From Rickettsiales bacterium (GTDB lineage: Bacteria; Pseudomonadota; Alphaproteobacteria; Rickettsiales; SXRF01): a DNA stretch of 64,000 bases. The notes beneath the pieces were generated by a model, which had not been told where the DNA came from, did no database searches, and saw only the letters and a program-made list of their open reading frames with translations. Below are positions 1 through 64,000 of this stretch, in pieces. The translations under genes and the position numbers were made by a program. The stretch is taken from positions 203 to 64,202 of the forward strand of contig JAOAUZ010000005.1 in the NCBI GenBank assembly GCA_025464625.1, given 5' to 3'. Position 1 is the first letter of the stretch. Every line of letters begins with the position of its first letter.

Positions 1-587
1 CTGCAGCACCAGAACCAAAGATGCCAGAGCTTCCAGCTCCACCAGTTGCGCCAGAGCCAAAAGCTGTAGCACCTGAGTCCAAAAAAGAACCAGTGGCAGT
101 TTCGATTACTCCTGTTTCACCTACTCCGACTCCAGAAGATGAGTTTACGAAGGCGTTGAACGCTCCAAATAAGCCTGCTATCACACCTTCACCAGCACCA
201 GAAGTGAAACCATCTGCCCCTGTTGAAGTGAAAAAAGAGGAAGTTGCAAAAGATAGCAAACCAAATGGCAGCGTATTGCTTAGTATTAAATTTATTAGTA
301 CTGAAACTGAATTGCCACTCTCAGTTGAAAACGATCTGAAGAGTTTGTCATCTCGTATAAAAGCGAATAACGAGCGTATCACCTTAATTGCCTACGCCAG
401 TGAATCGGCGGATCAATCAACTACAGCGCGTCGTGTTTCTCTAGCGCGGGTTCTGGCTGTACGCTCCTCTCTTATTGAGAATGGTGTTGATAAAATGAAC
501 ATAAATGTACAAGCTGAGGGCAGTAAAAATGCTGGTGGTGAGCCAAACCGCGTTGATGTTTTATTAAGTGATGGGAAATCAAAATAG
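1..587 (+). CDS. OmpA/MotB-like C-terminal domain protein, 5' partial
   Basis: The frame stays open to the window edge (AAPEPK-type Pro/Ala/Glu/Lys linker upstream of the listed Met). The C-terminal 'ITLIAYAS..ARRVSLARVLAVRSSLIENGV' resembles an OmpA-like peptidoglycan-binding domain. Confidence 0.5.
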   Translation, partial: AAPEPKMPELPAPPVAPEPKAVAPESKKEPVAVSITPVSPTPTPEDEFTKALNAPNKPAITPSPAPEVKPSAPVEVKKEEVAKDSKPNGSVLLSIKFISTETELPLSVENDLKSLSSRIKANNERITLIAYASESADQSTTARRVSLARVLAVRSSLIENGVDKMNINVQAEGSKNAGGEPNRVDVLLSDGKSK

Positions 588-664
588 ATAACGAGGTGAC
601 GATATGGTAGGAAAATTCTATCGTACTGTCATCTTATCATCTATTTATCCAGAGGATAAATAAC

Positions 665-1414
665 ATGGCTGGTCATTCACAGTTTAAAAATATCATGCGT
701 CGCAAGGGCGCGCAGGATGCAAAAAAGGGTAAAATACTCACCAAAGTTGGACGGGAAATTATTTCTGCTTGTAAGACAGGTAGTTCCGACCCAGCGTCTA
801 ACCCGCGTCTGCGGGCGGCAATTCAGTGGGCGCGTGAAGAAAATATGACCCGCGATAGGATTGAGGCGGCAATTAAGCGTGGCAGTGGCAACGTTGATGC
901 TGATAATTTTGAGGCAATTCGCTATGAAGGTTATGGTGCTGGCGGTGTTGCTATAATCATTCAGGCACTTACTGATAACCGTAACCGTACCGCACCTGAA
1001 TTGCGTTCTATTTTTAGCAAATTTGGTGGTGCTATGGCTGAAACTGGCAGCGTTAGTTTTATGTTCGATTATATCGGGCGGATTACTTATCCGCTTTCTG
1101 TTGCTACTCCTGATGGAATGTTTGAAACAGCGATTGATGTTGGGGCGGATAATTGTGAAGTCGATGATAGCCAACATATTATAACCTGCACATTGGAAAA
1201 TTTCGTGCATGTGCGTGATGGTTTGGAGAAAAGGTTTGGTGTGCCAGAATCGGCAAAAATGCTGTGGCAGCCAAAAAACACCATTGTGGTGAATGAGGAA
1301 CAGGCTCAGAGTTTACTCAAGATGATTGATGCGTTTGAAGATAGTGATGATGTGCAGGAAGTCTTTTCCAATTTTGAGATTTCCGATTCTATTATGCAGA
1401 AACTAAGCGCATAG
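665..1414 (+). CDS. yebC: YebC/PmpR family DNA-binding transcriptional regulator
   Basis: 'MAGHSQFKNIMRRKGAQDAKKGK..' is the hallmark YebC N-terminus. Length is 249 aa and the gene sits directly upstream of ruvC, as in many bacteria. Confidence 0.93.
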   Translation: MAGHSQFKNIMRRKGAQDAKKGKILTKVGREIISACKTGSSDPASNPRLRAAIQWAREENMTRDRIEAAIKRGSGNVDADNFEAIRYEGYGAGGVAIIIQALTDNRNRTAPELRSIFSKFGGAMAETGSVSFMFDYIGRITYPLSVATPDGMFETAIDVGADNCEVDDSQHIITCTLENFVHVRDGLEKRFGVPESAKMLWQPKNTIVVNEEQAQSLLKMIDAFEDSDDVQEVFSNFEISDSIMQKLSA

Positions 1415-1421
1415 ACATTCT

Positions 1422-1922
1422 ATGACAATAATTCTCGGTATTGACCCTGGCTTACAACATACTGGTTGGGGGGTGATTGCTTCTAGGGGAAATCAACTTT
1501 CATTTATTGCTTGTGGAACTATTCACACCGACACAAAAAAACAAATGACAGAGAGATTGCGTCAGCTCCATGATGGTTTGCAGCAGGTTATCACGCTGCA
1601 TAAGCCGCAGGAAGCTGCATTGGAAGAAACTTTTGTGAATAAGAATAACGCTTCCAGCCTTAAACTTGGGCAGGCACGGGGAGCTATAATGCTTTCTCTG
1701 TCGCTTTCTGGGCTTGGCTGCGCGGAATATGGTGCTAATCTTGTGAAAAAAAGCGTTGTTGGTTCTGGACATGCGGATAAGCAGCAGGTGGCGATGATGG
1801 TAAAGACTCTGCTTCCAGCTAGTAATGCGACAGGTGCAGATGCGGCAGACGCGCTTGCCGTTGCTATTTGCCATGCGCACCAGAGGACAGTGTTGCAATT
1901 AACAAGAAAGATTAGTGCATGA
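1422..1922 (+). CDS. ruvC: crossover junction endodeoxyribonuclease RuvC
   Basis: 'ILGIDPGLQHTGWGVI' N-terminal catalytic Asp motif; 166 aa; overlaps ruvA by 4 nt. Confidence 0.93.
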   Translation: MTIILGIDPGLQHTGWGVIASRGNQLSFIACGTIHTDTKKQMTERLRQLHDGLQQVITLHKPQEAALEETFVNKNNASSLKLGQARGAIMLSLSLSGLGCAEYGANLVKKSVVGSGHADKQQVAMMVKTLLPASNATGADAADALAVAICHAHQRTVLQLTRKISA

Positions 1923-2536
1923 TAGGCAAACTAAAAGGTATAGTCGAAGAATTAGGCGATGATTCATTGATTTTAGATGTGAATGGCGTGGGTTATCATG
2001 TTTTTGTGTCATCACGCCATCTTGCGACCCTTAGCGTGGGAGAAACGGCAAGCTTAACCATTGAAATGAATGTGCGTGAAGATCACATTCACCTATATGG
2101 TTTTCCTGATAAAATAGAGCGTGACTGGTTTCGCTTGCTTGCCACGGTGCAGGGAGTGGGAAATAAAACTGGACTCGCAATTCTAGCAGCCTATTCGCCA
2201 ACAAAACTGGTGCAGGCGATTATGGCAAAGGATATAGCAGCATTTAAGGCAATCAGTGGCATCGGTCCAAAACTCGCCGAACGTATTGTCACAGAACTTA
2301 AAGATAAAGTTCTGAAAATGCCAACTTCAGAATTTGTTACTTCTTCCTCTTCTCAGCCACAATCAGTCATAACTAATCCCTCCGCGAATGACGCTATCTC
2401 TGCTCTTGTAAATCTTGGTTATAGCCGTAGTGATGCTTACAGCGCGGTTATGAAGGTTGTTCAGAACTCTGACGAAAACCAGAATCTTGATGTTCTGATA
2501 CGGTTGGGGTTGAAAGAGCTGGGGAAGGTGCAGTGA
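1919..2536 (+). CDS. ruvA: Holliday junction DNA helicase subunit RuvA
   Basis: 'MIGKLKGIVEE..GVGYHV' N-terminus and HhH 'ISGIGPKLAERIV'; 205 aa. Confidence 0.93.
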   Translation: MIGKLKGIVEELGDDSLILDVNGVGYHVFVSSRHLATLSVGETASLTIEMNVREDHIHLYGFPDKIERDWFRLLATVQGVGNKTGLAILAAYSPTKLVQAIMAKDIAAFKAISGIGPKLAERIVTELKDKVLKMPTSEFVTSSSSQPQSVITNPSANDAISALVNLGYSRSDAYSAVMKVVQNSDENQNLDVLIRLGLKELGKVQ

Positions 2537-2542
2537 TTAAAG

Positions 2543-3433
2543 TCAGTTGATTTTTTTGCCAATAGTGACATTACATGCCACCGACGGAGCAGGATACGCT
2601 GATAGAAGAGTTGAATTTGAACTTGATAAAGCAGCATTATCGCACGCAACAGATTCACCAGCTATTATTGCTAATCTTCCAGTGCTTGGTTTGCCATCAT
2701 CAAGTTTATCATCCATTTGTCTTGCTGCGTTTACTGGGATGCCGATAGGCAGAGCGGAAAGACCGTTAGGTAAACCATATGAGGAATAACTAATAACGTT
2801 AAACTGCCCAGTTCTATAACCGATTCTCGATAAAGTATTTTGAGGGTTTCCACTAACTCCAATGGTTATTATATTTCCTGTTCTAAATGGTGATATTGTG
2901 TAGTTTGGGGTGCCAGTTTTGGCAAGGCAAGTTACAAATACCCCTGTTTTATTCCCGTATTTTGCATATGGATAAGAAGTTCCAGAAAGGGCGACAGAAT
3001 TAGTTTTTCCATCGCCGTAATTTCCTATTCCAGCCAAATAAAGATGCAAAAATAATTGAGACACTTCACCAATTGCATCAGGGTTAAGGCATTCTCCAGA
3101 ACCGTAAGATGTTGGAGCTCCGCCTATATAAGCGGTATCAGATTTTATAATGGTGTTACCATCGCCATTTGCAATGGTAAGGATTCCTGAAGTTGAGCCA
3201 AAAAAATCAGTTGCGTTAGCACAATCTCCAGGGAGGCAGTTATATTTGGTACGAAATGTATTGATCTCGGTTTCTATTTGCTCAACTTGGGACAGCTGCG
3301 CGCGTATATTTGCCTGTTCAATCAAGTCTCGTCCGACAAATATGCCACCAATTATAAATGCGACAACTACGATAACGATGGATATCTCGATCAGTGTAAA
3401 GCCGTTATATTTATATATTTTTTGCTGTGGCAT
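2543..3433 (-). CDS. type IV pilin-like protein (prepilin N-terminal cleavage/methylation domain)
   Basis: I moved the start to the ATG at 3433 (MPQQKIYKYNG|FTLIEISIVIVVVAF), which gives the classic G/FTLIE prepilin signal. There is a C-terminal Cys pair (..VACDN...VACNV). Paralogue of 34152..34898 and 34901..35701. Confidence 0.8.
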   Translation of the reverse strand: MPQQKIYKYNGFTLIEISIVIVVVAFIIGGIFVGRDLIEQANIRAQLSQVEQIETEINTFRTKYNCLPGDCANATDFFGSTSGILTIANGDGNTIIKSDTAYIGGAPTSYGSGECLNPDAIGEVSQLFLHLYLAGIGNYGDGKTNSVALSGTSYPYAKYGNKTGVFVTCLAKTGTPNYTISPFRTGNIITIGVSGNPQNTLSRIGYRTGQFNVISYSSYGLPNGLSALPIGIPVNAARQMDDKLDDGKPSTGRLAIIAGESVACDNAALSSSNSTLLSAYPAPSVACNVTIGKKIN

Positions 3434-3749
3434 GTAATGAATTATTTTTGGTATATGTACTCTGTTACAAATATATAAATTGGACTGCGTGTTATAATAA
3501 GAAACTATAATTACAGCCTTTACAAATAGTATTTTGGTTGTTTGTAGGTATAAATTGTGTATCCACACCTTAAACTCTGCACTCAACCACTTCCCTTTTA
3601 AAAAAAAATATTGTATAAGGAATTATTGCAATCTTGCTTTAATGTTGAAAAATAACATTAAAATCAGGATTGTAAGGCATAAAAAAAATGCAGAAATTAA
3701 CACTTTAGAAATCTTCATTTAACGTATTCTTCAAGGGTTGTGGGTCATA

Positions 3750-4100
3750 ATGATTAAAGACGCCAAAATGTCTGCAGCTAATAATGGTGAGGGGCAAGTT
3801 GTCAGAAATGACGGTTTGTTACTAGCGGAACCAGAGGTGAAAACCAAACGTCCGCCCTATTTTAAAGTTGTGTTGCTGAATGACGACTATACGCCTATGG
3901 ATTTTGTGGTCTTTATACTTAAAGGCATATTTCATAGGAATCATGAGGAAGCAGTCAGCATCATGCTTGAAATACACCAAAAAGGCGAGGGTGTTTGCGG
4001 GGTCTACACACGGGATGTAGCGGAAACCAAAGCAGAGGAAGCAACTATAGTTGCTCGTCGCAAGGAATATCCGCTGCAATGTCGGGTGGAGAAAGAATAA
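3750..4100 (+). CDS. clpS: ATP-dependent Clp protease adaptor ClpS
   Basis: 'PPYFKVVLLNDDYTPMDFVVFIL..FH' is the ClpS core and the gene is directly upstream of clpA. Start uncertain: TTG 3738, ATG 3750 or ATG 3768. Confidence 0.9.
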   Translation: MIKDAKMSAANNGEGQVVRNDGLLLAEPEVKTKRPPYFKVVLLNDDYTPMDFVVFILKGIFHRNHEEAVSIMLEIHQKGEGVCGVYTRDVAETKAEEATIVARRKEYPLQCRVEKE

Positions 4101-4138
4101 AAAAATGACCCAATTACTGCAACCGACGGGAGAACGCC

Positions 4139-6466
4139 ATGTTGTCAAAGAATCTGGAAATCAGTCTGCACCGCGCACTGGCCATTGCTAAAAAATATCG
4201 CCATGAATATGCAACCTTAGAGCATTTGCTCTATGCGCTAATAGATGATCCAGATGCTATATCAGTAATGCGTGGTTGCGGTATCAACCTTGTTGATATT
4301 AAGAAAAATCTTGGTGATTTTTTAGAAACAGAATTAAGTTCATTAGTGGTTGATGAGGTAGAAGAAGCCCGTCCTACTGCTGGTTTTCAGCGAGTTATTC
4401 ACCGTGCGGCAATTCATGTGCAATCTGCTGGTAAAAATGAAGTTACAGGCGCGAATGTGTTGGTTGCGCTATTCTCAGAACGTGACAGCCATGCAGTTTT
4501 CTTTTTACAGGAACAGGAATTATCACGCCTTGACGTAGTGAATTATATTTCACACGGCGTAGTTAAATTTCAAGACACTAATAAAATCACTGAATGGAAA
4601 CGCGGATTTGATGCAGATGAAGCTGCCGATTCTTTGGAACGCCCACAGGCTGCTAAGGAAAAAGATAAAGAAAAATCTGATGCGCTTGCTCTTTATACCA
4701 TCAATCTAAATAAAAAAGCTGAAGCTGGAAAAACTGATATTCTAGTTGGTCGTGAAGAAGAGGTGGATCGTACAGTGCAGGTTCTAGCGCGTCGTACCAA
4801 AAACAATCCGCTTTATGTTGGTGAGGCAGGTGTTGGTAAAACAGCTATTGCTGAGGGGCTTGCTCTGCGTATCGTGCGTGGTGAAGTTCCGCAAGTGTTG
4901 CGCAATGCTATCATCTTCTCGCTAGACATGGGTTCGCTGCTGGCTGGAACGCGTTATCGTGGTGACTTTGAAGAGCGCATGAAAGCTGTTATCAAGGAAA
5001 TCGAAAAAATTCCTAATTCAATTTTGTTTATTGATGAAATTCATACAATAATTGGTGCTGGTTCAACCTCTGGCGGTGCGCTTGATGCTTGTAACCTTCT
5101 GAAACCTGCTCTTGCTCGCGGTGGTTTCCGCTGCATTGGTTCAACCACTTATAAAGAATATAAAAGCAGCATAGAAAAAGATCGCGCTCTGGCTCGTCGT
5201 TTCCAGAAAATCGATGTGGTTGAGCCTACGGTAGAAAATTCTATAAAGATTCTACGCGGTTTGAAACCATACTATGAAGATCATCATGGCGTTCGGTATA
5301 CTAATGGTGCGATTAAAGCCGCTGTGGAGTTATCTGCACGTTACATCAATGATAGAAAACTTCCTGATAAAGCAATTGACGTTTTGGATGAAGCGGGCGC
5401 AGCGCAAATGCTACTTCCAGAAGCGAAACGCAAACGCACTATCACTCATCGTGAGATTGAGGATATCGTGGCTAAAATCGCGCGTATGCCAGCTAAAACA
5501 GTTACTATGGATGATGCTGAAGTTCTGCGTAATCTTGATAAAAACCTGAAACTGGTAGTTTTCGGTCAGGATAACGCAATTGATACTCTTGCTTCGGCTA
5601 TAAAAATGTCGCGTGCAGGACTTCGTGAAGAAGAAAAACCAATCGGTAATTATCTATTCACTGGTCCTACTGGCGTGGGTAAAACCGAAGTGGCGCAGCA
5701 GCTTGCTGTGGCTATGGGCATGGAGCTTCTGCGTTTTGATATGTCTGAATATATGGAAAAACATGCGGTTTCGCGTTTAATCGGTTCGCCTCCCGGATAT
5801 GTTGGTTTTGATCAGGGCGGTCTGCTTACTGATGCTGTCGATAAATCTCCATATTGTGTGATTTTACTTGATGAAATCGAAAAAGCGCACCCAGATGTTT
5901 ATAACATCCTGCTACAAGTTATGGATTATGGTCGCTTAACTGATAATAACGGGAAGATGATAAATTTCCGCAATACCATCATCATCATGACCAGCAATGC
6001 TGGTGCATCTGACGCTGCCCGCGCTCCTGTTGGCTTTATGAAAACTGGTCGTGACGGTGAAGAAAAAGAAGCGGTTATCCGTGCCTTTACACCAGAATTC
6101 CGCAATCGCCTTGATGCAATTATTCCTTTTGCGCACCTAAATCCTGAAGTGGTGGCACATGTGGTAAACAAATTTATCTTCCGCTTAGAATCACAGCTTG
6201 CAGATCGCAACGTGACCATTAATTTGGATAACAATGCTCGTCAGTGGCTTATAGAACGTGGTTATGAGCGTGCTAATGGCGCACGTCCGATGGCACGTCT
6301 TATTGCAGAGAAAATCAAAAAACCGCTGGCGGATGAAGTGCTATTCGGCAAACTCAGCAAGGGTGGAACTGTGAAAGTCGGTGTTGAAAATGGTGAACTG
6401 GCGTTTAGCTTCAGTAAGGCTATGGGCGCTGGCCGTCAATCTGCCGATGAAGAATTGGTGTCTTAA
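4139..6466 (+). CDS. clpA: ATP-dependent Clp protease ATP-binding subunit ClpA
   Basis: 775 aa with two AAA+ modules ([15 protein letters not shown]; [15 protein letters not shown]) and a Clp N-domain. Confidence 0.95.
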
Positions 6467-6597
6467 CTAGCTGATTTGCAGTGAAAAATTGATAAATCGT
6501 GGTTGGTTGTGGTTTTAGCTATTTTCCTCTTTACCTGTAAAGAAAACGCTGCTATAAAGCACGCCCTTAAACCATTTTTCAATTGATCAAGGAAGCT

Positions 6598-6933
6598 ATG
6601 TCCACGAAAATCAGATTGTCCCGTGCTGGAACTAAAAAACGTCCGTATTACCGTATTGTTGTGACCAATTCACGCAGCCCGCGCGATAGCAAATTTATCG
6701 AAAAGATTGGCACATATGAGCCATTGCTGGCACAAGAAAACCCAAAGCGTATAACCATCAACACCGAACGTGCAAAGCACTGGCTGGCTGTTGGTGCAGA
6801 GCTTTCTGACCGCGTACATTTGTTTTTTAACAAAGCAGGTCTGGTTGACACTAAGCCAGCTTTCAAACCAGTTCGTAAATCGAAGAAAGATAAGGGTGGC
6901 GAAGCTGGTGGAGCTGAGGCTGCTGCTGCGTAG
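6598..6933 (+). CDS. rpsP: 30S ribosomal protein S16 with Ala/Gly/Glu-rich C-terminal tail
   Basis: '[22 protein letters not shown]'. The ATG at 6598 is preceded by 'aaggaag'. The track ORF begins at an upstream TTG. Confidence 0.93.
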
Positions 6934-6938
6934 TTTCT

Positions 6939-7006
6939 TGTCATACCGCACTTGGGTTTTCGATAGTGAGATCAAAATGGTTGGTTTTGCCCAGATGCTG
7001 GGTGAC
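6939..7006. repeat. possible degenerate GTCAT-type palindromic element just after the rpsP stop
   Basis: tgtcat...(cact/agtg stem)..gatc ... cccag-atg-ctggg-tgac. This shares only the outer architecture with the clear copies. Confidence 0.25.
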
Positions 7007-7124
7007 GGAGTTTATTGGACGAATTAAGCCCTATAAAATTTGCTATGATACAAAGTATTAATGGGATTTATTATTTTAATGTATTAATATACTGGATAGT
7101 TTTAATTATACTGGGCAGTTTTTT

Positions 7125-7499
7125 ATGAAAGAACCAAAGAAATTTTCTCAAGATATAGCTTGTTTAAATGCTGGAATATTAAAAGGGCTTATTGATGCAC
7201 ATCCTGGAAAAATAGGATTGCTGCATAACACACCTACACCAGCCAAAACAAAATCTGATGAATGGTGTATTAGCTTAATAATTGCCTCAGATAATCAAGC
7301 TGGGTCACTGAAAAATATAATAAAAGACATTGGTTTTGCTGGCGTTAAATTAGACCCTTCTTCATATTCTGAATTTCGTAACAATCCTTCATTTGAACTT
7401 GTCGGTCAGATAGACAGCCAGCAATTTACACAAAAATTACTACAAGCTGCTGCAAAAGTGGCGCAGATTAATCCACCTGCAAATACTCCAAACAGGTAA
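7125..7499 (+). CDS. hypothetical protein (orphan ORF between rpsP and rimM)
   Basis: 124-aa ORF in an AT-rich insert; no motif recognised. Confidence 0.4.
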   Translation: MKEPKKFSQDIACLNAGILKGLIDAHPGKIGLLHNTPTPAKTKSDEWCISLIIASDNQAGSLKNIIKDIGFAGVKLDPSSYSEFRNNPSFELVGQIDSQQFTQKLLQAAAKVAQINPPANTPNR

Positions 7500-7564
7500 T
7501 AAAGGATTGGTGCTGGAAAAACTTGCTCCTACTCCAAGCTTTATGTGTGTTTTAACGGGTTAAT

Positions 7565-8068
7565 ATGGTCTTTGAGAAACTCATTAAAGTTGCTGCTATA
7601 GTAGGGGCGCACGGAATCAAGGGCGAGGTGAAGCTGCGTAGTTTTCTTGAGAATGTAGATTTATTCAATGATATAGGTAAATTTTGTGACAGCACAGGGA
7701 ATAAAATATTTTCCATTAAAATCACTGGTGAAGTTAAAGATGCTATTATCGCTAAAATTGAGGGTGTAAACGACCGTAATTCTGCTGAATTACTCAAAGG
7801 CACGGAGTTATTTGTTCCCGCCTCATCTCTGCCCATTCCTGATGATGGGGAGTTTTACCATAGTCAATTAATAGGATTGGAAGTCCGCCTAGAAAACGGT
7901 AAAAAAATTGGGAAAACTACCGCCATCCATAATTATGGTGCGGGGGATATAGTTGAAATAACTATGGATTCTGGTGATTTAGAGATGCTACCTCTTGCCG
8001 AACCATGGGTTGACGAGATAAATATAGATCAAGGATTTATAGTGGTAGAGTTGGCAGAATATTTATAG
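7565..8068 (+). CDS. rimM: 16S rRNA processing protein RimM
   Basis: 'IKVAAIVGAHGIKGEVKL' N-terminus and PRC barrel region '..FYHSQLIGLEV'; 167 aa. Confidence 0.9.
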   Translation: MVFEKLIKVAAIVGAHGIKGEVKLRSFLENVDLFNDIGKFCDSTGNKIFSIKITGEVKDAIIAKIEGVNDRNSAELLKGTELFVPASSLPIPDDGEFYHSQLIGLEVRLENGKKIGKTTAIHNYGAGDIVEITMDSGDLEMLPLAEPWVDEINIDQGFIVVELAEYL

Positions 8069-8114
8069 GGAGGAGGGGGATAAATTAATATCACCCTCCA
8101 TCCATTCCTAAATT

Positions 8115-8534
8115 TTATTCTTCTTCAATATATTGTTTTTCCATCTTTTCGTGGCGTTCTTGCGCTTCGATGGTCATGGTGGCGATTGGGCGGGCTTCAA
8201 GGCGTTTAATGCCAATAGGGTCGCCAGTTTCTTCGCAGTAGCCGTAATTTCCTTCTTCAATGCGGCGTAGGGCAGCATCGATTTTGCCGATTAGTTTCAG
8301 GTAGCGGTTACGGGTACGCAGCTCAACACCAGCCTCAGTTTCCAGAGATGCTCTGTCTGACAAATCAGGCTCCTGCCAGTTTTCTTCTTTCAGGTTATTG
8401 ATGGTTTCCTGCGATTCCGTTATTAATTCTTCGCGCCATGACAAGAGCTTTTGCTTGAAATACTCTAGTTGATTTTTGTTCATATACTCTTCTTTTTCAG
8501 AAGGTTTATAATTCGTTGCAGCTTTTGCTGTCAT
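8115..8534 (-). CDS. dksA: RNA polymerase-binding transcription factor DksA (Cys4 zinc finger not conserved)
   Basis: 'DLSDRASLETEAGVELRTRNR' coiled-coil tip with the DxxDxA-like motif, then 'GYCEETGDPIGIKRLEARPIATMTIEAQE'. Only 1 of the 4 E. coli zinc cysteines is present. Confidence 0.88.
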   Translation of the reverse strand: MTAKAATNYKPSEKEEYMNKNQLEYFKQKLLSWREELITESQETINNLKEENWQEPDLSDRASLETEAGVELRTRNRYLKLIGKIDAALRRIEEGNYGYCEETGDPIGIKRLEARPIATMTIEAQERHEKMEKQYIEEE

Positions 8535-8719
8535 CTGACTCGCTCCTTGTAAGATTATGAAAAGAAGGTATTAAGAGTAACTACCGCGTCATTTTATCGC
8601 TTGCGGAAGCGGGTGTATAGCAAAAACTGGGTGCTAATGCAACAGATTTGCTGTTAAAAATGATGCAAATTACTAGAATCTATGTTAATTTCCGTCGCTT
8701 AACTATAAAAAACATTGTT

Positions 8720-9148
8720 ATGGCTAATATTATCTGCACGCGGCGCATTGAATTTGATGCTGCCCACCGAGTTTTAGAACATGAAAGCAAATGCAAGAAT
8801 TTGCATGGGCATCGCTATGCCATAGAAGTCAGTTTTTCTGCCGAAGGTCTGGACGCATTGGGTCGCGTTGTTGATTTTGGGGTGATACGCGAAAGGCTAG
8901 GGGCATGGGTGGATGAAAATTGGGATCACACCACCATATTATTTGAACGTGATAAAGAATTGGGTAAATCCATCAGTGATATTACAGGGCAAAATATTTT
9001 TTATCTTCCAACTAATCCCACGGCTGAAAATATGGCAGCTTATTTATTAGAAAAAGTATGCCCTATACTATTTGCAGATTTGAATATTGTTTGTGTGGGT
9101 ATCAGGCTGCATGAAACTCCAAATTGTTCAGTACAGGTCACCACATAG
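8720..9148 (+). CDS. queD: 6-carboxy-5,6,7,8-tetrahydropterin synthase QueD
   Basis: 'RRIEFDAAHRV..CKNLHGHRY..E' is the QueD/PTPS His-triad pattern. Start moved to ATG 8720. Confidence 0.88.
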   Translation: MANIICTRRIEFDAAHRVLEHESKCKNLHGHRYAIEVSFSAEGLDALGRVVDFGVIRERLGAWVDENWDHTTILFERDKELGKSISDITGQNIFYLPTNPTAENMAAYLLEKVCPILFADLNIVCVGIRLHETPNCSVQVTT

Positions 9149-9157
9149 CACAAAAAA

Positions 9158-9183
9158 TAAGGGCGATCCAAAGACCGCCCTTA
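9158..9183. terminator. bidirectional intrinsic terminator between convergent queD and 9209..9538
   Basis: 8-bp stem taagggcg/cgccctta with a 10-nt loop, an A-run upstream and T-rich sequence downstream. Confidence 0.6.
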
Positions 9184-9208
9184 TTTCCTAATATTGTTAA
9201 AACGAAAA

Positions 9209-9538
9209 TTACTTTTTAACAATCATTCCACCTTTAGTGGTGATTTTGCTACCATCTTTCAGAGTGTGTTCACCGTCTGGAGCTGGAGATTTTTTACCAT
9301 CTTTGCCGATAACTTCTACTTTATCGCCAGTGGTTTCGATTTTGGTGCCGTCTTTAAGTTCGCCAGCAACTGTTTTTACTTCTTCCTTTTTTACTTCAGG
9401 AGTAGCAGCAGGAGCTGATGGAGTTGCAGGAGCAGCTACAGGAGCAGATTCAGCAGGCTTTGCAGTATCAGCAGCAAAAGCAGCAAATGGAGCAGCAGCA
9501 ACAGTGGTGATAAGAGTAGCGAGTACAAGCTTATTCAT
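9209..9538 (-). CDS. small secreted protein, Ala/Pro-rich linker plus repeated 'LKDG(T/S)KI(E/T)T' motif
   Basis: N-terminal signal peptide 'MNKLVLATLITTVAAAPFAAFAAD'; no family recognised. Confidence 0.6.
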   Translation of the reverse strand: MNKLVLATLITTVAAAPFAAFAADTAKPAESAPVAAPATPSAPAATPEVKKEEVKTVAGELKDGTKIETTGDKVEVIGKDGKKSPAPDGEHTLKDGSKITTKGGMIVKK

Positions 9539-9751
9539 AAAATTATCCTTCTAGTTTTGTTAGACAAACGGTGTGTCTCACCGTAAGCGATTTGGCTATA
9601 GTAACCTAGCAATTGCTTAGGTTTAGATATACATTTTTTGCTGTTTTTGGTAAAGGATAATATGCTTACATTACAGGGATTTAACCCAGAGGTAAGTAAG
9701 TAACAAAAAGTTAATCTTGCGGCGATTCCTAACACTCAAGCAGGGCAAGGC

Positions 9752-10345
9752 TTAAGGATAGAGAAGTGATATTTCCCAATCATTACTTTTATTATTGCCA
9801 TTGCGTGTAAAAACTTCGCGTTCATGCAAACGGAAATCACCCTGCTGCCAGAATTCAATTCTATTAGGTATTATTCTCCAACCCGACCAGAAAGGAGGGC
9901 GCGGTACAGAAGTGCCTTCATACTCTGCCATTTTATTAGCAATATTTTGCAACAATTCCACTCTCTCTGGCAGAATTTGCGATTGCTGTGATACCCAGGC
10001 ACCAATTTGGCTGTCGCGTGCGCGAGTGGCAAAATACTTATCGGCCTCAGCATCACTCACCGCTTCAATTTTTCCTTCTACTCGAATTTGCCTCTCCATA
10101 GGCATCCAATAAAAACATCCAGCCGCTTTCGGGTTTTGTTTTATCTCAACACTCTTGCGACTATTCAAATTAGTATAAAAAACGAAGCCGCGCTCATCCA
10201 AACCTTTGAGTAACACCATACGCACTGACGGAGTGCCGTCTTTTGTGCAGGTTGCCAGCGACATAGCTGTCGGTTCGATTATATTTGGGTTTTTCTTAGC
10301 CTCATCCAGCCAGTGTGAAAATTGTTTGATAGGATTCTTTGTCAT
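9752..10345 (-). CDS. pdxH: pyridoxamine 5'-phosphate oxidase
   Basis: '..RMVLLKG.DERGFVFYTN..SRK' and C-terminal 'IEFWQ.G..RLH.R..F' are the PdxH signature; 197 aa. Confidence 0.92.
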   Translation of the reverse strand: MTKNPIKQFSHWLDEAKKNPNIIEPTAMSLATCTKDGTPSVRMVLLKGLDERGFVFYTNLNSRKSVEIKQNPKAAGCFYWMPMERQIRVEGKIEAVSDAEADKYFATRARDSQIGAWVSQQSQILPERVELLQNIANKMAEYEGTSVPRPPFWSGWRIIPNRIEFWQQGDFRLHEREVFTRNGNNKSNDWEISLLYP

Positions 10346-10420
10346 ATAATTTCCAAGTTAGAATTGTCATCGAATGGAAAGTGTATAGTAGCATCATTCA
10401 TTTAATAAATAAATAAAACA

Positions 10421-10439
10421 AAAATCCCACATGTGGATT
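10421..10439. promoter_or_regulatory. candidate operator, copy 1 (aaaatcCCACATGTGGatt)
   Basis: Contains the perfect 10-bp palindrome CCACATGTGG. An identical 19-mer repeats 40 bp downstream, in the divergent pdxH/sdhC intergenic region. Confidence 0.4.
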
Positions 10440-10460
10440 AGCTATATTTTGTTTAAGAAT

Positions 10461-10479
10461 AAAATCCCACATGTGGATT
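10461..10479. promoter_or_regulatory. candidate operator, copy 2 (aaaatcCCACATGTGGatt)
   Basis: Identical 19-mer, about 85 bp upstream of the sdhC ATG. Confidence 0.4.
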
Positions 10480-10563
10480 TTATGTTGTTTATTTTTTTAT
10501 GGATTATTTGCATGGCTGGGGTATATAAGAATACAAGTTTTTTTAATTTGATTGGAATAGGTT

Positions 10564-10959
10564 ATGTCTAAAATTACCCGTCCGCTTTCTCCACACCTTT
10601 CTATTTATCGTCCGCAAATCACATCGTTCCTCTCTATAATTCATCGCATGACTGGTGTTGCTTTATATGCTGGGCTTGCGTTGCTGATTGTTTTTTTATG
10701 GGTGGTGGCATATTCACCAGCAAATTATGATGAGCTACATAAGTGTTTATCGTCATTTTGGGGTAGGTTGTTTTTATTTGGTTGGACGTTTGCTCTCTAT
10801 TTTCATCTATTTAACGGTATTCGCCATTTATTCTGGGACATAGGCAAAGGTTTTAGTCTTTCTTCAGTGAATGTGAGTGGTTGGCTTGTTGTTGTACTTA
10901 CGTTTATTGCCAGCTTTATTAGCTGGATTGCAGCTTATCATAATGCAGGAGTTTTATAA
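10564..10959 (+). CDS. sdhC: succinate dehydrogenase cytochrome b556 subunit
   Basis: 'RPLSPHLSIYRPQITS.LSI.HR.TG' is the SdhC signature; 131 aa with 3 predicted TM segments. Confidence 0.92.
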   Translation: MSKITRPLSPHLSIYRPQITSFLSIIHRMTGVALYAGLALLIVFLWVVAYSPANYDELHKCLSSFWGRLFLFGWTFALYFHLFNGIRHLFWDIGKGFSLSSVNVSGWLVVVLTFIASFISWIAAYHNAGVL

Positions 10960-10961
10960 TC

Positions 10962-11381
10962 ATGAAAAAAGAAGATTCTTCTGATCTCCGCAGTAAATTG
11001 AGCAAAGCGCGCGGGCTTGGTTCTGCCAAACATGGTGTTTCCCATTGGTGGCTGCAACGAGTTACTGCCATTGCGATGATTCCATTGTTTATTTGGTTTG
11101 TAACTGCGATTGTTTCGGTGATGATTTCTCCTGAGCATAAACAGGTTGCTAATTGGTTTGTTTCACCTGTAAACGCACTGCTGCTGGTGTTGCTTGTTTG
11201 CGCTATGTTCTATCATGCTAAACTTGGTTTGCAGGTGGTGATTGAAGATTATATCAAATGCCCATGTACAAAATACGGCTTGCTTATCGGCAATAATTTT
11301 TTCTGTATTGCGGGTGCTGTTGTTTGTATCTTGGCGGTTTTTAAACTGCATTTGTTCATTCAGTTTTTTAAAATCGGATAA
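10962..11381 (+). CDS. sdhD: succinate dehydrogenase hydrophobic membrane anchor subunit
   Basis: 'GSAKHGVSHWWLQRVTAIA' is the SdhD motif; position is between sdhC and sdhA. Confidence 0.9.
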   Translation: MKKEDSSDLRSKLSKARGLGSAKHGVSHWWLQRVTAIAMIPLFIWFVTAIVSVMISPEHKQVANWFVSPVNALLLVLLVCAMFYHAKLGLQVVIEDYIKCPCTKYGLLIGNNFFCIAGAVVCILAVFKLHLFIQFFKIG

Positions 11382-11408
11382 TTTAGTTTTTTTTAAGAAG
11401 AGTATCAT

Positions 11409-13199
11409 ATGACCTTAGCCTATAAAATTATAGATCATTATCATGATGTTGTTGTCGTTGGTGCTGGTGGAGCTGGGCTTCGCGCTACTTTCGGCATGGC
11501 AGCAGCAGGGCTTAATACTGCCTGCGTTACTAAGGTGTTTCCAACTCGCAGCCACACTGTAGCAGCGCAGGGTGGGATTTCTGCGGCGCTGGGCAATATG
11601 GGGCAGGATGACTGGCGTTGGCACATGTATGATACCATCAAAGGCTCTGATTGGTTGGGTGATCAGGATGCTATCGAGTATATGTGTAAAAATGCTATGG
11701 AAGCGGTTGTTGAACTTGAGCATTATGGTGTTCCGTTTTCACGCACTCCTGATGGCAAAATTTATCAGCGTCCGTTTGGCGGAATGACCACAGATTATGG
11801 CAAAGGTACGGCACAACGTACTTGTGCAGCGGCGGACAGAACGGGTCATGCAATTTTGCATACGCTATACACGCAGGCACTGCGCCATAAAGCGCAATTT
11901 TTTGTTGAATATTTTGCCACTGATTTACTCATGGATGATGATGGCTCTTGTCGTGGCGTAATTGCGTGGAATCTTGATGACGGCACTATCCACCGTTTCA
12001 ACGCGCATATTACTGTGCTGGCTACTGGCGGTTACGGGCGCACATATTTCTCCTGCACTTCAGCGCATACCTGCACTGGTGATGGCGGTGGAATGGTGGC
12101 GCGGGCAGGGCTTCCGCTTCAGGATATGGAATTTGTACAATTTCACCCAACAGGAATCTATGGCGCGGGCTGCCTGATTACCGAGGGTGCGCGCGGTGAA
12201 GGTGGCTATCTGGTTAATTCTGAAGGTGAACGTTTTATGGAACGTTACGCGCCATCGGCGAAGGATTTGGCTTCGCGCGATGTGGTATCGCGGGCGATGA
12301 CGATGGAGATTCGTGCTGGTCGCGGTGTTGGACCACTTAAAGATCATATTTATCTGCATCTCGATCATCTAGATCCAAAAGTTTTACATGAGCGTTTACC
12401 GGGGATTTCTGATACTGCAAAAATTTTCGCTGGTGTGGATGTTACCAAGCAGCCGATACCAGTTCTTCCGACTGTGCATTATAATATGGGTGGAATTCCT
12501 ACCAATTATCACACTGAAGTTGTTACCCTTAAAAACGGTAATCCTGATAGCGTGGTGCAGGGGCTTATGGCGATTGGTGAGGCTGGCTGCGTTTCTGTGC
12601 ACGGTGCGAATCGTCTTGGTTCAAATTCACTGCTTGACCTTGTGGTGTTTGGCAGAGCAGCGGCAATTCGTGCAGCGGAGCTGATAAAATCGGGAATGCG
12701 CCATAAACCAATTAATCAATCTGCGACTGAAAAAGCTTTGGCGCGTTTTGACAAAATTCGTAATGCTAATGGTGGCTTAAAAACTTCTGAAATTCGTCGT
12801 AATATGCAGCGTTCAATGCAAAGCCATGCTGCAGTTTTCCGTGAAGAGCAGGTTCTTAGCGAAGGCGCATCGCAAATGGCAGAAATTTGGAAAAGCTACG
12901 ATCAACTCAAAATTTCTGACCGCACTTTGGTGTGGAATAGTGATTTGGTGGAAGCTTTGGAACTTGATAATCTTCGTAGCCAAGCACTGATAACTATTGC
13001 TAGTGCGCTTAATCGTCAGGAAAGCCGTGGCGGACATGCGCGAGAAGATTTCCCAGAGCGTGATGATAAAAACTGGATGAAGCACACTCTGGCGTGGATT
13101 GATGACAAAGGCAAAGTTGCATTTGACTATCGCCCAGTGCATCTGAATACACTTTCTAACGAGGTGCAGCCAGTGCCACCAAAGGCAAGGGTGTATTAA
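11409..13199 (+). CDS. sdhA: succinate dehydrogenase flavoprotein subunit
   Basis: '[13 protein letters not shown]', '[10 protein letters not shown]' (covalent FAD His) and the '..PKARVY' C-terminus; 596 aa. Confidence 0.96.
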
Positions 13200-13210
13200 A
13201 TACTACTATC

Positions 13211-13296
13211 TGTCATCCCCGCGCAGGCGGGGGATCTAGAGTCCCAATCTCGGTCAGTGTATTTTGCCCTAGATCCCCGAGTAAATCGGGGATGAC
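13211..13296. repeat. GTCAT double-hairpin palindromic element, copy A (GC-stem subtype)
   Basis: tgtcat-ccccgc-gcag-gcgggg-gatctag ... ctagat-ccccg-agtaaat-cgggg-atgac. Lies 12 bp after the sdhA stop, between convergent genes. Confidence 0.8.
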
Positions 13297-13313
13297 GACT
13301 GTGGGTGAATAAC

Positions 13314-13718
13314 TCAAAAGATTGCTCGTAATTCTCTAATCAAAAGTTCTGCCTTTTCTGGTGCGTATGGGGTTGGTGGAAGGCTAACATTCCACACTGG
13401 GTTTGGCCATGCTGCATCATTTTCAAAGCGGGCGATGATGTGGATATGCAGTTGCGGAACAACATTACCGAGCGTTGCCACATTCATTTTATCTGCGCCA
13501 GTAAATATAGAAAAATGCTTGGTAATGGCGCGCACCTCGCTCATCATCTGTTCATAATCAACCTGCTCCAGATCAAAAATTTCTTTTATTTCAGGGCGCA
13601 TGGGAACGAGTATCAGCCACGGGAAATTACTGTTATTTTGCAAGTAAACACGGCATACCCCAAGATTATTAATCGGCAGGCAATCTTTCGCTAATTGCGG
13701 GTGGAGTAGCGCGGTCAT
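13314..13718 (-). CDS. HIT family hydrolase
   Basis: Histidine triad 'PQLHIHIIAR'; 134 aa. Confidence 0.85.
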   Translation of the reverse strand: MTALLHPQLAKDCLPINNLGVCRVYLQNNSNFPWLILVPMRPEIKEIFDLEQVDYEQMMSEVRAITKHFSIFTGADKMNVATLGNVVPQLHIHIIARFENDAAWPNPVWNVSLPPTPYAPEKAELLIRELRAIF

Positions 13719-13721
13719 AAA

Positions 13722-15014
13722 CTACCCAAAAACTCTCTTGAAAATAGTATCCACATGTTTGGTATGATAGCTAGGGTCGAATAGTGATTTTAGAACATCT
13801 GGCGACAAGCGATCCGTAACTTCCTTATCCGCACATAGCTCTGTCAGGAAGTCTTTACTTTGTTCCCAAACCTTCATGGCGTTGCGTTGCACGAAACGAT
13901 AGGAATCTTCACGGCTAACGCCTGCTTGAGTGAGGGCGAGCAGCACACGTTGCGAGAAAACCAACCCACCGAGCTTGTCCATATTTTGTTTCATGCGCTC
14001 TGGATAAATCACCAGCTTGTCAATTAATCCAGCAAGGCGGGTGAGTGCGAAATCCATCGTCACCGTTGCGTCTGGTGCAATCATTCGTTCAACTGATGAA
14101 TGGGAAATGTCGCGCTCATGCCACAGTGCAACATTCTCAAGGGCAGGGGTGACATAGCCACGCACCAAGCGGGTAAGCCCAGTAACATTCTCAGAAAGCA
14201 CAGGGTTGCGCTTATGGGGCATGGCGGAACTACCTTTTTGCCCTGCTGAGAAAAATTCTTCTGCTTCCAGAACTTCGGTGCGCTGCAAATGGCGAACTTC
14301 GGTGGCGAGGCGTTCCATAGAACTGGCAATAACGCCAAGAGTTGCAAAATACATAGCGTGGCGGTCACGCGGGATAACTTGCGTAGAAACAGGTTCAATC
14401 TCTAGCCCTAATTTTTTTGCAACATATTGTTCCACATATGGGTCAATATTGGCGAATGTTCCCACCGCACCAGAGATGGCGCAGGTGGCAATTTCCTTGC
14501 GGGCAGCGATTAGTCGTTCTTTGCAACGGGTAAATTCTGCGTAATATCCAGCGAGTTTTAAGCCAAAGGTAAGTGGTTCGGCGTGGATTCCGTGGCTTCT
14601 GCCAACAGTTACAAAATCCTTGGTTTCAAAAGCGCGGTGCTTAATGGCGGCAAGCAATATATCCATATCGGCAAGTAAAATATCCGTGGCGCGGGTAAGC
14701 TGCACAGAAAGGCAGGTATCCAGCACGTCTGAGCTAGTCATTCCTTGATGTAAAAAACGCGCATCATCGCCCACATATTCGGCAACGTTGGTAAGAAATG
14801 CGATAACATCATGTTTAGTGGTGCGCTCAATTTCATCAATGCGAGTAGGGTCGAAGCTGCCTTTTTCCCAAATGGTTTTAGCTGCTGACTTAGGAATAAC
14901 ACCAAGTTCTGCCAGCGCATCGCAGGCATGGGCTTCAATCTCAAACCAGATTTGATATTTTGTTTGGTCTGTCCAGATAGCGACCATTTCAGGACGGGAA
15001 TAGCGAGGAATCAT
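13722..15014 (-). CDS. purB: adenylosuccinate lyase
   Basis: 'MIPRYSRPEM..IW', 'GSSAMPHKRNP' fumarate-lyase signature; 430 aa. Confidence 0.95.
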   Translation of the reverse strand: MIPRYSRPEMVAIWTDQTKYQIWFEIEAHACDALAELGVIPKSAAKTIWEKGSFDPTRIDEIERTTKHDVIAFLTNVAEYVGDDARFLHQGMTSSDVLDTCLSVQLTRATDILLADMDILLAAIKHRAFETKDFVTVGRSHGIHAEPLTFGLKLAGYYAEFTRCKERLIAARKEIATCAISGAVGTFANIDPYVEQYVAKKLGLEIEPVSTQVIPRDRHAMYFATLGVIASSMERLATEVRHLQRTEVLEAEEFFSAGQKGSSAMPHKRNPVLSENVTGLTRLVRGYVTPALENVALWHERDISHSSVERMIAPDATVTMDFALTRLAGLIDKLVIYPERMKQNMDKLGGLVFSQRVLLALTQAGVSREDSYRFVQRNAMKVWEQSKDFLTELCADKEVTDRLSPDVLKSLFDPSYHTKHVDTIFKRVFG

Positions 15015-15055
15015 GTGCGTGCCTTATCAATTAATTTCTAACGATATTATTATTC

Positions 15056-15691
15056 TTAATACGCAACTGGCACTGGGTCAAGCGAACGCCACAAATACCA
15101 TGTGGCAACGGAGCGATAGGGTTTCCATCTTTGGCTTAACTCAAATATTTCTGCTAGAGTCATTTTTTGTTCATTATTATAATGGCGGAAAATGGCTTTT
15201 TGTAAGCCAATATCAGCAAGGGGCAGAATATCAGGGCGGGCAAGGTAAAAAATCATGAACATTTCTGCCGTCCAGCGACCAATACCGTTAAGAGATGTAA
15301 GTTCGCTTATTATTTCGTCATCAGATAAATTATTCCAGTTTTTTATATGTGCTTTGTTTTCTATAAAATGTTCGGCAAGACCATGTAGGTAACGCACTTT
15401 TTGCGCAGAAAGACCGCATTCGCGTAAGGCTGTTTCGTTGGTTTTTATTGCGGATTTTGGAGTCACTTCACCAAGCTGATTTTCAAGCCTTTTCCACACC
15501 GTATCAGCAGCTTTCACCGATATTTGTTGCCCGATTATCGAACGCGCCAATGTGTAAAAAGCATCGCCACGCACAGTTAGAATTTCACCATGATAATGAC
15601 TAATTATTTTACCCAATATCTTATCGTTGGTGAGGATGTGCGATTTTGCATCGTTCCAGTAATGTGGGTGCATAAAATTCCTTATTGTCAT
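15056..15691 (-). CDS. DNA-3-methyladenine glycosylase II family (HhH-GPD)
   Basis: HhH 'LNGIGRWTAEMFMIF' followed by 'PDILPLADIGL' (catalytic Asp region). The ATG at 15691 lies inside repeat B; an alternative ATG is at 15673. Confidence 0.8.
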   Translation of the reverse strand: MTIRNFMHPHYWNDAKSHILTNDKILGKIISHYHGEILTVRGDAFYTLARSIIGQQISVKAADTVWKRLENQLGEVTPKSAIKTNETALRECGLSAQKVRYLHGLAEHFIENKAHIKNWNNLSDDEIISELTSLNGIGRWTAEMFMIFYLARPDILPLADIGLQKAIFRHYNNEQKMTLAEIFELSQRWKPYRSVATWYLWRSLDPVPVAY

Positions 15692-15763
15692 TTCGAGTAT
15701 AGCGAGAAATCTTTGCGATTGATTTAATATTGCAAAGATCCCTCGACTAAGCTCGGGATGACA
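15686..15763. repeat. GTCAT double-hairpin palindromic element, copy B (GAG..CGA-loop subtype)
   Basis: tgtc-atttcgag-tatag-cgagaaat-ctttgc / gcaaag-atccctcg-actaag-ctcgggat-gaca. Abuts the pheT stop codon (15764). Confidence 0.85.
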
Positions 15764-18262
15764 TTATTGCCTGAGTATTCCGCCGAAACCTTTGCTGGCA
15801 GATGATATTATCGCATTGCTCACAGATGTAATATCTGCATCGGTTAGTGTGCGTTCGAATGATTGTAGAGTTACTTTCACCGCCACCGATTTTTTGCCAG
15901 TATCAACGCCTTTGCCACTATAAACGTCAAAAATTTCTACGTTGGTTATCAGGTTTTTCTCAGCTTTGTTTATTTCTTTTTCAATGGTTGCAGCTGTTAC
16001 ACTGTCATCAACTATAAACGCGAAATCACGCTCTACAGCTTGATAATCAGAAATTTTTAGTTGTGGTTTTGCTGTGCCTTTGCTGCGTGAAACAGGAATT
16101 GCATCTAAGAAAATTTCAAATGCGGCAACTGCTCCTTCAAGGTTAGGATTGGTAATTTGATTTATAATGTCAGAAGCGTCTATTGTTTTCTCACGAATCT
16201 CTCGCCATTCTATATCAAAATCGTTGCTTGTTTTTGGATGAATTTCACCAAAATAACCAAGTATGGTTTTACCGAGAACAAAAGCCCCGCTGCGGTTTGG
16301 ATGGTAGTAAGAAGGGAGATTTGTAGTGCTTATTTCAAATTTATTTACACCGAGGCTTTCCAGTATCGCGATTGCGTCGGCTTTAGCAGTCAAAGGCAAC
16401 AAAGGAAAAACTTCTGCTTTGATAAAATTCTGTTTATTCAGCTTATATGCGTTACCATACATTTTTATCTTGCGTACGAAACCATCTTCAACAATATTTC
16501 TTTCTGTCCTTATTCCACAAGCAACCATTTTCTGTCCATCAGGCGTGATGTCATGGAATTGCAAACCAACTTCAAAGAGGGAAATATTTTTGAAGTCACG
16601 CGCAGCGTTGCGTTTTGCGGCATCGAGCAAGTTGGGAAGAAGGCTCGGGCGCATAGTATCTAAATCTGCACTGATAGGATTTAGCAGAGTGAGCGCGGGG
16701 TTATTGCCACCAAACACTGCCGCCTGTGCAGCGGGAATGAACGACCATGTTTGCGCTTCCATCATGCCACGCCCAGCAAGTAAACGCTTGGCAAGATGCA
16801 CACGTTTCTGCGATAGGCTTAATATAGCAGGTGTAATCTGTGGATTTTTTGGCAGTGGTGTTGACGGAATATGTTCATAGCCATAAATCCGCAAAACTTC
16901 TTCAACCAAATCTGCTTCACCTTCAATATCAGCGCGCCAAGATGGTGGGGTAACAATTTTATTGTTTATGGTAAAGCCAAGATTTTTTAGAATTTCCAAA
17001 GATTTTTCAGCAGATATATCAACACCACCTAAAGATTTTACACGCTGCGGGTTAAAGCTGATTTCACGTTCCCATTCAGGAGTTTTTCCGCAGGTAACCA
17101 GCTCGCTTGCCTGCCCACCGCAGAGTTCCATAGTCATCGCCACGGCGCGTTTTGCAGCTTCTTCCACAAAAGCAACATCCACGCCGCGCTCAAAGCGATA
17201 GCGCGCATCAGAATCAATCTGCAAAACCCGCCCAGCTTGTGCAACGCTCGCTGGTTCAAACAAAGCAATTTCTAAAAATACATCAGTGGTTGTTTCAGTG
17301 CAGCCAGTTTCGCTGCCACCAATAACGCCACCAATTGCGACTGGTTTTTGCGCGTCAGCAATCACTGTTGTCCCAGTTGGCAGTTCATATTCCTTGCCAT
17401 TTAGAGCAGCTAGTTTTTCACCAGCTTTTGTTTCTCTAACTGTTATATTGCCATTTAATTTTTTAGCATCATAAACATGCAGTGGACGACCGAGATCAAA
17501 AGTAAAATAGTTGGTGATGTCCACTAGTGCGGAGATTGATTTTTGTCCGATTGCTTCCAAGCGTTTTTTTAGCCACTCAGGGCTTTGTCCATTTTTTACA
17601 TTTTTTATATAACAACCAATAAATTGCTCACAGTTTTTAGTTTCTATGGAAACAGAAATTGGCGAAGGAAAACTAGGACTATAATTTATTGTTGGTAACG
17701 GTTTTAATGTTCCTATTCCCGCTGCTGCGAGGTCACGCGCAACCCAACGCACACCAAGGCAATCAGCACGGTTAGGGGTAATGGCGATGTCGATGATTGG
17801 GTCGTTCATGCCCATAACATCAGCGACTTTTGCGCCGATTTTTGCTTCGGGAAGTTCTATAATTCCTTCGCTGCTGGTGGCGAGTCCTAATTCCTCCAGC
17901 GAACAAAGCATGCCATTGCTTTCCACACCGCGTATTTTTGTTTTTTTGATGGTCATGCCATTTGCAGGAATCACCGTTCCTTCTTTGGCGAGGGCAACAT
18001 ATAAACCAGCGCGGGCGTTGGCAGCACCGCATACGATTTGTAATTCACCAGCATCACTTTCAACTTTGCACACTTGCAATTTATCAGCTTCAGGGTGGCG
18101 AGTTGCTTCTAATATTTTAGCAACTGTAAAAGCAGAAAGTGACGCGCCTCTATCTTCAATGCTTTCTAATTCCAGTCCAATCGCCGTCAATTTATCAGTG
18201 ATTTCTTGCAAGGAAGCGGTAGTTTCCAGATGATCCTTTAGCCATGAGAGAGTGAATTTCAT
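15764..18262 (-). CDS. pheT: phenylalanine--tRNA ligase beta subunit
   Basis: 'MKFTLSWLKDHL' N-terminus (start moved to ATG 18262, 1 nt after the pheS stop). B3/4, B5 and FDX-ACB regions are recognisable. Confidence 0.94.
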   Translation of the reverse strand: MKFTLSWLKDHLETTASLQEITDKLTAIGLELESIEDRGASLSAFTVAKILEATRHPEADKLQVCKVESDAGELQIVCGAANARAGLYVALAKEGTVIPANGMTIKKTKIRGVESNGMLCSLEELGLATSSEGIIELPEAKIGAKVADVMGMNDPIIDIAITPNRADCLGVRWVARDLAAAGIGTLKPLPTINYSPSFPSPISVSIETKNCEQFIGCYIKNVKNGQSPEWLKKRLEAIGQKSISALVDITNYFTFDLGRPLHVYDAKKLNGNITVRETKAGEKLAALNGKEYELPTGTTVIADAQKPVAIGGVIGGSETGCTETTTDVFLEIALFEPASVAQAGRVLQIDSDARYRFERGVDVAFVEEAAKRAVAMTMELCGGQASELVTCGKTPEWEREISFNPQRVKSLGGVDISAEKSLEILKNLGFTINNKIVTPPSWRADIEGEADLVEEVLRIYGYEHIPSTPLPKNPQITPAILSLSQKRVHLAKRLLAGRGMMEAQTWSFIPAAQAAVFGGNNPALTLLNPISADLDTMRPSLLPNLLDAAKRNAARDFKNISLFEVGLQFHDITPDGQKMVACGIRTERNIVEDGFVRKIKMYGNAYKLNKQNFIKAEVFPLLPLTAKADAIAILESLGVNKFEISTTNLPSYYHPNRSGAFVLGKTILGYFGEIHPKTSNDFDIEWREIREKTIDASDIINQITNPNLEGAVAAFEIFLDAIPVSRSKGTAKPQLKISDYQAVERDFAFIVDDSVTAATIEKEINKAEKNLITNVEIFDVYSGKGVDTGKKSVAVKVTLQSFERTLTDADITSVSNAIISSASKGFGGILRQ

Positions 18263-18263
18263 A

Positions 18264-19325
18264 TTACAACCCACTCACTAAGTTGGGAATATGCAGTGGA
18301 TCGAAACCATAATGTTGTAACCAGCGTGCGTCGGATTCAAAAAATGTGCGCAGGTCTGGGATGCCGTATTTGAGCATGGCGAGGCGTTCTATACCCATGC
18401 CGAAAGCAAAGCCCTGCCATTCATTCGGGTCAATATTGCAATTTTTTAGAACATTAGGATGCACCATACCGCATCCGCCAATTTCCAACCAATCACTGCC
18501 TGCGCCAATCTTCAAACTTTCCTTGCTGCGGGCGCAGCCAATGTCAATTTCGGCTGATGGTTCGGTGAATGGAAAAAAGCTGGGGCGGAAACGTACAGGT
18601 ACATTTTCCAACTCAAAAAACACGCGCAGGAATTCGCTGATGCAGCCACGCAGATGTCCCATATTTATTTCTTTATCAATCACCAAACCTTCAATCTGAT
18701 GGAACATTGGCGTGTGGGTTAGGTCTGAGTCACAGCGATAAGTGCTGCCCATGGCGATGAAACGAAAAGGTGGTTTACCAGCGCGCATGGTGCGGATTTG
18801 CACAGGGGAGGTGTGAGTACGCAGCACGGTTTTATTATCGCCTTTGCCGTGTAGATAAAATGTATCATGCATCTGGCGGGCAGGGTGTGATTCTGGAATA
18901 TTCAAGGCAGTAAAATTATGCTCGTCATCTTCAATATCAGGACCATCAGCAACGTTAAAACCAAGGTCGGCAAATATTGCAGTTATTTCTTCTGTAACTT
19001 GAGTGATGGGGTGAATTTTCCCGCGTGACTGCGAATCTATAGGCAGGGTTACATCTAGTTTTTCTGTAACTAGGCGAGCGTTTAATTCAACATCCGCAAG
19101 AGTAGATTTTTTTTCTTCGAGAGCGTTTGTAATTTGCTCTTTTATTTGGTTGAGTGCTGCACCTAAAGTTTTGCGTTCTTCTGGTGAGGCTTGCCCGAGT
19201 GATTTTAGTGCATCGGTTAGCTTACCTTTTTTGCCGAGTAAAGAAACGCGAAGCTCCTCTAACGCGCTTGATGTTTCACAAGCAACGATAGAGGAGAGGG
19301 CTTCGTTTAATAAGTTTTCGGTCAT
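18264..19325 (-). CDS. pheS: phenylalanine--tRNA ligase alpha subunit
   Basis: 'HPARQMHDTFY', 'FRPSFFPFTEPS', 'GFAFGMGIERLAMLKYGI'; 353 aa. Confidence 0.96.
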   Translation of the reverse strand: MTENLLNEALSSIVACETSSALEELRVSLLGKKGKLTDALKSLGQASPEERKTLGAALNQIKEQITNALEEKKSTLADVELNARLVTEKLDVTLPIDSQSRGKIHPITQVTEEITAIFADLGFNVADGPDIEDDEHNFTALNIPESHPARQMHDTFYLHGKGDNKTVLRTHTSPVQIRTMRAGKPPFRFIAMGSTYRCDSDLTHTPMFHQIEGLVIDKEINMGHLRGCISEFLRVFFELENVPVRFRPSFFPFTEPSAEIDIGCARSKESLKIGAGSDWLEIGGCGMVHPNVLKNCNIDPNEWQGFAFGMGIERLAMLKYGIPDLRTFFESDARWLQHYGFDPLHIPNLVSGL

Positions 19326-19345
19326 GTTAGAATGACACTAATAAA

Positions 19346-19711
19346 TTAAGCAGCTTTTTTATAGAGAGCAGCTTTTGATTGATCAACAATTGCTTTGAAG
19401 GCTGCTGGTTCGCGGGTGGCTAGGTCGGAAAGAACCTTGCGATCAACGATGATGCCAGCTTTAATTAAGCCGTTCATGAACTGCGAATAAACCATTCCAT
19501 GTTCGCGTACGCCAGCGTTGATACGCTGAATCCACAAACTACGGAAATTGCGTTTTTTAGCACGACGGTCACGATACGCGTAACGCAGACCTTTTTCTAC
19601 TTTTTCACGGGCAACGGTTATACAGCTTTTAGAACGGCCATAATAACCTTTTGCCATTTTAAGAATTTTTTTGCGACGGGCGCGATTCGCACCACTTTTA
19701 GCATGAGCCAT
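19346..19711 (-). CDS. rplT: 50S ribosomal protein L20
   Basis: '[15 protein letters not shown]', '[17 protein letters not shown]'. Confidence 0.96.
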
Positions 19712-19732
19712 GAGTTATCTCCTTATAAGCTA

Positions 19733-19936
19733 TTAGTATGAGCCGTTTGGCATATATTGCACGATGCGGTGTGTATCAGAAGCATCGAGAATAGTAGTGC
19801 CGCGTGCGTTACGAATAAAACGATTGGTACGCTTGCGCATTCCATGGCGTTTTCCAGCTTGGGAGGCAACAACCTTGCCTGTGGCAGTGAAGCGAAAACG
19901 CTTCTTACAGCCTGATTTGGTCTTCAATTTTGGCAT
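19733..19936 (-). CDS. rpmI: 50S ribosomal protein L35
   Basis: '[18 protein letters not shown]' ; 67 aa; upstream of rplT. Confidence 0.95.
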
Positions 19937-20082
19937 TTTAGCATCCTATACAATTAAGGTTATAAATAAAACGTTACCAAAGGCAATGCCTCGCCTGATA
20001 ACTAAAGGGAGTGTGTGTTTAGCTGGGAAGTATCCGTAAATCAAGCAAAAAATAATAGCTGATAAAAAATGTCGGGTTTTAC

Positions 20083-20112
20083 TTGAAATTGGATGGCAAT
20101 ACACCATATAAT
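20083..20112 (+). promoter_or_regulatory. sigma70-type promoter candidate for 20154..20903
   Basis: TTGAAA (20083-88), 18-nt spacer, TATAAT (20107-12); 41 nt upstream of the ATG. Confidence 0.4.
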
Positions 20113-20153
20113 ACTACGGTAGTTCAATTTATTAACTTAATTAGGAGAAAAAC

Positions 20154-20903
20154 ATGGAATATCGCGATCCGTTTGCCACGGCACAGTATGGCGCACAGTC
20201 AAAGGCTGCTGCTTATGACATGGGCTTGCGTGCTTATATGCTCAAAATTTATAACTATATGGCGAGTGCTTTAGCCCTAACTGGCGTTGTGGCTATGTTT
20301 GCGGCAAATTCACAAACGTTTATTAATGCACTTTACAACGTTCAGAATGGTCAGGCTGTCGGAATGTCTCCGCTTGGCTGGATTGTTATGCTTGCACCGA
20401 TTGGTTTGGTTCTGTGGCTAGGTATGGGTATTAACCGCATGAGTTCATCCACAGCTCAGGCTATTTTCTGGGCATATTCGGTGCTGGTCGGTCTGTCGCT
20501 CACCTCAATATTCATGGTTTATACGGGAAAGAGCATTGCAGCTACATTCTTTGTAACTGCTGGAACTTTCGGAGCTATGAGCATTTATGGTTATACAACT
20601 AAGCGTGATTTAACTGGTATGGGTTCATTCTTGATGATGGGCTTGATTGGTTTGATTATCGCGTCAATAGTTAGTATTTTTATGCCAAGCCCTGCATTGT
20701 TTTTTGCTACATCAGTTATCGGTGTGCTTATTTTCGTAGGTCTTACTGCGTATGACACTCAGAAGCTAAAAAATATGTATTATCAGGTTGCTGGTAACTC
20801 TGAAGCAATGGCGAAGGCATCCATTCTTGGTGCGCTTAATTTATATTTGGATTTCATCAACATATTTATGTATTTGCTGCGCTTTATTGGTGACCGCAAA
20901 TAG
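20154..20903 (+). CDS. BAX inhibitor-1/YccA family membrane protein
   Basis: 7-TM profile with 'AYMLKIYNYM', 'LTAYDTQKLK' and a C-terminal 'LYLDFINIFMYLLRF'. Confidence 0.88.
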   Translation: MEYRDPFATAQYGAQSKAAAYDMGLRAYMLKIYNYMASALALTGVVAMFAANSQTFINALYNVQNGQAVGMSPLGWIVMLAPIGLVLWLGMGINRMSSSTAQAIFWAYSVLVGLSLTSIFMVYTGKSIAATFFVTAGTFGAMSIYGYTTKRDLTGMGSFLMMGLIGLIIASIVSIFMPSPALFFATSVIGVLIFVGLTAYDTQKLKNMYYQVAGNSEAMAKASILGALNLYLDFINIFMYLLRFIGDRK

Positions 20904-20929
20904 ATTCGTAAGTGATTGATTCTAATTGG

Positions 20930-20960
20930 AAGGGGTGGTAGGAATCTACCACCCTTTTTT
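20930..20960 (+). terminator. intrinsic terminator after the BI-1 family gene
   Basis: gggtggtag-gaat-ctaccaccc stem-loop followed by TTTTTT. Confidence 0.7.
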
Positions 20961-20975
20961 ATGACTGGAAATAGC

Positions 20976-21746
20976 ATGAACTACATCAATACTATTGGCA
21001 TCGCAACGCTCTGTAAGCGCGAAATATGGCGGTTTGCAAAGGTTTGGAATCAAACAATAGTTGCACCAGTTGTTACTACATTATTGTTCCTCGCGGTTTT
21101 GATGTTGGCGATGGGTGGAAACGTGCGGATGATCGACCGCATACCTTATGGTGAGTTTATCGCACCGGGGCTTATTATGATGGCGATCGTGCAGAATGCT
21201 TTTGCTAATACATCTTCCTCGTTGATGCTTGCTAAAATTCAGGGTGTTATCGTTGATATACTGATGCCACCACTCACTGGCGGTGAGGTTGTATTCAGCT
21301 TGGTTATTGGCGGTTTGGTGCGTGGTGTTGCTGTTGGTATTGTAGTGATGGCAGCGGTTTATATGTTCGTGCCGTTTTCGTTGTTGCATCCGTGGATTGG
21401 CTTGTTCTATGTGGTTTCTGCCTGTGTTATGCTGGCTTTGCTTGGGATTATAACAGGTATATGGTCGCAGTCATTTGATCAACTTTCAGCCATTACCAAC
21501 TATATTATCACCCCTCTTTCTTTCCTTTCTGGGACGTTTTATTCAATAAAGCAATTGCCTGAATTTTGGTATTATGTCTGTCATTTCAACCCGTTTTTTT
21601 ATATGATTGACGGGTTTCGTTACGCAACGGTTGGCTACACAGACGGCACTATTGAAATAGGGATGGTGGTGATGACAATAACCAATATTGTGTTATGGGT
21701 TATTACGTCTATTTTGTTTAGCAGAGGTTATCGCTTGAAAACCTAG
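20976..21746 (+). CDS. ABC-2 type transporter permease (no adjacent ATPase gene)
   Basis: 'REIWRFAKVWNQTIVAPV' N-terminus and six TM segments, typical of YadH/ABC-2 permeases. Start placed at ATG 20976, after the terminator. Confidence 0.75.
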   Translation: MNYINTIGIATLCKREIWRFAKVWNQTIVAPVVTTLLFLAVLMLAMGGNVRMIDRIPYGEFIAPGLIMMAIVQNAFANTSSSLMLAKIQGVIVDILMPPLTGGEVVFSLVIGGLVRGVAVGIVVMAAVYMFVPFSLLHPWIGLFYVVSACVMLALLGIITGIWSQSFDQLSAITNYIITPLSFLSGTFYSIKQLPEFWYYVCHFNPFFYMIDGFRYATVGYTDGTIEIGMVVMTITNIVLWVITSILFSRGYRLKT

Positions 21747-22720
21747 CGGTGGATTGTTGCATTTTTCTCTAACGGTAGTTCCACGCCATTTATTTGTGAG
21801 AATACGCGTAATATTTTGGTTTGTGTTGGGTTAAGTATTACAGAAATAGATGAGCCGTCTTTTCTAACAACTTTTTTTTCTTTATAATCTTTGCCAATTA
21901 ATAACTCACCCAAATCATCAGCAAGTTTTTCTATCTTTTTTTGGCTGTATAGTAGCTTATCTGGTGTGACAGTAAAAATGCTGCTTCCATTTTCATGTAA
22001 TTTTAGAGAAATTCCTGCTTTATTTATTTCTAAAATACCATCTTTTCCGCCCAGAGTGGCTTGCGATGTTTTTTCTTTTTCCTGTTGTTTTATAGCTTCT
22101 TCTTTAATTGTTCCATTTTCGATAGTCAGTTTTTTTATGTCCCAACTTTTGCCACCATCAACAGATTTTAAGTGGTAAGGAACGGAATTTTCAATTTCAA
22201 TTTCCCCATTGTTAGTCAGCAAAGATGAAATTCTCCTAGTTGTTCCAGCGTGTGAAACTATAATTATTGGCTCTGCTTTTGCTCTTTCTATCCATTTTTC
22301 TAAAGCTGGTTTTACGCGATCTTTATGTCGCCCGATATCTTCCCCTATGTCTGGGACAGGTTTACCTTTGGGGTCTTTAAGTTCTTTATATAGTCTTTCA
22401 GTTAGTATCCCGACCCATTTTCCAGATGTTCTTTCTCTGAAGGCTTCTTCAACTATAAAATCATCTCTGCCAGAAAAATGCTTGGCAGTTTCATCTGTTC
22501 TGTGCCTGCCAGTCGTTACGATGGGTGTTTTTTCCGTTATAGTGCCTTTTTCTAATAATATTTTATAGATAGCATTTGCTTTTTCTGCCCCGTCTATACC
22601 TTCTTGCGATAATCTAGGGTCTGCATCGCCACCTGATGTAACTCCGCGTATGTTATCAAGCGTTTTACCGTGCCTTATTAGATAAATATCAATAGGTTTT
22701 TGTGTTTGTTCGGTATTCAT
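21743..22720 (-). CDS. histidine phosphatase (PGAM/SixA superfamily) domain fused to an unrecognised ~140-aa C-terminal domain
   Basis: 'IYLIRHGKT' RHG motif and 'IIIVSHAGT' second His. The C-terminal half is Lys/Glu-rich with no motif recognised. Confidence 0.6.
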   Translation of the reverse strand: MNTEQTQKPIDIYLIRHGKTLDNIRGVTSGGDADPRLSQEGIDGAEKANAIYKILLEKGTITEKTPIVTTGRHRTDETAKHFSGRDDFIVEEAFRERTSGKWVGILTERLYKELKDPKGKPVPDIGEDIGRHKDRVKPALEKWIERAKAEPIIIVSHAGTTRRISSLLTNNGEIEIENSVPYHLKSVDGGKSWDIKKLTIENGTIKEEAIKQQEKEKTSQATLGGKDGILEINKAGISLKLHENGSSIFTVTPDKLLYSQKKIEKLADDLGELLIGKDYKEKKVVRKDGSSISVILNPTQTKILRVFSQINGVELPLEKNATIHR

Positions 22721-22914
22721 GCCTATATTTTCATAGATACTTAAAGATAATCATGTTGATTTATAGCATTATGACCTTGAATCATCAAGGATTTATTAAA
22801 ATAGATTAATAATTGTGATTTTATATAAATTTTCTGTTTGAGGCATCGCATTGCTTGACAAATCCGCTTAATAGAGGAAAATCTGCGTTTTTCCTAGAGT
22901 CGCGAAACATATTT

Positions 22915-24081
22915 ATGTCTGCTGTTTTACCAGTGTATCGCCGTTCTAATATTACGATTTCTCGTGGGGAAGGCGTATATCTTTTCGCGCCTGATGGTAG
23001 GCGTTATCTGGATTTTGCGGCGGGAATAGCTGTTAATTCACTCGGGCATTGTCACCCACATGTTGTTTCTGCTCTAAAAAAACAGGCTGATATTCTTTGG
23101 CATTGCTCCAATATGTATCAAGTTCCTGAGCTAAATAAATTTGCAGAAAGGCTGACTTCTGTTTGTTTTGCTGACAAAGTATTTTTTGCTAATTCGGGTG
23201 GCGAGGCGGTTGAGTGTGGGCTTAAAATTGTTAGGAAATATCATGATGTAAACGGAAATCCTGAGCGGTTTCGGGTGATAACTATGGAAGGTGGTTTTCA
23301 CGGGCGGAGTTTTGCTTGTATTTCTGCTGGAGGGAATGAAGTGGCGCGCTCTGGTTATGCACCGCTTCTTGATGGGTTTGATCGTGTAGAGTTTAATAAT
23401 CTGGAAGCAGTGAAAGCCGCTGTTACTCCTGAAACTGCTGCAATATTAGTTGAGCCGATACAGGGTGAGGGTGGAGTACGGGAAGCCAGCCACGAATTTT
23501 TGCAGGGGCTTCGTAAAATTGCTGACCAGCATGGTTTGTTGTTGTTCATTGATGAGGTACAATGTGGGATGGGACGCACTGGTGCGCTCTTTGCCCATCA
23601 GCAATCTGGCGTTGTTCCCGATATTGTTTCGGCAGCAAAGGGCATCGGTAACGGGTTTCCGCTGGCAGCCTGTCTGGTAACTGATAAGGTTGCATCATGT
23701 ATGCAGACTGGAACGCATGGCTCAACCTATGGCTCAAACCCGCTGGCTATGGCAGTGGGTAATGCGGTATTGGATGTTATGCTCGCGCCAGAATTTTTTA
23801 GGCATGTTGAGAAAGTAGGCAAGCTGCTTAAAGATGAATTATTAGCTGTTGCGTATGAATTTCCAAAAATATTTTCCGAAGTGCGCGGGCGCGGGTTGAT
23901 ATTGGGAATAAAGGCAAGTGTACCACACGTTCAATTTGTAGAAAAACTACGCGAAAATGGACTTTTTACTTCGCCAGCTGAGGGCAATGTTATACGCATT
24001 ACCCCACCACTTATTATCGAGGAAAAACACATGCGTGATGCTATTGAAATTATAAGAAAAACAGCTAAGGAAATGATATGA
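22915..24081 (+). CDS. argD: acetylornithine aminotransferase
   Basis: 'NSGGEAVECGLK', 'DEVQCGMGRTG', 'SAAKGIGNGFP' (PLP Lys). Start moved to ATG 22915. Followed by argF. Confidence 0.9.
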   Translation: MSAVLPVYRRSNITISRGEGVYLFAPDGRRYLDFAAGIAVNSLGHCHPHVVSALKKQADILWHCSNMYQVPELNKFAERLTSVCFADKVFFANSGGEAVECGLKIVRKYHDVNGNPERFRVITMEGGFHGRSFACISAGGNEVARSGYAPLLDGFDRVEFNNLEAVKAAVTPETAAILVEPIQGEGGVREASHEFLQGLRKIADQHGLLLFIDEVQCGMGRTGALFAHQQSGVVPDIVSAAKGIGNGFPLAACLVTDKVASCMQTGTHGSTYGSNPLAMAVGNAVLDVMLAPEFFRHVEKVGKLLKDELLAVAYEFPKIFSEVRGRGLILGIKASVPHVQFVEKLRENGLFTSPAEGNVIRITPPLIIEEKHMRDAIEIIRKTAKEMI

Positions 24082-24091
24082 GAGTAGTAAT

Positions 24092-25003
24092 ATGATTCGC
24101 CATTTTTTAGATCTTTCAGAAATTTCAGCAGAGGATTTACGGAAAATTCTTAGCAGTGCAGCGCGACTAAAACGTGAACGTTCTGAAGGAAAATTTACAA
24201 CATCCCTTGCTAACAAAAAACTGGCAATGATTTTTGAAAAAAATTCGACTCGGACGCGGGTGTCTTTTGAAGTTGCTATGATGGAGTTAGGCGGTGGCGC
24301 ACTTTCTTTTAACGGCAATGAACTACAGCTTGGACGTGGTGAAACTGTTGCGGATACGGCGCAGGTGCTTTCGCGCTATGTGGATGCTATTATGTTGCGT
24401 TGTCATAGCCATGATAAATTGGTTGAATTGTCAAAAAATGCCAGTGTGCCAGTGATAAACGGTCTTACAGAGTTCAGCCATCCCTGCCAGATTCTTGCAG
24501 ATATTCTTACGTTCGAGGAGAATCTAGGTGACATTAAGGGAAAAACGATCGCTTGGGTTGGCGATGGAAATAATGTCGCTCAAAGCTGGATTCATGCTGC
24601 TGCGTTGCTAGGCTGTAATTTTAGAATAGCTTGTCCGCCAACTCTTTCTCCTCTTCCAGAGGTTGTAGAATGGGCAAAAAAGCAGGGCGCAAAAATTACA
24701 ATAACTGACTCGCCAGCAATAGCGGTTTCTGGCGCACATGCAGTGATTACTGATACATGGGTATCGATGGGTGACCCAGACGCTGAGGCACAGATAAAGT
24801 TGCTTGCTCCCTATCAGGTAAATGATGCATTGATGAAAAAAGCTCTGCCAGAAGCAATTTTCATGCACTGTCTCCCTGCTCATCGAGGGGAAGAAGTGAC
24901 AGCAGAGGTGATTGATGGAAAACAGTCAAAAGTGTTTGATGAGGCAGAGAACAGGCTGCACGCACAAAAGGCGATTTTGCTGTGGTGTCTTAGGATAATT
25001 TGA
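24092..25003 (+). CDS. argF: ornithine carbamoyltransferase
   Basis: 'STRTRVSFE', 'HPCQILAD', 'HCLPAHRGEEV'. Confidence 0.95.
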   Translation: MIRHFLDLSEISAEDLRKILSSAARLKRERSEGKFTTSLANKKLAMIFEKNSTRTRVSFEVAMMELGGGALSFNGNELQLGRGETVADTAQVLSRYVDAIMLRCHSHDKLVELSKNASVPVINGLTEFSHPCQILADILTFEENLGDIKGKTIAWVGDGNNVAQSWIHAAALLGCNFRIACPPTLSPLPEVVEWAKKQGAKITITDSPAIAVSGAHAVITDTWVSMGDPDAEAQIKLLAPYQVNDALMKKALPEAIFMHCLPAHRGEEVTAEVIDGKQSKVFDEAENRLHAQKAILLWCLRII

Positions 25004-25088
25004 TTATTCGTAGGTTTTTGATGAAAATTACCGCTGGGCGTGTTATATTCCTAGCATGGCTTAGAATGCATTACATTACCTTAGGAGA

Positions 25089-25793
25089 ATGTTGGTTATG
25101 AGAATATTAATTATTATTGGATTATGTGGCGTGGCACTGTTCCTGTTTTTTGGGAGCAATCCTCTTCGTGATTATCAAAATCAGACTCGAGAAGCGATGA
25201 AAAAATATGGCGATGATCCGCTGACTATTGCCACGACCTATTACATAGAACAAAAAGAGAAGGAAGGTTCTGGGTCTACATTTGGTTTCGGTGGAGGTAG
25301 CCAGCCTGTTGGTACTCCGAGCGAGAGCGATCTTCAAAGGTCAATGCTAAATTCTGGGCAGGTTACTGAGAAAGCTCCTGTAAATCCGATGATTCCAGCG
25401 AGTCCGAATACTCAGCCTGATTATGGAAATCCTTCTCTTATAACAGCTAAAGTAGCGCAGCCTGATGCTAGTCTTCCTGAGGACATTGCCATTAGTGCTG
25501 AACCAGCTCGGGTTGATCCAGTTACCAATACTCAGCAATCAGGAGGTATTAAAGACTATTATCCGCCAGTGGTTGAGCGGGGTAACCCTGTTGTGGCGAT
25601 GAACCGAGAGTTGGCACCGCCTCCAGCCAGCAATGTTCCTAAATTGCGTACTGGGCAAGCGATTGTATTTGATGGAGAATATGTTTATTTATTGGATCAA
25701 TACGGTGTAAAGTCGATCATTCCAGACGGGCAATATAATCTCATGGACGGCAGCCAGATGGTTGTTGTAAACGGAAAACGAATGCTCCAATAA
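25089..25793 (+). CDS. hypothetical membrane-anchored protein, Pro-rich middle region
   Basis: N-terminal TM 'ILIIIGLCGVALFLFFG'; no family recognised. Confidence 0.5.
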   Translation: MLVMRILIIIGLCGVALFLFFGSNPLRDYQNQTREAMKKYGDDPLTIATTYYIEQKEKEGSGSTFGFGGGSQPVGTPSESDLQRSMLNSGQVTEKAPVNPMIPASPNTQPDYGNPSLITAKVAQPDASLPEDIAISAEPARVDPVTNTQQSGGIKDYYPPVVERGNPVVAMNRELAPPPASNVPKLRTGQAIVFDGEYVYLLDQYGVKSIIPDGQYNLMDGSQMVVVNGKRMLQ

Positions 25794-25882
25794 TTGTAGT
25801 GCTTTCTTCATTGTGTCCTTGCCTTTTTCCTGAAATTGCTAGATTCTGTTCGGCATTGTAGGATTCTTTCGGTTGGTATTTT

Positions 25883-27802
25883 GTGAGCGATACACCATTA
25901 CTTGATAGCGTGATTTATCCGAGTGACACTCGGGCATTTTCTGATGCACAGCTGGTGCAGCTTGCGGATGAGCTGCGTGCGGAAACTATTTCTGCTGTAT
26001 CACAAACTGGAGGGCATCTTGGAGCTGGTCTTGGTGTTGTGGAGCTTACCGTTGCTCTGCATCATGTTTTCAATACACCTGAAGATATAGTTATATGGGA
26101 TGTTGGGCATCAATCGTATCCGCATAAAATTCTTACAGGTAGGCGCGATAAAATCCGTACATTGCGTAAACCAGAAGGACTTTCTGGATTTTGCAAGCGT
26201 GCTGAGAGTGATTATGATGCGTTTGGCGCAGGGCATAGCTCAACTTCAATTTCTGCCGCTCTGGGGATGGCGGTGGCGCGGGATTTGGAAGGAAAAAAAC
26301 ATGAAGTGATTGCCGTCATCGGCGATGGGGCGATGAGTGCGGGAATGGCTTTTGAGGCACTGAATAATGCTGGGAGTATTGGCACGCGCCTGATAGTAAT
26401 CCTCAATGATAATGATATGTCAATTGCCCGACCAGTTGGAGCAATGAGTACATATCTGGCGCGATTAATTTCTTCTCACCCATATCACACATTACGTCAT
26501 ATGGCGAAAGTTGTTGCCAGTAAATTTCCTGAGCCGCTGATGCGTTTTGCGCGCAGAGCAGAACATTTGGCGCGTGATATAGCCGTTGGGGGAACGCTTT
26601 TTGAACAGCTTGGTTTTTATTATGTAGGACCTGTTGATGGGCATGATTTGACGCATTTATTGCCAGTTTTGCGTAATATAAAAAATGAAAAAAATAGTGG
26701 TCCGATTCTGTTGCATGTGGTGACGCGTAAGGGGCATGGTTATGCACCTGCTGAAGAGTCTGATGATAAATATCATGGTGTAAATAGTTTTGACGTAACA
26801 ACAGGAACGCAGAAAAAATCAGCAGCAAGCGCGCCAAGCTACACAAAAATTTTTGCAGAAAGTTTAATTGCGGAAGCAAAAAAAGATGAAAAAATTGTGG
26901 CGATTACTGCCGCCATGCCTTCTGGCACTGGTCTTGATTTATTTGCCAAAGAATTTCCTGAGCGTATGTTTGATGTTGGGATTGCTGAGCAACATGCAGT
27001 GACTTTTGCTGCTGGTCTTGCAACACAAGGATACAAACCGTTTTGTGCTATTTATTCAACTTTTTTGCAACGTGGTTATGACCAAGTGGTGCATGACGTT
27101 GCGATTCAAAATCTGCCAGTGCGTTTTGCTATTGATCGTGCTGGTTTGGTGGGTGCTGATGGGCCAACTCACGCAGGCAGTTTTGATATTGCCTATCTCG
27201 CCAGCCTTCCCAATTTTGTTGTGATGGCAGCAAGCGATGAGGCGGAATTAGTACACATGGTGGCGACATCTGCTGCGATTGATAATGCGCCCAGTGCTGT
27301 GCGTTATCCGCGCGGAGAAGGTGTTGGAGTTACGCTTCCTGAAATTGGCGTTCCACTTGCCATTGGTAAGGGAAGAATTGTCCGTGAAGTTTCAGGCGCG
27401 AAAGTTGCTTTGCTATCGCTTGGAACACGCCTTACAGAATGTATGAAAGCAGCAGATGTTTTGTTAGAAAAAGGAATAAAAACTACCGTTGCTGATGCTC
27501 GTTTTGCCAAACCAATTGATGAAGAATTAATAGGGAATTTGTTAAAAAGCCATGAGCTGCTGGTAACGGTGGAAGAAGGCGCAATTGGCGGATTTGGTTC
27601 GCATGTACTTCAGTTTGCAACTGATAATAATCTTGTTAATGATAAGCATAAAATTATAGCTATGTGTTTGCCTGATGTATTTATTGAGCAGAATGTTCCG
27701 CAAACCATGTATGATATTGCAGGGCTAAATGCTCCGCAAATAGTAGAAAAAGTGTTGCAAGCAGGAATTTCTGCGGAAAAACCAGCGAGAAAATCTGCTT
27801 GA
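25883..27802 (+). CDS. dxs: 1-deoxy-D-xylulose-5-phosphate synthase
   Basis: GTG start; '[18 protein letters not shown]', '[18 protein letters not shown]', '[16 protein letters not shown]'; 639 aa. Confidence 0.96.
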
Positions 27803-27813
27803 GAGGATTAATT

Positions 27814-28041
27814 ATGAGTTTTATAGAGAATGGTAATAAAGTTGCACAGTTTATAGCTGATACAGCAGCGTTTTTAGGTGCGTTATTGTACATTTTTTCA
27901 ATTATATTAGCTTTGGTTGGATGTGATGGTATTTGTACAGGAACGGATCTCGATGCTTGGATGCCAGCGTTTTTTTTCTTTCCTATAGGGATGCCACTTG
28001 TTGTCAGGTTAATTAAAAGGCTAAAGTCTAAAATGATATGA
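27814..28041 (+). CDS. small hypothetical membrane protein
   Basis: ATG 27814 is preceded by gagagga. Two hydrophobic segments. The stop overlaps the next start (ATGA). Confidence 0.45.
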   Translation: MSFIENGNKVAQFIADTAAFLGALLYIFSIILALVGCDGICTGTDLDAWMPAFFFFPIGMPLVVRLIKRLKSKMI

Positions 28042-28958
28042 TTTCCGTTACTGGCAACAAGCTCACATTCTCAGGAAAAGACTATCATTGCGCTATTGGA
28101 AAAAATGGTTTTTCTGCTGATAAAAAAGAAGGCGATGGCTGCACACCACTTGGAATTTTTTCACTGCGTGAATTGTGGTATCGCGCGGATAAAATCGAAA
28201 AACCAAAAACTAATTTACCAATAAAAATTATTCATGAAAATGATGGTTGGTGTGATGATGTTTCTTCGTCTGATTATAATAGGCATATTCTTCTCCCTCT
28301 CCCTTTGGGAGAGGGTAGGGGTGAGGGCGATTATGTATATTCTCCACAAGAATTAATAGAATATGCGCGTGCATTAAGAAAGGAATCTACATCTCCAGAA
28401 ATTAAGTTGTGGTCTATATTACGCAACCGTCAGATGAATGGGCTAAAATTTCGTAGGCAGCATCCTGTAGAAAAATATATCGCTGATTTTTATTGTGATG
28501 AATTGCGCCTTATTATTGAATTGGACGGTGAGTCACATTTTACAACTGAAGGAAAAGTTAGTGATGCTGTGCGTAGTAAGTTTCTACAAGAAAAAGGCTA
28601 TAAAATAATTAGGTTTTCTAATGAGGAGATTGGAGAAAGTCTTGAAGCTGTAATACAGAGTATCTACGCCATCACAGAAGAAAAAGCCCTCACCCCTGCC
28701 CTCTCCCAAGGGGAGAGGGAGAAGATACAAATTCCAAGACACGAAAAACTATGGCGTGATGACGATGTTTACGATCTGATTATTCCCATTGGCTATAATG
28801 ATTCGCCAGTTATTTCTGGCAAAGGTAGTGCCATTTTCATACATATTGCCCGTGATAATTATGAACCAACCGAAGGTTGTGTGGCGTTGAAATTACAAGA
28901 TTTACTGGAAATATTGCTGCTGTGTTCAAACGAGACAGTAATTGAGATAAACGACTAG
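28038..28958 (+). CDS. L,D-transpeptidase family protein carrying an in-frame DUF559 endonuclease-domain insertion (residues 85-229)
   Basis: Host parts: 'YHCAIGKNGF..KEGDGCTPLGIF' and 'GSAIFIHIARDNYEPTEGCVAL' (YkuD His/Cys motif). Inserted part: 'ARALRKESTSPEIKLWSILRNRQMNGLKFRRQHPVEKYIADFYCDELRLIIELDGESH'. Confidence 0.8.
   Translation: MISVTGNKLTFSGKDYHCAIGKNGFSADKKEGDGCTPLGIFSLRELWYRADKIEKPKTNLPIKIIHENDGWCDDVSSSDYNRHILLPLPLGEGRGEGDYVYSPQELIEYARALRKESTSPEIKLWSILRNRQMNGLKFRRQHPVEKYIADFYCDELRLIIELDGESHFTTEGKVSDAVRSKFLQEKGYKIIRFSNEEIGESLEAVIQSIYAITEEKALTPALSQGEREKIQIPRHEKLWRDDDVYDLIIPIGYNDSPVISGKGSAIFIHIARDNYEPTEGCVALKLQDLLEILLLCSNETVIEIND
28290..28724 (+). mobile_element. DUF559 (Vsr-like endonuclease) module bounded by 39-bp hairpin-bearing inverted repeats
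   Basis: Left IR 28290-28328 matches the reverse complement of right IR 28686-28724 at 37/39 positions. Each IR contains ccctctccc-NNN-gggagaggg. Total 435 bp. A related ORF-less doublet is at 50269-50354. Confidence 0.65.
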
Positions 28959-29018
28959 GCAAATTCTGCTTGCAGTTTATCCGCGCAGAAGCTAGCTTCC
29001 CAGAATATTTAGGGATAA

Positions 29019-30362
<1,344 letters not shown>

Positions 30363-30440
30363 AGTTTTTATTTGCTAGATGATGCTGGACAAAGAGTTTA
30401 TTTTCTGTCTATCGTCATCTATAAATAACTTCAAAAGTGA

Positions 30441-32462
30441 GTGCGTGTGAATCGTATCGCATCCGTAATAAAATCGATTTTCAGTGGCAGTGAGGCTGGT
30501 GCTGCACGAATTTCTGTGTCAAATGAACAGGAAATAAAGTTGCGTGCTGAGAATGAAAAACTGAAATCGGACTTAAAAATATTTTCTACTTTGCTCAATA
30601 TGTCGCCATATCCTATTTGGCAGCGCGGTTCTGATTACAACATCCGTTTTTATAACCTTGCTTATGGTGAAGCAGTAGAAGATTTATTGGAAAATGCAGA
30701 AATTGGTGTTGTTCCAGAGCTTGATAAACACGTTAGAATTATGTCGCAGCAGGCTGGAGGAACAGCAAAAGCAATTACCGACAGAAGACATATTGTAGTT
30801 GGTGGTGAGCGAAAATTATATGAAATCACCGAATTTCCAATTCCTGAAGAAAAAATGTTTGCAGGATTTGCTGTTGATTACAGCGAGATTGATAAATTAA
30901 AAGAAGATATCGCTAGGCATATTTCCGCGCAGGATGATTTTTTGGAAAGTTCAGCAAGTGCCATGGCAATTTATGGCGCGGATATGCGCTTAAAAACTTT
31001 CAATAATGCCTTTGTTGCATTGTGGAAATTTGATGAGGTGTGGCTTGATTCGCAGCCGACTTATGGTGAGATTCTTGAAGTTTTACACGAAAAACGCCGT
31101 TTGCCAGAACAGGCTAATTTCCATCTTTTCAAGCAGCAGCAGGTTAAATTATTTACTGGGTTGTTAGAACCACGAGAAGAATTTTTCTATCTTCCAGATG
31201 GCAAAGCCCTGCGTGTCATTGCCATTCCCCATGCGCTTGGCGGAATTCTATTTGCCTATGAGGATGTGACCAATCGTTTAGCACTTGAGCGTTCCTATAA
31301 TACATTGATTGCTGTACAGCGCGAAACTCTTGATAACCTGCATGAAGGTGTAGCGGTGTTCGGTGAGGATGGGCGTTTGAAACTAAGCAATCCAGGTTAT
31401 CTTCTGATGTGGCATTTGGAGCATGAATTTGCAAACTCTGAGCCACATATCCGTGAAATAATAGAGAAATGTAAGGAACTTTTTACCCCAGAAGATTGGG
31501 AAAATTTTAAGAGCCAGCATATTGAAGAATTGCAGACACGCGACTTCACATCAAGACGTATTGAGCGTTCTGACGGGAAGGTGATTGACTGGCGCAAAGT
31601 TCCGCTGCCTGATGGTGCTACGCTTATCACCTATCTTGATATTACAGATTCAACCTTGGTGGAAAGATCTCTGCGTGAACGCAATGATGCACTTCAGGAA
31701 GCTGATAAACTTAAAACAGAGTTCCTAGCCAATGTTTCGTATGAACTACGTTCTCCACTTACTTCAATAAGCGGTTTTTCAGAGATGTTGAAACAGGAAT
31801 ATTTTGGAGCGTTGTCAGAAAAACAGCGTGAATATGTCGAAGGTATTCATCAATCATCACAGCATCTAATGCAGCTTATCAATGATATTTTAGATCTGGC
31901 GGGAATTGAGGCTGGGTATATGCGTCTGGATGTTTCGCGTTTTGATATTTATGCAATGATGAAATCTGTATTGTCATTAATTCAGGAACGCAGCAAAGAA
32001 CATGAAATTACCATTAAATTTGAGTGTTTATCAAAAATTGGAAAAATGATAGGCGATGAAACGCGAATCAAGCAAATTTTATTTAACTTGCTTTCTAATT
32101 CGATAAAATATTCGCAGGAAGGCGGAAAAATAAAATTTGGTGCTAAGGAAATAGAATCTGGTGAGATTATGATGTGGGTGGAAGATGACGGGCAGGGGAT
32201 TCCTATTGAAGAGCAGGAAGCCATTTTCAGCAAATTCTACAAAGGTCGTAACCAAGAGGCGACTAAGGGTAAACCAAACAATCGCTCTGGAACAGGGCTT
32301 GGGCTTCCGATAGTAAAAAGTTTTGTTGAGTTGCACGGCGGGCGCATTATATTGTTATCTGCACCAGATAAGGGAGCGCGGTTTGAATGTTATTTCATGC
32401 GTGAAAACCCTGAGCTTAAACCACAAGAATCAAAACCAACAAGAGCAAAAAAAGCCGTATGA
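30441..32462 (+). CDS. divL: PAS-domain histidine-kinase homologue with Tyr replacing the phospho-acceptor His (DivL-like)
   Basis: H-box reads 'FLANVSYELRSPL' (TAT at 31740-31742). The N, G1, F and G2 boxes are intact ('LLSNSIKYS', 'VEDDGQGIP', 'GTGLGLPIVKSFVELHGG'). GTG start is uncertain. Confidence 0.6.
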   Translation: MRVNRIASVIKSIFSGSEAGAARISVSNEQEIKLRAENEKLKSDLKIFSTLLNMSPYPIWQRGSDYNIRFYNLAYGEAVEDLLENAEIGVVPELDKHVRIMSQQAGGTAKAITDRRHIVVGGERKLYEITEFPIPEEKMFAGFAVDYSEIDKLKEDIARHISAQDDFLESSASAMAIYGADMRLKTFNNAFVALWKFDEVWLDSQPTYGEILEVLHEKRRLPEQANFHLFKQQQVKLFTGLLEPREEFFYLPDGKALRVIAIPHALGGILFAYEDVTNRLALERSYNTLIAVQRETLDNLHEGVAVFGEDGRLKLSNPGYLLMWHLEHEFANSEPHIREIIEKCKELFTPEDWENFKSQHIEELQTRDFTSRRIERSDGKVIDWRKVPLPDGATLITYLDITDSTLVERSLRERNDALQEADKLKTEFLANVSYELRSPLTSISGFSEMLKQEYFGALSEKQREYVEGIHQSSQHLMQLINDILDLAGIEAGYMRLDVSRFDIYAMMKSVLSLIQERSKEHEITIKFECLSKIGKMIGDETRIKQILFNLLSNSIKYSQEGGKIKFGAKEIESGEIMMWVEDDGQGIPIEEQEAIFSKFYKGRNQEATKGKPNNRSGTGLGLPIVKSFVELHGGRIILLSAPDKGARFECYFMRENPELKPQESKPTRAKKAV

Positions 32463-33319
32463 ACCAGAACCGCTATATACTTACTCTTTCTTGTCCTGAT
32501 GTTCGCGGAATCGTCGCGAGTGTTACTGGGTTCTTAGCTGATAATTTGGGGTTTATTATTGAATCTGCGCAATTTGGCGATGAATCTACAGGGCAATTTT
32601 TTTTGCGTATTGAATTTTCTATTGAGCAAGGTGGTGTGAATCAGGATGCGCTAAAAAAGTTGTTCCATGATAAGGTTGCGAATCGTTTTGGTATGCAGTG
32701 GGAGATTTCTGCAAAAAACCATAAGAGTCGTGTTTTGATTATGGTTTCAACATTCGGGCATTGTCTGAACGATTTATTGTATAGGCAAAAAACGGGGCAG
32801 CTTGCCATCGAAATTCCTGCGATTATTTCCAACCATAGTGATTGGGAGCATGTGGCGAAATGGCATGAGATTCCATATTATCACCTGCCAGTTAATGCGG
32901 CAAATAAAGCACAGCAGGAAAAACAGGTGTTGGAAATTATCGATCGACATCAGGTTGATGTGGTGGTTCTTGCGCGCTATATGCAGATTTTGTCACCAGA
33001 ACTATGCGCAAAACTGGAGGGAAGGGCGATAAATATTCACCACTCATTCTTGCCGAGTTTCAAAGGCGCGAAGCCATATACACAGGCGTTTGATCGTGGT
33101 GTAAAATTAATAGGAGCGACGGCACATTATGTGACCACGGATCTTGATGAAGGTCCAATCATTGAGCAGGAAGTGGCAAGAGTTGATCATACGCACTTGC
33201 CTGATGATTTAGCAGCAATCGGGCGGGATACTGAGTGCGTGGCACTTGCCCGCGCCCTTAAATATCACATTGAGCATCGCGTGCTGCTGAATGGTAAGAA
33301 AACAGTCGTGTTTAAGTAG
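32459..33319 (+). CDS. purU: formyltetrahydrofolate deformylase
   Basis: N-terminal ACT domain 'ILTLSCPDVRGIVASVTGFLA', then 'NIHHSFLPSFKGAKPY' and 'GATAHYVT.DLDEGPII'. Confidence 0.94.
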   Translation: MNQNRYILTLSCPDVRGIVASVTGFLADNLGFIIESAQFGDESTGQFFLRIEFSIEQGGVNQDALKKLFHDKVANRFGMQWEISAKNHKSRVLIMVSTFGHCLNDLLYRQKTGQLAIEIPAIISNHSDWEHVAKWHEIPYYHLPVNAANKAQQEKQVLEIIDRHQVDVVVLARYMQILSPELCAKLEGRAINIHHSFLPSFKGAKPYTQAFDRGVKLIGATAHYVTTDLDEGPIIEQEVARVDHTHLPDDLAAIGRDTECVALARALKYHIEHRVLLNGKKTVVFK

Positions 33320-33321
33320 TT

Positions 33322-34155
33322 ATGAAAAATAATCCAGAAGTCGCTGATATTGTCAAACGTGCATTGGCTGAAGATATTGGAAGTGGGGATGTAACGTCGC
33401 AGCTTCTGATTCCTGATAACCAACAAGCAGAAATGGCATTTGTCGCGCGGAATGATATGGTCGCTTGCGGATTATTTATTCCAGAGTTGGTTTATGCCCA
33501 GCTTGGTGGTGGCGTTAGTATTAGTGTTGCTGTTAAGGAAGGTGATGTTGTTGGTGAAAACACGGTGCTGGCGGTTGCAAAAGGCAATGCTCGCGCGCTG
33601 CTTGCTGGTGAGCGCGTTGCGCTTAATATTATGCAGCGTATGTGTGGGGTGGCAACTATGACGCATGTATATGTTCAGGCGGTAAGAGATACAAAAGCGG
33701 TAATTCTTGATACACGCAAAACTATGGTGAATCTGCGTGTTATGGATAAATATGCAGTGACTGTTGGCGGTGGAAAAAACCATCGTATGCGTCTTGATGA
33801 TATGGTGCTGATAAAAGATAACCACATAGCCCTGTGCGGTGGCATTAAACAGGCGGTGATTAAGGCACGGTCAGGAACTAAATTACCAGTAATTGTTGAG
33901 TGTGACACTTTGTCGCAGGTGCAGGAAGCGATTGCTGTTTCACCAGATAGAATTTTACTTGATAATATGGATAATGAAACTTTGAAAAGAGCTGTAACTC
34001 TAGTTGCGGGAAAAATTCCGCTGGAGGCATCAGGTGGTGTGTCGTTGGCAACAGTTCGGGCAATTGCCGAAACAGGTGTTGATTATATCTCCGTGGGTAA
34101 AATTACCCATTCGGTTCCAGCAGCAGATATTGGCGCGGATATAATATTCTCTTAG
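33322..34155 (+). CDS. nadC: nicotinate-nucleotide pyrophosphorylase (carboxylating)
   Basis: 'AL.EDIGSGDVTS', 'DTRKT...R...KYAV..GGG.NHR..L.D..LIKDNH'. Confidence 0.93.
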   Translation: MKNNPEVADIVKRALAEDIGSGDVTSQLLIPDNQQAEMAFVARNDMVACGLFIPELVYAQLGGGVSISVAVKEGDVVGENTVLAVAKGNARALLAGERVALNIMQRMCGVATMTHVYVQAVRDTKAVILDTRKTMVNLRVMDKYAVTVGGGKNHRMRLDDMVLIKDNHIALCGGIKQAVIKARSGTKLPVIVECDTLSQVQEAIAVSPDRILLDNMDNETLKRAVTLVAGKIPLEASGGVSLATVRAIAETGVDYISVGKITHSVPAADIGADIIFS

Positions 34156-34898
34156 AATCCAGTTTTAAATACCAACGTGCATACAGTTCCTAGCTGTGTT
34201 CTATCATAGTCTGTTGCACTGGTGGAACAAGAGCCAGTGGTGCCGTTGGCTTGGGCAACTATTTTGCCACTACCGGGAAGCTCATCATCAATTTTTCTAT
34301 CTATTTCCAGAGCCTCTAAAGTTGTTAAGACTGGGTTTTGACTATCGACTGTGCCACTGACTGAACTCTTTCCCAGCCATAATACATGGTTCGGTGCCAT
34401 GTCTGGTGCGGTGTAGGGGATTTCTACATAACCGCCAGCAATGTCCGTTAGTGTTACGCTGATAAGCCCCCATCCAGCAGGAGCAAGCTGTGATGCTGGA
34501 ACATTTGTTCCAACTACGCGGTCGCGAACGCCAGCAGAGCCAGCAACCCCAGTGAAGCTGCCTTTAATCATTTCTGCTTTGGCAAGATGCTGCCACGCGA
34601 GAAATTGTTCGTCTAAACGTGTAGCAGAAATATTTACGGTAATAAGACCATTGCCATCACCGTTAGTAACGCCACTCCACACACTGGAAGCAGCAGCAAA
34701 ATCCCCAGGCAATGCTTGATATTTATCACGGAAATTACCAATTGCCTGTGTGTAGTTAGCAACCTCAGCGGTAATCGCACGCAGCCTTGAGTTACGCAAT
34801 AATGATTTTCCTACTATAACTCCAGCTACTAAAAATCCTATAATGACTACAACTATGGATAATTCGACGAGAGTAAATCCATTATTTTTCTTTTTCAT
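34152..34898 (-). CDS. type IV pilin-like protein (prepilin N-terminal cleavage/methylation domain)
   Basis: Start moved to ATG 34898: 'MKKKNNG|FTLVELSIVVVIIGFLVAG'. Shared 'FRDKYQALPGD' and 'IDRKIDDELPGSG' motifs and a C-terminal Cys pair. Confidence 0.8.
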   Translation of the reverse strand: MKKKNNGFTLVELSIVVVIIGFLVAGVIVGKSLLRNSRLRAITAEVANYTQAIGNFRDKYQALPGDFAAASSVWSGVTNGDGNGLITVNISATRLDEQFLAWQHLAKAEMIKGSFTGVAGSAGVRDRVVGTNVPASQLAPAGWGLISVTLTDIAGGYVEIPYTAPDMAPNHVLWLGKSSVSGTVDSQNPVLTTLEALEIDRKIDDELPGSGKIVAQANGTTGSCSTSATDYDRTQLGTVCTLVFKTGF

Positions 34899-34900
34899 GT

Positions 34901-35701
34901 TCAAAATCCCAAAATAAACAGCAATGAGCACGCTGTCTCCGCGCTATAACCAGTGTTATAAGTTGCTGAACTCTGCGCGCTGTCATTAGTGGTGCAGTTA
35001 GCTTCTACAGCGGTTCTCCTAGCGCGTATAATACCACGCCCAGGTAGCCCATCATCAATTTTTGTATCTATACTATAGGCATCAGCAGCTGATAACACCT
35101 CGGCATTTGTTACACTAGTAGTGTCACCGCCAAAGGCAAAAACATGCCCATAATTATCACCCCATAATGTAGTGGTAGTCGCTGTGTTGAGGTAATTATA
35201 CAACGTCCAGCCAGATCTTGCTTTGAGTTTTGATTGCGGAACATTTAAGCCGATACCAGCGTCACCATCGGTTGCGGATTCTTTTACACCTGTGAATTGT
35301 CCAGTAATTAAACCAGCATCTGCCAGTTGCTGCCAAGCGCGAAACCATTCGTATGAATAGGTAGTGTCAAGAACTCCTGCCGTGCTGCTTGAGCCAATAC
35401 GTCCGTTGCCATTGCCATTGCAGGTTACAATTTTAGGTGTTGTATTGGTTGTTGTCGTGGGACAGCCTGTATCCGACCCCCAGATGGTTTCAGCGTTGCT
35501 CATATCACCTGGTAAAGCTTGATATTTATCGGAAAATTCTTTTATAGCTTTGACGTAGCGGTCATAATCCCCCATGACCTCGCGCAGCTCGGCAGAGCGT
35601 ATCAATGACTTTCCTTCAAAAACCCCAGCAACCAAAATTGCGATAATCACCAGAACTATGGATAATTCAACTAATGTAAAACCTTTGTTTTTCAAAATCA
35701 T
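34901..35701 (-). CDS. type IV pilin-like protein (prepilin N-terminal cleavage/methylation domain)
   Basis: 'MILKNKG|FTLVELSIVLVIIAILVAG', 'FSDKYQALPGD', 'IDTKIDDGLPGRG', and a C-terminal Cys pair '..ANCTT....TACSLLF'. Confidence 0.8.
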   Translation of the reverse strand: MILKNKGFTLVELSIVLVIIAILVAGVFEGKSLIRSAELREVMGDYDRYVKAIKEFSDKYQALPGDMSNAETIWGSDTGCPTTTTNTTPKIVTCNGNGNGRIGSSSTAGVLDTTYSYEWFRAWQQLADAGLITGQFTGVKESATDGDAGIGLNVPQSKLKARSGWTLYNYLNTATTTTLWGDNYGHVFAFGGDTTSVTNAEVLSAADAYSIDTKIDDGLPGRGIIRARRTAVEANCTTNDSAQSSATYNTGYSAETACSLLFILGF

Positions 35702-35796
35702 GTATCCCTATGTAAAATAATTAATATAATAATAAATCATTTTGTCGTTACTGCAAGCCTTGCTTTGCAAGTTATTTATGTGTAAATTCCTTGTTT

Positions 35797-36258
35797 ATGA
35801 ACAAGACAATCAAAGGTGAATGCTTGCCACATAGCATATCAAACATTGAAGAAAAATGCACGGAAAAAGGCTTAAAGATGACAGGTCAACGCCGTGTTAT
35901 CGCTAAAGTAGTTTCTGAGTCTGCCGATCATCCCGACGTTGAGATGCTATATCAGCGTGCTGTTGCCATCGATCCACACATCAGCATAGCCACGGTTTAC
36001 CGCACGGTGAAGCTTTTTGAAGAGGCAGGCATTACCCAGCGTCATGATTTTGGTGATGGTCGCGCCCGTTATGAGCCAGCCAGTGATGAGCATCATGATC
36101 ATCTGATTGACCTTAAAACTGGAAAAGTTATTGAATTTACTAGCGAAGAAATAGAAGTTTTACAGCGTGCTATTGCCAAAAAACTTGGCTATAAATTGGT
36201 AGATCATCGGCTGGAACTTTATGCAGTGCCTCTCAGTGCTAATTCATCAACGAAATAA
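35797..36258 (+). CDS. Fur family transcriptional regulator (Irr-like: HHDH motif, no CxxC pairs)
   Basis: 'GLKMTGQRRVIAKV', 'SIATVYRTVKLFEEAG', 'EHHDHLIDLKTG..IEF', 'DHRLELY'. Assignment to the Irr subfamily is from memory of alphaproteobacterial Irr sequences. Confidence 0.7.
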   Translation: MNKTIKGECLPHSISNIEEKCTEKGLKMTGQRRVIAKVVSESADHPDVEMLYQRAVAIDPHISIATVYRTVKLFEEAGITQRHDFGDGRARYEPASDEHHDHLIDLKTGKVIEFTSEEIEVLQRAIAKKLGYKLVDHRLELYAVPLSANSSTK

Positions 36259-36267
36259 AGAGATGCT

Positions 36268-37119
36268 ATGCTGTTACAAAATACACAACAACAAGATGTC
36301 GTTATGCCCCTACGCAAGGTAGAATCACTTTATAATATCGCAGAAATACGCGCAGGAAATTTAGAGGTTTTTGTAACTCAGAATAGTGATGATGTTAGAG
36401 CTTCTCAAGCTTTACGTTATCAGGTGTTTTTTGAAGAAATGGGTGCAAAAGCAAGTGCTGAAACCATAGCAAGCAAGCTCGATGTAGATGAGTTTGATGA
36501 GGTATGCGATCATTTGCTAGTGATAGAACATCAGGAAACTGGTGATTATAAAGTTGTTGGAACGTATCGTTTGCTGCGCCGTGAAGCGATGAAAAAAATA
36601 GGGCGGTTTTATACAGATGGCGAATTTGATATTAGCCTTATCAAGCAATATAAAGGTGAAATTCTAGAAGTTGGACGTTCATGCGTTCATGCCGATTTCC
36701 GTAACCGCGCTGTGATGCAGCTTTTGTGGCGTGGAATAGGTGCGTATGTTGCGAGATTCAATATTGGTTTGATGTTTGGTTGTGCTAGTTTTCATGGCAC
36801 TGATCCGAAAGAACATGCTATGGAACTTTCTTACCTTCATCATTACCATCTTGCTCCGAAAGAGATTTGTCCGCGTGCTTTGGAGAGACGTTATGTGGAG
36901 ATGAATTTGCTTCCTAAAGAGGCTGTTGATGTTAAGGAAGCATTCTCCAACTTACCACCACTTATTAAAGGATATTTGCGCCTTAGCGGGTATATCGGGG
37001 CAGGTGCGGTGATAGACAAAGAATATAATACTACTGATGTAAGCATTGTGGTGAAGACAGATCTTGTTACCGAAAAATATGCCACTCGTTATGGTAGCGG
37101 CAAAGAAATAATTGATTAG
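36268..37119 (+). CDS. olsB: ornithine-lipid N-acyltransferase (GNAT/hemolysin-like)
   Basis: 'RASQALRYQVFFEEMGA', 'LDVDEFDEVCDHLLV', 'YRLL', 'PPLIKGYLRLSG'. Followed by olsA, as in other alphaproteobacteria. Confidence 0.8.
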   Translation: MLLQNTQQQDVVMPLRKVESLYNIAEIRAGNLEVFVTQNSDDVRASQALRYQVFFEEMGAKASAETIASKLDVDEFDEVCDHLLVIEHQETGDYKVVGTYRLLRREAMKKIGRFYTDGEFDISLIKQYKGEILEVGRSCVHADFRNRAVMQLLWRGIGAYVARFNIGLMFGCASFHGTDPKEHAMELSYLHHYHLAPKEICPRALERRYVEMNLLPKEAVDVKEAFSNLPPLIKGYLRLSGYIGAGAVIDKEYNTTDVSIVVKTDLVTEKYATRYGSGKEIID

Positions 37120-37124
37120 GCTTT

Positions 37125-37901
37125 ATGATAAAAGCTGCAATTAAGCTCCTTTTCCTTCTATTATGGATTTTCCTGTGTATTTGCTTACTGTGGATTGTGG
37201 GTAAAACAGGCAAGAAAAATTGGCGCGAACGCTTCTGTAATTTTGGCTTTGCAGTTATATGTTTAATTATTGGGCTGCGTGTACGGGTGGAAGGCGAGGT
37301 CGCAAAGATACGCCCGCTACTTCTGGTATCTAATCATATCTCGTATCTTGATATAATGATTCTCGGTGCGAAAACTCCTGCACTATTTACCCCAAAAAGT
37401 GATGTAGAAAAATGGCCAGTTATTTCTACTATCTGCCGTTTGCTTGGCTGTGTTTTTATAAATCGTACTAATGTTAAGATAAAAGAAGCTAGAGCGAAGA
37501 TGTATGATGCGCTTGCTGCTGGTGAAATAATATCGCTTTTCCCAGAGGGGACAACTGGCAATGGTCGCCATCTTCTTCCCTTCAAATCCAGCCTTTTTTC
37601 TATCGCTGAAGAAAAAATAAATATGGCGGATGGAGAGGAGCATGAATTATTCATCCAGCCAGCAATTATTAGTTATACAGCTATAGGTGCGCTACCGATT
37701 GACAGTACCCAATGGCCAGCAATTGCGTGGTATGGTGATATGGTTCTCGCGCCGCATCTCTGGCAATTGCTAAAGCTCGGAAGAATTGATGCAAAATTGA
37801 CATTCCTACCTGCTGTTACCTTGTCGCAGTTTGGTGATCGCAAGCAGCTTGCCACTTATTGCCATGATGTAACAGTTGAGGTGCTGCAAAAGCGGGAGTG
37901 A
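37125..37901 (+). CDS. olsA: lyso-ornithine lipid O-acyltransferase (PlsC family)
   Basis: 'SNHISYLD' (HX4D) and 'FPEGTTGNG'; immediately downstream of olsB. Confidence 0.75.
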   Translation: MIKAAIKLLFLLLWIFLCICLLWIVGKTGKKNWRERFCNFGFAVICLIIGLRVRVEGEVAKIRPLLLVSNHISYLDIMILGAKTPALFTPKSDVEKWPVISTICRLLGCVFINRTNVKIKEARAKMYDALAAGEIISLFPEGTTGNGRHLLPFKSSLFSIAEEKINMADGEEHELFIQPAIISYTAIGALPIDSTQWPAIAWYGDMVLAPHLWQLLKLGRIDAKLTFLPAVTLSQFGDRKQLATYCHDVTVEVLQKRE

Positions 37902-37902
37902 T

Positions 37903-38487
37903 TTATTCCTCTTTAATCTGTTCCGATAGATACTTATAGGCAGAGGTTATTTTTTTGAATTTTTCTTCGGATTCCTTATCACCTTTATTAGTATCGGGAT
38001 GGTGTTTTTTTACCAGTGTGCGATAGCGGGTTTTTAGCTGTTTAAGCGTATAAGGATAATCCAGTTCCATTATAGCTAGGGCATTGCGGGTTTTGGCAGG
38101 AATGCGTGGTTTTGGTGCAACTGGTTTCGAACCACTAATGAATTCATAGAGCTTGTCTTGCAATGTAAAATAATGATCGCGTAGGCGGCTTTCACGGCTC
38201 CATGTCGGGCGATGACCAGTGACTGAATCATGGATGAATGCCTCAATCTCTTCACTTTTCATGCCAGAGAAATAATCCCACTGTTTGTTATGTTCTTTGA
38301 TATGTTCCAAGCAGAACCAGCGATATTCATTTAGTTGTTCGCGTGATTTTGGTGCTTTATATGTGCCAGCTTCTGTGCAACCCCCAATATGGCATGGTTG
38401 TGCTTTTTCAGGGCTTATATGTGGCGCGAAGTCTTTTGGTTTTTTAGCGCGTGTTTTTTTCTCAGGCATGGCAAGGAAGCAACTCAA
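37903..38487 (-). CDS. DnaJ (J-domain) containing protein
   Basis: C-terminal J-domain 'LKTRYRTLVKKHHPDTNKGD..EEKFKKITSAYKYL'; N-terminal Cys/His-rich region. Confidence 0.8.
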   Translation of the reverse strand: MSCFLAMPEKKTRAKKPKDFAPHISPEKAQPCHIGGCTEAGTYKAPKSREQLNEYRWFCLEHIKEHNKQWDYFSGMKSEEIEAFIHDSVTGHRPTWSRESRLRDHYFTLQDKLYEFISGSKPVAPKPRIPAKTRNALAIMELDYPYTLKQLKTRYRTLVKKHHPDTNKGDKESEEKFKKITSAYKYLSEQIKEE

Positions 38488-38543
38488 AAATTAAGTTATT
38501 TTTTGACTTTACCTTACACCGCAAAAAAAACTAAGCTAAAAAT

Positions 38544-39242
38544 CTAAGCATCAACCAATTCTTTTTGAGATTTTTTGCTGGATTTCTTGCTCACTACAAC
38601 TTCTTCTTCCTCGACAGGATCGCTGACTAGTGCGGTGATTTCCTTAACCAAATCTTTGATTTCTTTGGCAGCCATGCTGGATGGGTCGACCTCTGTTGCG
38701 CAACGTCCTTCCATTAAAGCAGCAGCAAACAGCACTCGGTTTCCGAGTGATGATTCCGCCAGTTCAGGGAGTTCAGCAGCGATGGTTTGAGCAAGGCGGG
38801 AATTAGCAGCCACGCGGTTTAGCACCACACGCACTGGGATTTTTTCATTTTTTGCCAGTTCCAAAGTAGCTCTGGTTGCCCATAAATCCGTTGGGCTTGG
38901 CTGCACAGGAATTATGATTATATCTGCGCTGCGGATGGCAGTTCGTGCTTCGGTTTCGGTGTGTGGTGGGCTATCGATAATTACATAATCACATTGGCGA
39001 CGCAGGCGGTTAACTTCGCCACCAACCCGCCAGCCAGAAACAGCAGCGAAGGTAAGCCCAGTATAGCCTTCGCCGAAACGTTCTTCACGGATTTTGTGCC
39101 AATGGGTTAGGCTGCCCTGCGGGTCAATATCAATTACAGCAACACGGTTACCCTTCTGGCTGAGGGCAACAGCGATGTGCGCTGCTAAAGTTGTTTTTCC
39201 TGCACCACCTTTTTGTTGCGCTACCGTAATAACTTTTGACAT
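38544..39242 (-). CDS. ParA/MinD-like P-loop ATPase
   Basis: Deviant Walker A 'QQKGGAGKTTLAAHIA' and 'IIDSPP'. No parB is adjacent. Confidence 0.8.
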   Translation of the reverse strand: MSKVITVAQQKGGAGKTTLAAHIAVALSQKGNRVAVIDIDPQGSLTHWHKIREERFGEGYTGLTFAAVSGWRVGGEVNRLRRQCDYVIIDSPPHTETEARTAIRSADIIIIPVQPSPTDLWATRATLELAKNEKIPVRVVLNRVAANSRLAQTIAAELPELAESSLGNRVLFAAALMEGRCATEVDPSSMAAKEIKDLVKEITALVSDPVEEEEVVVSKKSSKKSQKELVDA

Positions 39243-39344
39243 ACTTACTCTCCCATTTGCTTTGTATTTTTTTAGATTGTAACTATTGTATTATGATGAA
39301 CTATAAACAAATTGCAGACGGATAACAACTATATTTAGTGTGAT

Positions 39345-40289
39345 ATGAAAAAAAATATACCAGATGATGAATTAGGGCGTGCGGTGGAGATTTTACAGTT
39401 GGGCGAGTTGGTGGCTTTTCCCACTGAAACTGTTTATGGACTGGGTGCGAACGCGCTTTCTGACTCGGCAGTAGCCAAGATTTATGCAGCAAAAAACCGC
39501 CCGACATTTAACCCGCTCATAGTGCATGTGTCATCAATTGATACAGCAAAAAAATATGTGCAGTGGAATGAGCGGGCGCAGATTCTAGCGGAGAATTTTT
39601 GGGCTGGGTCTTTGACCTTAGTTCTGCCGAGGAAAGAGAATTGCGAATTATCTTTATTGGTTAGTGCTGGGTTAGACTGTGTTGCTATTCGTGTTCCTGC
39701 GCACCCTGTTGCTCTTTCTTTGTTAGACAAAACAGGATTTCCATTGGCTGCGCCGAGCGCCAATAAATCTGGGCGTGTAAGCCCGACTCTTGCGCAGCAT
39801 GTCAGGGAAGAATTTGGTGATGATATTATGGTTCTGGATGGAGGAGCATGCGAGGTTGGGATTGAATCAACAATTGTGGATTTAACCACCACGCCAGCCA
39901 CCATCTTGCGCCATGGGAAAATAACTCGTGAAGAGATAGAAAAATTCATAAAAATAGGTGAATATAATTCAGGTGAGATTAAAGCATCAGGTATGCTAAA
40001 AAGCCATTACGCACCCGATGCAAAACTGCGTCTTAATGCAACAGAATTAAGGGAAGGTGAAGCATTGCTGGCATTTGGCAAGCCACTAATTGGTGCAATT
40101 TACACAGAAAATTTAAGTGCAACAGAAAATTTGGAAGAAGCTGCTGCCAATTTGTTTAAGATGCTGCGTGCGCTTGATGCTAAAAAACCAAAGTCAATAG
40201 CTGTTATGGAAATTCCAAATATAGGAATTGGTATCGCTATAAACGATCGCTTGCAGCGCGCTGCCGCCCCCAGAGAGTCTAAGAACTAG
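39345..40289 (+). CDS. L-threonylcarbamoyladenylate synthase (Sua5/YwlC type)
   Basis: 'GELVAFPTETVYGLGANA', 'IYAAKNRP..NPLIVHV', 'APSANKSGR.SPT'; 314 aa including the Sua5 C-terminal domain. Confidence 0.9.
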   Translation: MKKNIPDDELGRAVEILQLGELVAFPTETVYGLGANALSDSAVAKIYAAKNRPTFNPLIVHVSSIDTAKKYVQWNERAQILAENFWAGSLTLVLPRKENCELSLLVSAGLDCVAIRVPAHPVALSLLDKTGFPLAAPSANKSGRVSPTLAQHVREEFGDDIMVLDGGACEVGIESTIVDLTTTPATILRHGKITREEIEKFIKIGEYNSGEIKASGMLKSHYAPDAKLRLNATELREGEALLAFGKPLIGAIYTENLSATENLEEAAANLFKMLRALDAKKPKSIAVMEIPNIGIGIAINDRLQRAAAPRESKN

Positions 40290-40887
40290 TTCTTAGACCC
40301 GCTTTTCCAAGTTGAATTTTTTTATTGGGGATGCTTTCTAGCCAAGCTACCAGACGCGCTGTTTCATCAGATAAAATCTGTGACCTCTGGAAAGTTTTTG
40401 CCATTACAGTTGCACCCTGAATTCCAGCCATCAGCGATATGGCATATTTTTGTGCATCATCCTTATGTCCTAGCTGTTCAAACTGAGCTGCCGCCCATGC
40501 TACAAAATCAACAAAAATCGCAGCAGTTGCTTGGGCTATCTGGTCTTTTTCGAGGTCTGTGTCATTAATTATTTTTCCTATTGGGCAGCCATACATAGCG
40601 TAATCGTCACGAATTTTATTATAGTAATTGACAGCCTCAATTAGCCTTTCGCGTGGGTCAGCAATATTTTCCGAGAGCAGGGCATAAACAGAAATAAAAT
40701 GTTCTCTGCGTTTTTGGGTGGCTGCTAGGGCAAGATCGTCTTTGGTTTTAAAGTAGTAATAGACGTTTCCTATAGGAATTTCGGCATGTTTCGCGATGTC
40801 GGCAAGTGATGTTGCCATGAGTCCGTTGCGGTGGAACAGAGTCGCTGCCGAATCAATTAAGCGTTCTTTTTTATTTTGGGTGTTCAT
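40279..40887 (-). CDS. TetR/AcrR family transcriptional regulator
   Basis: HTH 'ATSLADIAKHAEIPIGNVYYYFKTKDDL'. Start moved to ATG 40887. The 3' end overlaps the convergent Sua5 gene by 11 nt. Confidence 0.85.
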   Translation of the reverse strand: MNTQNKKERLIDSAATLFHRNGLMATSLADIAKHAEIPIGNVYYYFKTKDDLALAATQKRREHFISVYALLSENIADPRERLIEAVNYYNKIRDDYAMYGCPIGKIINDTDLEKDQIAQATAAIFVDFVAWAAAQFEQLGHKDDAQKYAISLMAGIQGATVMAKTFQRSQILSDETARLVAWLESIPNKKIQLGKAGLRTSS

Positions 40888-41047
40888 AATGTTAGGAGTT
40901 CTATAATGTACAATGTAAATTATATTTAACGATTTTTTGTGGAGTTGCAAGCAGCTATTTTTAGAGAGTGAGGGTTTGCAGCGCATTTATCTGTTGCAAC
41001 CAGCGTTAAAGATTTGTAGTTTCCACTTCCTATTTCGATAGGGATAT

Positions 41048-41121
41048 TGGGGGATCTTCTAATGGTAGGAAAGCGGACTCTGACTCCGTCAATCTAGGTT
41101 CGAGTCCTAGTCCCCCAGCCA
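41048..41121 (+). tRNA. tRNA-Gln (anticodon CUG)
   Basis: Manual cloverleaf: acceptor tggggga/tccccca, D arm ttc-taatggtag-gaa, anticodon arm gcgga-ctCTGac-tccgt, T arm ctagg-ttcgagt-cctag, discriminator g, encoded CCA. 74 nt. Confidence 0.85.
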
Positions 41122-41157
41122 TTCATAAGAGGGCATAAAGCCCTCTTATGAATGGCT
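41117..41157 (+). other. 18-bp perfect hairpin that includes the tRNA 3' end (agccattcataagagggc-ataaa-gccctcttatgaatggct)
   Basis: Read directly from the sequence. No T-run follows, so it is not a canonical intrinsic terminator. Confidence 0.7.
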
Positions 41158-41175
41158 GGGTTATTAGTTTGTGAG

Positions 41176-41297
41176 AACCGTTAGGTTCGACAAAAATTCA
41201 GCAGAATTTTTGGAAATCGACCCCGCATTTATTGCGGGGGAGAGACCCGAAGGGCAAATGACCAGTAGGTCATTTGTCAGTCCTAGTCCCCTAACCA
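41176..41297 (+). pseudogene. duplicated 3' half of tRNA-Gln, split in the T-loop by an 87-nt three-hairpin insert
   Basis: 'aaccgttaggttcga' (41176-90) and 'agtcctagtcccctaacca' (41279-97) match tRNA 'ccgtcaatctaggttcga|gtcctagtcccccagcca'. The insert has perfect 9-, 6- and 9-bp stems. Confidence 0.5.
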
Positions 41298-41324
41298 GTA
41301 TAAAAGCTATATATCAATAACATC

Positions 41325-42944
41325 ATGCTCCGTCTTACTGAAATAAAACTCCCGCTTAATCACCAGCCCGAAGCTATTGTGGAGGCGGCTATTGCCCGTT
41401 TGGGGATTCCTGCACAGGAACTTATTTCCTGCACAATTTTTCGTCGAGGGCATGATGCCCGCAAAAAATCAGCTATTATGCTGGTTTATACGCTTGATGT
41501 TGAAGTGAAAAATGAGGCGATTATTCTTAAGCGTTTTGCAAAAGATAACCATGTTAATCCCACTCCAGATATGGAGTATAAATTTGTTGCCAAAGCGCCT
41601 AAAAATATCTCACAACGTCCGCTGATAATTGGTGCTGGACCATGTGGCCTGCTTGCCGCGTTGTTGCTGGCGCAGATGGGCTTTTGTCCAATTATATTGG
41701 AGCGTGGCAAGGTGGTGCGTGAGCGCACTAAAGACACATGGCGGTTATGGCGACAATCAATTTTGACCACTGAATCTAATGTGCAATATGGCGAGGGTGG
41801 AGCAGGGACATTTTCTGACGGTAAGCTTTACAGCCAGATAAAAGACCCACGCTATCTTGGACGCAAAGTGCTAACGGAGTTTGTGAAGGCTGAAGCACCG
41901 CCAGAAATTCTTACTGAAGCACATCCGCATATAGGAACATTTCGTTTGGTAAAAATGGTGGAAAATATCCGAAAGTCCATTGAAGAGCTTGGTGGTGAAT
42001 ATCGTTTTGAGTCGCGTGTTACCGATATTGACGTTGAAACATCCAGCGATGGTTCGCGCTGTGTGCGTGGAGTGGTGCTGGCAAGTGGCGAACGTATTGC
42101 TGCTGACCATGTGGTTCTTGCTATTGGGCATAGTTCGCGTGATACTTTTCAGATGTTGCATGATCGTGGTGTTTATATTGAGCCGAAGCCGTTTTCCATA
42201 GGCTTTCGTATAGAGCATCCGCAATCAATTATAGATGTGGCGCGTTTTGGCGGTGCTGCGGGCAATCCCATACTTGGTGCAGCTGATTATAAGCTGGTGC
42301 ATCATGCGAGTAACGGGCGTGATGTTTATAGTTTCTGTATGTGTCCGGGTGGAACTGTGGTTGCTGCCACTTCTGAGAAAAACCGAGTTGTTACTAATGG
42401 TATGAGCCAATATTCACGCGCGGAACGCAATGCCAATGCTGGCATTGTGGTTGGAATTACACCAGAAGTTGATTATCCTGATGGTGTGCTGGCTGGTGTT
42501 GATTTTCAGCGCAAATGGGAATCGGCAGCGTTTGTTGCAGGTGGCGGAACTTATGCAGCACCAGCCCAGCGTGTTGGTGATTTTATTGCAGGAAGAGCAT
42601 CTACTTCACTTGGCAGTGTTATCCCATCTTACAAACCAAACGTTAAGCCAACAGACCTTTCAACATGTCTGCCTGATTATGCAATCGCTGCGATTCGTGA
42701 AGCACTACCTGTTTTTGGCAAACAGATAAAAGGTTTTGATATGGAGGATGCGGTGCTGACTGGTGTGGAAACGCGTACATCTTCACCGATTAGAATCAAG
42801 CGCGATGAAACATTTCAGAGTATAAATACAAAAGGATTGTTTCCCGCAGGTGAGGGTGCTGGTTATGCTGGTGGAATTCTCTCGGCTGGTGTAGATGGTA
42901 TTAAAATTGCTGAGGCTGTGGCGAAAAATATGTTAGAGAAATAA
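41325..42944 (+). CDS. FAD-dependent oxidoreductase (COG2509-like)
   Basis: 'LIIGAGPCGLLAALLLAQMG' dinucleotide-binding motif and 'FPAGEGAGYAGGI' C-terminal motif; 539 aa. Confidence 0.8.
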   Translation: MLRLTEIKLPLNHQPEAIVEAAIARLGIPAQELISCTIFRRGHDARKKSAIMLVYTLDVEVKNEAIILKRFAKDNHVNPTPDMEYKFVAKAPKNISQRPLIIGAGPCGLLAALLLAQMGFCPIILERGKVVRERTKDTWRLWRQSILTTESNVQYGEGGAGTFSDGKLYSQIKDPRYLGRKVLTEFVKAEAPPEILTEAHPHIGTFRLVKMVENIRKSIEELGGEYRFESRVTDIDVETSSDGSRCVRGVVLASGERIAADHVVLAIGHSSRDTFQMLHDRGVYIEPKPFSIGFRIEHPQSIIDVARFGGAAGNPILGAADYKLVHHASNGRDVYSFCMCPGGTVVAATSEKNRVVTNGMSQYSRAERNANAGIVVGITPEVDYPDGVLAGVDFQRKWESAAFVAGGGTYAAPAQRVGDFIAGRASTSLGSVIPSYKPNVKPTDLSTCLPDYAIAAIREALPVFGKQIKGFDMEDAVLTGVETRTSSPIRIKRDETFQSINTKGLFPAGEGAGYAGGILSAGVDGIKIAEAVAKNMLEK

Positions 42945-42946
42945 CC

Positions 42947-43756
42947 ATGAAATTTTTTAGAAAATTATTTTTATTTTTTGTGTGCGGTTGCTTAACTGCG
43001 TGCCAAGCACCAAAGTCATATACTCCAGAATTATCATCAGAAGAAATTAAGGCAGAGCAAACTAGTCAACAGCGCATGGTTGATGAAATAAATGCTCGTG
43101 GTGGGCAGCCAAAAGCTTGGAAGAATCGCAAAAACATGCGTAAGCAATTTGAAACTGTTGGTGAACGTATTGAAAAAGCTGGCGCGGAAATATGCGTTGG
43201 GCTGCACTTGCAGAAGAATGGCTGTTATTATTATTTTAAGCTAGTGCGGGATGAAGAAATAAACTCTCTTGCTGACGGAAAAAATATAGTTATTTTTACT
43301 GGTATGATGCGTTTTGTTGAAAGTGATGATGAACTGGCGGTCGTGATGGCGCATGAATTTGCTCATAATTTAATGGGGCATGTCAGCGCGCAGAAAAACA
43401 ATGCAACTTTTGGCATGTTGGTTGGGTTAGCGGCTGATGCGATTGCTGATTCGCAAGGTCTAAACACGCATGGTGAACTGGGCAAGGCAGGAACAGAAAT
43501 AGCTGTTCTTACTTATGGGGTCGATTTCGAAAAAGAAGCGGATTATGTAGGAATTTATGTTATGGCGAAGGCGGGATATGATATAAATCAGGCAGCAAAA
43601 TTATGGAGGAGAATGTCGATAGAAGATCCTGAAGGAATTTATAATTCTGTTACCCATCCGTCAAATGCTGCGCGCTTTGTGGCATTGCAGAAAGCAGCTA
43701 AAGAAATTTATTATAAGCGCAAAAACCGCATACCGCTTTTACCAGATCTTAAGTAA
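42947..43756 (+). CDS. M48 family zinc metallopeptidase, lipoprotein
   Basis: Lipobox 'FFVCGC', HExxH 'MAHEFAHNLMGH'. Confidence 0.8.
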   Translation: MKFFRKLFLFFVCGCLTACQAPKSYTPELSSEEIKAEQTSQQRMVDEINARGGQPKAWKNRKNMRKQFETVGERIEKAGAEICVGLHLQKNGCYYYFKLVRDEEINSLADGKNIVIFTGMMRFVESDDELAVVMAHEFAHNLMGHVSAQKNNATFGMLVGLAADAIADSQGLNTHGELGKAGTEIAVLTYGVDFEKEADYVGIYVMAKAGYDINQAAKLWRRMSIEDPEGIYNSVTHPSNAARFVALQKAAKEIYYKRKNRIPLLPDLK

Positions 43757-43765
43757 TCTACGTTT

Positions 43766-43840
43766 TGTCATTTCGAGTGCAACGAGAAATCTTTGCTTTG
43801 TAAAAACTGAAAAGATACCTCGGCTACGCTCGGTATGACA
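43766..43840. repeat. GTCAT double-hairpin palindromic element, copy C (GAG..CGA-loop subtype)
   Basis: tgtc-atttcgag-tgcaa-cgagaaat-ctttgc ... aaaag-atacctcg-gctacg-ctcggtat-gaca. Lies 10 bp after the M48 stop and upstream of sdhB. Confidence 0.85.
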
Positions 43841-43925
43841 ATATCCTCTTTTAGTACTTGATTGGTAGGGGAAAATTGCTACTATCCGCATCATAATTAA
43901 ACCAGCAAAATTATAGGATTTTTTT

Positions 43926-44726
43926 ATGGCTGAACTCAGGCTTCCTGCAAATTCTAAGGTTAGAAAAGGCAATACACATAAGGTGTCGGAGGCAGCGAAG
44001 CGTGTCAAGAAATTCAATATCTACCGCTTTAACCCTGAAGATGTGGATGATAAAGGCACACCGAAAAACCCGCGCTTAGACAGCTACGAATTGGATATGG
44101 ATAATTGCGCGCCGATGGTTTTGGATGCGCTGATAAAAATCAAAGATGAGGTTGATTCTACCCTTACTTTCCGCCGTTCCTGCCGTGAGGGGATTTGTGG
44201 TAGCTGTGCTATGAATATTGACGGCACAAACACGCTCGCCTGCATCAAGCCGATTGATGAGGTGAAGGGGGATGTGAATATTTATCCACTGCCACACATG
44301 TCGGTTATTAAAGATTTAGTTCCTGACATGACACATTTTTACGCGCAGTATGAATCGATAAAACCTTGGCTGCAAACTAGCACTCCACAACCTGCCAATC
44401 GTGAACGTCTGCAATCGCCAGAAGATAGGGCAAAGCTGGATGGGCTTTATGAATGTATATTGTGCGCTTGTTGTTCGACCTCCTGCCCAAGCTATTGGTG
44501 GAATTCGGATCGCTATCTTGGGCCTGCAATTTTGCTGCATGCTTATCGCTGGATTATTGACAGTCGCGATGAATTTACAGGCGAGCGTTTGGATGAAGTT
44601 GAAGATCCATTCAAGCTCTATCGTTGCCACACGATTATGAACTGCGCGAAAACCTGCCCTAAGGGTCTTAACCCAGCCAAAGCGATCGCTGAAATTAAAA
44701 AAATGCTGGTGGAGCGGGTGGTATAG
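43926..44726 (+). CDS. sdhB: succinate dehydrogenase iron-sulfur subunit
   Basis: '[19 protein letters not shown]', '[17 protein letters not shown]', '[17 protein letters not shown]'. Confidence 0.96.
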
Positions 44727-44735
44727 TCCGGTTTC

Positions 44736-45698
44736 ATGGCAGTTTACACACAACTCTCTGAATCTGATATTAAAGGCTTGCTCGCCCAATATGATATAGG
44801 AGAGTTAATATCTTTTGAACCTATAGCTGAAGGCGTGACCAACACTAATTATTTGGTCGTGACCAGCCAAAATAAATTTATCCTCACCTTGTTTGAAAAA
44901 CATTTTGAACTTTCTGAGCTTCCCTATTTCACGGCGCTTATGGAGTGGTGGCACGCACGGGGAATTTCCTGCCCACAGCCAATAGCGGGTAAAAACGGAC
45001 GGACGCTGTGCGCGCTTAAGGAAAAGCCAGCACTTATAGTTAGTTTTCTTGATGGTAGCGGAGTTAAAAATATTTTGCCAGAGCATCTGTTGCAGTTGGG
45101 AGAAATGGTGGCGCGGATGCATATTGCAGGCATTGATTTCCCACATGTTAGAGAAAATAAGTTGTCGGTGAAGGGTTGGGAAGCGATAATTGACGAGATA
45201 ATTGAGCGCGCAGATGAAATAGAGCTAGGGCTTAAAAAACTTATCTCTGAGGAATATAATTATTTGAGTGAGAATTGGCCGAGTGACCTTCCACACGGGG
45301 CTATTCATGCGGATTTATTTCCTGATAACGTGTTTTTTAATAAGCCATTTGGTGGTAAACCTGTGCTTTCTGGGGTGATAGATTTTTATTTTTCGTGCAA
45401 TGATTTCTGGGCGTATGATTTAGCTATTATAATAAATGCATGGTGCTTTGATGAGCGTCATAGGTTGGTGAAAGAACGTGTGCAGGCGCTGCTTGCTGGA
45501 TATAATGATATTCGTCCGATAAGCCCAGAGGAAGATGCAGCATTTGCATTGCTTTTGCGTGGTGCTGCGATGCGCTTTTTGCTTACGCGCAGCTATGATT
45601 GGCTGAATCGAGTGGAAGGTGCGCTGGTGAACGTGAAAGACCCGCTGGAGTATGCGCAGAAGTTAAAATTCTGGCAGGGTGGTGGTTGGAAACCATGA
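44736..45698 (+). CDS. thrB: homoserine kinase (ThrB, APH-fold alphaproteobacterial type)
   Basis: '[19 protein letters not shown].....I.EG..N.NY', '[13 protein letters not shown]'; 320 aa. Confidence 0.82.
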
Positions 45699-46126
45699 CT
45701 AAAAAACATGTAAAAATATATACAGATGGTGCTTGTTCTGGAAACCCTGGGCCGGGGGGGTGGGGTGCGATTCTGGTTTATGGTGATAAGGAAAAAGAGA
45801 TTTCTGGTGGTGAAGATGAAACCACCAATAACCGCATGGAGCTTATGGCAGCGATTGTTGCGTTGGAACAACTTAAAACATCGTGTGTTGTTGATTTATA
45901 TAGCGACAGCAGCTATGTGCTGAAAGGCATCAGCGAATGGCTGCCAGCTTGGAAAGCGCGCGGCTGGAAAACTGCCGATAAAAAGCCTGTAAAAAATGTT
46001 GAATATTGGCAAAGGCTAGAGCAAGCAGCAAGCAAGCATGATGTGAAATGGCACTGGGTGAAGGGTCATAACGGGCATGAGATGAACGAAAGAGCAGATG
46101 CGTTGGCTCGTTCGGCTATATCATAA
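45695..46126 (+). CDS. rnhA: ribonuclease HI
   Basis: '[22 protein letters not shown]', '[10 protein letters not shown]', 'W.WVKGH.GH..NE.AD.LA'. The ATG overlaps the thrB stop (ATGA). Confidence 0.94.
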
Positions 46127-46888
46127 CCCAATAACATCGCGCATTGAATACATGCCAGCTTTTTTATCCTGCGCCCAGAGGGCAGCGGTGATTGCGCCAG
46201 TTGCAAAAATAGTGCGCGAAAATCCTTGATGGGATAGGGTGATAAGCTCGTTGCCACCAGCGAACATAACATTGTGAACTCCAACCACATCACCACCGCG
46301 AGCTACGGAAAAACCAATATCACCAACTTTGCGTTCGCCACCGCGATCTATTACTTTTTTGTTGTCCAGAGAAACACCGCGCCCTTTGGCAGCAGCGCGA
46401 CCGAGCATTAATGCTGTGCCAGATGGCGCATCTTTTTTGTGTCTATGGTGCATTTCGCTGATTTCAATATCATATTGTTCACCCAGCAATTTTGCAGTGC
46501 GCTCTACCAGTGATTCCAATATATTCACCCCTAGGCTAAAATTTCCCGATTGCACGATGCGGGCAGTGGCTGCACATTCATTTAGTTTTTTCTGTTGTCC
46601 ATCAGAAAATCCTGTAGTTCCGATAACCAAAATACCGCCAGTCTTGGCAATTTCGCGGGCAAGGGCGAGGGTGGCTTCGGGTGTAGTAAAATCAATAACA
46701 GCATCGGCTTTTTGCGCTAAAACAGCAGGGTCAGAAGTGACAAATAAACCAGCAGCGTGTTGCTTTGCTACGTTGCGAACACTGCCAGCAACTATTTTTA
46801 CATCTTTATTTCCATGTGCGCTGGCGATTAATGCCTGTCCCATGCGACCAGTGCAGCCAGCGATGGCAAGCGTCAGTTGATTAGTCAT
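46121..46888 (-). CDS. dapB: 4-hydroxy-tetrahydrodipicolinate reductase
   Basis: '[11 protein letters not shown]', '[15 protein letters not shown]'; 255 aa. Confidence 0.93.
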
Positions 46889-46983
46889 AATTGAATTTTC
46901 CTATATTGAAACGAACCAGCATTATAGGTTTGAGCATCAGTAATGACAAGGCAATTTGCTTGTTTTCTTGCCAAAAACGAATT

Positions 46984-46999
46984 TGGCACAATTTATGCT
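46984..46999 (+). promoter_or_regulatory. sigma54 (-24/-12) promoter candidate for flgFGAH
   Basis: TGGCACaatttaTGCT has GG and GC at the canonical 12-nt register, 42 nt upstream of the flgF ATG (47041). Confidence 0.5.
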
Positions 47000-47040
47000 T
47001 ACTCTTTAGGCGAAGATAATTTCATTTGAAGGTTTTTGGT

Positions 47041-47772
47041 ATGGATAATAGCGTTTATATTACTTTATCACGGCAGTTGGCACTATTTCGTGACATGGAT
47101 GTGACGGCGAATAATATCGCTAACACCAATACCACGGGCTACGCCTCTGAACATATATTATTCAATTCTTATATGACCAAAGATGTGAACCAAAAAGTTC
47201 GCAATGATATGGCGTTTGCTTACGACATATCTAGCTATCACAATTTGGAGAATGGCCCGATTAAAGCGACTGGAAATCCACTCGATTTGGCTATTGCCAG
47301 CGATGGGTTTTTCTCGGTTGAAACACCGCTTGGAGTGCGCTACACGCGGGCTGGGAATTTCCAGCTTGACGGCTCTGGAACTCTGGTTACGGCTGATGGT
47401 AACCCTGTACTTAGTGACAGCGGCCAACATATTACATTTGCCGATGATGCCAGAGATATAAAAATTGGTGCGGCGGGAAATATATCAGTAAATGGCGAAG
47501 AATTTGCGAATATTGGTGTTTTTAATTTTGCCAATCCGCAACTATTGGAACGCCTCGATGGTTCGATGTTCAGAAGTGAAATAACGCCAGATGCTTCGAC
47601 TGATGCGAAGGTAATGCAGGGTGCGCTTGCGGGGGCGAATGTGAAGCCGATTTTGGAGCTGACACACATGATTGATGTATCGCGTTCGGTGGCGAATACC
47701 GCGAAGATGATTGAAACAATGTATGATTTACAGAGAAAATCCGCCAATACATGGGCGCAGCAGGCAAGCTAA
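47041..47772 (+). CDS. flgF: flagellar basal-body rod protein FlgF
   Basis: 'MDNSVYITLSRQ..L...MDV.ANNIAN.NT.GY' N-terminus and rod-family C-terminus. Confidence 0.88.
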   Translation: MDNSVYITLSRQLALFRDMDVTANNIANTNTTGYASEHILFNSYMTKDVNQKVRNDMAFAYDISSYHNLENGPIKATGNPLDLAIASDGFFSVETPLGVRYTRAGNFQLDGSGTLVTADGNPVLSDSGQHITFADDARDIKIGAAGNISVNGEEFANIGVFNFANPQLLERLDGSMFRSEITPDASTDAKVMQGALAGANVKPILELTHMIDVSRSVANTAKMIETMYDLQRKSANTWAQQAS

Positions 47773-47804
47773 TTAAATTTTGATAGTGCATAGGAGATAA
47801 AACA

Positions 47805-48590
47805 ATGAGAGCATTAGACATAGCGGCGACTGGGATGCATGCGCAGCAGCTTTATGTAGATGTTACGTCACAAAACTTGGCGAATATCAACACAACTGCT
47901 TATAAATTGCAGCGTCCAGAGTTTCAGGATTTGCTCTATCAGAATGAGAAGCGTGTTGGCACAAATTCCGCTGATTCTGGAACGATTGTGCCGACTGGTA
48001 TTCAGATTGGTCTTGGTGTTAAAACTGGTGCTATTTACCGCAACACTAACCAAGGGACACTGCAAAATACTAGCAACTCTCTTGATGTTGCAATTCAGGG
48101 CAAAGGCTTTTTACAGATAACTTTACCAACTGGCGAATTGGCATATACTCGCGCGGGTGCGCTGCAATTAAGCCCAGACGGAACAATCGTGACTTCTGAC
48201 GGTAATCAGGTTGAGCCTGCAATCACCATTCCACCAACTGCCACCGCTATCAGTATCAACCAATCTGGCGAAGTATTCGCTACTATTCCCAACCAAGTTG
48301 CTCCACAAAATTTAGGTCAGTTCCAAACTGCGAGCTTTATCAATGAAGCTGGCTTGCAGGCTATTGGCGGTAATATGTATATGGAAACTGTTGCTTCTGG
48401 CGCGCCAGTTACTGGTACACCGGGGACTAATGGTTACGGCACGATTCTACAAGGTTATTTGGAAAGCTCAAACGTGGATGCAGTTACCGAGCTTACTAAT
48501 CTTATCAAAGCCCAGCGCGTTTATGAAATGAACAGCAAGGTGATTTCTAAATCTGATGAAATGCTGCAAAACCTAAATCAGAGCGTATAA
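47805..48590 (+). CDS. flgG: flagellar basal-body rod protein FlgG
   Basis: 'MRALDIAATGM.AQQ..VDV.SQNLANINTTAYK', C-terminal 'LESSNVD.V.EL..LI.AQR.YE.NSKVI'; 261 aa. Confidence 0.94.
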   Translation: MRALDIAATGMHAQQLYVDVTSQNLANINTTAYKLQRPEFQDLLYQNEKRVGTNSADSGTIVPTGIQIGLGVKTGAIYRNTNQGTLQNTSNSLDVAIQGKGFLQITLPTGELAYTRAGALQLSPDGTIVTSDGNQVEPAITIPPTATAISINQSGEVFATIPNQVAPQNLGQFQTASFINEAGLQAIGGNMYMETVASGAPVTGTPGTNGYGTILQGYLESSNVDAVTELTNLIKAQRVYEMNSKVISKSDEMLQNLNQSV

Positions 48591-48594
48591 AATC

Positions 48595-49392
48595 ATGAAA
48601 AAATATTTTTCTCTTTTTGTATTCTCATTATTGTTTCCTTTTTCCGCTGTGGCGGAAGATGCTGCATCATCACAGCCTGTATCTTATATTTTTAACATAA
48701 CTTATGAAGATGCGCAGGATGCAATAGGAAAAGCACTCACGGAAAAATTAACAGCGGAAACGACAGCTGGACAGACTATTGCAGCGACCATAAACAGCAA
48801 AAAATCAGCACCTTTATATTCGTCTAATAAGCCTGTCAACGTTGAGATACGCGGTCTGCGTTCAGATAATAAAAATAATAGCTGGAGCGCGAACATGGTT
48901 ATCACAGGCGAGGACAGTGTGGTTAGCGCGCTGCCGCTTGCGGGAAGATATACGGTGATGAGCGAAGTTCCCGTGCTTAAACGACAAGTTCGCAATGGCG
49001 AAGTTATTAGCGAGTCGGATATTGAGCTTAAACCATTTCCAGTTGGGCGTAATTACAGCGATACGGTGAGTGATATTTCAAGTTTGATCGGCAGAACTCC
49101 AGTGCGAGGTATTTCTCCTAACCGTCCGATTCGCAGCAGTGAAATATCTTCTCCCGCGCTTATAAAAAAGAATGCTCTGGTGCAGATGCGCTATAAAACC
49201 GAGAGCATGGAAATAACTACCACTGGGCAAGCTCTTACTGATGGTGCTAAGGACGATGTTATAGAAGTGCGTAATGTTACCAGCAAAAAGGTGGCTCGGG
49301 CAGTGGTTACAGAAAGCAATATCGTTGATGTTATGGCTCAGGGTGTCCAGACCAGCCAGATAACACCGCCAGTAACGCCAATTAATTATTAG
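48595..49392 (+). CDS. flgA: flagellar basal body P-ring formation chaperone FlgA
   Basis: Signal peptide and a SAF-like C-terminal region ('..IKKNALVQM.Y....MEITT.GQAL.DGA.DDVIEVRN..S.K...A.V'). Position is between flgG and flgH. Confidence 0.8.
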   Translation: MKKYFSLFVFSLLFPFSAVAEDAASSQPVSYIFNITYEDAQDAIGKALTEKLTAETTAGQTIAATINSKKSAPLYSSNKPVNVEIRGLRSDNKNNSWSANMVITGEDSVVSALPLAGRYTVMSEVPVLKRQVRNGEVISESDIELKPFPVGRNYSDTVSDISSLIGRTPVRGISPNRPIRSSEISSPALIKKNALVQMRYKTESMEITTTGQALTDGAKDDVIEVRNVTSKKVARAVVTESNIVDVMAQGVQTSQITPPVTPINY

Positions 49393-49409
49393 GGAAGTAT
49401 GTGGTGTAT

Positions 49410-50159
49410 ATGAAAAATTATAAATTATTGCCAATACTTCTTCTATCAACGATGCTTGCTGGATGCACCAGCACGCTGGATAAATTGGATGATATAGGTA
49501 AGCAGCCCAAAATGGCGGCGGTCTCAAACCCAACCGAGCAGCCAGCCTATAAGCCAATGACATGGCCAACACCAGAAACTGCGCCACCACAAAAACAATA
49601 TGCTAATTCTTTGTGGCAACCAGGTGCGCGGGCGTTTTTTCGCGATCAACGGGCAGCAAGGATAGGTGATATACTCAGAGTGAATATCAAAATCGGTGAT
49701 AAGGCAGAAGTTGACAATGCAACCGAGCGCAAACGCGATACTACTGAATCAGTTGCTGCTCCGATTGTTTATGGCTTCCAGAATAAGATAGCCAGTTTTC
49801 TGCCAGATAGGGCAGATCCCGCTAAACTTATGGATATTACTGGGGCAACAAACAGTAAAGGTAACGGCAGCGTAAAACGTAAGGAAACTATCGAAACGCA
49901 GGTTGCTGCGCTGATTACACAGGTTTTGCCTAATGGTAATTTCGTGATTGATGGCAGCCAAGAAATACGCATCAATTTTGAAGTTCGTGAAGTATCGGTT
50001 AAAGGTGTGGTTCGCCCAGAGGATATTAAATCTGATAATACCATTGATTCCAGTCAGATTGCTGAATCACGGATTACTTACGGCGGACGCGGTCAGCTCA
50101 CCGATATGCAGCAGCCACGTTGGGGTAGTCAAGTCGTAGAAACCCTTGCACCGTTCTAA
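49410..50159 (+). CDS. flgH: flagellar L-ring lipoprotein FlgH
   Basis: Lipobox 'STMLAGC', 'FRDQRAARIGDILRVNI', 'ISVKGVVRPEDI..DNTI.S..IA...I.YGG.G'. Confidence 0.92.
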   Translation: MKNYKLLPILLLSTMLAGCTSTLDKLDDIGKQPKMAAVSNPTEQPAYKPMTWPTPETAPPQKQYANSLWQPGARAFFRDQRAARIGDILRVNIKIGDKAEVDNATERKRDTTESVAAPIVYGFQNKIASFLPDRADPAKLMDITGATNSKGNGSVKRKETIETQVAALITQVLPNGNFVIDGSQEIRINFEVREVSVKGVVRPEDIKSDNTIDSSQIAESRITYGGRGQLTDMQQPRWGSQVVETLAPF

Positions 50160-50268
50160 ATTCTACTAGTCTTTGCTGCAAGTAACCGTTCCCTGCGCTT
50201 CCGCTAAAGCCTAGCAAATTTCATTGCTTCGCGCTTTTTTGCCAAAATTAGTTTAGGTAAAATTCTTT

Positions 50269-50354
50269 CTTCTCCCTCTCCCTCTGGGAGAGGGTGGGGT
50301 GAGGGCAGTAAAAAGAAAGCCCTCATCCTAACTTTCTCCCAGAGGGAGAGGGGA
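50269..50354. repeat. ORF-less doublet of the DUF559-element inverted repeats (12-bp spacer)
   Basis: cttctccctctccctctgggagagggtggggtgagggc-agtaaaaagaaa-gccctcatcctaactttctcccagagggagagggga. The left arm nearly equals IR 28290-28328. Confidence 0.75.
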
Positions 50355-50359
50355 CTTGG

Positions 50360-50436
50360 TGTCATCACCGCGCAGGCGGTGATCTCTATTTATTGTTGTG
50401 TTCGACGAAGAGATTCCTGCCTACGCAGGAATGACA
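50360..50436. repeat. GTCAT double-hairpin palindromic element, copy D (GC-stem subtype)
   Basis: tgtcat-caccgc-gcag-gcggtg-atctct ... agagat-tcctgc-ctac-gcagga-atgaca. Confidence 0.8.
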
Positions 50437-50478
50437 AAGTGGAAGGTGTTTCAGGAAAATATCGGACTAAGGATTAGA

Positions 50479-50931
50479 CTAGATGCTCATGCTCTGAGAC
50501 TTGCCCGCACCCATGGTTGGGGTGGCAGCAGGGGCAAATGTTCCGATATCAGCAGCGGCAACTTCTGTTACCTTCATGCTGTTAGCAGATGACCCAGCAG
50601 CGCGCACCTGCTCTTGAACTCGTTCAGGAACCATGCTTTTTTCTAGCTGTAGAGATTGACCTTTAGCTTGGAGATTTTCACTTTTTCCAGAACTTAGAGG
50701 TGGAGCACTGGAAGGGTCGCCAGATAGACCTTTACCACCAACATCAACGATAGCAGATTTCCCCATCCCTCTAACCTCAGCAGTTGCAGCATCCAAGGCA
50801 CCACCAGCTCTTTCAATTATACCATTTATCATGTCATCAAAACTTTTGAGCGCAGCACCACCGACCTTATCGAGCAACGGAGTTGCAGGAGGATTAGTCG
50901 CAAATTGTATTTGTTGTGGGTCTAGAGACAT
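50479..50931 (-). CDS. hypothetical protein, Ala/Gly/Ser-rich, no signal peptide
   Basis: 150-aa ORF bracketed by repeats D and E and adjacent to the flagellar cluster. No motif recognised. Confidence 0.45.
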   Translation of the reverse strand: MSLDPQQIQFATNPPATPLLDKVGGAALKSFDDMINGIIERAGGALDAATAEVRGMGKSAIVDVGGKGLSGDPSSAPPLSSGKSENLQAKGQSLQLEKSMVPERVQEQVRAAGSSANSMKVTEVAAADIGTFAPAATPTMGAGKSQSMSI

Positions 50932-51033
50932 ATATAAATATCCTTCTTACCAATTAATATATTTTCATAATAACCCACGGCGTTTACTATTTCAAAGGAA
51001 TAATACGTCAGTTTTGTGAAGGTTTTATGACAG

Positions 51034-51124
51034 TGTCATCCTGTGGAACGCGAAGCGTTAGCACAGGATCTTGTGCAGTAACGCTGAGATCCTGCGCTGC
51101 AACCTTGTCGCCCGCAGGATGACA
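51034..51124. repeat. GTCAT double-hairpin palindromic element, copy E (GC-stem subtype, long loops)
   Basis: tgtcat-cctgtg-(16 nt)-cacagg-atc ... gat-cctgcg-(16 nt)-cgcagg-atgaca. Lies 7 bp after the carboxypeptidase stop. Confidence 0.8.
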
Positions 51125-51130
51125 AAACCA

Positions 51131-52132
51131 TCAAAAAGCGCGTGCCAAGCTCGCAGTTTCACTGGATGGCGACTCGTCTTTTGATTCAACATCCTGATTT
51201 TCCGTAATAGTTTTCTGTTTGCCCTCTAATTGGGCAAAGGTTCTGTCCAGCATGTCTATCATGGCATTGTCGCGGGCGGTGGCTGACGTTCCACCCATAA
51301 TTACTGCCACTAAATTATAGCCGTCTTTTTTCACTGAGGTTACCAGATTAAAGCCAGAAGCGCGGATATAGCCAGTTTTAATGCCATCTGCACCAGCATA
51401 ACGCTGCATAACGCGGTTATGCCCCGGATAGGTGATACCATCATAGGAAAAAGACTGCATCTTAAACATCGGGTAATATTCAGGGAAATCACGGCGCAGG
51501 GCGATTCCAAGCTTCGCCATATCATAGGCGGTGGTTCGCTGTTGGTCGTCGGGCAGACCGTTTGGATTACGGAATACAGTGTCTTTCATGCCTAAAGCCC
51601 TAGCTTTTTGTGTCATCATCAGGGAAAAGTTCCACACTGTGCCACCAAGCTCTTCCGCTAGAACAACCGACGAATCATTTGCCGAGCGAACGATTAAACT
51701 TTCGATTGCTGTTTTAACAGGCAGGCGTTCACCAGCTGTAAGTGATATATTGGTTTGTGGCTGCCCCGCTGCTTTTTCGGAAACAGGCAGCGTATCACCC
51801 ATCTGTAGCTTGCCTTTTTTCAGGGCATCGAAGGTGAGGTATAGCGTCATCATTTTGGTAAGAGATGCTGGGTAACGTATAGCATCCGCGTTCTTTTCAT
51901 ATAGAATATGCCCATTACTGGCATCAACTACCAGTGCCGAAAAGCGCGGTTGTGTTGCCACATTTGAGGTTTTTCTGGCGTATTTTCTATGCGAGCTTTT
52001 TTTGTAGTTTTTAAGACTTACATTTTTCGTTGCCTTACGATATTGCTTCGCCTCTGCATCATAAGGGGTTGCAATCGATACAGGGAGAAAGAACAGCCCC
52101 GCCAGTAAAACTATACGCAGATTCCAGCCCAT
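51131..52132 (-). CDS. D-alanyl-D-alanine carboxypeptidase (peptidase S11, PBP5/6-like)
   Basis: Signal peptide, 'PASLTKMMT' (SxxK), 'SANDS' (SxN), 'IKTGY' (KTG). Confidence 0.88.
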   Translation of the reverse strand: MGWNLRIVLLAGLFFLPVSIATPYDAEAKQYRKATKNVSLKNYKKSSHRKYARKTSNVATQPRFSALVVDASNGHILYEKNADAIRYPASLTKMMTLYLTFDALKKGKLQMGDTLPVSEKAAGQPQTNISLTAGERLPVKTAIESLIVRSANDSSVVLAEELGGTVWNFSLMMTQKARALGMKDTVFRNPNGLPDDQQRTTAYDMAKLGIALRRDFPEYYPMFKMQSFSYDGITYPGHNRVMQRYAGADGIKTGYIRASGFNLVTSVKKDGYNLVAVIMGGTSATARDNAMIDMLDRTFAQLEGKQKTITENQDVESKDESPSSETASLARAF

Positions 52133-52270
52133 GCGGTTATCAGCCCCTTTTTAAATTTCTACATGACTATTCTATACAAAATATAGTGTACATGTGAAGC
52201 CTAAATCGCAACACATTTTTAACAGAGAAAAATATGAGAATGTTTGGGCGTTTATTTGAGTAAAATTAAT

Positions 52271-52283
52271 AATGCTGCACTGC
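52271..52283. promoter_or_regulatory. candidate PhaR-type operator, copy 1 (aatgCTGCactGCa)
   Basis: 13-nt exact repeat of 52388-52400, in the intergenic region upstream of the phasin gene. Confidence 0.35.
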
Positions 52284-52387
52284 AACATATTAAAATACAA
52301 ACACAATTTTGTTCCATATAAAATCAAATTATTCATAGTATCTGAACTTGACATTTTGCAGGGTTTCCAGTACAGTGTCCCAACTTA

Positions 52388-52400
52388 AATGCTGCACTGC
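52388..52400. promoter_or_regulatory. candidate PhaR-type operator, copy 2 (aatgCTGCactGCg)
   Basis: About 70 bp upstream of the phasin ATG at 52471. Confidence 0.35.
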
Positions 52401-52470
52401 GTCAATTGTGTTTTTGGTGGCGTATGCGAATATTTATCTTAAACAAGACGAACACAATGGAGAAGTTATT

Positions 52471-53088
52471 ATGACTCAACAAGCAAAGAAAGCACCTAGT
52501 CAGCCAGCTGTAAAGCTTGCTTCTAACGTTGCTAATAAGGCTACAAAAAATACTATTTCTGCGGTGGAATCTACCCGCAGTTCAGCGGAGAGCGTTGTTA
52601 AAATCAGCAGCAATGCTGTGAAAGACCTTCTTGCCAACAGCACATCTGAGGCTCAAAAGGCACAAGAAAAAGCTTTTGAAATGGGTCGTGAAAGTGCGGA
52701 GCAGATTTCAAAATCAGCGGATGCAATGACAAAATCACTGTATGAAGCTATTTCTATTTCGCGTGACAATGTTGAAGCAGCGATTGAGTGCGGAAATCTT
52801 ACCGCGTCTCTAGCTAAAGACGTGAGCAGCGAAATTATTGAATATGCTAATAAAGCGTTTTCTGATAACATCGAAATCTCAAAAAATATTTTTGCATGCC
52901 GTACCATTAACGACATGGTCGAACTGCAAAATAAAATTGTAAAAAGTTCTATTGATAGCTTTTTCAATCAATCAAGCAAATTAACTGGCATGTTGTTTGA
53001 ATACAGCTCAGAAGCGTTTGAGCCGATCAATGAGCGTGTTTCTCAGGCAACTGAGCAACTGAGCAAAGCATTGTCTGAAGTTGCCTAA
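52471..53088 (+). CDS. phasin family protein (PHA granule-associated)
   Basis: Start at ATG 52471, after ggagaag. All-helical, Ala/Ser/Glu/Lys-rich, with '..RTINDMVELQNKIVKSSIDSFFNQSSKLTGMLFEYSSEAFEPINERV', which resembles the Phasin_2 core. Confidence 0.65.
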   Translation: MTQQAKKAPSQPAVKLASNVANKATKNTISAVESTRSSAESVVKISSNAVKDLLANSTSEAQKAQEKAFEMGRESAEQISKSADAMTKSLYEAISISRDNVEAAIECGNLTASLAKDVSSEIIEYANKAFSDNIEISKNIFACRTINDMVELQNKIVKSSIDSFFNQSSKLTGMLFEYSSEAFEPINERVSQATEQLSKALSEVA

Positions 53089-53110
53089 CTTTTAGTTTTG
53101 AAGTAATATG

Positions 53111-53147
53111 AAAAGCCCTGCCAAACAGACTGGCGGGGCTTTTTTTG
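53111..53147 (+). terminator. intrinsic terminator after the phasin gene
   Basis: agccctgcca-aacagac-tggcggggct stem (one G.T pair) followed by TTTTTTT. Confidence 0.75.
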
Positions 53148-53168
53148 TCTACAGTTCTCTACAAGAAA

Positions 53169-53237
53169 TGTCATATTGAGCGCAGCGAAATATCTCTATA
53201 AACTGCAAGGAGATTCTTCGCTACGCTCAGAATGACA
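53169..53237. repeat. GTCAT double-hairpin palindromic element, copy F (GAG..CGA-loop subtype)
   Basis: tgtc-atattgag-cgcag-cgaaatat-ctc ... gag-attcttcg-ctacg-ctcagaat-gaca. Lies 7 bp from the dsbD stop. Confidence 0.85.
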
Positions 53238-53243
53238 AAACAA

Positions 53244-54980
53244 CTACTGTGAAATAGCATTTATCACAGTTTCTTCACTTAATATCTGTGGTAACACTGT
53301 CGGCTCTCCGCCACCTGCTGGATAGAATACATTAAGTGGTACACCATTATAGCCAAACTTGCGCAGAAATTCTGTTATTTCTGGATTTTTACTAGTCCAA
53401 TCTGCAACCATTAAAGTTACATTATTATCTTTGAACGCTTGCTGGGTACGTTTTGTATCCAGTGCTATTTTCTTATTTAATTGACAGGTGATGCACCATG
53501 CAGCAGTGGCATCAACATAAACGGCTTTTCCTTCAGCGCGTAACTCAGCAAGTGCTGCTCTAGAAAAGGAAGTTGATTGTGATTCTTGAGTCTCATTTTT
53601 TCCCAGTACAAAAATTATAGCAGCGAGCATCACAGCGGTGGCAAAGATGGTGAAAATACGGTGTAACAAATTGCACTGTGCATTCATGCGCTGTAGCCAG
53701 ATTATAAAGGTTATCAGCAGTAAACCGCAGAGTATAAGCGCAACGCCGTCAGCTCCTGTTTGTTTGCCTAGAACCCAGATTAGCCAGATAACAGAAGCAT
53801 ACATAGGGAAGGCAAGCAGTTCTTTGAAACGCTCCATCCATGCCCCTTGTTTGGGAAGAAAGCGCAGCAGGCTGGGGAAAATGCTGATTAGCAAAAACGG
53901 CAAAGCCAGCCCAAAACCAAGTGAAAGAAAAACTAGCATTGCTGCCCAAGCAGGCAAGGTAAGTGCTGCCCCAACAGCCGATGCCATGAACGGTGCGGTG
54001 CAAGGTGTGGCAACTAAAGTGGCGAGTATTCCTGTAAGGAAGCTGCCACGCAGGGTGTTTTCATTGAGATTATTACCAACTCCACCAAGCACTACAGGCA
54101 GATGAAATAATCCAGACAGGTTAAGTCCAACGAGGAATAATAAATATATCAAAAAGCCAATAAAGGTGGGTGACTGCATCTGAAAACCCCAGCCGATAGC
54201 TTCCCCACCTTGTTGCAGTGCTATAAGGACGCTGGCAATGACCGCGAATGAAGCTAGTATTCCAACTGTATATGCTACCCCATATTTTGCCGTATGGGCG
54301 CGGGCGTGACCAGATTTTTTGACTAGCGCAAAGGTCTTTAGAGATAAAACAGGAAGTACGCAAGGCATGACATTTAGTATAAGCCCACCGAGCAGAGCCA
54401 GTGCGAGGGTAATAATAAGGGAAAGTGGAGTAACATCAGGTGTGGGTATTTTTTGCTGTGTAAATAATGATGCTTCTGGTGATGGAGAAACATCGCCAAC
54501 TGGCAATTCTATATTCAGAGTTTGTGATTCGGGAATACATATTTCGTTACACGCCAGCCACTCAGCATTCACTGTAAAACTATATGATTTATCATGCAAT
54601 TTTTTTGGCACGGTTATGGTGACGGGAAGCAGTGTTTCACCAGTATAGCCATAAGTTGTTAGGTAGCCTTCGGCAAATTTTGTTGGCTCTGGCCAGTCTA
54701 TTTCACCAGCAGAAAAACCATTAGGAAGCTGCCATTTTAATTTGGTGGGAAGCCCTGCGTCGCCAGAGTTTTTATGGTAAGTATGCCAACCATCAGGTGC
54801 ATTAAGAAGAACGCCAAGCCTTATATTTTTTCCTTCTGCAATCGCAGAAGATTCACTGATAAGCGTTGCCTGTACGTTGTTTTTTGCATAGGCAGGATAA
54901 ACAAAAACACACAGCAGCGCTATAATTGCTACTGCTTGCAGAAACAGACGATAAGGCAATGACAAATTTGAATTGGTCAT
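53244..54980 (-). CDS. dsbD: thiol:disulfide interchange protein DsbD
   Basis: 'NVMPCVLPVLSLK', 'ATPCTAPFM', C-terminal thioredoxin 'AAWCITCQ'; 578 aa. Confidence 0.9.
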   Translation of the reverse strand: MTNSNLSLPYRLFLQAVAIIALLCVFVYPAYAKNNVQATLISESSAIAEGKNIRLGVLLNAPDGWHTYHKNSGDAGLPTKLKWQLPNGFSAGEIDWPEPTKFAEGYLTTYGYTGETLLPVTITVPKKLHDKSYSFTVNAEWLACNEICIPESQTLNIELPVGDVSPSPEASLFTQQKIPTPDVTPLSLIITLALALLGGLILNVMPCVLPVLSLKTFALVKKSGHARAHTAKYGVAYTVGILASFAVIASVLIALQQGGEAIGWGFQMQSPTFIGFLIYLLFLVGLNLSGLFHLPVVLGGVGNNLNENTLRGSFLTGILATLVATPCTAPFMASAVGAALTLPAWAAMLVFLSLGFGLALPFLLISIFPSLLRFLPKQGAWMERFKELLAFPMYASVIWLIWVLGKQTGADGVALILCGLLLITFIIWLQRMNAQCNLLHRIFTIFATAVMLAAIIFVLGKNETQESQSTSFSRAALAELRAEGKAVYVDATAAWCITCQLNKKIALDTKRTQQAFKDNNVTLMVADWTSKNPEITEFLRKFGYNGVPLNVFYPAGGGEPTVLPQILSEETVINAISQ

Positions 54981-55601
54981 TTATTTTTTTACTTCTTCCT
55001 GTTTTTTACGATCAATATTTACGCCTTCGGTTTGCACCTCAATGCGCACTTCATCGCCAACCAGTGGCAGATATTCTTTCATGCCAAAATCTGAGCGTTT
55101 TAGTGTTGCACTGGCACTGAATCCCGCCACAAAATTTTTGGTAAAAGGGTGATAATCAGCCTTGTTAAAACGCACTATAAGTTTTGTTGGTTTGCTAACA
55201 CCAAGCATAGTTACAACACCATCAACCTCACCAGTATTTTCACCAGTTTTCTTTACTTTTTTGCTCACAAATTTAATAGTTGGGAATTGGTCAGATTTGA
55301 AAAATTTTTCACCTTGCAGTTCACTATCAAGTTTGCTGCTGCTGGTGCGAATACCACTTGGTTTTAAGGTAACATCAATAGAACTTTCCTCTGGTTTTGT
55401 TTGGTCGAAGGTAAAATTGCCGTCATAATCTGTAAATTCGCCTATTGTCTCAGAATATCCCAGATGATTTATATAAAATAAAATTTTAGTATGAGATTTA
55501 TCAAATTCATATTTATCAGCAGCGAATACAGGGTAAGCAAGAACTGTCGTCGCGATAGCTGTAAATGCGAATGCAGTATTTTTCATAAGTTTCATAAACA
55601 A
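54981..55601 (-). CDS. YceI family periplasmic protein
   Basis: Signal peptide, 'YEFDKSHTKILFYINHLGYSE..GEF'. The stop abuts the dsbD start. Confidence 0.85.
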   Translation of the reverse strand: MFMKLMKNTAFAFTAIATTVLAYPVFAADKYEFDKSHTKILFYINHLGYSETIGEFTDYDGNFTFDQTKPEESSIDVTLKPSGIRTSSSKLDSELQGEKFFKSDQFPTIKFVSKKVKKTGENTGEVDGVVTMLGVSKPTKLIVRFNKADYHPFTKNFVAGFSASATLKRSDFGMKEYLPLVGDEVRIEVQTEGVNIDRKKQEEVKK

Positions 55602-55607
55602 TCTCCT

Positions 55608-56159
55608 TCAGTGATGTGAAAGTTTTTTGGTGAAGCTAATATAATCCTTTATGATATTAAAAAAAAGCTCTTGTTGTGCTTTGTCTTTTAATTCACCTGT
55701 TTCAGTAAACGCATTTTGGGCGTGCGATAGTGGAAAAACCTTGTGAAACACGATCATATGTAGTGCTTCCAGTGGTGATTTTAGTTGTTGCAGTCCAGCG
55801 ATGCCACCGCGCGCGCCAGTAGTTGCGGACATAATCAGCAAAGTTTTTCCAACTAGTGGGTTGGGTTTTATAAGTGATGTCCAGTCGATGATATTTTTTA
55901 GCGAACCTGGGAATGACCAGTTATATTCAGGCATGGAGATTATTATTCCATCAGCACTTGCAGCGCGCTGGGCAAAACTTAAAGTGGATTCGGGCTGGCA
56001 GTCAGCAAGAGTATCATTATAAATCGGCATATCAAACTCGCCATATTCAGCAACATCAATTTCTGCGCCAAGAGAGCGGATTTTTTGTGTCGCCAGTGCA
56101 ATCAGTTTTTTATTCAGAGATTCTGGGCGATGAGAAGCTGCAAAAGCTAGGAATTTCAT
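55608..56159 (-). CDS. NADPH-dependent FMN reductase family protein
   Basis: '[19 protein letters not shown]', '[17 protein letters not shown]'. Confidence 0.82.
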
Positions 56160-56758
56160 TTTTGACTCTCCAAATAGCGTAAGAATTTTTCAAAGGCTCG
56201 CGCGCGGTGGCTCATTGCGTGTTTTTTTGCGGAATCCATTTCCGCGAAAGTTATATCATATTTTTCTGGAATAAAGATAGGGTCATAACCAAAACCATGC
56301 TCACCGCGTGGTGGAAAAGTAAGCGTACCGTCTATGCGTCCTTCAAAAACTTGTGTGGTTTTATCAGGAAGAGCAAGACATAAAGCGCAGACAAAATACG
56401 CCGCAACCCCATTGGCATTTGGGATATTTTTTTCTGCCAGTTCTTTTTTAATTCGTGTAAAAGCAGCATCAAAATTTTTGTCAGCTCCTGCCCATCTTGC
56501 TGAGTAAATTCCCGGTGCGCCGCCAAGTTCTGGTATGGCAAGACCAGAATCATCAGCAAGAGCAGGAAGCCCAGTTTTTTCAGCGGTATTTAATGCTTTG
56601 AGGATTGCATTTTCGGCGAAGGTAAGCCCAGTTTCTTCTGGCTCGTCAACATTCATTTCCGCAGCAGAAACCACGCTCAAACCGAGTGGCGCGATTAACT
56701 CAGCAATTTCTTTTACTTTGCCTTTGTTGTGGCTGGCGATGACGATTTTTTTGAACAT
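56156..56758 (-). CDS. rdgB: dITP/XTP pyrophosphatase (RdgB/HAM1)
   Basis: '[14 protein letters not shown]', 'ADDSGL.I..L.G.PG.YSAR', 'GFGYDPIF'. Confidence 0.93.
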
Positions 56759-56760
56759 TG

Positions 56761-57483
56761 TTATTTTATACTTTCAATTGCCTGTAACTGTGCTTTTGCC
56801 AGTTGCGCTATTCCTGATTTTGCCAGAGAAAACAAGTCGGCAAATTGATCTTCTTCAACAGGATTTTCTTCGGCGGTGCATTGGATTTCGATAATTTTTC
56901 CATCAGCCGTCAGCACAAAGTTGGCATCCATTGTGGCGACACTGTCTTCATCATAATCCAGATCCAGAACTGGTGTTCCTTTATAAATTCCACAGGAAAT
57001 AGCTGCTACCTGCCCGATAATTGGTGATTGTTTTATTACACCGCTTTTAAGCAGAGAATTAACCGCGTGATGCAGTGCTACATACGCTCCTGTGATAGAG
57101 GCAGTGCGCGTTCCACCATCAGCTTCGATAACATCGCAATCAATAGTGATCTGGCGTTCACCAAGCATTTTTAGATCTACCACCGAGCGTAAGCTACGAC
57201 CAATCAAACGCTGTATTTCCTGCGTGCGCCCAGACTGTTTGCCTTTGGCAGCTTCACGCGGAACGCGGCTGTTAGTGGCGCGTGGCAACATGCCATATTC
57301 AGCAGTCACCCAACCTTTACCAGTATTTTTTAGAAAGCTTGGTACACCAGCTTCTATTGTGGCGGTACATAATACATGAGTATTGCCACATTGAATGAGG
57401 CATGATCCTTCAGCATTACGGCTGAAGCCAGCGGTGAGGGTGAGGGGGCGGAGAGCATCGGGTAGGCGTTTTGATGGGCGCAT
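56761..57483 (-). CDS. rph: ribonuclease PH
   Basis: '[38 protein letters not shown]', '[18 protein letters not shown]'. Confidence 0.96.
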
Positions 57484-57485
57484 TA

Positions 57486-57767
57486 TTATAATTTTCCTTT
57501 TTCAATAGCATTAAGCAATATTTTTTCTACACGGCTATTATAGCCCTTGCCGATAGCATGAAGTGCGGAAATGATCCGATCATCAAGGCGCAGAGTTATA
57601 CGTTTTTTTGGATGCTCTACTGGTGGTCTGCCACGACGAACCAATTTTTCGCCGTCATATATATTAGCTTTCTTGAACCAGTCTTTTGATAATTCTGGTG
57701 CATCATCAGGGTCAGTCCAACCCTTCTTTGCGGAGTTCTTTTTTGTAGTATCTTTGTTCTTTAACAT
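57486..57767 (-). CDS. brnA: BrnA-like antitoxin
   Basis: C-terminal RHH-like '[16 protein letters not shown]...[16 protein letters not shown]'. Downstream partner of the BrnT-like ORF. Confidence 0.7.
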
Positions 57768-57999
57768 TGGCTTTCCTCATTGAAATAATGTGGCGGGCAT
57801 TGCCACGAAGTGTCCAAACAATAACAACCATCCTTTTATTTAATAAACCGACAGTGATATTACGAATTTCCCCATAATCCTTGCGGTCATCAATAAACGA
57901 AAATTGCAATCCCTTAAAAACTTCTGCTGCATCTTCAAAATCAATCTGACGATTTTCAAGAGTGGCAGAACGTTTTGCAGGATCATAAGTAATTTTCAT
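57712..57999 (-). CDS. brnT: BrnT family toxin (DUF497)
   Basis: 'MKITYDPAKRSATLENRQIDFEDAAEVF', '..VIVWT.RG...HIISMRKAN'. The 3' end overlaps brnA by 56 nt. Confidence 0.75.
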   Translation of the reverse strand: MKITYDPAKRSATLENRQIDFEDAAEVFKGLQFSFIDDRKDYGEIRNITVGLLNKRMVVIVWTLRGNARHIISMRKANVKEQRYYKKELRKEGLD

Positions 58000-58006
58000 C
58001 TCAATA

Positions 58007-58753
58007 CTATTTGATATTTATTGTCGTGTCAATAATTAGTTTGTTACTGGCGGTTTCTATATCATTTTGCAGGCGTTCCATAAATTCTTTTTTGGGTAGA
58101 CCAGAGGGAATAGGGGGCAGGAATTCAATAACTATTGTGCCAGCTTTTTTGAAAAAGGCATTCTTGCCCCAATATATTCCAGAATTAAGAGCCACAGGAA
58201 CAACGGGAACGCCAAGAGATGAATACATGGCGGTTATACCTGATTGATAATCAGGTGGGGCATTTGGTTTGGTGCGCGTTCCTTCGGGGAAAATTACAAT
58301 AGGGCGATTTTTGCCTAGTGCCGCTTTCCCATCACGAATTATTTGTTTTATGCTGCTTGCGCCTGCGCTCCTGTCTATCGCAATCATTTCCATACGCCAT
58401 AAATACCAACCCCAGAAGGGCAGGCGCAGAAGCTCTTTCTTCAGTACATAAGCCATATTGGGCAGTAAGGTAAGGAAAATAAGGGTGTCCCACGCGGATT
58501 GATGTTTGGAGGCATAAATTACAGGAGTGTTTTGGATATTTTCTCTGCCACGCACTTCATATTTAATTCCACAAAATATGCGGGCAAAGAATAATGACAC
58601 AATTGCCCAAGGCTTTCCTACTTTACGCGTGGCATCTGCAGAAATAACAAAAAACGGAATAAATAAAATTGCGGAAATAAACGCCCACGCAAAAAAAGCA
58701 ATGTTAAAGGCAACAGAGCGAATGAGGAGGAGGGGGGTAATTTTTTTGGTCAT
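58007..58753 (-). CDS. plsC: 1-acyl-sn-glycerol-3-phosphate acyltransferase
   Basis: 'ASKHQSAWD' (HX4D), 'IFPEGTRT'; 248 aa. Confidence 0.88.
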   Translation of the reverse strand: MTKKITPLLLIRSVAFNIAFFAWAFISAILFIPFFVISADATRKVGKPWAIVSLFFARIFCGIKYEVRGRENIQNTPVIYASKHQSAWDTLIFLTLLPNMAYVLKKELLRLPFWGWYLWRMEMIAIDRSAGASSIKQIIRDGKAALGKNRPIVIFPEGTRTKPNAPPDYQSGITAMYSSLGVPVVPVALNSGIYWGKNAFFKKAGTIVIEFLPPIPSGLPKKEFMERLQNDIETASNKLIIDTTINIK

Positions 58754-59328
58754 TTTTTTTGTGTAGCAGAAACAAACAGATGGCGCAATTTGCTTGCGAT
58801 ATATTTGTGATATTCTGAAAGCAACAGCTCATTATCATTGGCGATTACAGGGGCAGTGGTAATGGAAATTTCTGGGATAACGGTTGATAATTCCAGAAGG
58901 CTGCGTGGTATATGATAGTTTGATGTTACAAGAATAATTTTCTGATAACGTGATGTTTGCAGCCACTGCTTTATTTCCTCCGCATTTCCGATTGTATTTT
59001 CCGCCTGATGACCGAGTATTACATTAGAGCCATTTATTTTTTTGCGGGTATCGTTGGGGACTTGGTGGAGAATATCTTCAATTGTAACTTTTTCGCCAAC
59101 ACCGCTGATAAATAAAACTTTGCCCTTATGTTCTGCAAGTAATTGCAAGCCATATTCCAACCTGCCACTAGCTCCAGTCAGAACTATTATCGCGTCATCA
59201 GAAGTTTCAGGAAGATTGGCTTTTGTTTGTGGAACTTGCTGTACAAACCAATACAATCCCCAAAACCAGATACAGAAAACGAGTAAGAAGCTAAAAGATA
59301 TTTTTTTGCGTAGACCGAGAGGAGTCAT
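58750..59328 (-). CDS. YdcF/ElyC family protein (DUF218)
   Basis: 'DAIIVLTGASGRLEYGLQLL', 'ILVTSNYHIPRS'. Confidence 0.82.
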   Translation of the reverse strand: MTPLGLRKKISFSFLLVFCIWFWGLYWFVQQVPQTKANLPETSDDAIIVLTGASGRLEYGLQLLAEHKGKVLFISGVGEKVTIEDILHQVPNDTRKKINGSNVILGHQAENTIGNAEEIKQWLQTSRYQKIILVTSNYHIPRSLLELSTVIPEISITTAPVIANDNELLLSEYHKYIASKLRHLFVSATQKK

Positions 59329-60200
59329 AACATCTGTTTAAGTTGTTTCATCACAGAAACTCGTGCCGTACTCCATGCGACCATACCACAAGCAAAGGCA
59401 ACGCAAAGTAGAAGTATAAAATGAGTTTGGCTCATGGCGAGGGAAGGGATGGAGGAGTTACCAAGCGATTGCATATACTGCCCCATGCCCCAAAATCCAA
59501 TTGCAGCTATGATACAGCCAGCACCCGCCCCGCGCATGGTGAGTGAGCAGGCCTCCTGCTGGAATTGGCGGGCGATATAGTTATCTTCCGCGCCAACTGA
59601 ATGTAACAAATGCACAGCTTTACTATGCAGATGCAAAGAGGCGCGGGAGGTAAAGGCAATCATAAGCCCTATAGAAACTACAATAAGAACCGCAAACATT
59701 GTTATTACCGTACGGATTGCTGTGGAAAAACTTATAAATGCCGTAACCCACGCCTCATGAGTATCTACTTCAGTGCCAGCAATGATTTGTGCCAATGCTT
59801 CTTGTAACTTGGGAATATCAACGGTAGTTCCGTTTTTTAGGGTAACGTCCAGAACTATCGGTAGTGGCAACTCGGCTTTCGCCATAGTTTCACCGAGCCA
59901 CGGAACGAGCATTTTCTGTAGCTTTTGTGGCTCAACCCTTGCTACCATCGCCACGCCTTGCGATTGCTCCAAAGCATTGATAATTTTATTTACCGCTTCT
60001 TCAGGTGGTGCATGTTCGCTGTCAAGAACAGGAATATTGACGGTTATATTATTGGCGTAATCAACATGGCGGTCAATAACCCAGCCATTTATTGTCACTA
60101 CAAAGCATAAAAGCAATGCTGCAAGCGTCACCATCATGCCAATCAGCCAAGGCAGAAAGCGGTGTGAATCATCGGAGGAAAAAGCAATATCTGTCTTCAT
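59325..60200 (-). CDS. ftsX: FtsX-like permease (cell division ABC transporter permease)
   Basis: Topology of 1 TM, periplasmic domain, then 3 TM. Also 'LHSVGAEDNYIARQF', and the ftsX-DUF218-plsC order seen in alphaproteobacteria. No ftsE lies upstream. Confidence 0.7.
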   Translation of the reverse strand: MKTDIAFSSDDSHRFLPWLIGMMVTLAALLLCFVVTINGWVIDRHVDYANNITVNIPVLDSEHAPPEEAVNKIINALEQSQGVAMVARVEPQKLQKMLVPWLGETMAKAELPLPIVLDVTLKNGTTVDIPKLQEALAQIIAGTEVDTHEAWVTAFISFSTAIRTVITMFAVLIVVSIGLMIAFTSRASLHLHSKAVHLLHSVGAEDNYIARQFQQEACSLTMRGAGAGCIIAAIGFWGMGQYMQSLGNSSIPSLAMSQTHFILLLCVAFACGMVAWSTARVSVMKQLKQML

Positions 60201-60218
60201 TACTCTTCGTCTTTCAAT

Positions 60219-60304
60219 AATTGGCGTTGTTATCCTTCAGACTCGCAGTACTCATTTACTAAGCTGTAAACTCCGTGCTGCTCGCCTCGGATGCCTAGCC
60301 AATT
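60219..60304. repeat. imperfect palindromic element H1 (aattggc...gccaatt)
   Basis: 7-bp termini plus imperfect internal symmetry. Shares 'cgcctcggatg' and 'attggcg..gtt..tcag..tcg..tactca' with 63441-63556. Confidence 0.5.
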
Positions 60305-60343
60305 AATGAAATACTTTGAGTATACTCTGTGTTTCTAAAGCCA

Positions 60344-60943
60344 TCAAGCAGTGGTATCAAGTTTTTTCGTGTCTGCGCCAGAAGTTTTAGAAACGGCAAC
60401 CATAGCAGGGCGGAGTAGGCGATCAGCAATCATATATCCAGACTGTATCACCTGCACAACTGTTCCAGCTTCAACATCATTTTTTTCCACCTGCACAACG
60501 GCTTGATGAAAATTATGGTCAAATTTCTGTCCCATAGGGTTAATTCTCACGATCCCGTATTTCTGGAAAATTCCGAGTAGTTCCTGCAAGGTTAGATTAA
60601 TTCCTTCACCGAAGGTTTTCAGAACAGGGTTTTTTGCTGCCTCATCTGCTGGGAGGGTTTCTATTGCACGTTGCAAATTCTCCAGAACGCTGACCATATC
60701 ACCAGCAAACCCAGTAATTGCATATTTGCTATTTTCTTCTAAATCACGCTGTGAGCGTTTGCGGACATTATCGGTTTCGGCAACAGCGCGTGTCCATCCG
60801 TCACGCAGCTTGGCGCATTCCTCCTCAAGTTGTGCAATGCGCGCGTCCTTTATATCAACAACATTTTCTGCTGATTCCGCCTGATTATTATCACTATCTG
60901 GCTGTATTGTTTCGTTTTTTGTGGAATCCTGAGAAGTAGTCAT
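60344..60943 (-). CDS. grpE: nucleotide exchange factor GrpE
   Basis: 'R..AE.DN.RKR..R', 'FDHNFHQAV', 'GY...DRLLRPAMV'. Confidence 0.94.
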   Translation of the reverse strand: MTTSQDSTKNETIQPDSDNNQAESAENVVDIKDARIAQLEEECAKLRDGWTRAVAETDNVRKRSQRDLEENSKYAITGFAGDMVSVLENLQRAIETLPADEAAKNPVLKTFGEGINLTLQELLGIFQKYGIVRINPMGQKFDHNFHQAVVQVEKNDVEAGTVVQVIQSGYMIADRLLRPAMVAVSKTSGADTKKLDTTA

Positions 60944-60988
60944 TGCGTATCCTTTAGAGTATAAATGTTAGAATATATGCTGAGGTTA

Positions 60989-61018
60989 GTATGTGGGAAG
61001 GCAATCATGTTTTTCAAG
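60989..61018 (-). promoter_or_regulatory. sigma32 (RpoH)-type heat-shock promoter candidate for grpE
   Basis: The minus strand reads CTTGAA-15 nt-CCCACAT, about 48 nt upstream of the grpE ATG. Confidence 0.5.
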
Positions 61019-61145
61019 TGGTAAATATAAGTTTGATTTAGCTACTTATTCATATTTTTGTTGCAAAAAAAAAACTAACCTATAATCAACTAACGTAACA
61101 TAACGTAAACATATAATATAAAAAATTAATTAGGGAGTAGATATA

Positions 61146-61706
61146 GTGAATAAATCAGATTTAGGAATTAAAAGAATTTGCACTGGTTGCAGCGCTAAGT
61201 TTTATGATTTAGGCAAAAATCCTGCGGCTTGCCCGAAATGTAAGACGGCGAATGATATTAACGCGCAGTTTAAGGTGCGCCGTAAGAGCAAAGCCGTAAT
61301 CGAAGTGGATAACGATGATCCGCTCATTAAAAACAAAGCCAAGCAGGAAGCCAAACAAAAGCCAAAGAAAGCTCCAAAAAGGGTGGAGGGGGTTGATCTT
61401 GATGATTTTGAGGATGTCGTCGTGGTTGAAGGCGAGGATGAAATCGAGGAGATTGAAGAAATCGAAGATATTGATGATATTGAAGATCTCGAAGAGTTGG
61501 AAGATGTTGAGCCAGAAGAAGAAATGGATGATGATATTGCTATTGACGATGACTCATTGATTGATGATGTGGAAGATGGTGAGGTTGAAGAAGCTGAGGA
61601 AGAAGAAGAGGAAGCCCCAGTCAAACCAGCAAAAAAATCAAAGCCAGCTGCTAAACCAGCAAAACCAACTAAATCAGCTAAACCAGCCAAGGGTAAGAAG
61701 AAGTAG
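61146..61706 (+). CDS. TIGR02300 'FYDLN_acid' family protein (CxxC..CxxC zinc ribbon plus highly acidic region)
   Basis: GTG start; 'KRICTGCSAKFYDLGKNPAACPKC', then a long D/E-rich tract and a KPAK-repeat tail. Confidence 0.85.
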   Translation: MNKSDLGIKRICTGCSAKFYDLGKNPAACPKCKTANDINAQFKVRRKSKAVIEVDNDDPLIKNKAKQEAKQKPKKAPKRVEGVDLDDFEDVVVVEGEDEIEEIEEIEDIDDIEDLEELEDVEPEEEMDDDIAIDDDSLIDDVEDGEVEEAEEEEEEAPVKPAKKSKPAAKPAKPTKSAKPAKGKKK

Positions 61707-61731
61707 ATTTAACAGACAAAAGGAGATTCTT

Positions 61732-61857
61732 ATGAAAAATTTTGCTATATTTTCGGCTCTTATTGCGCTTTCGTTCCTCGCTGCTTGTAACACAATAGAG
61801 GGCTTGGGGCAGGATATTAAAAAAGGTGGCGCAGCTATAGAAAATATGGGGCGGTAG
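61732..61857 (+). CDS. entericidin A/B family lipoprotein
   Basis: ATG 61732 follows aaggag. 'MKNFAIFSALIALSFLAAC|NTIEGLGQDIKKGGAAIE'; 41 aa. Confidence 0.8.
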   Translation: MKNFAIFSALIALSFLAACNTIEGLGQDIKKGGAAIENMGR

Positions 61858-61862
61858 GTTGC

Positions 61863-62114
61863 TTACGCTATTGTTGAACTCATAGGCATTATTCCTATAT
61901 ATCTTTGTCGGTAGCTATTACTCGCTTTTGTCCAGCCACGCTCGTGGAAATTGTAACAGAATGTCTGCACTAGTGGCTCTACGATACCTATGGACAGAGC
62001 GATTCCCCAATCACCACTAAGCAAATAGGCAACAGTAATAGCCACTGTAAAGTGCATCAGGCAATAGGTGATGGTTTTCATCATGGTTTGATGCTCGAAT
62101 ATCAATCTGCTCAT
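61863..62114 (-). CDS. DUF2061 domain membrane protein
   Basis: 'KTITYCLMHFTVAITVAYLLSGDW.IALSIGIVEPLVQTFCYNFHERGW'. Confidence 0.75.
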   Translation of the reverse strand: MSRLIFEHQTMMKTITYCLMHFTVAITVAYLLSGDWGIALSIGIVEPLVQTFCYNFHERGWTKASNSYRQRYIGIMPMSSTIA

Positions 62115-62127
62115 AAGTATCTCCTTA

Positions 62128-62244
62128 ATCTTGTTATGGAGGGCTGCGAACTGCGGATTCTAAAACTTCCGCTGCTCACATACCAAAATGTACGCTCCGC
62201 TGCGGCTTTTTATAATCCTTGTTCTCGCTCCACCCTAACAAGAT
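62128..62244. repeat. 117-bp imperfect palindrome (atcttgtta...taacaagat)
   Basis: 9-bp perfect termini. The inner arms gggctgcgaac/gttctcgctcc and ggattctaaaa/ttttataatcc are roughly symmetric about 'ataccaaaatgta'. Confidence 0.55.
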
Positions 62245-62361
62245 TCAATTTATACTGTTATGTTGCTGCATTATACTGCAATTAAGAATCATTCGCAAGT
62301 AAATATTGATTGTAAGAGGCATTGAGGGTAGGTGGGATGTTGTTATGGTGTTTGTAAGTAT

Positions 62362-62449
62362 GTTCATTGCGAGTGGCATAGGCGACAAAGAAATCCATTT
62401 TCAGTGTGTTCTTCTAAGTCTGGATTGCTTCGCTGCCACTCGCAATGAC
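62362..62449. repeat. GTCAT double-hairpin palindromic element, copy G (attgc/gcaat stems)
   Basis: gttcattgcgagtggc...cca ... tggattgcttcgctgccactcgcaatgac. The right arm forms the 3' end of the truncated toxin ORF. Confidence 0.75.
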
Positions 62450-62626
62450 GATAAGCGATAGTTTATAACAGGGTGGAGAGGTCGGGAAGAGGGCTTTGCC
62501 GAAACGGCGTGGGTCGTTACTAGTTCCGATGCGTTCACGCATATAGCGTAAAATATCAGATTGGGCTTTTCGGTCTAGCTTTGAAAGCTGCTTCTTGGCA
62601 AATTCATCGTAGATTACTTGCCACAT
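62414..62626 (-). pseudogene. RelE/ParE family toxin, C-terminally truncated and fused to repeat-derived codons
   Basis: 'MWQVIYDEFAKKQLSKLDRKAQSDILRYMRERIGTSNDPRRFGKAL' is a typical RelE/ParE N-terminal half. The remaining 24 aa ('..VIASGSEAIQT') are encoded by repeat G, and no C-terminal half lies downstream. Confidence 0.7.
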
Positions 62627-62629
62627 AGC

Positions 62630-62851
62630 TTAGTGTTTTGTCGAAAAATCAAAGCCAAACTCACGCTCAATTTCATCTTGGGTGCAGGTAGGGTTGTTTT
62701 GCGATATTATCTGTTTGGCTTTGGCGATATCTGCCACATCCTCAAGATAATTCTTCACTGCCTCAAGCACATAAAAATCCTCGCTTCTTCCGTTTTGCGC
62801 GGCAAGAGCTTTAAGTTGGGCTTCAATATGTGGGTCTAGGTTTATCTGCAT
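62630..62851 (-). CDS. ribbon-helix-helix antitoxin (CopG/ParD/RelB-like)
   Basis: Start moved to ATG 62851: 'MQINLDPHIEAQLKALAAQNGRSEDFYVLEAVKNYL'. The stop is 4 nt before the toxin start. Confidence 0.7.
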   Translation of the reverse strand: MQINLDPHIEAQLKALAAQNGRSEDFYVLEAVKNYLEDVADIAKAKQIISQNNPTCTQDEIEREFGFDFSTKH

Positions 62852-62907
62852 AGGAGAGCAATTATATATTAAATGTATCTGTATTGGAAACAAAAAAAGG
62901 CTGGTTT

Positions 62908-63216
62908 CTATGCTGTTTCAAGTATATCCCAAGAATCTGCATAACCAACAAGAAGAGAGACTTCATTTTTTTGTGGTTGCTCACAAGGGGTAGCGGAGTA
63001 TTTATTCATTAAAATTTTGACCAAAGGCGATTTTACAGCTTCTGCTGAAAAATAAAATACATGATTGTCGCTTTCAAACCTTCTATTACCAAACATAGCA
63101 AACTCTTTAGTTGGCTTGGATAACATGAATATATCTTCAAATTCATCCTGCAATTTGCTGGGTTTTCCCAAAGTTAAATCAGCATTGCTCATTTTAATTC
63201 TATTCCAAGATTCCAT
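62908..63216 (-). CDS. hypothetical protein
   Basis: 102-aa ORF between the 5S rRNA and the TA pair; no motif recognised. Confidence 0.4.
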   Translation of the reverse strand: MESWNRIKMSNADLTLGKPSKLQDEFEDIFMLSKPTKEFAMFGNRRFESDNHVFYFSAEAVKSPLVKILMNKYSATPCEQPQKNEVSLLVGYADSWDILETA

Positions 63217-63312
63217 ATATTCTCCTACAAATGTTACAACTCATGGAAAACCATATAGGGCTAATAAAAATATATTCAATAGGGAGAAAACAAAAAAAAG
63301 CGGGCTTATAAG

Positions 63313-63429
63313 ACTTGGCAACGACATACTCTCCCATGCCTTGAGACATAGTACCATCTGCGCTAAGAAGTTTCACGGTCGTGTTCGGAATGGGAACGGG
63401 TGGTACCTTTCTTGCAATAATCACCAAGT
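63313..63429 (-). rRNA. rrf: 5S ribosomal RNA
   Basis: The reverse complement contains 'CCACCCGTTCCCATTCCGAACACG..GTGAAAC' with helix I cttgg/ccaag. It is flanked by the processing stem gggcttata/tataagccc. Confidence 0.9.
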
Positions 63430-63457
63430 CATATAAGCCCGCCTCGGATGTTTATCT

Positions 63458-63556
63458 GATTGGCGACGTTGCTTGTCAGCATCGTACTCACTCCTGTCAT
63501 GTAGCTTAAGCTACACTCAGTCGCTGCGTGCGCTGCTTTCGCGCATTCGCCTAATC
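63458..63556. repeat. imperfect palindromic element H2 inside the 23S-5S spacer
   Basis: gattggcg...cgcctaatc termini, a central perfect 14-bp palindrome gtagcttaagctac (63501-63514), and a left arm related to H1. Confidence 0.5.
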
Positions 63557-63714
63557 ATATAAACCCCGCTGGATATTATCCAAGCGACTTTATATGTGTT
63601 TAGGTTTTTCTGACACCTTTAATGAGGGTATTAATTTTATTAAGTGTATTATTTAAGACTGTTTGACAGTGCTTTTTAGCACTGTACGCCATAAATCAGA
63701 CATCAGTGATAAAT

Positions 63715-64000
<286 letters not shown>

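Follow-up and report, generated by a model that had tools for sequence, protein, structure and literature searches.

The closest described counterpart of the repeats considered here is the NTS/SRM motif, which consists of GTCAT, a palindrome and ATC (Chenal et al., 2025, Nat Commun 16:2388; PMC11893778). In Neisseria, the NTS extends the dRS3 repeat, which is reported as a target of a phage recombinase of Neisseria filamentous phages (introduction of PMC11893778), and is bound as a ssDNA hairpin by SsnA, a 94-aa GIY-YIG nuclease that cuts a few nucleotides upstream (PMC11893778). Cleavage by SsnA needs the three nucleotides on the palindrome's upstream side, the C after the palindrome is the most critical position for binding, activity is abolished by an altered palindrome even when the hairpin is kept, and RNA and dsDNA are neither bound nor cut (PMC11893778). 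Binding and cleavage of ssDNA by Ssn have been demonstrated for the Neisseria and Wolbachia enzymes, and an analogy with IS and REP-RAYT systems was put forward as a hypothesis only (PMC11893778). The Ssn-related motif (SRM) is defined by an orientation-setting GTC(A/T)Y head and a hairpin palindrome, 20-50 nt long, with a C as the very next base, and its published search pattern is HGTCWYN(0-2)YYVSBRHN(0-5)WNVSBRGN(0-2)RNCYNB (PMC11893778). Literature searches with the repeat sequence or its peptide yielded nothing relevant, and those on COG2827, UPF0213, and YhbQ yielded the Ssn paper alone.

The 64,000-nucleotide stretch analysed here (the window) contains dispersed, single elements of 70-90 bp running from TGTCAT to ATGACA, in which two inverted hairpin modules surround a short variable centre of ~6-35 nt, at a density of ~1 element per 9 kb. 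These elements are paired inverted copies of the Ssn-recognised hairpin motif and exemplify a known, very widespread kind of repeat; the original prediction could not say whether the family had been described, and it had already been named, earlier as dRS3 and in 2025 as NTS/SRM. Many spurious small ORFs also arise from the repeat, and their peptides include, for example, CHPERSEGS or ..ARNDK.

Re-reading of the sequence returned every listed copy as first given, no strand being assigned to any double element as a whole. The element at 13211-13296 lies between the stop codons of sdhA and a HIT gene and combines an NTS-like module in + sense (13211-13236, CCCCGC/GCGGGG) with a second module in - sense (13272-13296, CCCCGA/TCGGGG). 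Elements of the GAG..CGA subtype were located at 15686-15763 (modules 15686-15711, +, and 15737-15763, -), directly 3' of the pheT stop and 5' of an HhH-GPD glycosylase gene; at 43766-43840 (modules 43766-43791, +, and 43814-43840, -), 9 nt past the stop of an M48-like protease gene and upstream of sdhB; and at 53169-53237 (modules 53169-53194, +, and 53212-53237, -), 6 nt from the dsbD stop. The modules of the last copy gave the best window scores against the cross-phylum covariance model (48 and 44 bits). The closest paralogue of the 15686-15763 copy is 43766-43840, and the first stem pair of their right modules differs in a compensatory manner, being C-G in the former, A-T in the latter, and G-C in the related locus L009. 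A GC-stem (NTS-like) element occupies 50360-50436, with modules at 50360-50384 (+, CACCGC/GCGGTG, loop GCAG) and 50412-50436 (-, TCCTGC/GCAGGA, loop GTAG), and an element whose loops are lengthened to 16 nt, with a mini-hairpin nested in them, occupies 51034-51124 (modules 51034-51070, +, and 51088-51124, -), 6 nt from the stop of a DacA-like gene. As originally reported, the distance to a stop codon of the ORF table is 0-12 bp for five copies (at 13211, 15763, 43766, 51124, and 53237).

Six of the seven copies first described as clear are clean double-module elements, and the seventh, at 62362-62449, is degenerate and retains one hairpin module only. Its right module (62423-62449, - sense) still pairs into a hairpin that includes a bulge of 1 nt; at the left end the sequence is GTTCAT, the self-complementary stem has been lost and the covariance model gave no match, and the two ends are mutually complementary over 20 nt. 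Since this left end has no stem of its own, pairing was retained in 13 of the 14 modules and not in all of them as had been claimed. A further copy, already considered doubtful (6939-7006), is not supported, with no covariance-model match and a DNA folding z-score of -1.3. A probable remnant was identified on the - strand at 19321-19337, between rplT and pheS, where TGTCAT, 6 nt, and ATGAC follow one another and the ATG is the pheS start. The covariance model, built from copies in other genomes together with four modules of the window copies 15686, 43766, and 53169, recovered 12/12 modules of the six clean copies (E 1e-9 to 0.3; one at E = 9), and a pattern scan, of a kind that had been recommended as a check, found the same double-module element outside the window, in many phyla. 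A scan for GTCAT plus hairpin counted 17 modules in the window vs 2.5 +/- 1.3 in first-order Markov simulations.

Covariation of the stems was far above chance. As the MAFFT alignment of the 13 window modules is not structure-aware, counts were made on fixed-length modules and by permutation. All seven GAG..CGA modules of the window are perfectly complementary with six different stems, a result reached by 0.04% of permutations of the 3' arm, and the six GC-stem modules are likewise complementary (6/6, six different stems; 0.14% of permutations). The six clean copies have perfect stems throughout their 12 modules, and the 13th (62449 right) pairs with its 1-nt bulge. Where the two modules of one window element differ in a stem position, the bases form Watson-Crick pairs within the module in 12/12 cases vs 0/12 between modules, and the same comparison across phyla gave 46/52 vs 4/52, so it is the hairpin local to each module whose pairing is conserved. 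Among the matches listed, the unconstrained NNN/NNN positions were perfectly complementary in 138/162 cases vs 31 with shuffled partners, and double-change cells numbered 66 vs 20.9 +/- 3.7, a value reached by 0/500 shuffles. The nearest-neighbour DNA minimum-energy fold of the whole element is one long hairpin for most copies, 50360-50436 being the only one with a three-hairpin form; the single long hairpin, favoured by folding energy, is contradicted by the covariation and was rejected. A central third hairpin (cloverleaf-like) is weakly supported, with 2.2 complementary bases beyond ATC/GAT vs 1.05 in the control.

These results agree with the proposed selection on a folded hairpin in that the stems co-vary, but not with selection on structure instead of primary sequence, as conservation of the latter is strong at GTC, at GAG/CGA, in the loop, and at the C that follows the stem. 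The suggested tandem G.A pairs fit the GAG..CGA modules, and in the GC-stem subtype the same positions hold ordinary C-G/G-C pairs below a G-C/GNA/G-C loop. Folding had been envisaged for either ssDNA or RNA; ssDNA is retained, and RNA is not, since Neisseria SsnA neither binds nor cuts it.

Membership in the SRM family is indicated by the columns that are invariant in all 13 window modules, namely 5' GTCAT, which corresponds to the GTC(A/T)Y head and is also found in the cross-phylum copies, and 3' ATC, which supplies the C after the palindrome. The invariant GTC, AT..AT, and C are the positions that SsnA requires for cleavage and binding. Modules 13211 and 50360 resemble the Neisseria NTS CGTCATTCCCGCGMAVGCGGGAATCYRG, and module 13211 is an exact match to the strict SRM pattern (0.12 expected by chance). 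This pattern matched 1/13 window modules, the others needing 1-4 substitutions, and 2/254 cross-phylum modules among the matches listed, and missed the modules that flank GIY-YIG genes in loci L070 and L001. As 252/254 cross-phylum modules and those next to GIY-YIG genes escape it, the strict pattern is too narrow to decide membership. The two subtypes are linked by the mini element of locus L106, which joins a GAG..CGA module and an exact NTS-type module in one element.

Genome stretches with the double-module pattern numbered at least 120, drawn from many phyla, vs ~17 expected by our own estimate, with matches also in MAGs of the CPR and possibly DPANN and in viral contigs. In two of these stretches, L070 and L001, the two modules flank an ORF of 96 or 93 aa with a GIY-YIG domain (Pfam PF01541). 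The module-flanked proteins are single-domain (PF01541, 93-96 aa), have a weak PDB match to 1ZG2 (UPF0213), and are called Ssn-like from Pfam domain, size, and architecture, Ssn proper being CDD cd10448. In 58 of 80 metagenomic loci encoding proteins with 63-75% identity, a module facing outward borders one or both sides, both sides being bordered in 20. The TGTCAT..ATCT ends are common to these gene-bearing cassettes and the mini elements of the window, and mini pairs outnumber cassettes by 100 to 2 in 860 kb among the matches listed. Mini elements form tandem arrays in two loci (L226, L241). No ssn/GIY-YIG gene was found in the 64 kb window or in ~88 kb of the relatives' loci with tblastn and a profile from the 80 homologues.

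Rickettsiales-like relatives were retrieved by PheT homologue search (PheT 80-90% identical), with L122-L125 as the four closest and L009 as outgroup. Three or four orthologous intergenic sites (pheT|glycosylase, HIT|sdhA, rplT|pheS, and the L125 18680 site) are filled by an element in some of the genomes and empty in others. The HIT|sdhA site (window 13211-13296) holds an element in L122, L123, and L124 and none in L125. The pheT|glycosylase site (window 15686-15763) is empty in L122-L125, where the genes overlap by 4 bp, and filled in L009; its absence from a relative with 90% identical PheT makes the insertion comparatively recent. At rplT|pheS, L122 and L124 hold a full mini element where the window has the remnant 19321-19337; an origin of the pheT-site copy from this position was ruled out because the module subtypes differ. 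L009 also carries a mini element in frame inside pheT, and decayed versions occur in L125 and L009. Direct repeats of at least 3 nt flanked 6/106 copies among the matches listed vs 2.8 expected (maximum 9 in shuffles), no target-site duplication was evident at the filled and empty sites, and no flanking inverted repeat, consistent target motif, or conserved flank beyond T...A was found. The comparison shows gain and loss of elements at orthologous sites, but the mechanism of mobility is inferred.

Because their ends are the same as those of SRM-ssn-SRM cassettes in other genomes, the window elements are probably gene-less (MITE-like) miniatures of this cassette, built of Ssn-type ssDNA hairpin motifs of the kind that a GIY-YIG nuclease binds and cuts. 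The module (T-GTC-AT, stem, loop, stem', AT-C-T) would be an SRM whose sense strand, once the DNA is single-stranded, is predicted to fold into a hairpin, with five Watson-Crick pairs, two sheared G.A pairs, and a G-C/C-G-closed GNA triloop in most window modules and an 8-bp GC-rich stem in the others. A small single-domain GIY-YIG Ssn would bind this hairpin, recognising the stem and the C immediately 3' to the stem, and the GTC head would direct its cut to a position ~3 nt 5' of the motif. Each strand carries one of the two sense hairpins, and a cut would therefore fall on both strands, in each case immediately beyond the 5' end that the element has on that strand. A cognate Ssn presumably acts, or acted, on the copies in this genome, and its nicking may drive the spread of the elements; a hydrolytic GIY-YIG nuclease with one cut per strand would not by itself explain integration. 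A wider proposal, which is tentative and against which we lean slightly, is that a transposable element with a gene for a ~95-aa GIY-YIG ssDNA nuclease and no other gene has given rise to the units of 60-120 bp as its non-autonomous derivatives, and that it has spread across most bacterial phyla and is still active in Rickettsiales-like lineages, landing at gene boundaries and in frame in essential genes. If true, this would constitute a class of prokaryotic mobile element without HUH, DDE, or recombinase enzyme, for which the filled and empty sites, gene-less miniatures, and tandem arrays would be the comparative evidence.

Other explanations share part of these observations. The elements could be relic selfish DNA of the SRM family on which no nuclease acts in this genome, persisting and decaying in the few permissive intergenic spots of a compact genome, as the lack of an ssn gene in the window and the relatives' loci, the decayed 62362-62449 copy, the 19321-19337 remnant, and the decayed versions in L125 and L009 would suggest. 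This is judged unlikely, if a serious contender, given the comparatively recent insertion between pheT and the glycosylase gene, the perfect stems and GTC/ATC signals in all 12 modules of the six clean copies, and the compensatory pair differences between orthologous and paralogous copies. An RNA-level role, in which 3'-UTR stem-loops would terminate transcription or shield the 3' ends of mRNA, a function suggested for REP and certain MITEs, would explain why five of these six copies follow a stop codon by 0-12 bp and would fit the stable hairpins which, the element being symmetric, would form in transcripts of either direction. We regard it as improbable, since the post-stop position can reflect mere insertion tolerance, copies also lie in frame within genes, and the hairpins lack the T run of an intrinsic terminator; at one site in L125 the stop codon is followed first by the element and then by a canonical terminator distinct from it. 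In addition, no Rfam family reached the gathering score in the window and no meaningful match at E <= 1 appeared in eight loci with consensus copies, and the orientation-defining GTC..C and the G.A/GNA hairpin are traits of a DNA ligand, RNA not being bound by SsnA.

The palindromic shape and the invariant outer hexamers TGTCAT/ATGACA, together with the report of dRS3 as a phage recombinase target (PMC11893778), would also suit dsDNA sites for a dimeric regulator or attachment targets of an IS110-type recombinase. Yet the stems vary freely while pairing, which is unexpected for base-specific dsDNA recognition, and no recombinase or prophage adjoins the window copies; such a role is very improbable as the explanation, and could coexist with that of the Ssn-type miniatures. 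Hardly credible is a reading of the copies as REP/BIME-type elements moved by a RAYT or IS200/IS605-type Y1 transposase, despite the short extragenic palindromes in inverted pairs, the lack of target-site duplication, and the conserved tetranucleotide-like G(C/T)AG. The GTAG/GCAG lies in the loop and not as a 5' head of the stem, where GTCAT is found, and the sole gene found enclosed by modules encodes a GIY-YIG nuclease. Moreover, the ends of IS200/IS605 act on one strand, unlike the sense hairpins of the two ends here, which are on opposite strands. The REP/BIME likeness noted in the original prediction is therefore functional and does not extend to the partner protein or to the head of the stem. 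The integron attC site, the hammerhead ribozyme, the C/D-box k-turn RNA, and the dif site were also considered and discarded, their signature sequences being absent.

The intergenic hairpins of this genome are thus best read as Ssn-type ssDNA motifs and not as regulatory RNAs, and a partner enzyme and a name are now attached to a repeat scattered over genomes and metagenome bins of very diverse kinds. Bacterial MITEs (Correia, ERIC, QMITE2) are comparable in being multicopy, polymorphic in their insertion, and bounded by terminal inverted repeats that recur at the ends of a larger partner bearing a gene; they differ in that window-type elements lack target-site duplications and the partner encodes a nuclease and not a DDE transposase. 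Coxiella QMITE2, of 150-190 bp with direct repeats of 7-11 nt (PMC5896051), had come into consideration through the GC content and a remark on intracellular bacteria, and was ruled out by that size and those repeats and by the flagellar genes and Rickettsiales-like synteny of the window. Rickettsia palindromic elements are small elements of Rickettsiales that can sit in frame in essential genes (PMC10969869). The mini element in frame in pheT of L009 recalls them, a likeness by description, with their length of ~150 bp as a difference. REP/BIME-RAYT and IS200/IS605 systems similarly tie ssDNA hairpin repeats to a small gene for a nuclease that has such hairpins on either side, without target-site duplication, and are distinguished by a HUH Y1 transposase in place of the GIY-YIG hydrolase of the Ssn system and by the GTAG (GT[AG]G) head that the window elements lack. 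Neisseria intergenic mosaic elements (NIMEs) are short repeat units bounded by dRS3. Like them, the present elements hold short variable segments between inverted dRS3/NTS-type hairpins and form tandem arrays in L226 and L241; unlike them, the window copies are single and dispersed, with no arrays and centres of ~6-35 nt.

Compared with the 2025 description of NTS/SRM, most copies here and across phyla are of the GAG..CGA subtype, with two G.A mismatches and a GC/GNA/GC tip, which escapes the published pattern; the repeats commonly form tight inverted gene-less pairs of 59-124 bp that resemble SRM-ssn-SRM miniatures, a form not in Chenal et al. (2025); and the window has no ssn gene. The filled and empty sites and in-frame insertions in close relatives are also new and make the question of mobility testable. 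Shared with NTS/SRM are the GTCAT head, the ~20-nt palindrome, ATC(Y), the same orientation logic, and a mostly intergenic location, and the density of the window, if genome-wide, would give a high copy number as reported for symbiont-type bacteria. The SRM-ssn-SRM architecture is likewise shared, identical modules flanking small single-domain GIY-YIG genes in other genomes.

Searching the window for paired GTCAT...ATGAC sequences with a perfect hairpin starting at both ends identified exactly six elements (13211-13296, 15686-15763, 43766-43840, 50360-50436, 51034-51124, and 53169-53237), and a looser scan detected 17 single modules compared to 2.5 ± 1.3 in first-order Markov simulations. The original prediction, whose sequence descriptions agreed with the sequence at every position it listed, counted a seventh clear copy at 62362-62449, which proved to be decayed with a right module forming a hairpin with a 1-nt bulge and a left end (GTTCAT) that had lost its stem. 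Its doubtful copy at 6939-7006 was unsupported, having no covariance-model match and a DNA folding z-score of -1.3, and the ORF table confirmed the claimed stop-codon distance of 0-12 bp for five copies. The 5'-terminal GTCAT and 3'-terminal ATC of the window modules were invariant, and no Rfam family was found for these elements. The sdhC-sdhD-sdhA (10564-13199) and sdhB (43926-44726) blocks were ~30 kb apart, each bounded by a hairpin element.

Other repeats were present in the window. An unrelated palindromic repeat (50274-50352) with perfect 18-nt arms (CCCTCTCCCTCTGGGAGA / TCTCCCAGAGGGAGAGGG) was situated 7 nt left of the 50360 element, and its 21-nt core (CCCTCTCCC-NNN-GGGAGAGGG) occurred twice more within the ORF at 28038-28958 (28295-28315 and 28699-28719). 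In addition, a 28-nt inverted repeat with 89% complementarity (41107-41167) shares part of its left arm with the 3' end of a tRNA gene (41048-41118) and is a possible attachment site or integration scar.

The predicted covariation of the stems was borne out by permutation tests in the window and by shuffles across phyla. All seven GAG..CGA modules of the window were perfectly complementary with six different triplets and all six GC-stem modules with six different stems, matched by 0.04 and 0.14% of 3'-arm permutations, respectively. The genome collection was scanned with a pattern leaving the stem triplets unconstrained (TGTCAT-NNN-GAG-N5-6-CGA-NNN-ATC-N25-55-ATGACA), and among the matches listed perfect complementarity held for 138 of 162 modules compared to 31 (maximum 46) with shuffled partners, including more than 10 different kinds of complementary triplets. 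An alignment of 69 sequences contained 66 double-change cells at four variable pairs compared to 20.9 ± 3.7 in shuffles, none of 500 equalling the observed value, and the signal was lost when the partner was slid. Conserved pairing is within each module and not between modules, as positions differing between the two modules of an element retained Watson-Crick pairs in 46/52 intra-module versus 4/52 inter-module comparisons across phyla, and in 12/12 versus 0/12 for the window elements. Nearest-neighbor DNA folding of whole elements usually favored one long hairpin, a fold contradicted by the comparative data that keep the intra-module pairs. The loop consensus was G-C / G-N-A / G-C with G.A and A.G on either side, and the GC-stem subtype carried ordinary C-G/G-C pairs at both G.A positions. 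DNA motifs such as GNA mini-hairpins of the d(GCGAAGC) type and tandem sheared G.A pairs have very high stability. The structural reasoning of the original prediction was largely right.

The double-module pattern matched at least 120 genome stretches, compared to ~17 by chance according to our own estimate. Among the matches listed were Acidobacteriota, Chloroflexota, Bacteroidota, Gemmatimonadota, Verrucomicrobiota, Nitrospirota, Desulfobacterota, and Omnitrophota, as well as Clostridia, Saccharibacteria, and alpha-, beta-, and gammaproteobacteria including Rickettsiales and Coxiellaceae MAGs. One match listed (L031, 2671-2755) came from a contig assigned by binning to a Nanoarchaeota MAG; the element would cross domains if the binning is right, and this could be a binning artifact. 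The pattern also matched 54 IMG/VR contigs, two of which carried tandem arrays (L226 8545-8970, five units; L241 8923-9303, four to five units) in which every unit combined an element with a constant spacer of 10-11 nt and had conserved modules and a variable center.

At two genome loci a gene was enclosed between two modules, in a Chloroflexota MAG (L070) and a Saccharibacteria MAG (L001), with the layout of left module, 10-25 nt, GIY-YIG (PF01541) ORF of 96 or 93 aa, short spacer, and right module. Metagenome contigs were scanned with both proteins and modules called by a strict perfect-stem detector, revealing outward-facing GTCAT..ATC modules on one or both sides in 58 of 80 loci (proteins 63-75% identical), 20 of which had them on both. 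The window elements most likely belong to the system reported by Chenal et al. (2025; PMC11893778), in which ssnA homologs are flanked by Ssn-related motifs (SRM) resembling the Neisseria NTS (CGTCATTCCCGCGMAVGCGGGAATCYRG) that extends the old dRS3 repeat, and ssnA encodes a 94-aa protein with a single GIY-YIG domain. Binding by SsnA requires the motif to be ssDNA and in one orientation, and the cut falls a few nt upstream, with RNA and dsDNA being non-substrates; binding depends most on the C 3' of the palindrome and cleavage on the three bases 5' of it (PMC11893778). These critical positions are exactly the invariant bases of the window modules. The module at 13211 was an exact fit to the published degenerate SRM pattern (0.12 expected), which fitted 2/254 cross-phylum modules and did not cover the GAG..CGA subtype. 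The pattern was considered too narrow rather than a sign of failed membership because it also misses the modules flanking the L070 and L001 GIY-YIG genes. The two subtypes are tied together by a mini element (L106) whose ends differ, one being a GAG..CGA module and the other an exact NTS-type module.

The window derives from an uncultured, Rickettsiales-like alphaproteobacterium. Comparison of pheT neighborhoods between the window, four close relatives (L122-L125; PheT 80-90% identical), and an outgroup (L009; 63%), the relatives being annotated as Rickettsiales or Alphaproteobacteria MAGs, revealed that modules come and go at orthologous sites. The pheT/glycosylase site was empty in 4/4 close relatives with a 4-bp gene overlap (CAATGAC), whereas the window genes were parted by a 78-bp element plus ~17 nt and L009 carried an element exactly 3' of the pheT stop codon. 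Because the window's nearest relative lacks the element here, two independent gains are more parsimonious than three precise losses. The HIT/sdhA site was filled in the window, L122, L123, and L124, and empty in L125 with overlapping convergent genes. In this copy (window 13211-13236; L122 14815-14839; L123 5236-5260), the sdhA-side loop was inverted between genomes with the stem kept (sense strand GCAG in the window versus CTTGC in L122/L123), as a hairpin-mediated loop flip would produce. The rplT/pheS site was filled in L122 and L124, decayed in L125 and L009, and reduced to a remnant (TGTCAT + 6 nt + ATGAC) in the window; a fourth site had an element in L125 only. Compensatory pairs separated orthologous and paralogous copies, with the pheT-side module being CCC..GGG in the window, GCC..GGC in L009, and ACC..GGT in the window paralog at 43840. 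The pheT gene of the L009 Rickettsiales MAG also contained an in-frame mini element (4082-4143), adding ~20 residues (VIPNAQAEGSKDSSPMARND) absent from five orthologs. An L122 mini element (786-862) within a called YkuD-like ORF, read through as ..SLRAQRSNPEKKDWIATSSTPPRND.., may reflect either another in-frame insertion or a gene call extended too far. The window PheT (15764-18274) had a private 24-residue insert (EWREIREKTIDASDIINQITNPNL), where the hairpin model gave no match, and shared with L009 a variable segment longer than in close relatives. Neither a target-site duplication nor a consistent target motif was found at the element copies.

The 860 kb of fetched loci contained 100 tight inverted pairs compared to two gene-bearing cassettes, and the 106 pairs including six from the window were 59-124 bp long (median 76) with short, variable centers (median 21 nt). 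Center complementarity beyond ATC/GAT was about two bases, and a conserved third, central hairpin was weakly supported. Since pairs and cassettes have identical ends, the pairs are read as putative gene-less, MITE-like derivatives of the cassettes.

The modules, which form the termini of GIY-YIG gene cassettes, are conserved as locally folding hairpins, with GTC and C as fixed signals. Ssn enzymes bind hairpins of this type in ssDNA, cleaving ~3 nt 5' of the motif (PMC11893778). A cognate Ssn would act, or have acted, on the window copies on single-stranded occasions such as replication, repair, or DNA uptake. One nick would fall on each strand just outside that strand's own 5' end of the element because the two ends carry their sense hairpins on different strands, and spread would require host repair or replication because a hydrolytic nuclease is unable to join DNA. 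The L226/L241 arrays are compatible with nick-induced duplication, without being proof of it. No ssn gene was found in the window or ~88 kb of relatives' loci, and that the elements are relics of the Ssn/SRM family with no active enzyme is considered rather doubtful. An RNA-level role as terminator or stabilizer is distinctly improbable, being superfluous for explaining the location after stop codons, lacking a T run, and mismatched with the DNA-type signals of the modules. The REP/BIME-type reading of the original prediction was not borne out and REP/RAYT membership was rejected, the head motif and the enclosed GIY-YIG gene being different.

The elements are real and of a kind already described in 2025, and long before as dRS3. 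Modest additions include a new host lineage for Ssn-type repeats, a dominant GAG..CGA subtype missed by the published search pattern, a paired form without a gene, and direct comparative evidence for gain, loss, and in-frame insertion. Chenal et al. likened NTS-ssnA-NTS to an insertion sequence and did not describe gene-less miniatures (PMC11893778), and neither GIY-YIG nor dRS3 appears in a 2024 review on bacterial MITEs. The L226/L241 tandem arrays are similar to the Neisseria NIME arrays, and the L009 pheT case to the Rickettsia palindromic elements, for which in-frame insertion in genes is likewise known (PMC10969869). In IS200/IS605 both ends act on one strand, unlike the elements described here, which have the sense hairpin of each end on a different strand.

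Follow-up and report, generated by a model that had tools for sequence, protein, structure and literature searches.

The locus lies in a 64-kb window (the whole stretch of 64,000 nucleotides that was analysed) and is occupied by a YkuD L,D-transpeptidase gene that is interrupted in frame by a predicted nuclease module between two inverted repeats. The repeats belong to the BoxC/PIT/TM type (hereafter TM), and an ORF-less pair of them lies elsewhere in the window. The features are as follows:

28038..28958, + strand: fusion ORF of 306 aa, YkuD L,D-transpeptidase with the cassette in frame (from the ORF list, translation, Pfam and AF2)
28038..28288, + strand: N-terminal half of the transpeptidase, residues 1-84 (YkuD profile positions 20-83; intact homologues align)
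28289..28328, TM orientation (+): left BoxC/PIT/TM repeat, an inverted-repeat arm with its hairpin at 28295-28315 and G-rich third block at 28319-28327, translated as LLPLPLGEGRGEG
28329..28685, + strand: coding core of the predicted DUF559 (Vsr-like, PD-(D/E)XK) nuclease (Pfam residues 106-212, about nt 28353-28673)
28686..28725, TM orientation (-): right BoxC/PIT/TM repeat, an inverted-repeat arm and motif match with its hairpin at 28699-28719; + strand translation ALTPALSQGEREK
28726..28958, + strand: C-terminal half of the transpeptidase, residues about 230-306 (YkuD profile positions 82-146; catalytic His and Cys)
50267..50354, no strand: ORF-less inverted TM doublet, a BoxC-type palindrome, with TM(+) at 50267-50306, a 12-nt spacer at 50307-50318 and a degenerate TM(-) at 50319-50354

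An earlier note, made from the sequence alone, had described a complete DUF559 module inserted in a transpeptidase ORF, measuring 435 bp or 145 codons from repeat to repeat. Both statements were upheld: the insert spans 28290-28724 with exactly this length, the reading frame is continuous through the module, and Pfam analysis of the 306-aa fusion matched YkuD in two stretches and DUF559 at residues 106-212 (E = 7.4e-36). The two halves cover the YkuD profile contiguously (positions 20-83, then 82-146). The catalytic motifs FIHIA and TEGCVAL lie in the C-terminal half, and H269 and C281 are invariant in alignments of homologues. When the insert was removed in silico, 98-100% of the length of the resulting 161-aa protein could be aligned to uninterrupted transpeptidases of roughly 165 aa, with up to 83% identity. 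The note's expectation that excision restores the transpeptidase therefore holds for the contiguity of the halves but not perfectly for the loop itself (HI/IQIPRHEKLW, the slash marking the junction), which falls two residues short of the ancestral consensus HIKLPYNFSHEKLW in length and also departs from it otherwise.

The structures of the fusion and of the DUF559 module alone were predicted in two separate runs, after a combined MAFFT alignment was found to be misaligned and was discarded. In the AF2 model of the fusion, the transpeptidase halves have a pLDDT of 95-98, the host transpeptidase fold and the DUF559 fold are both intact, and the TM-encoded linkers are predicted to be disordered (pLDDT below 50). 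An exact-protein look-up of the 306-aa fusion returned no record. A candidate uninterrupted paralogue at 54697-54722 was rejected as a chance match within an unrelated membrane protein gene.

The repeats that bound the insert are real but slightly longer than the 39 bp first reported, each arm being 40 nt, with 95% complementarity. The 9-bp stem and 3-nt loop that the note had read in each arm are exact (CCCTCTCCC-NNN-GGGAGAGGG), with predicted folding energies of -9.9 and -9.8 kcal/mol; four such hairpins occur in the window, compared to none in 100 shuffles. The left arm reads CCCTCTCCC TTT GGGAGAGGG TAG GGGTGAGGG, and the right arm matches the reverse complement of this sequence except for one or two changes. 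The arms fit the published TM consensus CCCTCNCCC-N3-6-GGGNGAGGG-N3-GGGNGAGGG exactly, sharing its order of pyrimidine arm, loop, purine arm, 3-nt loop and G-rich third block. On the basis of this fit and the match to the literature, the flanking repeats are identified as the published BoxC/PIT/TM intrastrand-triplex motif. Within the cassette, the G-rich third block of both repeats points inward.

The BoxC/PIT/TM repeats, known from the 1990s onwards, occur in hundreds of genomes, including that of E. coli K-12, and BoxC and PIT were described in earlier reports cited by PMC4666352. According to Holder et al. (NAR 2015, PMC4666352), they are found in more than 260 genomes, are always intergenic (E. 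coli), and are tied to local instability, with no mobility gene ever found. For the E. coli copies, CD and NMR showed that the single strand forms an intramolecular triplex, and E. coli K-12 has five inverted TM pairs (PMC4666352). In contrast to these intergenic copies, the two cassette arms are intragenic, translated and bracket a predicted nuclease ORF, in an arrangement that recurs widely.

The ORF-less doublet that the note had pointed out is present at 50267-50354, where it is intergenic, lies between convergent genes and has a degenerate right arm. Its layout is that of the five inverted TM pairs of E. coli K-12, and it is predicted to fold as a single long stem (-32.2 kcal/mol, z = -7.1). 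To distinguish between a deletion derivative and an empty target, the doublet spacer was set against the inner cassette ends; both sequences are rich in A, and they show no significant similarity. Doublets are not obtainable from full cassettes by simple repeat recombination. An inverted TM pair does contain a 21-bp direct repeat, owing to the palindromic nature of the individual TM hairpins.

The TM repeat is free of stops in five of the six frames, and its peptides are rich in Pro, Gly, Ser, Glu and Arg and predicted to be disordered. The argument that frame compatibility on both sides would arise by chance in about 1/9 of cases is accordingly weakened, because most frames are stop-free. The same two properties suggest that a cassette in frame amounts to a nuclease domain carried on flexible linkers in a surface loop. 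Exact TM motif matches were found at no fewer than 120 loci from many phyla. In a search of five TM-bearing loci against Rfam at the gathering threshold, no family was matched at the TM sites; the sole matches in these loci were unrelated C4 antisense RNAs, in L009.

The nuclease domain scores 122.8 bits against PF04480 (DUF559), for which the curated cut-off is 20.6, and the core of the module modelled alone has a pLDDT of 94-97. Foldseek matches of this model include 3HRL (target TM-score 0.87), the homing endonuclease I-Bth0305I (3R3P; 0.74, E = 8.5e-5), PvuRts1I/AbaSI and 1VSR, which points to a Vsr-like fold. The sequence match to 3HRL is strong (E = 4.5e-17) compared to the weak one to 3R3P (E = 0.03). 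Residues D150, E161, D163, H167 and D176 are present, in columns that are invariant or nearly so in 56 homologues. The fold and the conserved acidic and His residues are shared with the DUF559/YcjD/NGO0050 proteins (3HRL); the domain described here differs from these in that it lies inside another protein, between repeats. The DUF559 family comprises 58,432 representatives at E ≤ 0.001 and is without an assigned function, and a survey of the superfamily states 'No HGT observed' and gives no association with repeats.

Pfam detected no other domain in the module, in which about 20 residues precede the core, and no Hint or splicing domain in the fusion or in the embedded hosts discussed below. 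The absence of an in-frame ATG ahead of the DUF559 core, remarked on earlier, extends to GTG: neither is found between the left repeat and the core, and no start is available in this frame other than a TTG at 28305, within the hairpin. Lacking a start codon of its own, the nuclease would have to function within the fusion, unless translation began at this improbable hairpin TTG.

Comparison across genomes revealed TM-DUF559-TM as a discrete cassette of about 420-490 bp. Among 80 DUF559 loci picked by a core peptide pattern alone, a TM repeat lies within 200 bp of the DUF559 ORF at 22 loci under a strict definition (on both sides at 7) and at 60 under a loose one (on both sides at 42), so that about one quarter to nearly three quarters of the sample are without a recognisable TM, depending on the definition. 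The density of loose TMs is 4.2 per kb near the DUF559 ORF versus 0.28 per kb in the far flanks (~15-fold). The dominant orientation at these loci is that of the window's cassette, and TM repeats at DUF559 ends keep a fixed orientation and a spacing of about 20-120 bp across phyla. Viewed from the repeat, a DUF559 lies nearby at 1 of the 120 TM loci listed, and TM repeats without an ORF far outnumber cassettes.

In one group (L158, L159, L164, L196, L204 and the set L183, L201, L203 and L205), ~480-bp cassettes with 72-86% identity sit between unrelated flanks, and in five or more contexts the outer edges of the TM repeats are the exact points where homology starts and stops. These comparisons indicate that the cassette is a unit, the outer TM edges being the limits both of similarity between copies and of insertion relative to uninterrupted hosts; the hairpin-ended unit proposed for the window is thus of a kind found in many genomes and contexts. 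In a further pair (L130 and L133), the cassette and the conserved region of hsdS are 98.7% identical, while the recognition domains differ. No consistent target-site duplication or common target motif was found across at least 8 cassettes; a 3-bp ATA at the transpeptidase site is a possible duplication at that single site. The one other inverted TM pair with a long interior that was examined (L128) was considered as a case of alternative cargo and rejected, as it merely flanks ordinary tandem genes. The association of DUF559 with TM was not described in the literature searched (DUF559 with inverted repeats; BoxC, YcjD, intrastrand triplex).

In-frame residence in a host gene, for which RPEs had been offered as a precedent, was checked on the DNA for YkuD, Maf and HsdS. 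In the Maf insertion, from a Planctomycetaceae MAG, the TM DNA is near-identical to that of the window, whereas the DUF559 is only 46% identical. Among the best 150 representatives, 41 form part of a larger protein, in most cases a restriction-modification (R-M) protein, and 36 of these 41 have TM peptides at a boundary. HsdS accounts for 24 of 64 hosts, and the rest include other R-M enzymes, a class I tRNA synthetase and NUDIX; one R-M gene carries two divergent cassettes. The excess of HsdS could stem from a small number of old insertions that shuffling of recognition domains has spread, instead of from many separate events. Proteins with several DUF559 domains in tandem (P0241, P0243-P0245) were rejected as TM-targeted insertions, being without TM peptides and of different architecture. 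Taken at the sequence level, these data indicate that the cassette has entered many unrelated sites, including the YkuD, Maf and HsdS frames and dozens of other proteins, and that in-frame embedding is a widespread property of it, with a strong bias to R-M genes.

The full cassette occupies the identical transpeptidase site in three diverged lineages (the window, L003 and L005), which belong to three subclades that also contain alleles with the ancestral loop. Among the fusion lineages, dN/dS is 0.14-0.27 for DUF559 and 0.08-0.22 for the N-terminal half of the transpeptidase, indicating that the nuclease has been under purifying selection. The left TM arm is 87-95% identical in nucleotide sequence to those of L003 and L005, where neighbouring synonymous sites are saturated, and the right arm is 87% identical to that of L005; the arms are thus constrained as DNA. 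DUF559 and the host halves have diverged equally among the three lineages, a pattern that agrees with simple vertical inheritance and contains no indication of recent transfer. By these measures the window's copy is ancient and largely vertically inherited, rather than the product of a recent hop.

Decay of the cassette is also evident. The L005 fusion has an in-frame stop inside DUF559, and in L001, L007 and others the cassette is reduced to short stubs. The empty sites that the note had suggested looking for in relatives are abundant: most transpeptidase orthologues, the closest included, lack the insert and keep the ancestral loop. The loop of L008 is uninterrupted. The breakpoint of a recombination mosaic falls at the loop, indicating that transpeptidase alleles have recombined at the insertion site. 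In other orthologues, TM repeats and other small repeats are inserted in the same loop.

The cassette resembles several known systems in part. REP/RAYT elements reportedly consist of an enzyme gene between inverted short palindromic repeats, which are commoner elsewhere as singlets or doublets. The RAYT enzymes belong to the IS200/IS605 type of Y1 HUH transposase, and REPs are extragenic. The parallel drawn to them in the note stands for the architecture: one gene for an enzyme lies between inverted copies of an abundant palindromic repeat, the great majority of whose copies have no ORF. It fails for the enzyme, which is a predicted Vsr-like nuclease rather than a HUH transposase (Pfam found DUF559 and related nuclease families only), and for location, since the cassette, unlike REPs, is also found in frame within genes; a role of the enzyme in movement is something we infer. 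Rickettsia palindromic elements (RPEs) are said to be palindromic repeats that lie in frame in coding genes, are tolerated in surface loops, carry no enzyme and are restricted to a lineage. They share with the cassette the in-frame palindromic repeats and an alphaproteobacterial lineage, the window's relatives being annotated as Rickettsiales MAGs, but the cassette includes an ORF for a nuclease, and many phyla share its repeat.

The EDxHD homing endonucleases have the same predicted catalytic fold and provide the second-best structural match; as nucleases of selfish elements with a patchy occurrence in host genes, they are comparable to the cassette. I-Bth0305I is a proven homing endonuclease that has an N-terminal NUMOD/HTH region and resides in a self-splicing intron or split intein (PMC3239194; 'fractured genes', PMC2677866). 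The module described here, of about 120 aa, lacks both the NUMOD/HTH region and an intron or intein, has repeat termini and would stay in the mature protein. Inteins with homing-endonuclease domains are likewise in-frame nuclease modules of sporadic distribution, with essential hosts included, but the cassette has no Hint or splicing domain, and its boundaries are DNA repeats encoding Pro/Gly-rich peptides instead of splice junction residues. Classical DDE-type IS elements and MITEs share the inverted repeats; the fixed-length target-site duplication that defines them was not seen consistently across the 8 or more cassettes compared.

An assembly or annotation artefact, either a chimeric contig or a read-through ORF, can be practically discounted. 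Gene callers may over-extend ORFs through TM repeats, which are stop-free in most frames, but here Pfam-verified host halves lie on both sides in one frame, and the synteny dxs-LDT-ahcY is kept in three independent assemblies that have the insert. The identical insertion at the identical site in L003 and L005 excludes an assembly artefact for the fusion, as judged from these sequences. Independent insertion of two TMs around a DUF559 already fused to the transpeptidase is very improbable and close to refuted. TM and other small repeats do enter this loop in other orthologues; however, the boundary of the insertion relative to intact homologues is formed by the outer TM edges and not by the edges of DUF559, none of the transpeptidase orthologues has DUF559 without TM repeats, and the three-part unit recurs in the same orientation in unrelated genes, with homology ending at the TM edges. 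A domesticated fusion, in which DUF559 is useful to the transpeptidase or forms part of a bifunctional protein kept for the benefit of the host, is unlikely. It would agree with the preservation of the frame in three diverged lineages, with a dN/dS of DUF559 equal to that of the co-diverged host halves, with the missing start codon and with the two intact folds in the model. The frame might be selected through the catalytic C-terminal host half, although the low dN/dS is not explained in this way. Against domestication are the many orthologues without the insert, the stop in one fusion, the stubs in several lineages and the lack of an evident role for a DNA nuclease in peptidoglycan cross-linking.

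A less remote alternative, which we nevertheless consider doubtful, is that TM/BoxC spreads independently of DUF559, by template switching, by break repair provoked by the hairpin or triplex, or by another trans-acting enzyme, with the DUF559 ORF as cargo that happens to be enclosed by two repeats and is perhaps retained for a function in addiction, defence or repair. Such a process would account for the 119 of 120 listed TM loci without DUF559 nearby, the local instability of TM sites without a mobility gene (Holder et al., PMC4666352) and the lack of a target-site duplication, and the predominance of R-M hosts hints at a role related to defence over one in transposition. However, apart from the L128 pair, the inverted TM pairs seen here enclose no ORF other than DUF559. 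The enrichment, fixed orientation and tight spacing of TM at DUF559 ends across phyla, together with TM DNA that is near-identical where DUF559 is only about 46% identical, argue for a specific protein-DNA relationship and make a random passenger less likely.

We therefore consider a BoxC/TM-bounded DUF559 cassette a reasonably probable explanation of the feature: a predicted Vsr-like endonuclease ORF between an inverted TM pair would form a discrete element that is small and probably selfish, and we infer that DUF559 drives its movement. In such an element the nuclease would recognise TM DNA, or its hairpin, cruciform or triplex form, and nick or cut there. Repair of the break would use a template that carries the cassette, with homology provided by the conserved TM arms, so that TM doublets and solo TMs elsewhere could be converted, giving a homing-like spread into a dispersed repeat; orthologous alleles would also be converted, with co-conversion of flanks. 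Recombination across the 21-bp direct repeat would delete the ORF and leave a solo hairpin, which would explain the stubs. Inside needed genes, only in-frame insertions would survive. Export of the transpeptidase would take the nuclease domain away from DNA, which would weigh against this reading of the window's copy. The fusion has no evident signal peptide, and immediately upstream there is a small membrane ORF.

More tentatively, and with somewhat more doubt than belief, we hypothesize that DUF559/YcjD-type nucleases are the missing partners of BoxC/PIT/TM, in a REP/RAYT-like system of autonomous cassettes and non-autonomous repeats, distributed across many bacterial phyla, that spreads by nuclease-triggered, repeat-templated copying. 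Its linker-encoding ends would make the cassette a non-splicing counterpart of inteins, especially in R-M subunits, and such a partner-enzyme system could seed the DUF559 domain fusions of many proteins. DUF559 would be the first candidate partner gene for a repeat whose origin, spread and function have long been without explanation. A nuclease cassette carried in frame, without splicing, in dozens of protein families bears on the origin of domain insertions and possibly on the evolution of R-M systems; the specificity subunits of type I R-M systems stand out most among its hosts, which also include a class I tRNA synthetase. For genome annotation, fusion proteins and over-extended ORFs are to be expected at TM repeats.

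The link between DUF559 and BoxC/TM gives each a hypothesis that can be tested in a model organism. An empty site for ycjD was sought in ycjD-negative E. coli, in which the sapF-fabI interval is occupied by an unrelated efflux island, so the ends of the cassette could not be defined there. E. coli K-12 itself is suitable because ycjD has BoxC copies beside it, namely a degenerate TM hairpin at its end and a perfect BoxC copy 170 bp downstream.

The DUF559 nuclease domain described in the earlier note, lying in frame and between inverted repeats inside the YkuD-type L,D-transpeptidase (LDT) gene of the window, was borne out by the open reading frame, by Pfam and by the repeat arms. The features concerned are:

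28038–28958, + strand: fusion open reading frame of 306 aa (ORF list and translation)
28289–28328: left inverted-repeat arm of the cassette (the nuclease ORF with its flanking repeats), 40 nt, 95% complementary to the right arm
28686–28725: right inverted-repeat arm of the cassette, 40 nt, 95% complementary to the left arm
50267–50354: ORF-less inverted doublet of the same repeat, between convergent genes, with the remaining two hairpin copies

These arm and doublet coordinates replace slightly inaccurate ones; the observation itself stands. The fusion protein contains a full DUF559 domain at residues 106–212 (Pfam, E = 7.4e-36), with YkuD matched in two stretches either side of it, and the insert (28290–28724) measures 435 bp, or 145 codons. 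Each arm forms an exact hairpin with a 9-bp stem and a 3-nt loop, a pattern present in four copies in the window and in none of 100 shuffles. It had been noted that no in-frame ATG lies between the left repeat and the DUF559 core; this is correct, and the one other in-frame start codon there, a TTG inside the hairpin, is an improbable start.

Judged by their sequence, the window repeats are the BoxC/PIT/"TM" intrastrand-triplex motif (TM), both arms fitting the published consensus CCCTCNCCC-N3-6-GGGNGAGGG-N3-GGGNGAGGG. Escherichia coli K-12 has 23 TM copies, five as inverted pairs (Holder et al., PMC4666352). Exact matches were found at no fewer than 120 loci in reference genomes, and the taxa among the matches listed include Pseudomonas, Enterobacteriaceae, Xanthomonas, Variovorax, Planctomycetota, Chloroflexota, Myxococcota, Verrucomicrobiota, Acidobacteriota, Bacteroidota and others. 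Since stop codons are absent from five of the six TM frames and the encoded peptides are rich in Pro, Gly, Ser, Glu and Arg, frequent read-through is possible, which weakens the earlier argument that an in-frame fit had a probability of about 1/9 by chance. In Pseudomonas crudilactis (locus L009, 421–756), three TM copies stand in tandem in the same orientation, ~151 bp apart, unlike the inverted pairs.

The earlier suggestion of a mobile-type unit bounded by hairpin repeats agrees with the comparison of loci. A ~480-bp segment, 72–86% identical, is shared by L158, L159, L164, L196, L204 and the group L183, L201, L203 and L205; its two ends coincide exactly with the outer edges of the left and right TM, beyond which the sequence is unrelated in five or more contexts. 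Free-standing cassettes are 422–492 bp long. No consistent target-site duplication was found at the cassettes compared; the LDT site has a possible 3-bp ATA duplication (a single site).

The association was also assessed from the nuclease side, in 80 metagenomic DUF559 loci picked by the core peptide pattern xGxKFRRQH alone, so that the sample was blind to the repeat. Under the strict pattern, 22 loci had a TM within 200 bp of the DUF559 ORF, 7 of them on both sides, most often oriented as in the window, with TM(+) upstream and TM(−) downstream. A sequence variant escapes this pattern; under a looser definition a TM-like repeat was present in 60 of the 80 loci (both sides, 42/80), its density dropping from 4.2 per kb near the DUF559 ORF to 0.28 per kb in the distant flanks of those loci. 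The association from this side is strong. Many DUF559 homologues of ~50% identity start with PLPLGEGRGEG and end with LTPALSQRERE, which are translated TM repeats. The C-terminus of E. coli K-12 YcjD continues into a degenerate hairpin, with a perfect BoxC copy 170 bp downstream, before fabI; this locus is a decayed version of the TM–DUF559 arrangement. The gene is accessory, its region occurring in 3,377 of 5,426 complete E. coli genomes. In K-12 (L129, 1351039–1351828) a second, incomplete copy of the ycjD 3′ end lies between ycjD and the BoxC copy, and the ycjD-negative strain FDAARGOS_497 has an efflux-pump island after sapF, at the position of ycjD in K-12.

In-frame residence in genes is common. 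It was verified on DNA in three cases, namely LDT in the window, Maf and hsdS. In the Maf case (a Planctomycetaceae MAG) the host halves match Maf profile positions 1–105 and 122–186, and the TM DNA is near-identical to that of the window while DUF559 is just 46% identical. The hsdS cassette separates the central conserved region from the second recognition domain, and is 98.7% identical in two alleles with different recognition domains. An exhaustive profile search gave 58,432 DUF559 relatives at E ≤ 0.001. Among the best 150 representatives assessed, 41 are embedded in a larger protein, with 70 aa or more separating DUF559 from either end, and TM-type peptides occur at one boundary in 36 of these and at both in 30. 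HsdS is the host in 24 of 64 non-free-standing representatives, and other restriction–modification (R-M) enzymes and DNA methylases in ~12. Single-case hosts are a class I (leucyl-type) tRNA synthetase, Maf, NUDIX, ThiE, CobT, Ham1, FtsJ, a RecG-like helicase and another YkuD, with the cassette at the same loop as in the window. One MmeI/Eco57I-like enzyme contains two cassettes, mutually just 43% identical. Embedded cassettes are strongly skewed to R-M genes (P0246–P0369; P0242).

When the insert is removed in silico, LDT fits intact homologues without interruption, as had been proposed: 860 were retrieved, the best (~165 aa) at 98–100% query coverage and up to 83% identity, and the halves match YkuD profile positions 20–83 and 82–146. 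The catalytic His and Cys are intact in the C-terminal half. In the AlphaFold model of the fusion, an analysis the earlier note had called for, DUF559 is predicted to fold as a separate domain, the LDT halves assemble at pLDDT 95–98, and the repeat-encoded segments (residues 88–101 and 218–231) have pLDDT <50; DUF559 modelled alone with a deep alignment has a core pLDDT of 94–97. The LDT loci are orthologous, with the common synteny dxs–LDT–ahcY–histidine kinase. The loop is a hot spot for small repeats in general, with unrelated short in-frame inserts, or doublets of the same repeat type, in other orthologues. In P0017, P0007, P0003 and P0031, at the position equivalent to ~28290 in the window, no fewer than three further inserts (SLR..RSNP type, HPALVAGSG..PRNKCGVT type) are short, in frame and unrelated. 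An 80-aa ORF with a hydrophobic segment (27799–28041) overlaps the LDT start by 4 nt and is fused to LDT in some relatives (P0005, P0013), which bears on the location of LDT and the embedded nuclease. In L001 (4767–6014), a PIN-domain toxin with small upstream ORFs lies between dxs and the LDT gene; it is absent from the window and L006.

Two other loci have the same-site insertion: L003, whose contig breaks off within it, and L005, which has one in-frame TGA inside DUF559. Across the three copies, dN/dS is 0.14–0.27 for DUF559 (dS 0.8–1.4) and 0.08–0.22 for the host N-half, and the amino-acid figures for divergence are likewise close, at 67–70% versus 65–70%; DUF559 is thus under purifying selection and has co-diverged with its host. 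The TM arms are 87–95% nucleotide-identical among copies versus ~73% in the surrounding sequence, a difference that points to constraint acting on the DNA or to concerted evolution. Copies decay to short stubs, which alone remain in L001, L007 and several other orthologues. When the flanks were placed in a neighbour-joining tree (no support values), each of the three full copies was in a subclade of its own, beside ancestral-loop alleles, and the right junction PRHE(K/N)LW is common to all eight TM-bearing alleles. The sisters L001 (stub) and L006 are 93–100% identical through ahcY and 90–95% in the LDT gene 3′ half, but just 72–85% in its 5′ half, and the breakpoint falls at the loop. Such patterns are consistent with an old element that has undergone loss, decay and recombinational transfer between alleles. 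Homing endonuclease genes go through a homing cycle, which the patterns resemble; they do not prove nuclease-driven homing.

The closest solved structure to the DUF559 module is 3HRL, an uncharacterised Neisseria protein (sequence E = 4.5e-17, target TM-score 0.87), followed by the catalytic domain of I-Bth0305I (E = 8.5e-5, target TM-score 0.74), with PvuRts1I/AbaSI and E. coli Vsr further down. I-Bth0305I is the prototype of the Vsr-like EDxHD homing family (PMC3239194); its catalytic domain is structurally similar, but the window module has neither its NUMOD/HTH region nor its tie to an intron or intein. We hypothesize that the nuclease acts on TM DNA or a folded form of it, and that repair would copy the cassette with the TM arms as homology. 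Because each hairpin is a palindrome, the inverted pair in the window also holds a 21-bp direct repeat; recombination across it would give a 404-bp deletion with a single hairpin left behind, like that of the stubs.

The main rival, that DUF559 is merely a passenger between repeats spreading by other means, appears unlikely, though it carries some weight. The nuclease was nearby in one of 120 TM loci among the matches listed, so TM is far more abundant than the nuclease. A second rival, local domestication of the DUF559 domain, which the co-divergence with LDT would favour, seems quite improbable. The cassette has unit character, with defined boundaries and insertions at many unrelated sites, and host genes tolerate it in frame. 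Selection acts on the nuclease and also on the repeat DNA (for the latter, or concerted evolution).

The BoxC/TM repeat and the DUF559 family have both been described before, as have the general concepts of REP/RAYT, RPEs, homing endonucleases and inteins. In the literature searched, no description was found of the BoxC/TM–DUF559 link, of the cassette as a unit, or of its widespread in-frame residence in proteins. The findings run against the published account of TM as always intergenic with no associated mobility function (PMC4666352, in which transposase or integrase remnants were never found near TM), and against a published superfamily survey in which no HGT was observed for the DUF559 nuclease clade. 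Two old questions, the nature of BoxC repeats and the role of DUF559/YcjD, become testable in E. coli.

Other small repeats were observed in the window. A palindromic element with three hairpins (50355–50445; DNA fold −18.6 kcal/mol, z = −4.2) directly adjoins the TM doublet and is unrelated to TM in sequence. A 32-nt hairpin-type repeat (TTGTCATTTCGAGT....CGAGAAATCTTTGC) at 15685–15716 and 43765–43796, the copies 91% identical, is probably another small dispersed repeat family. A near-perfect palindrome (41107–41167, 28-nt arms 89% complementary) overlaps the 3′ end of tRNA-Gln (41048–41121), and a 40-nt tandem pair (10414–10493) has the palindrome AAATCCCACATGTGGATT within each unit.
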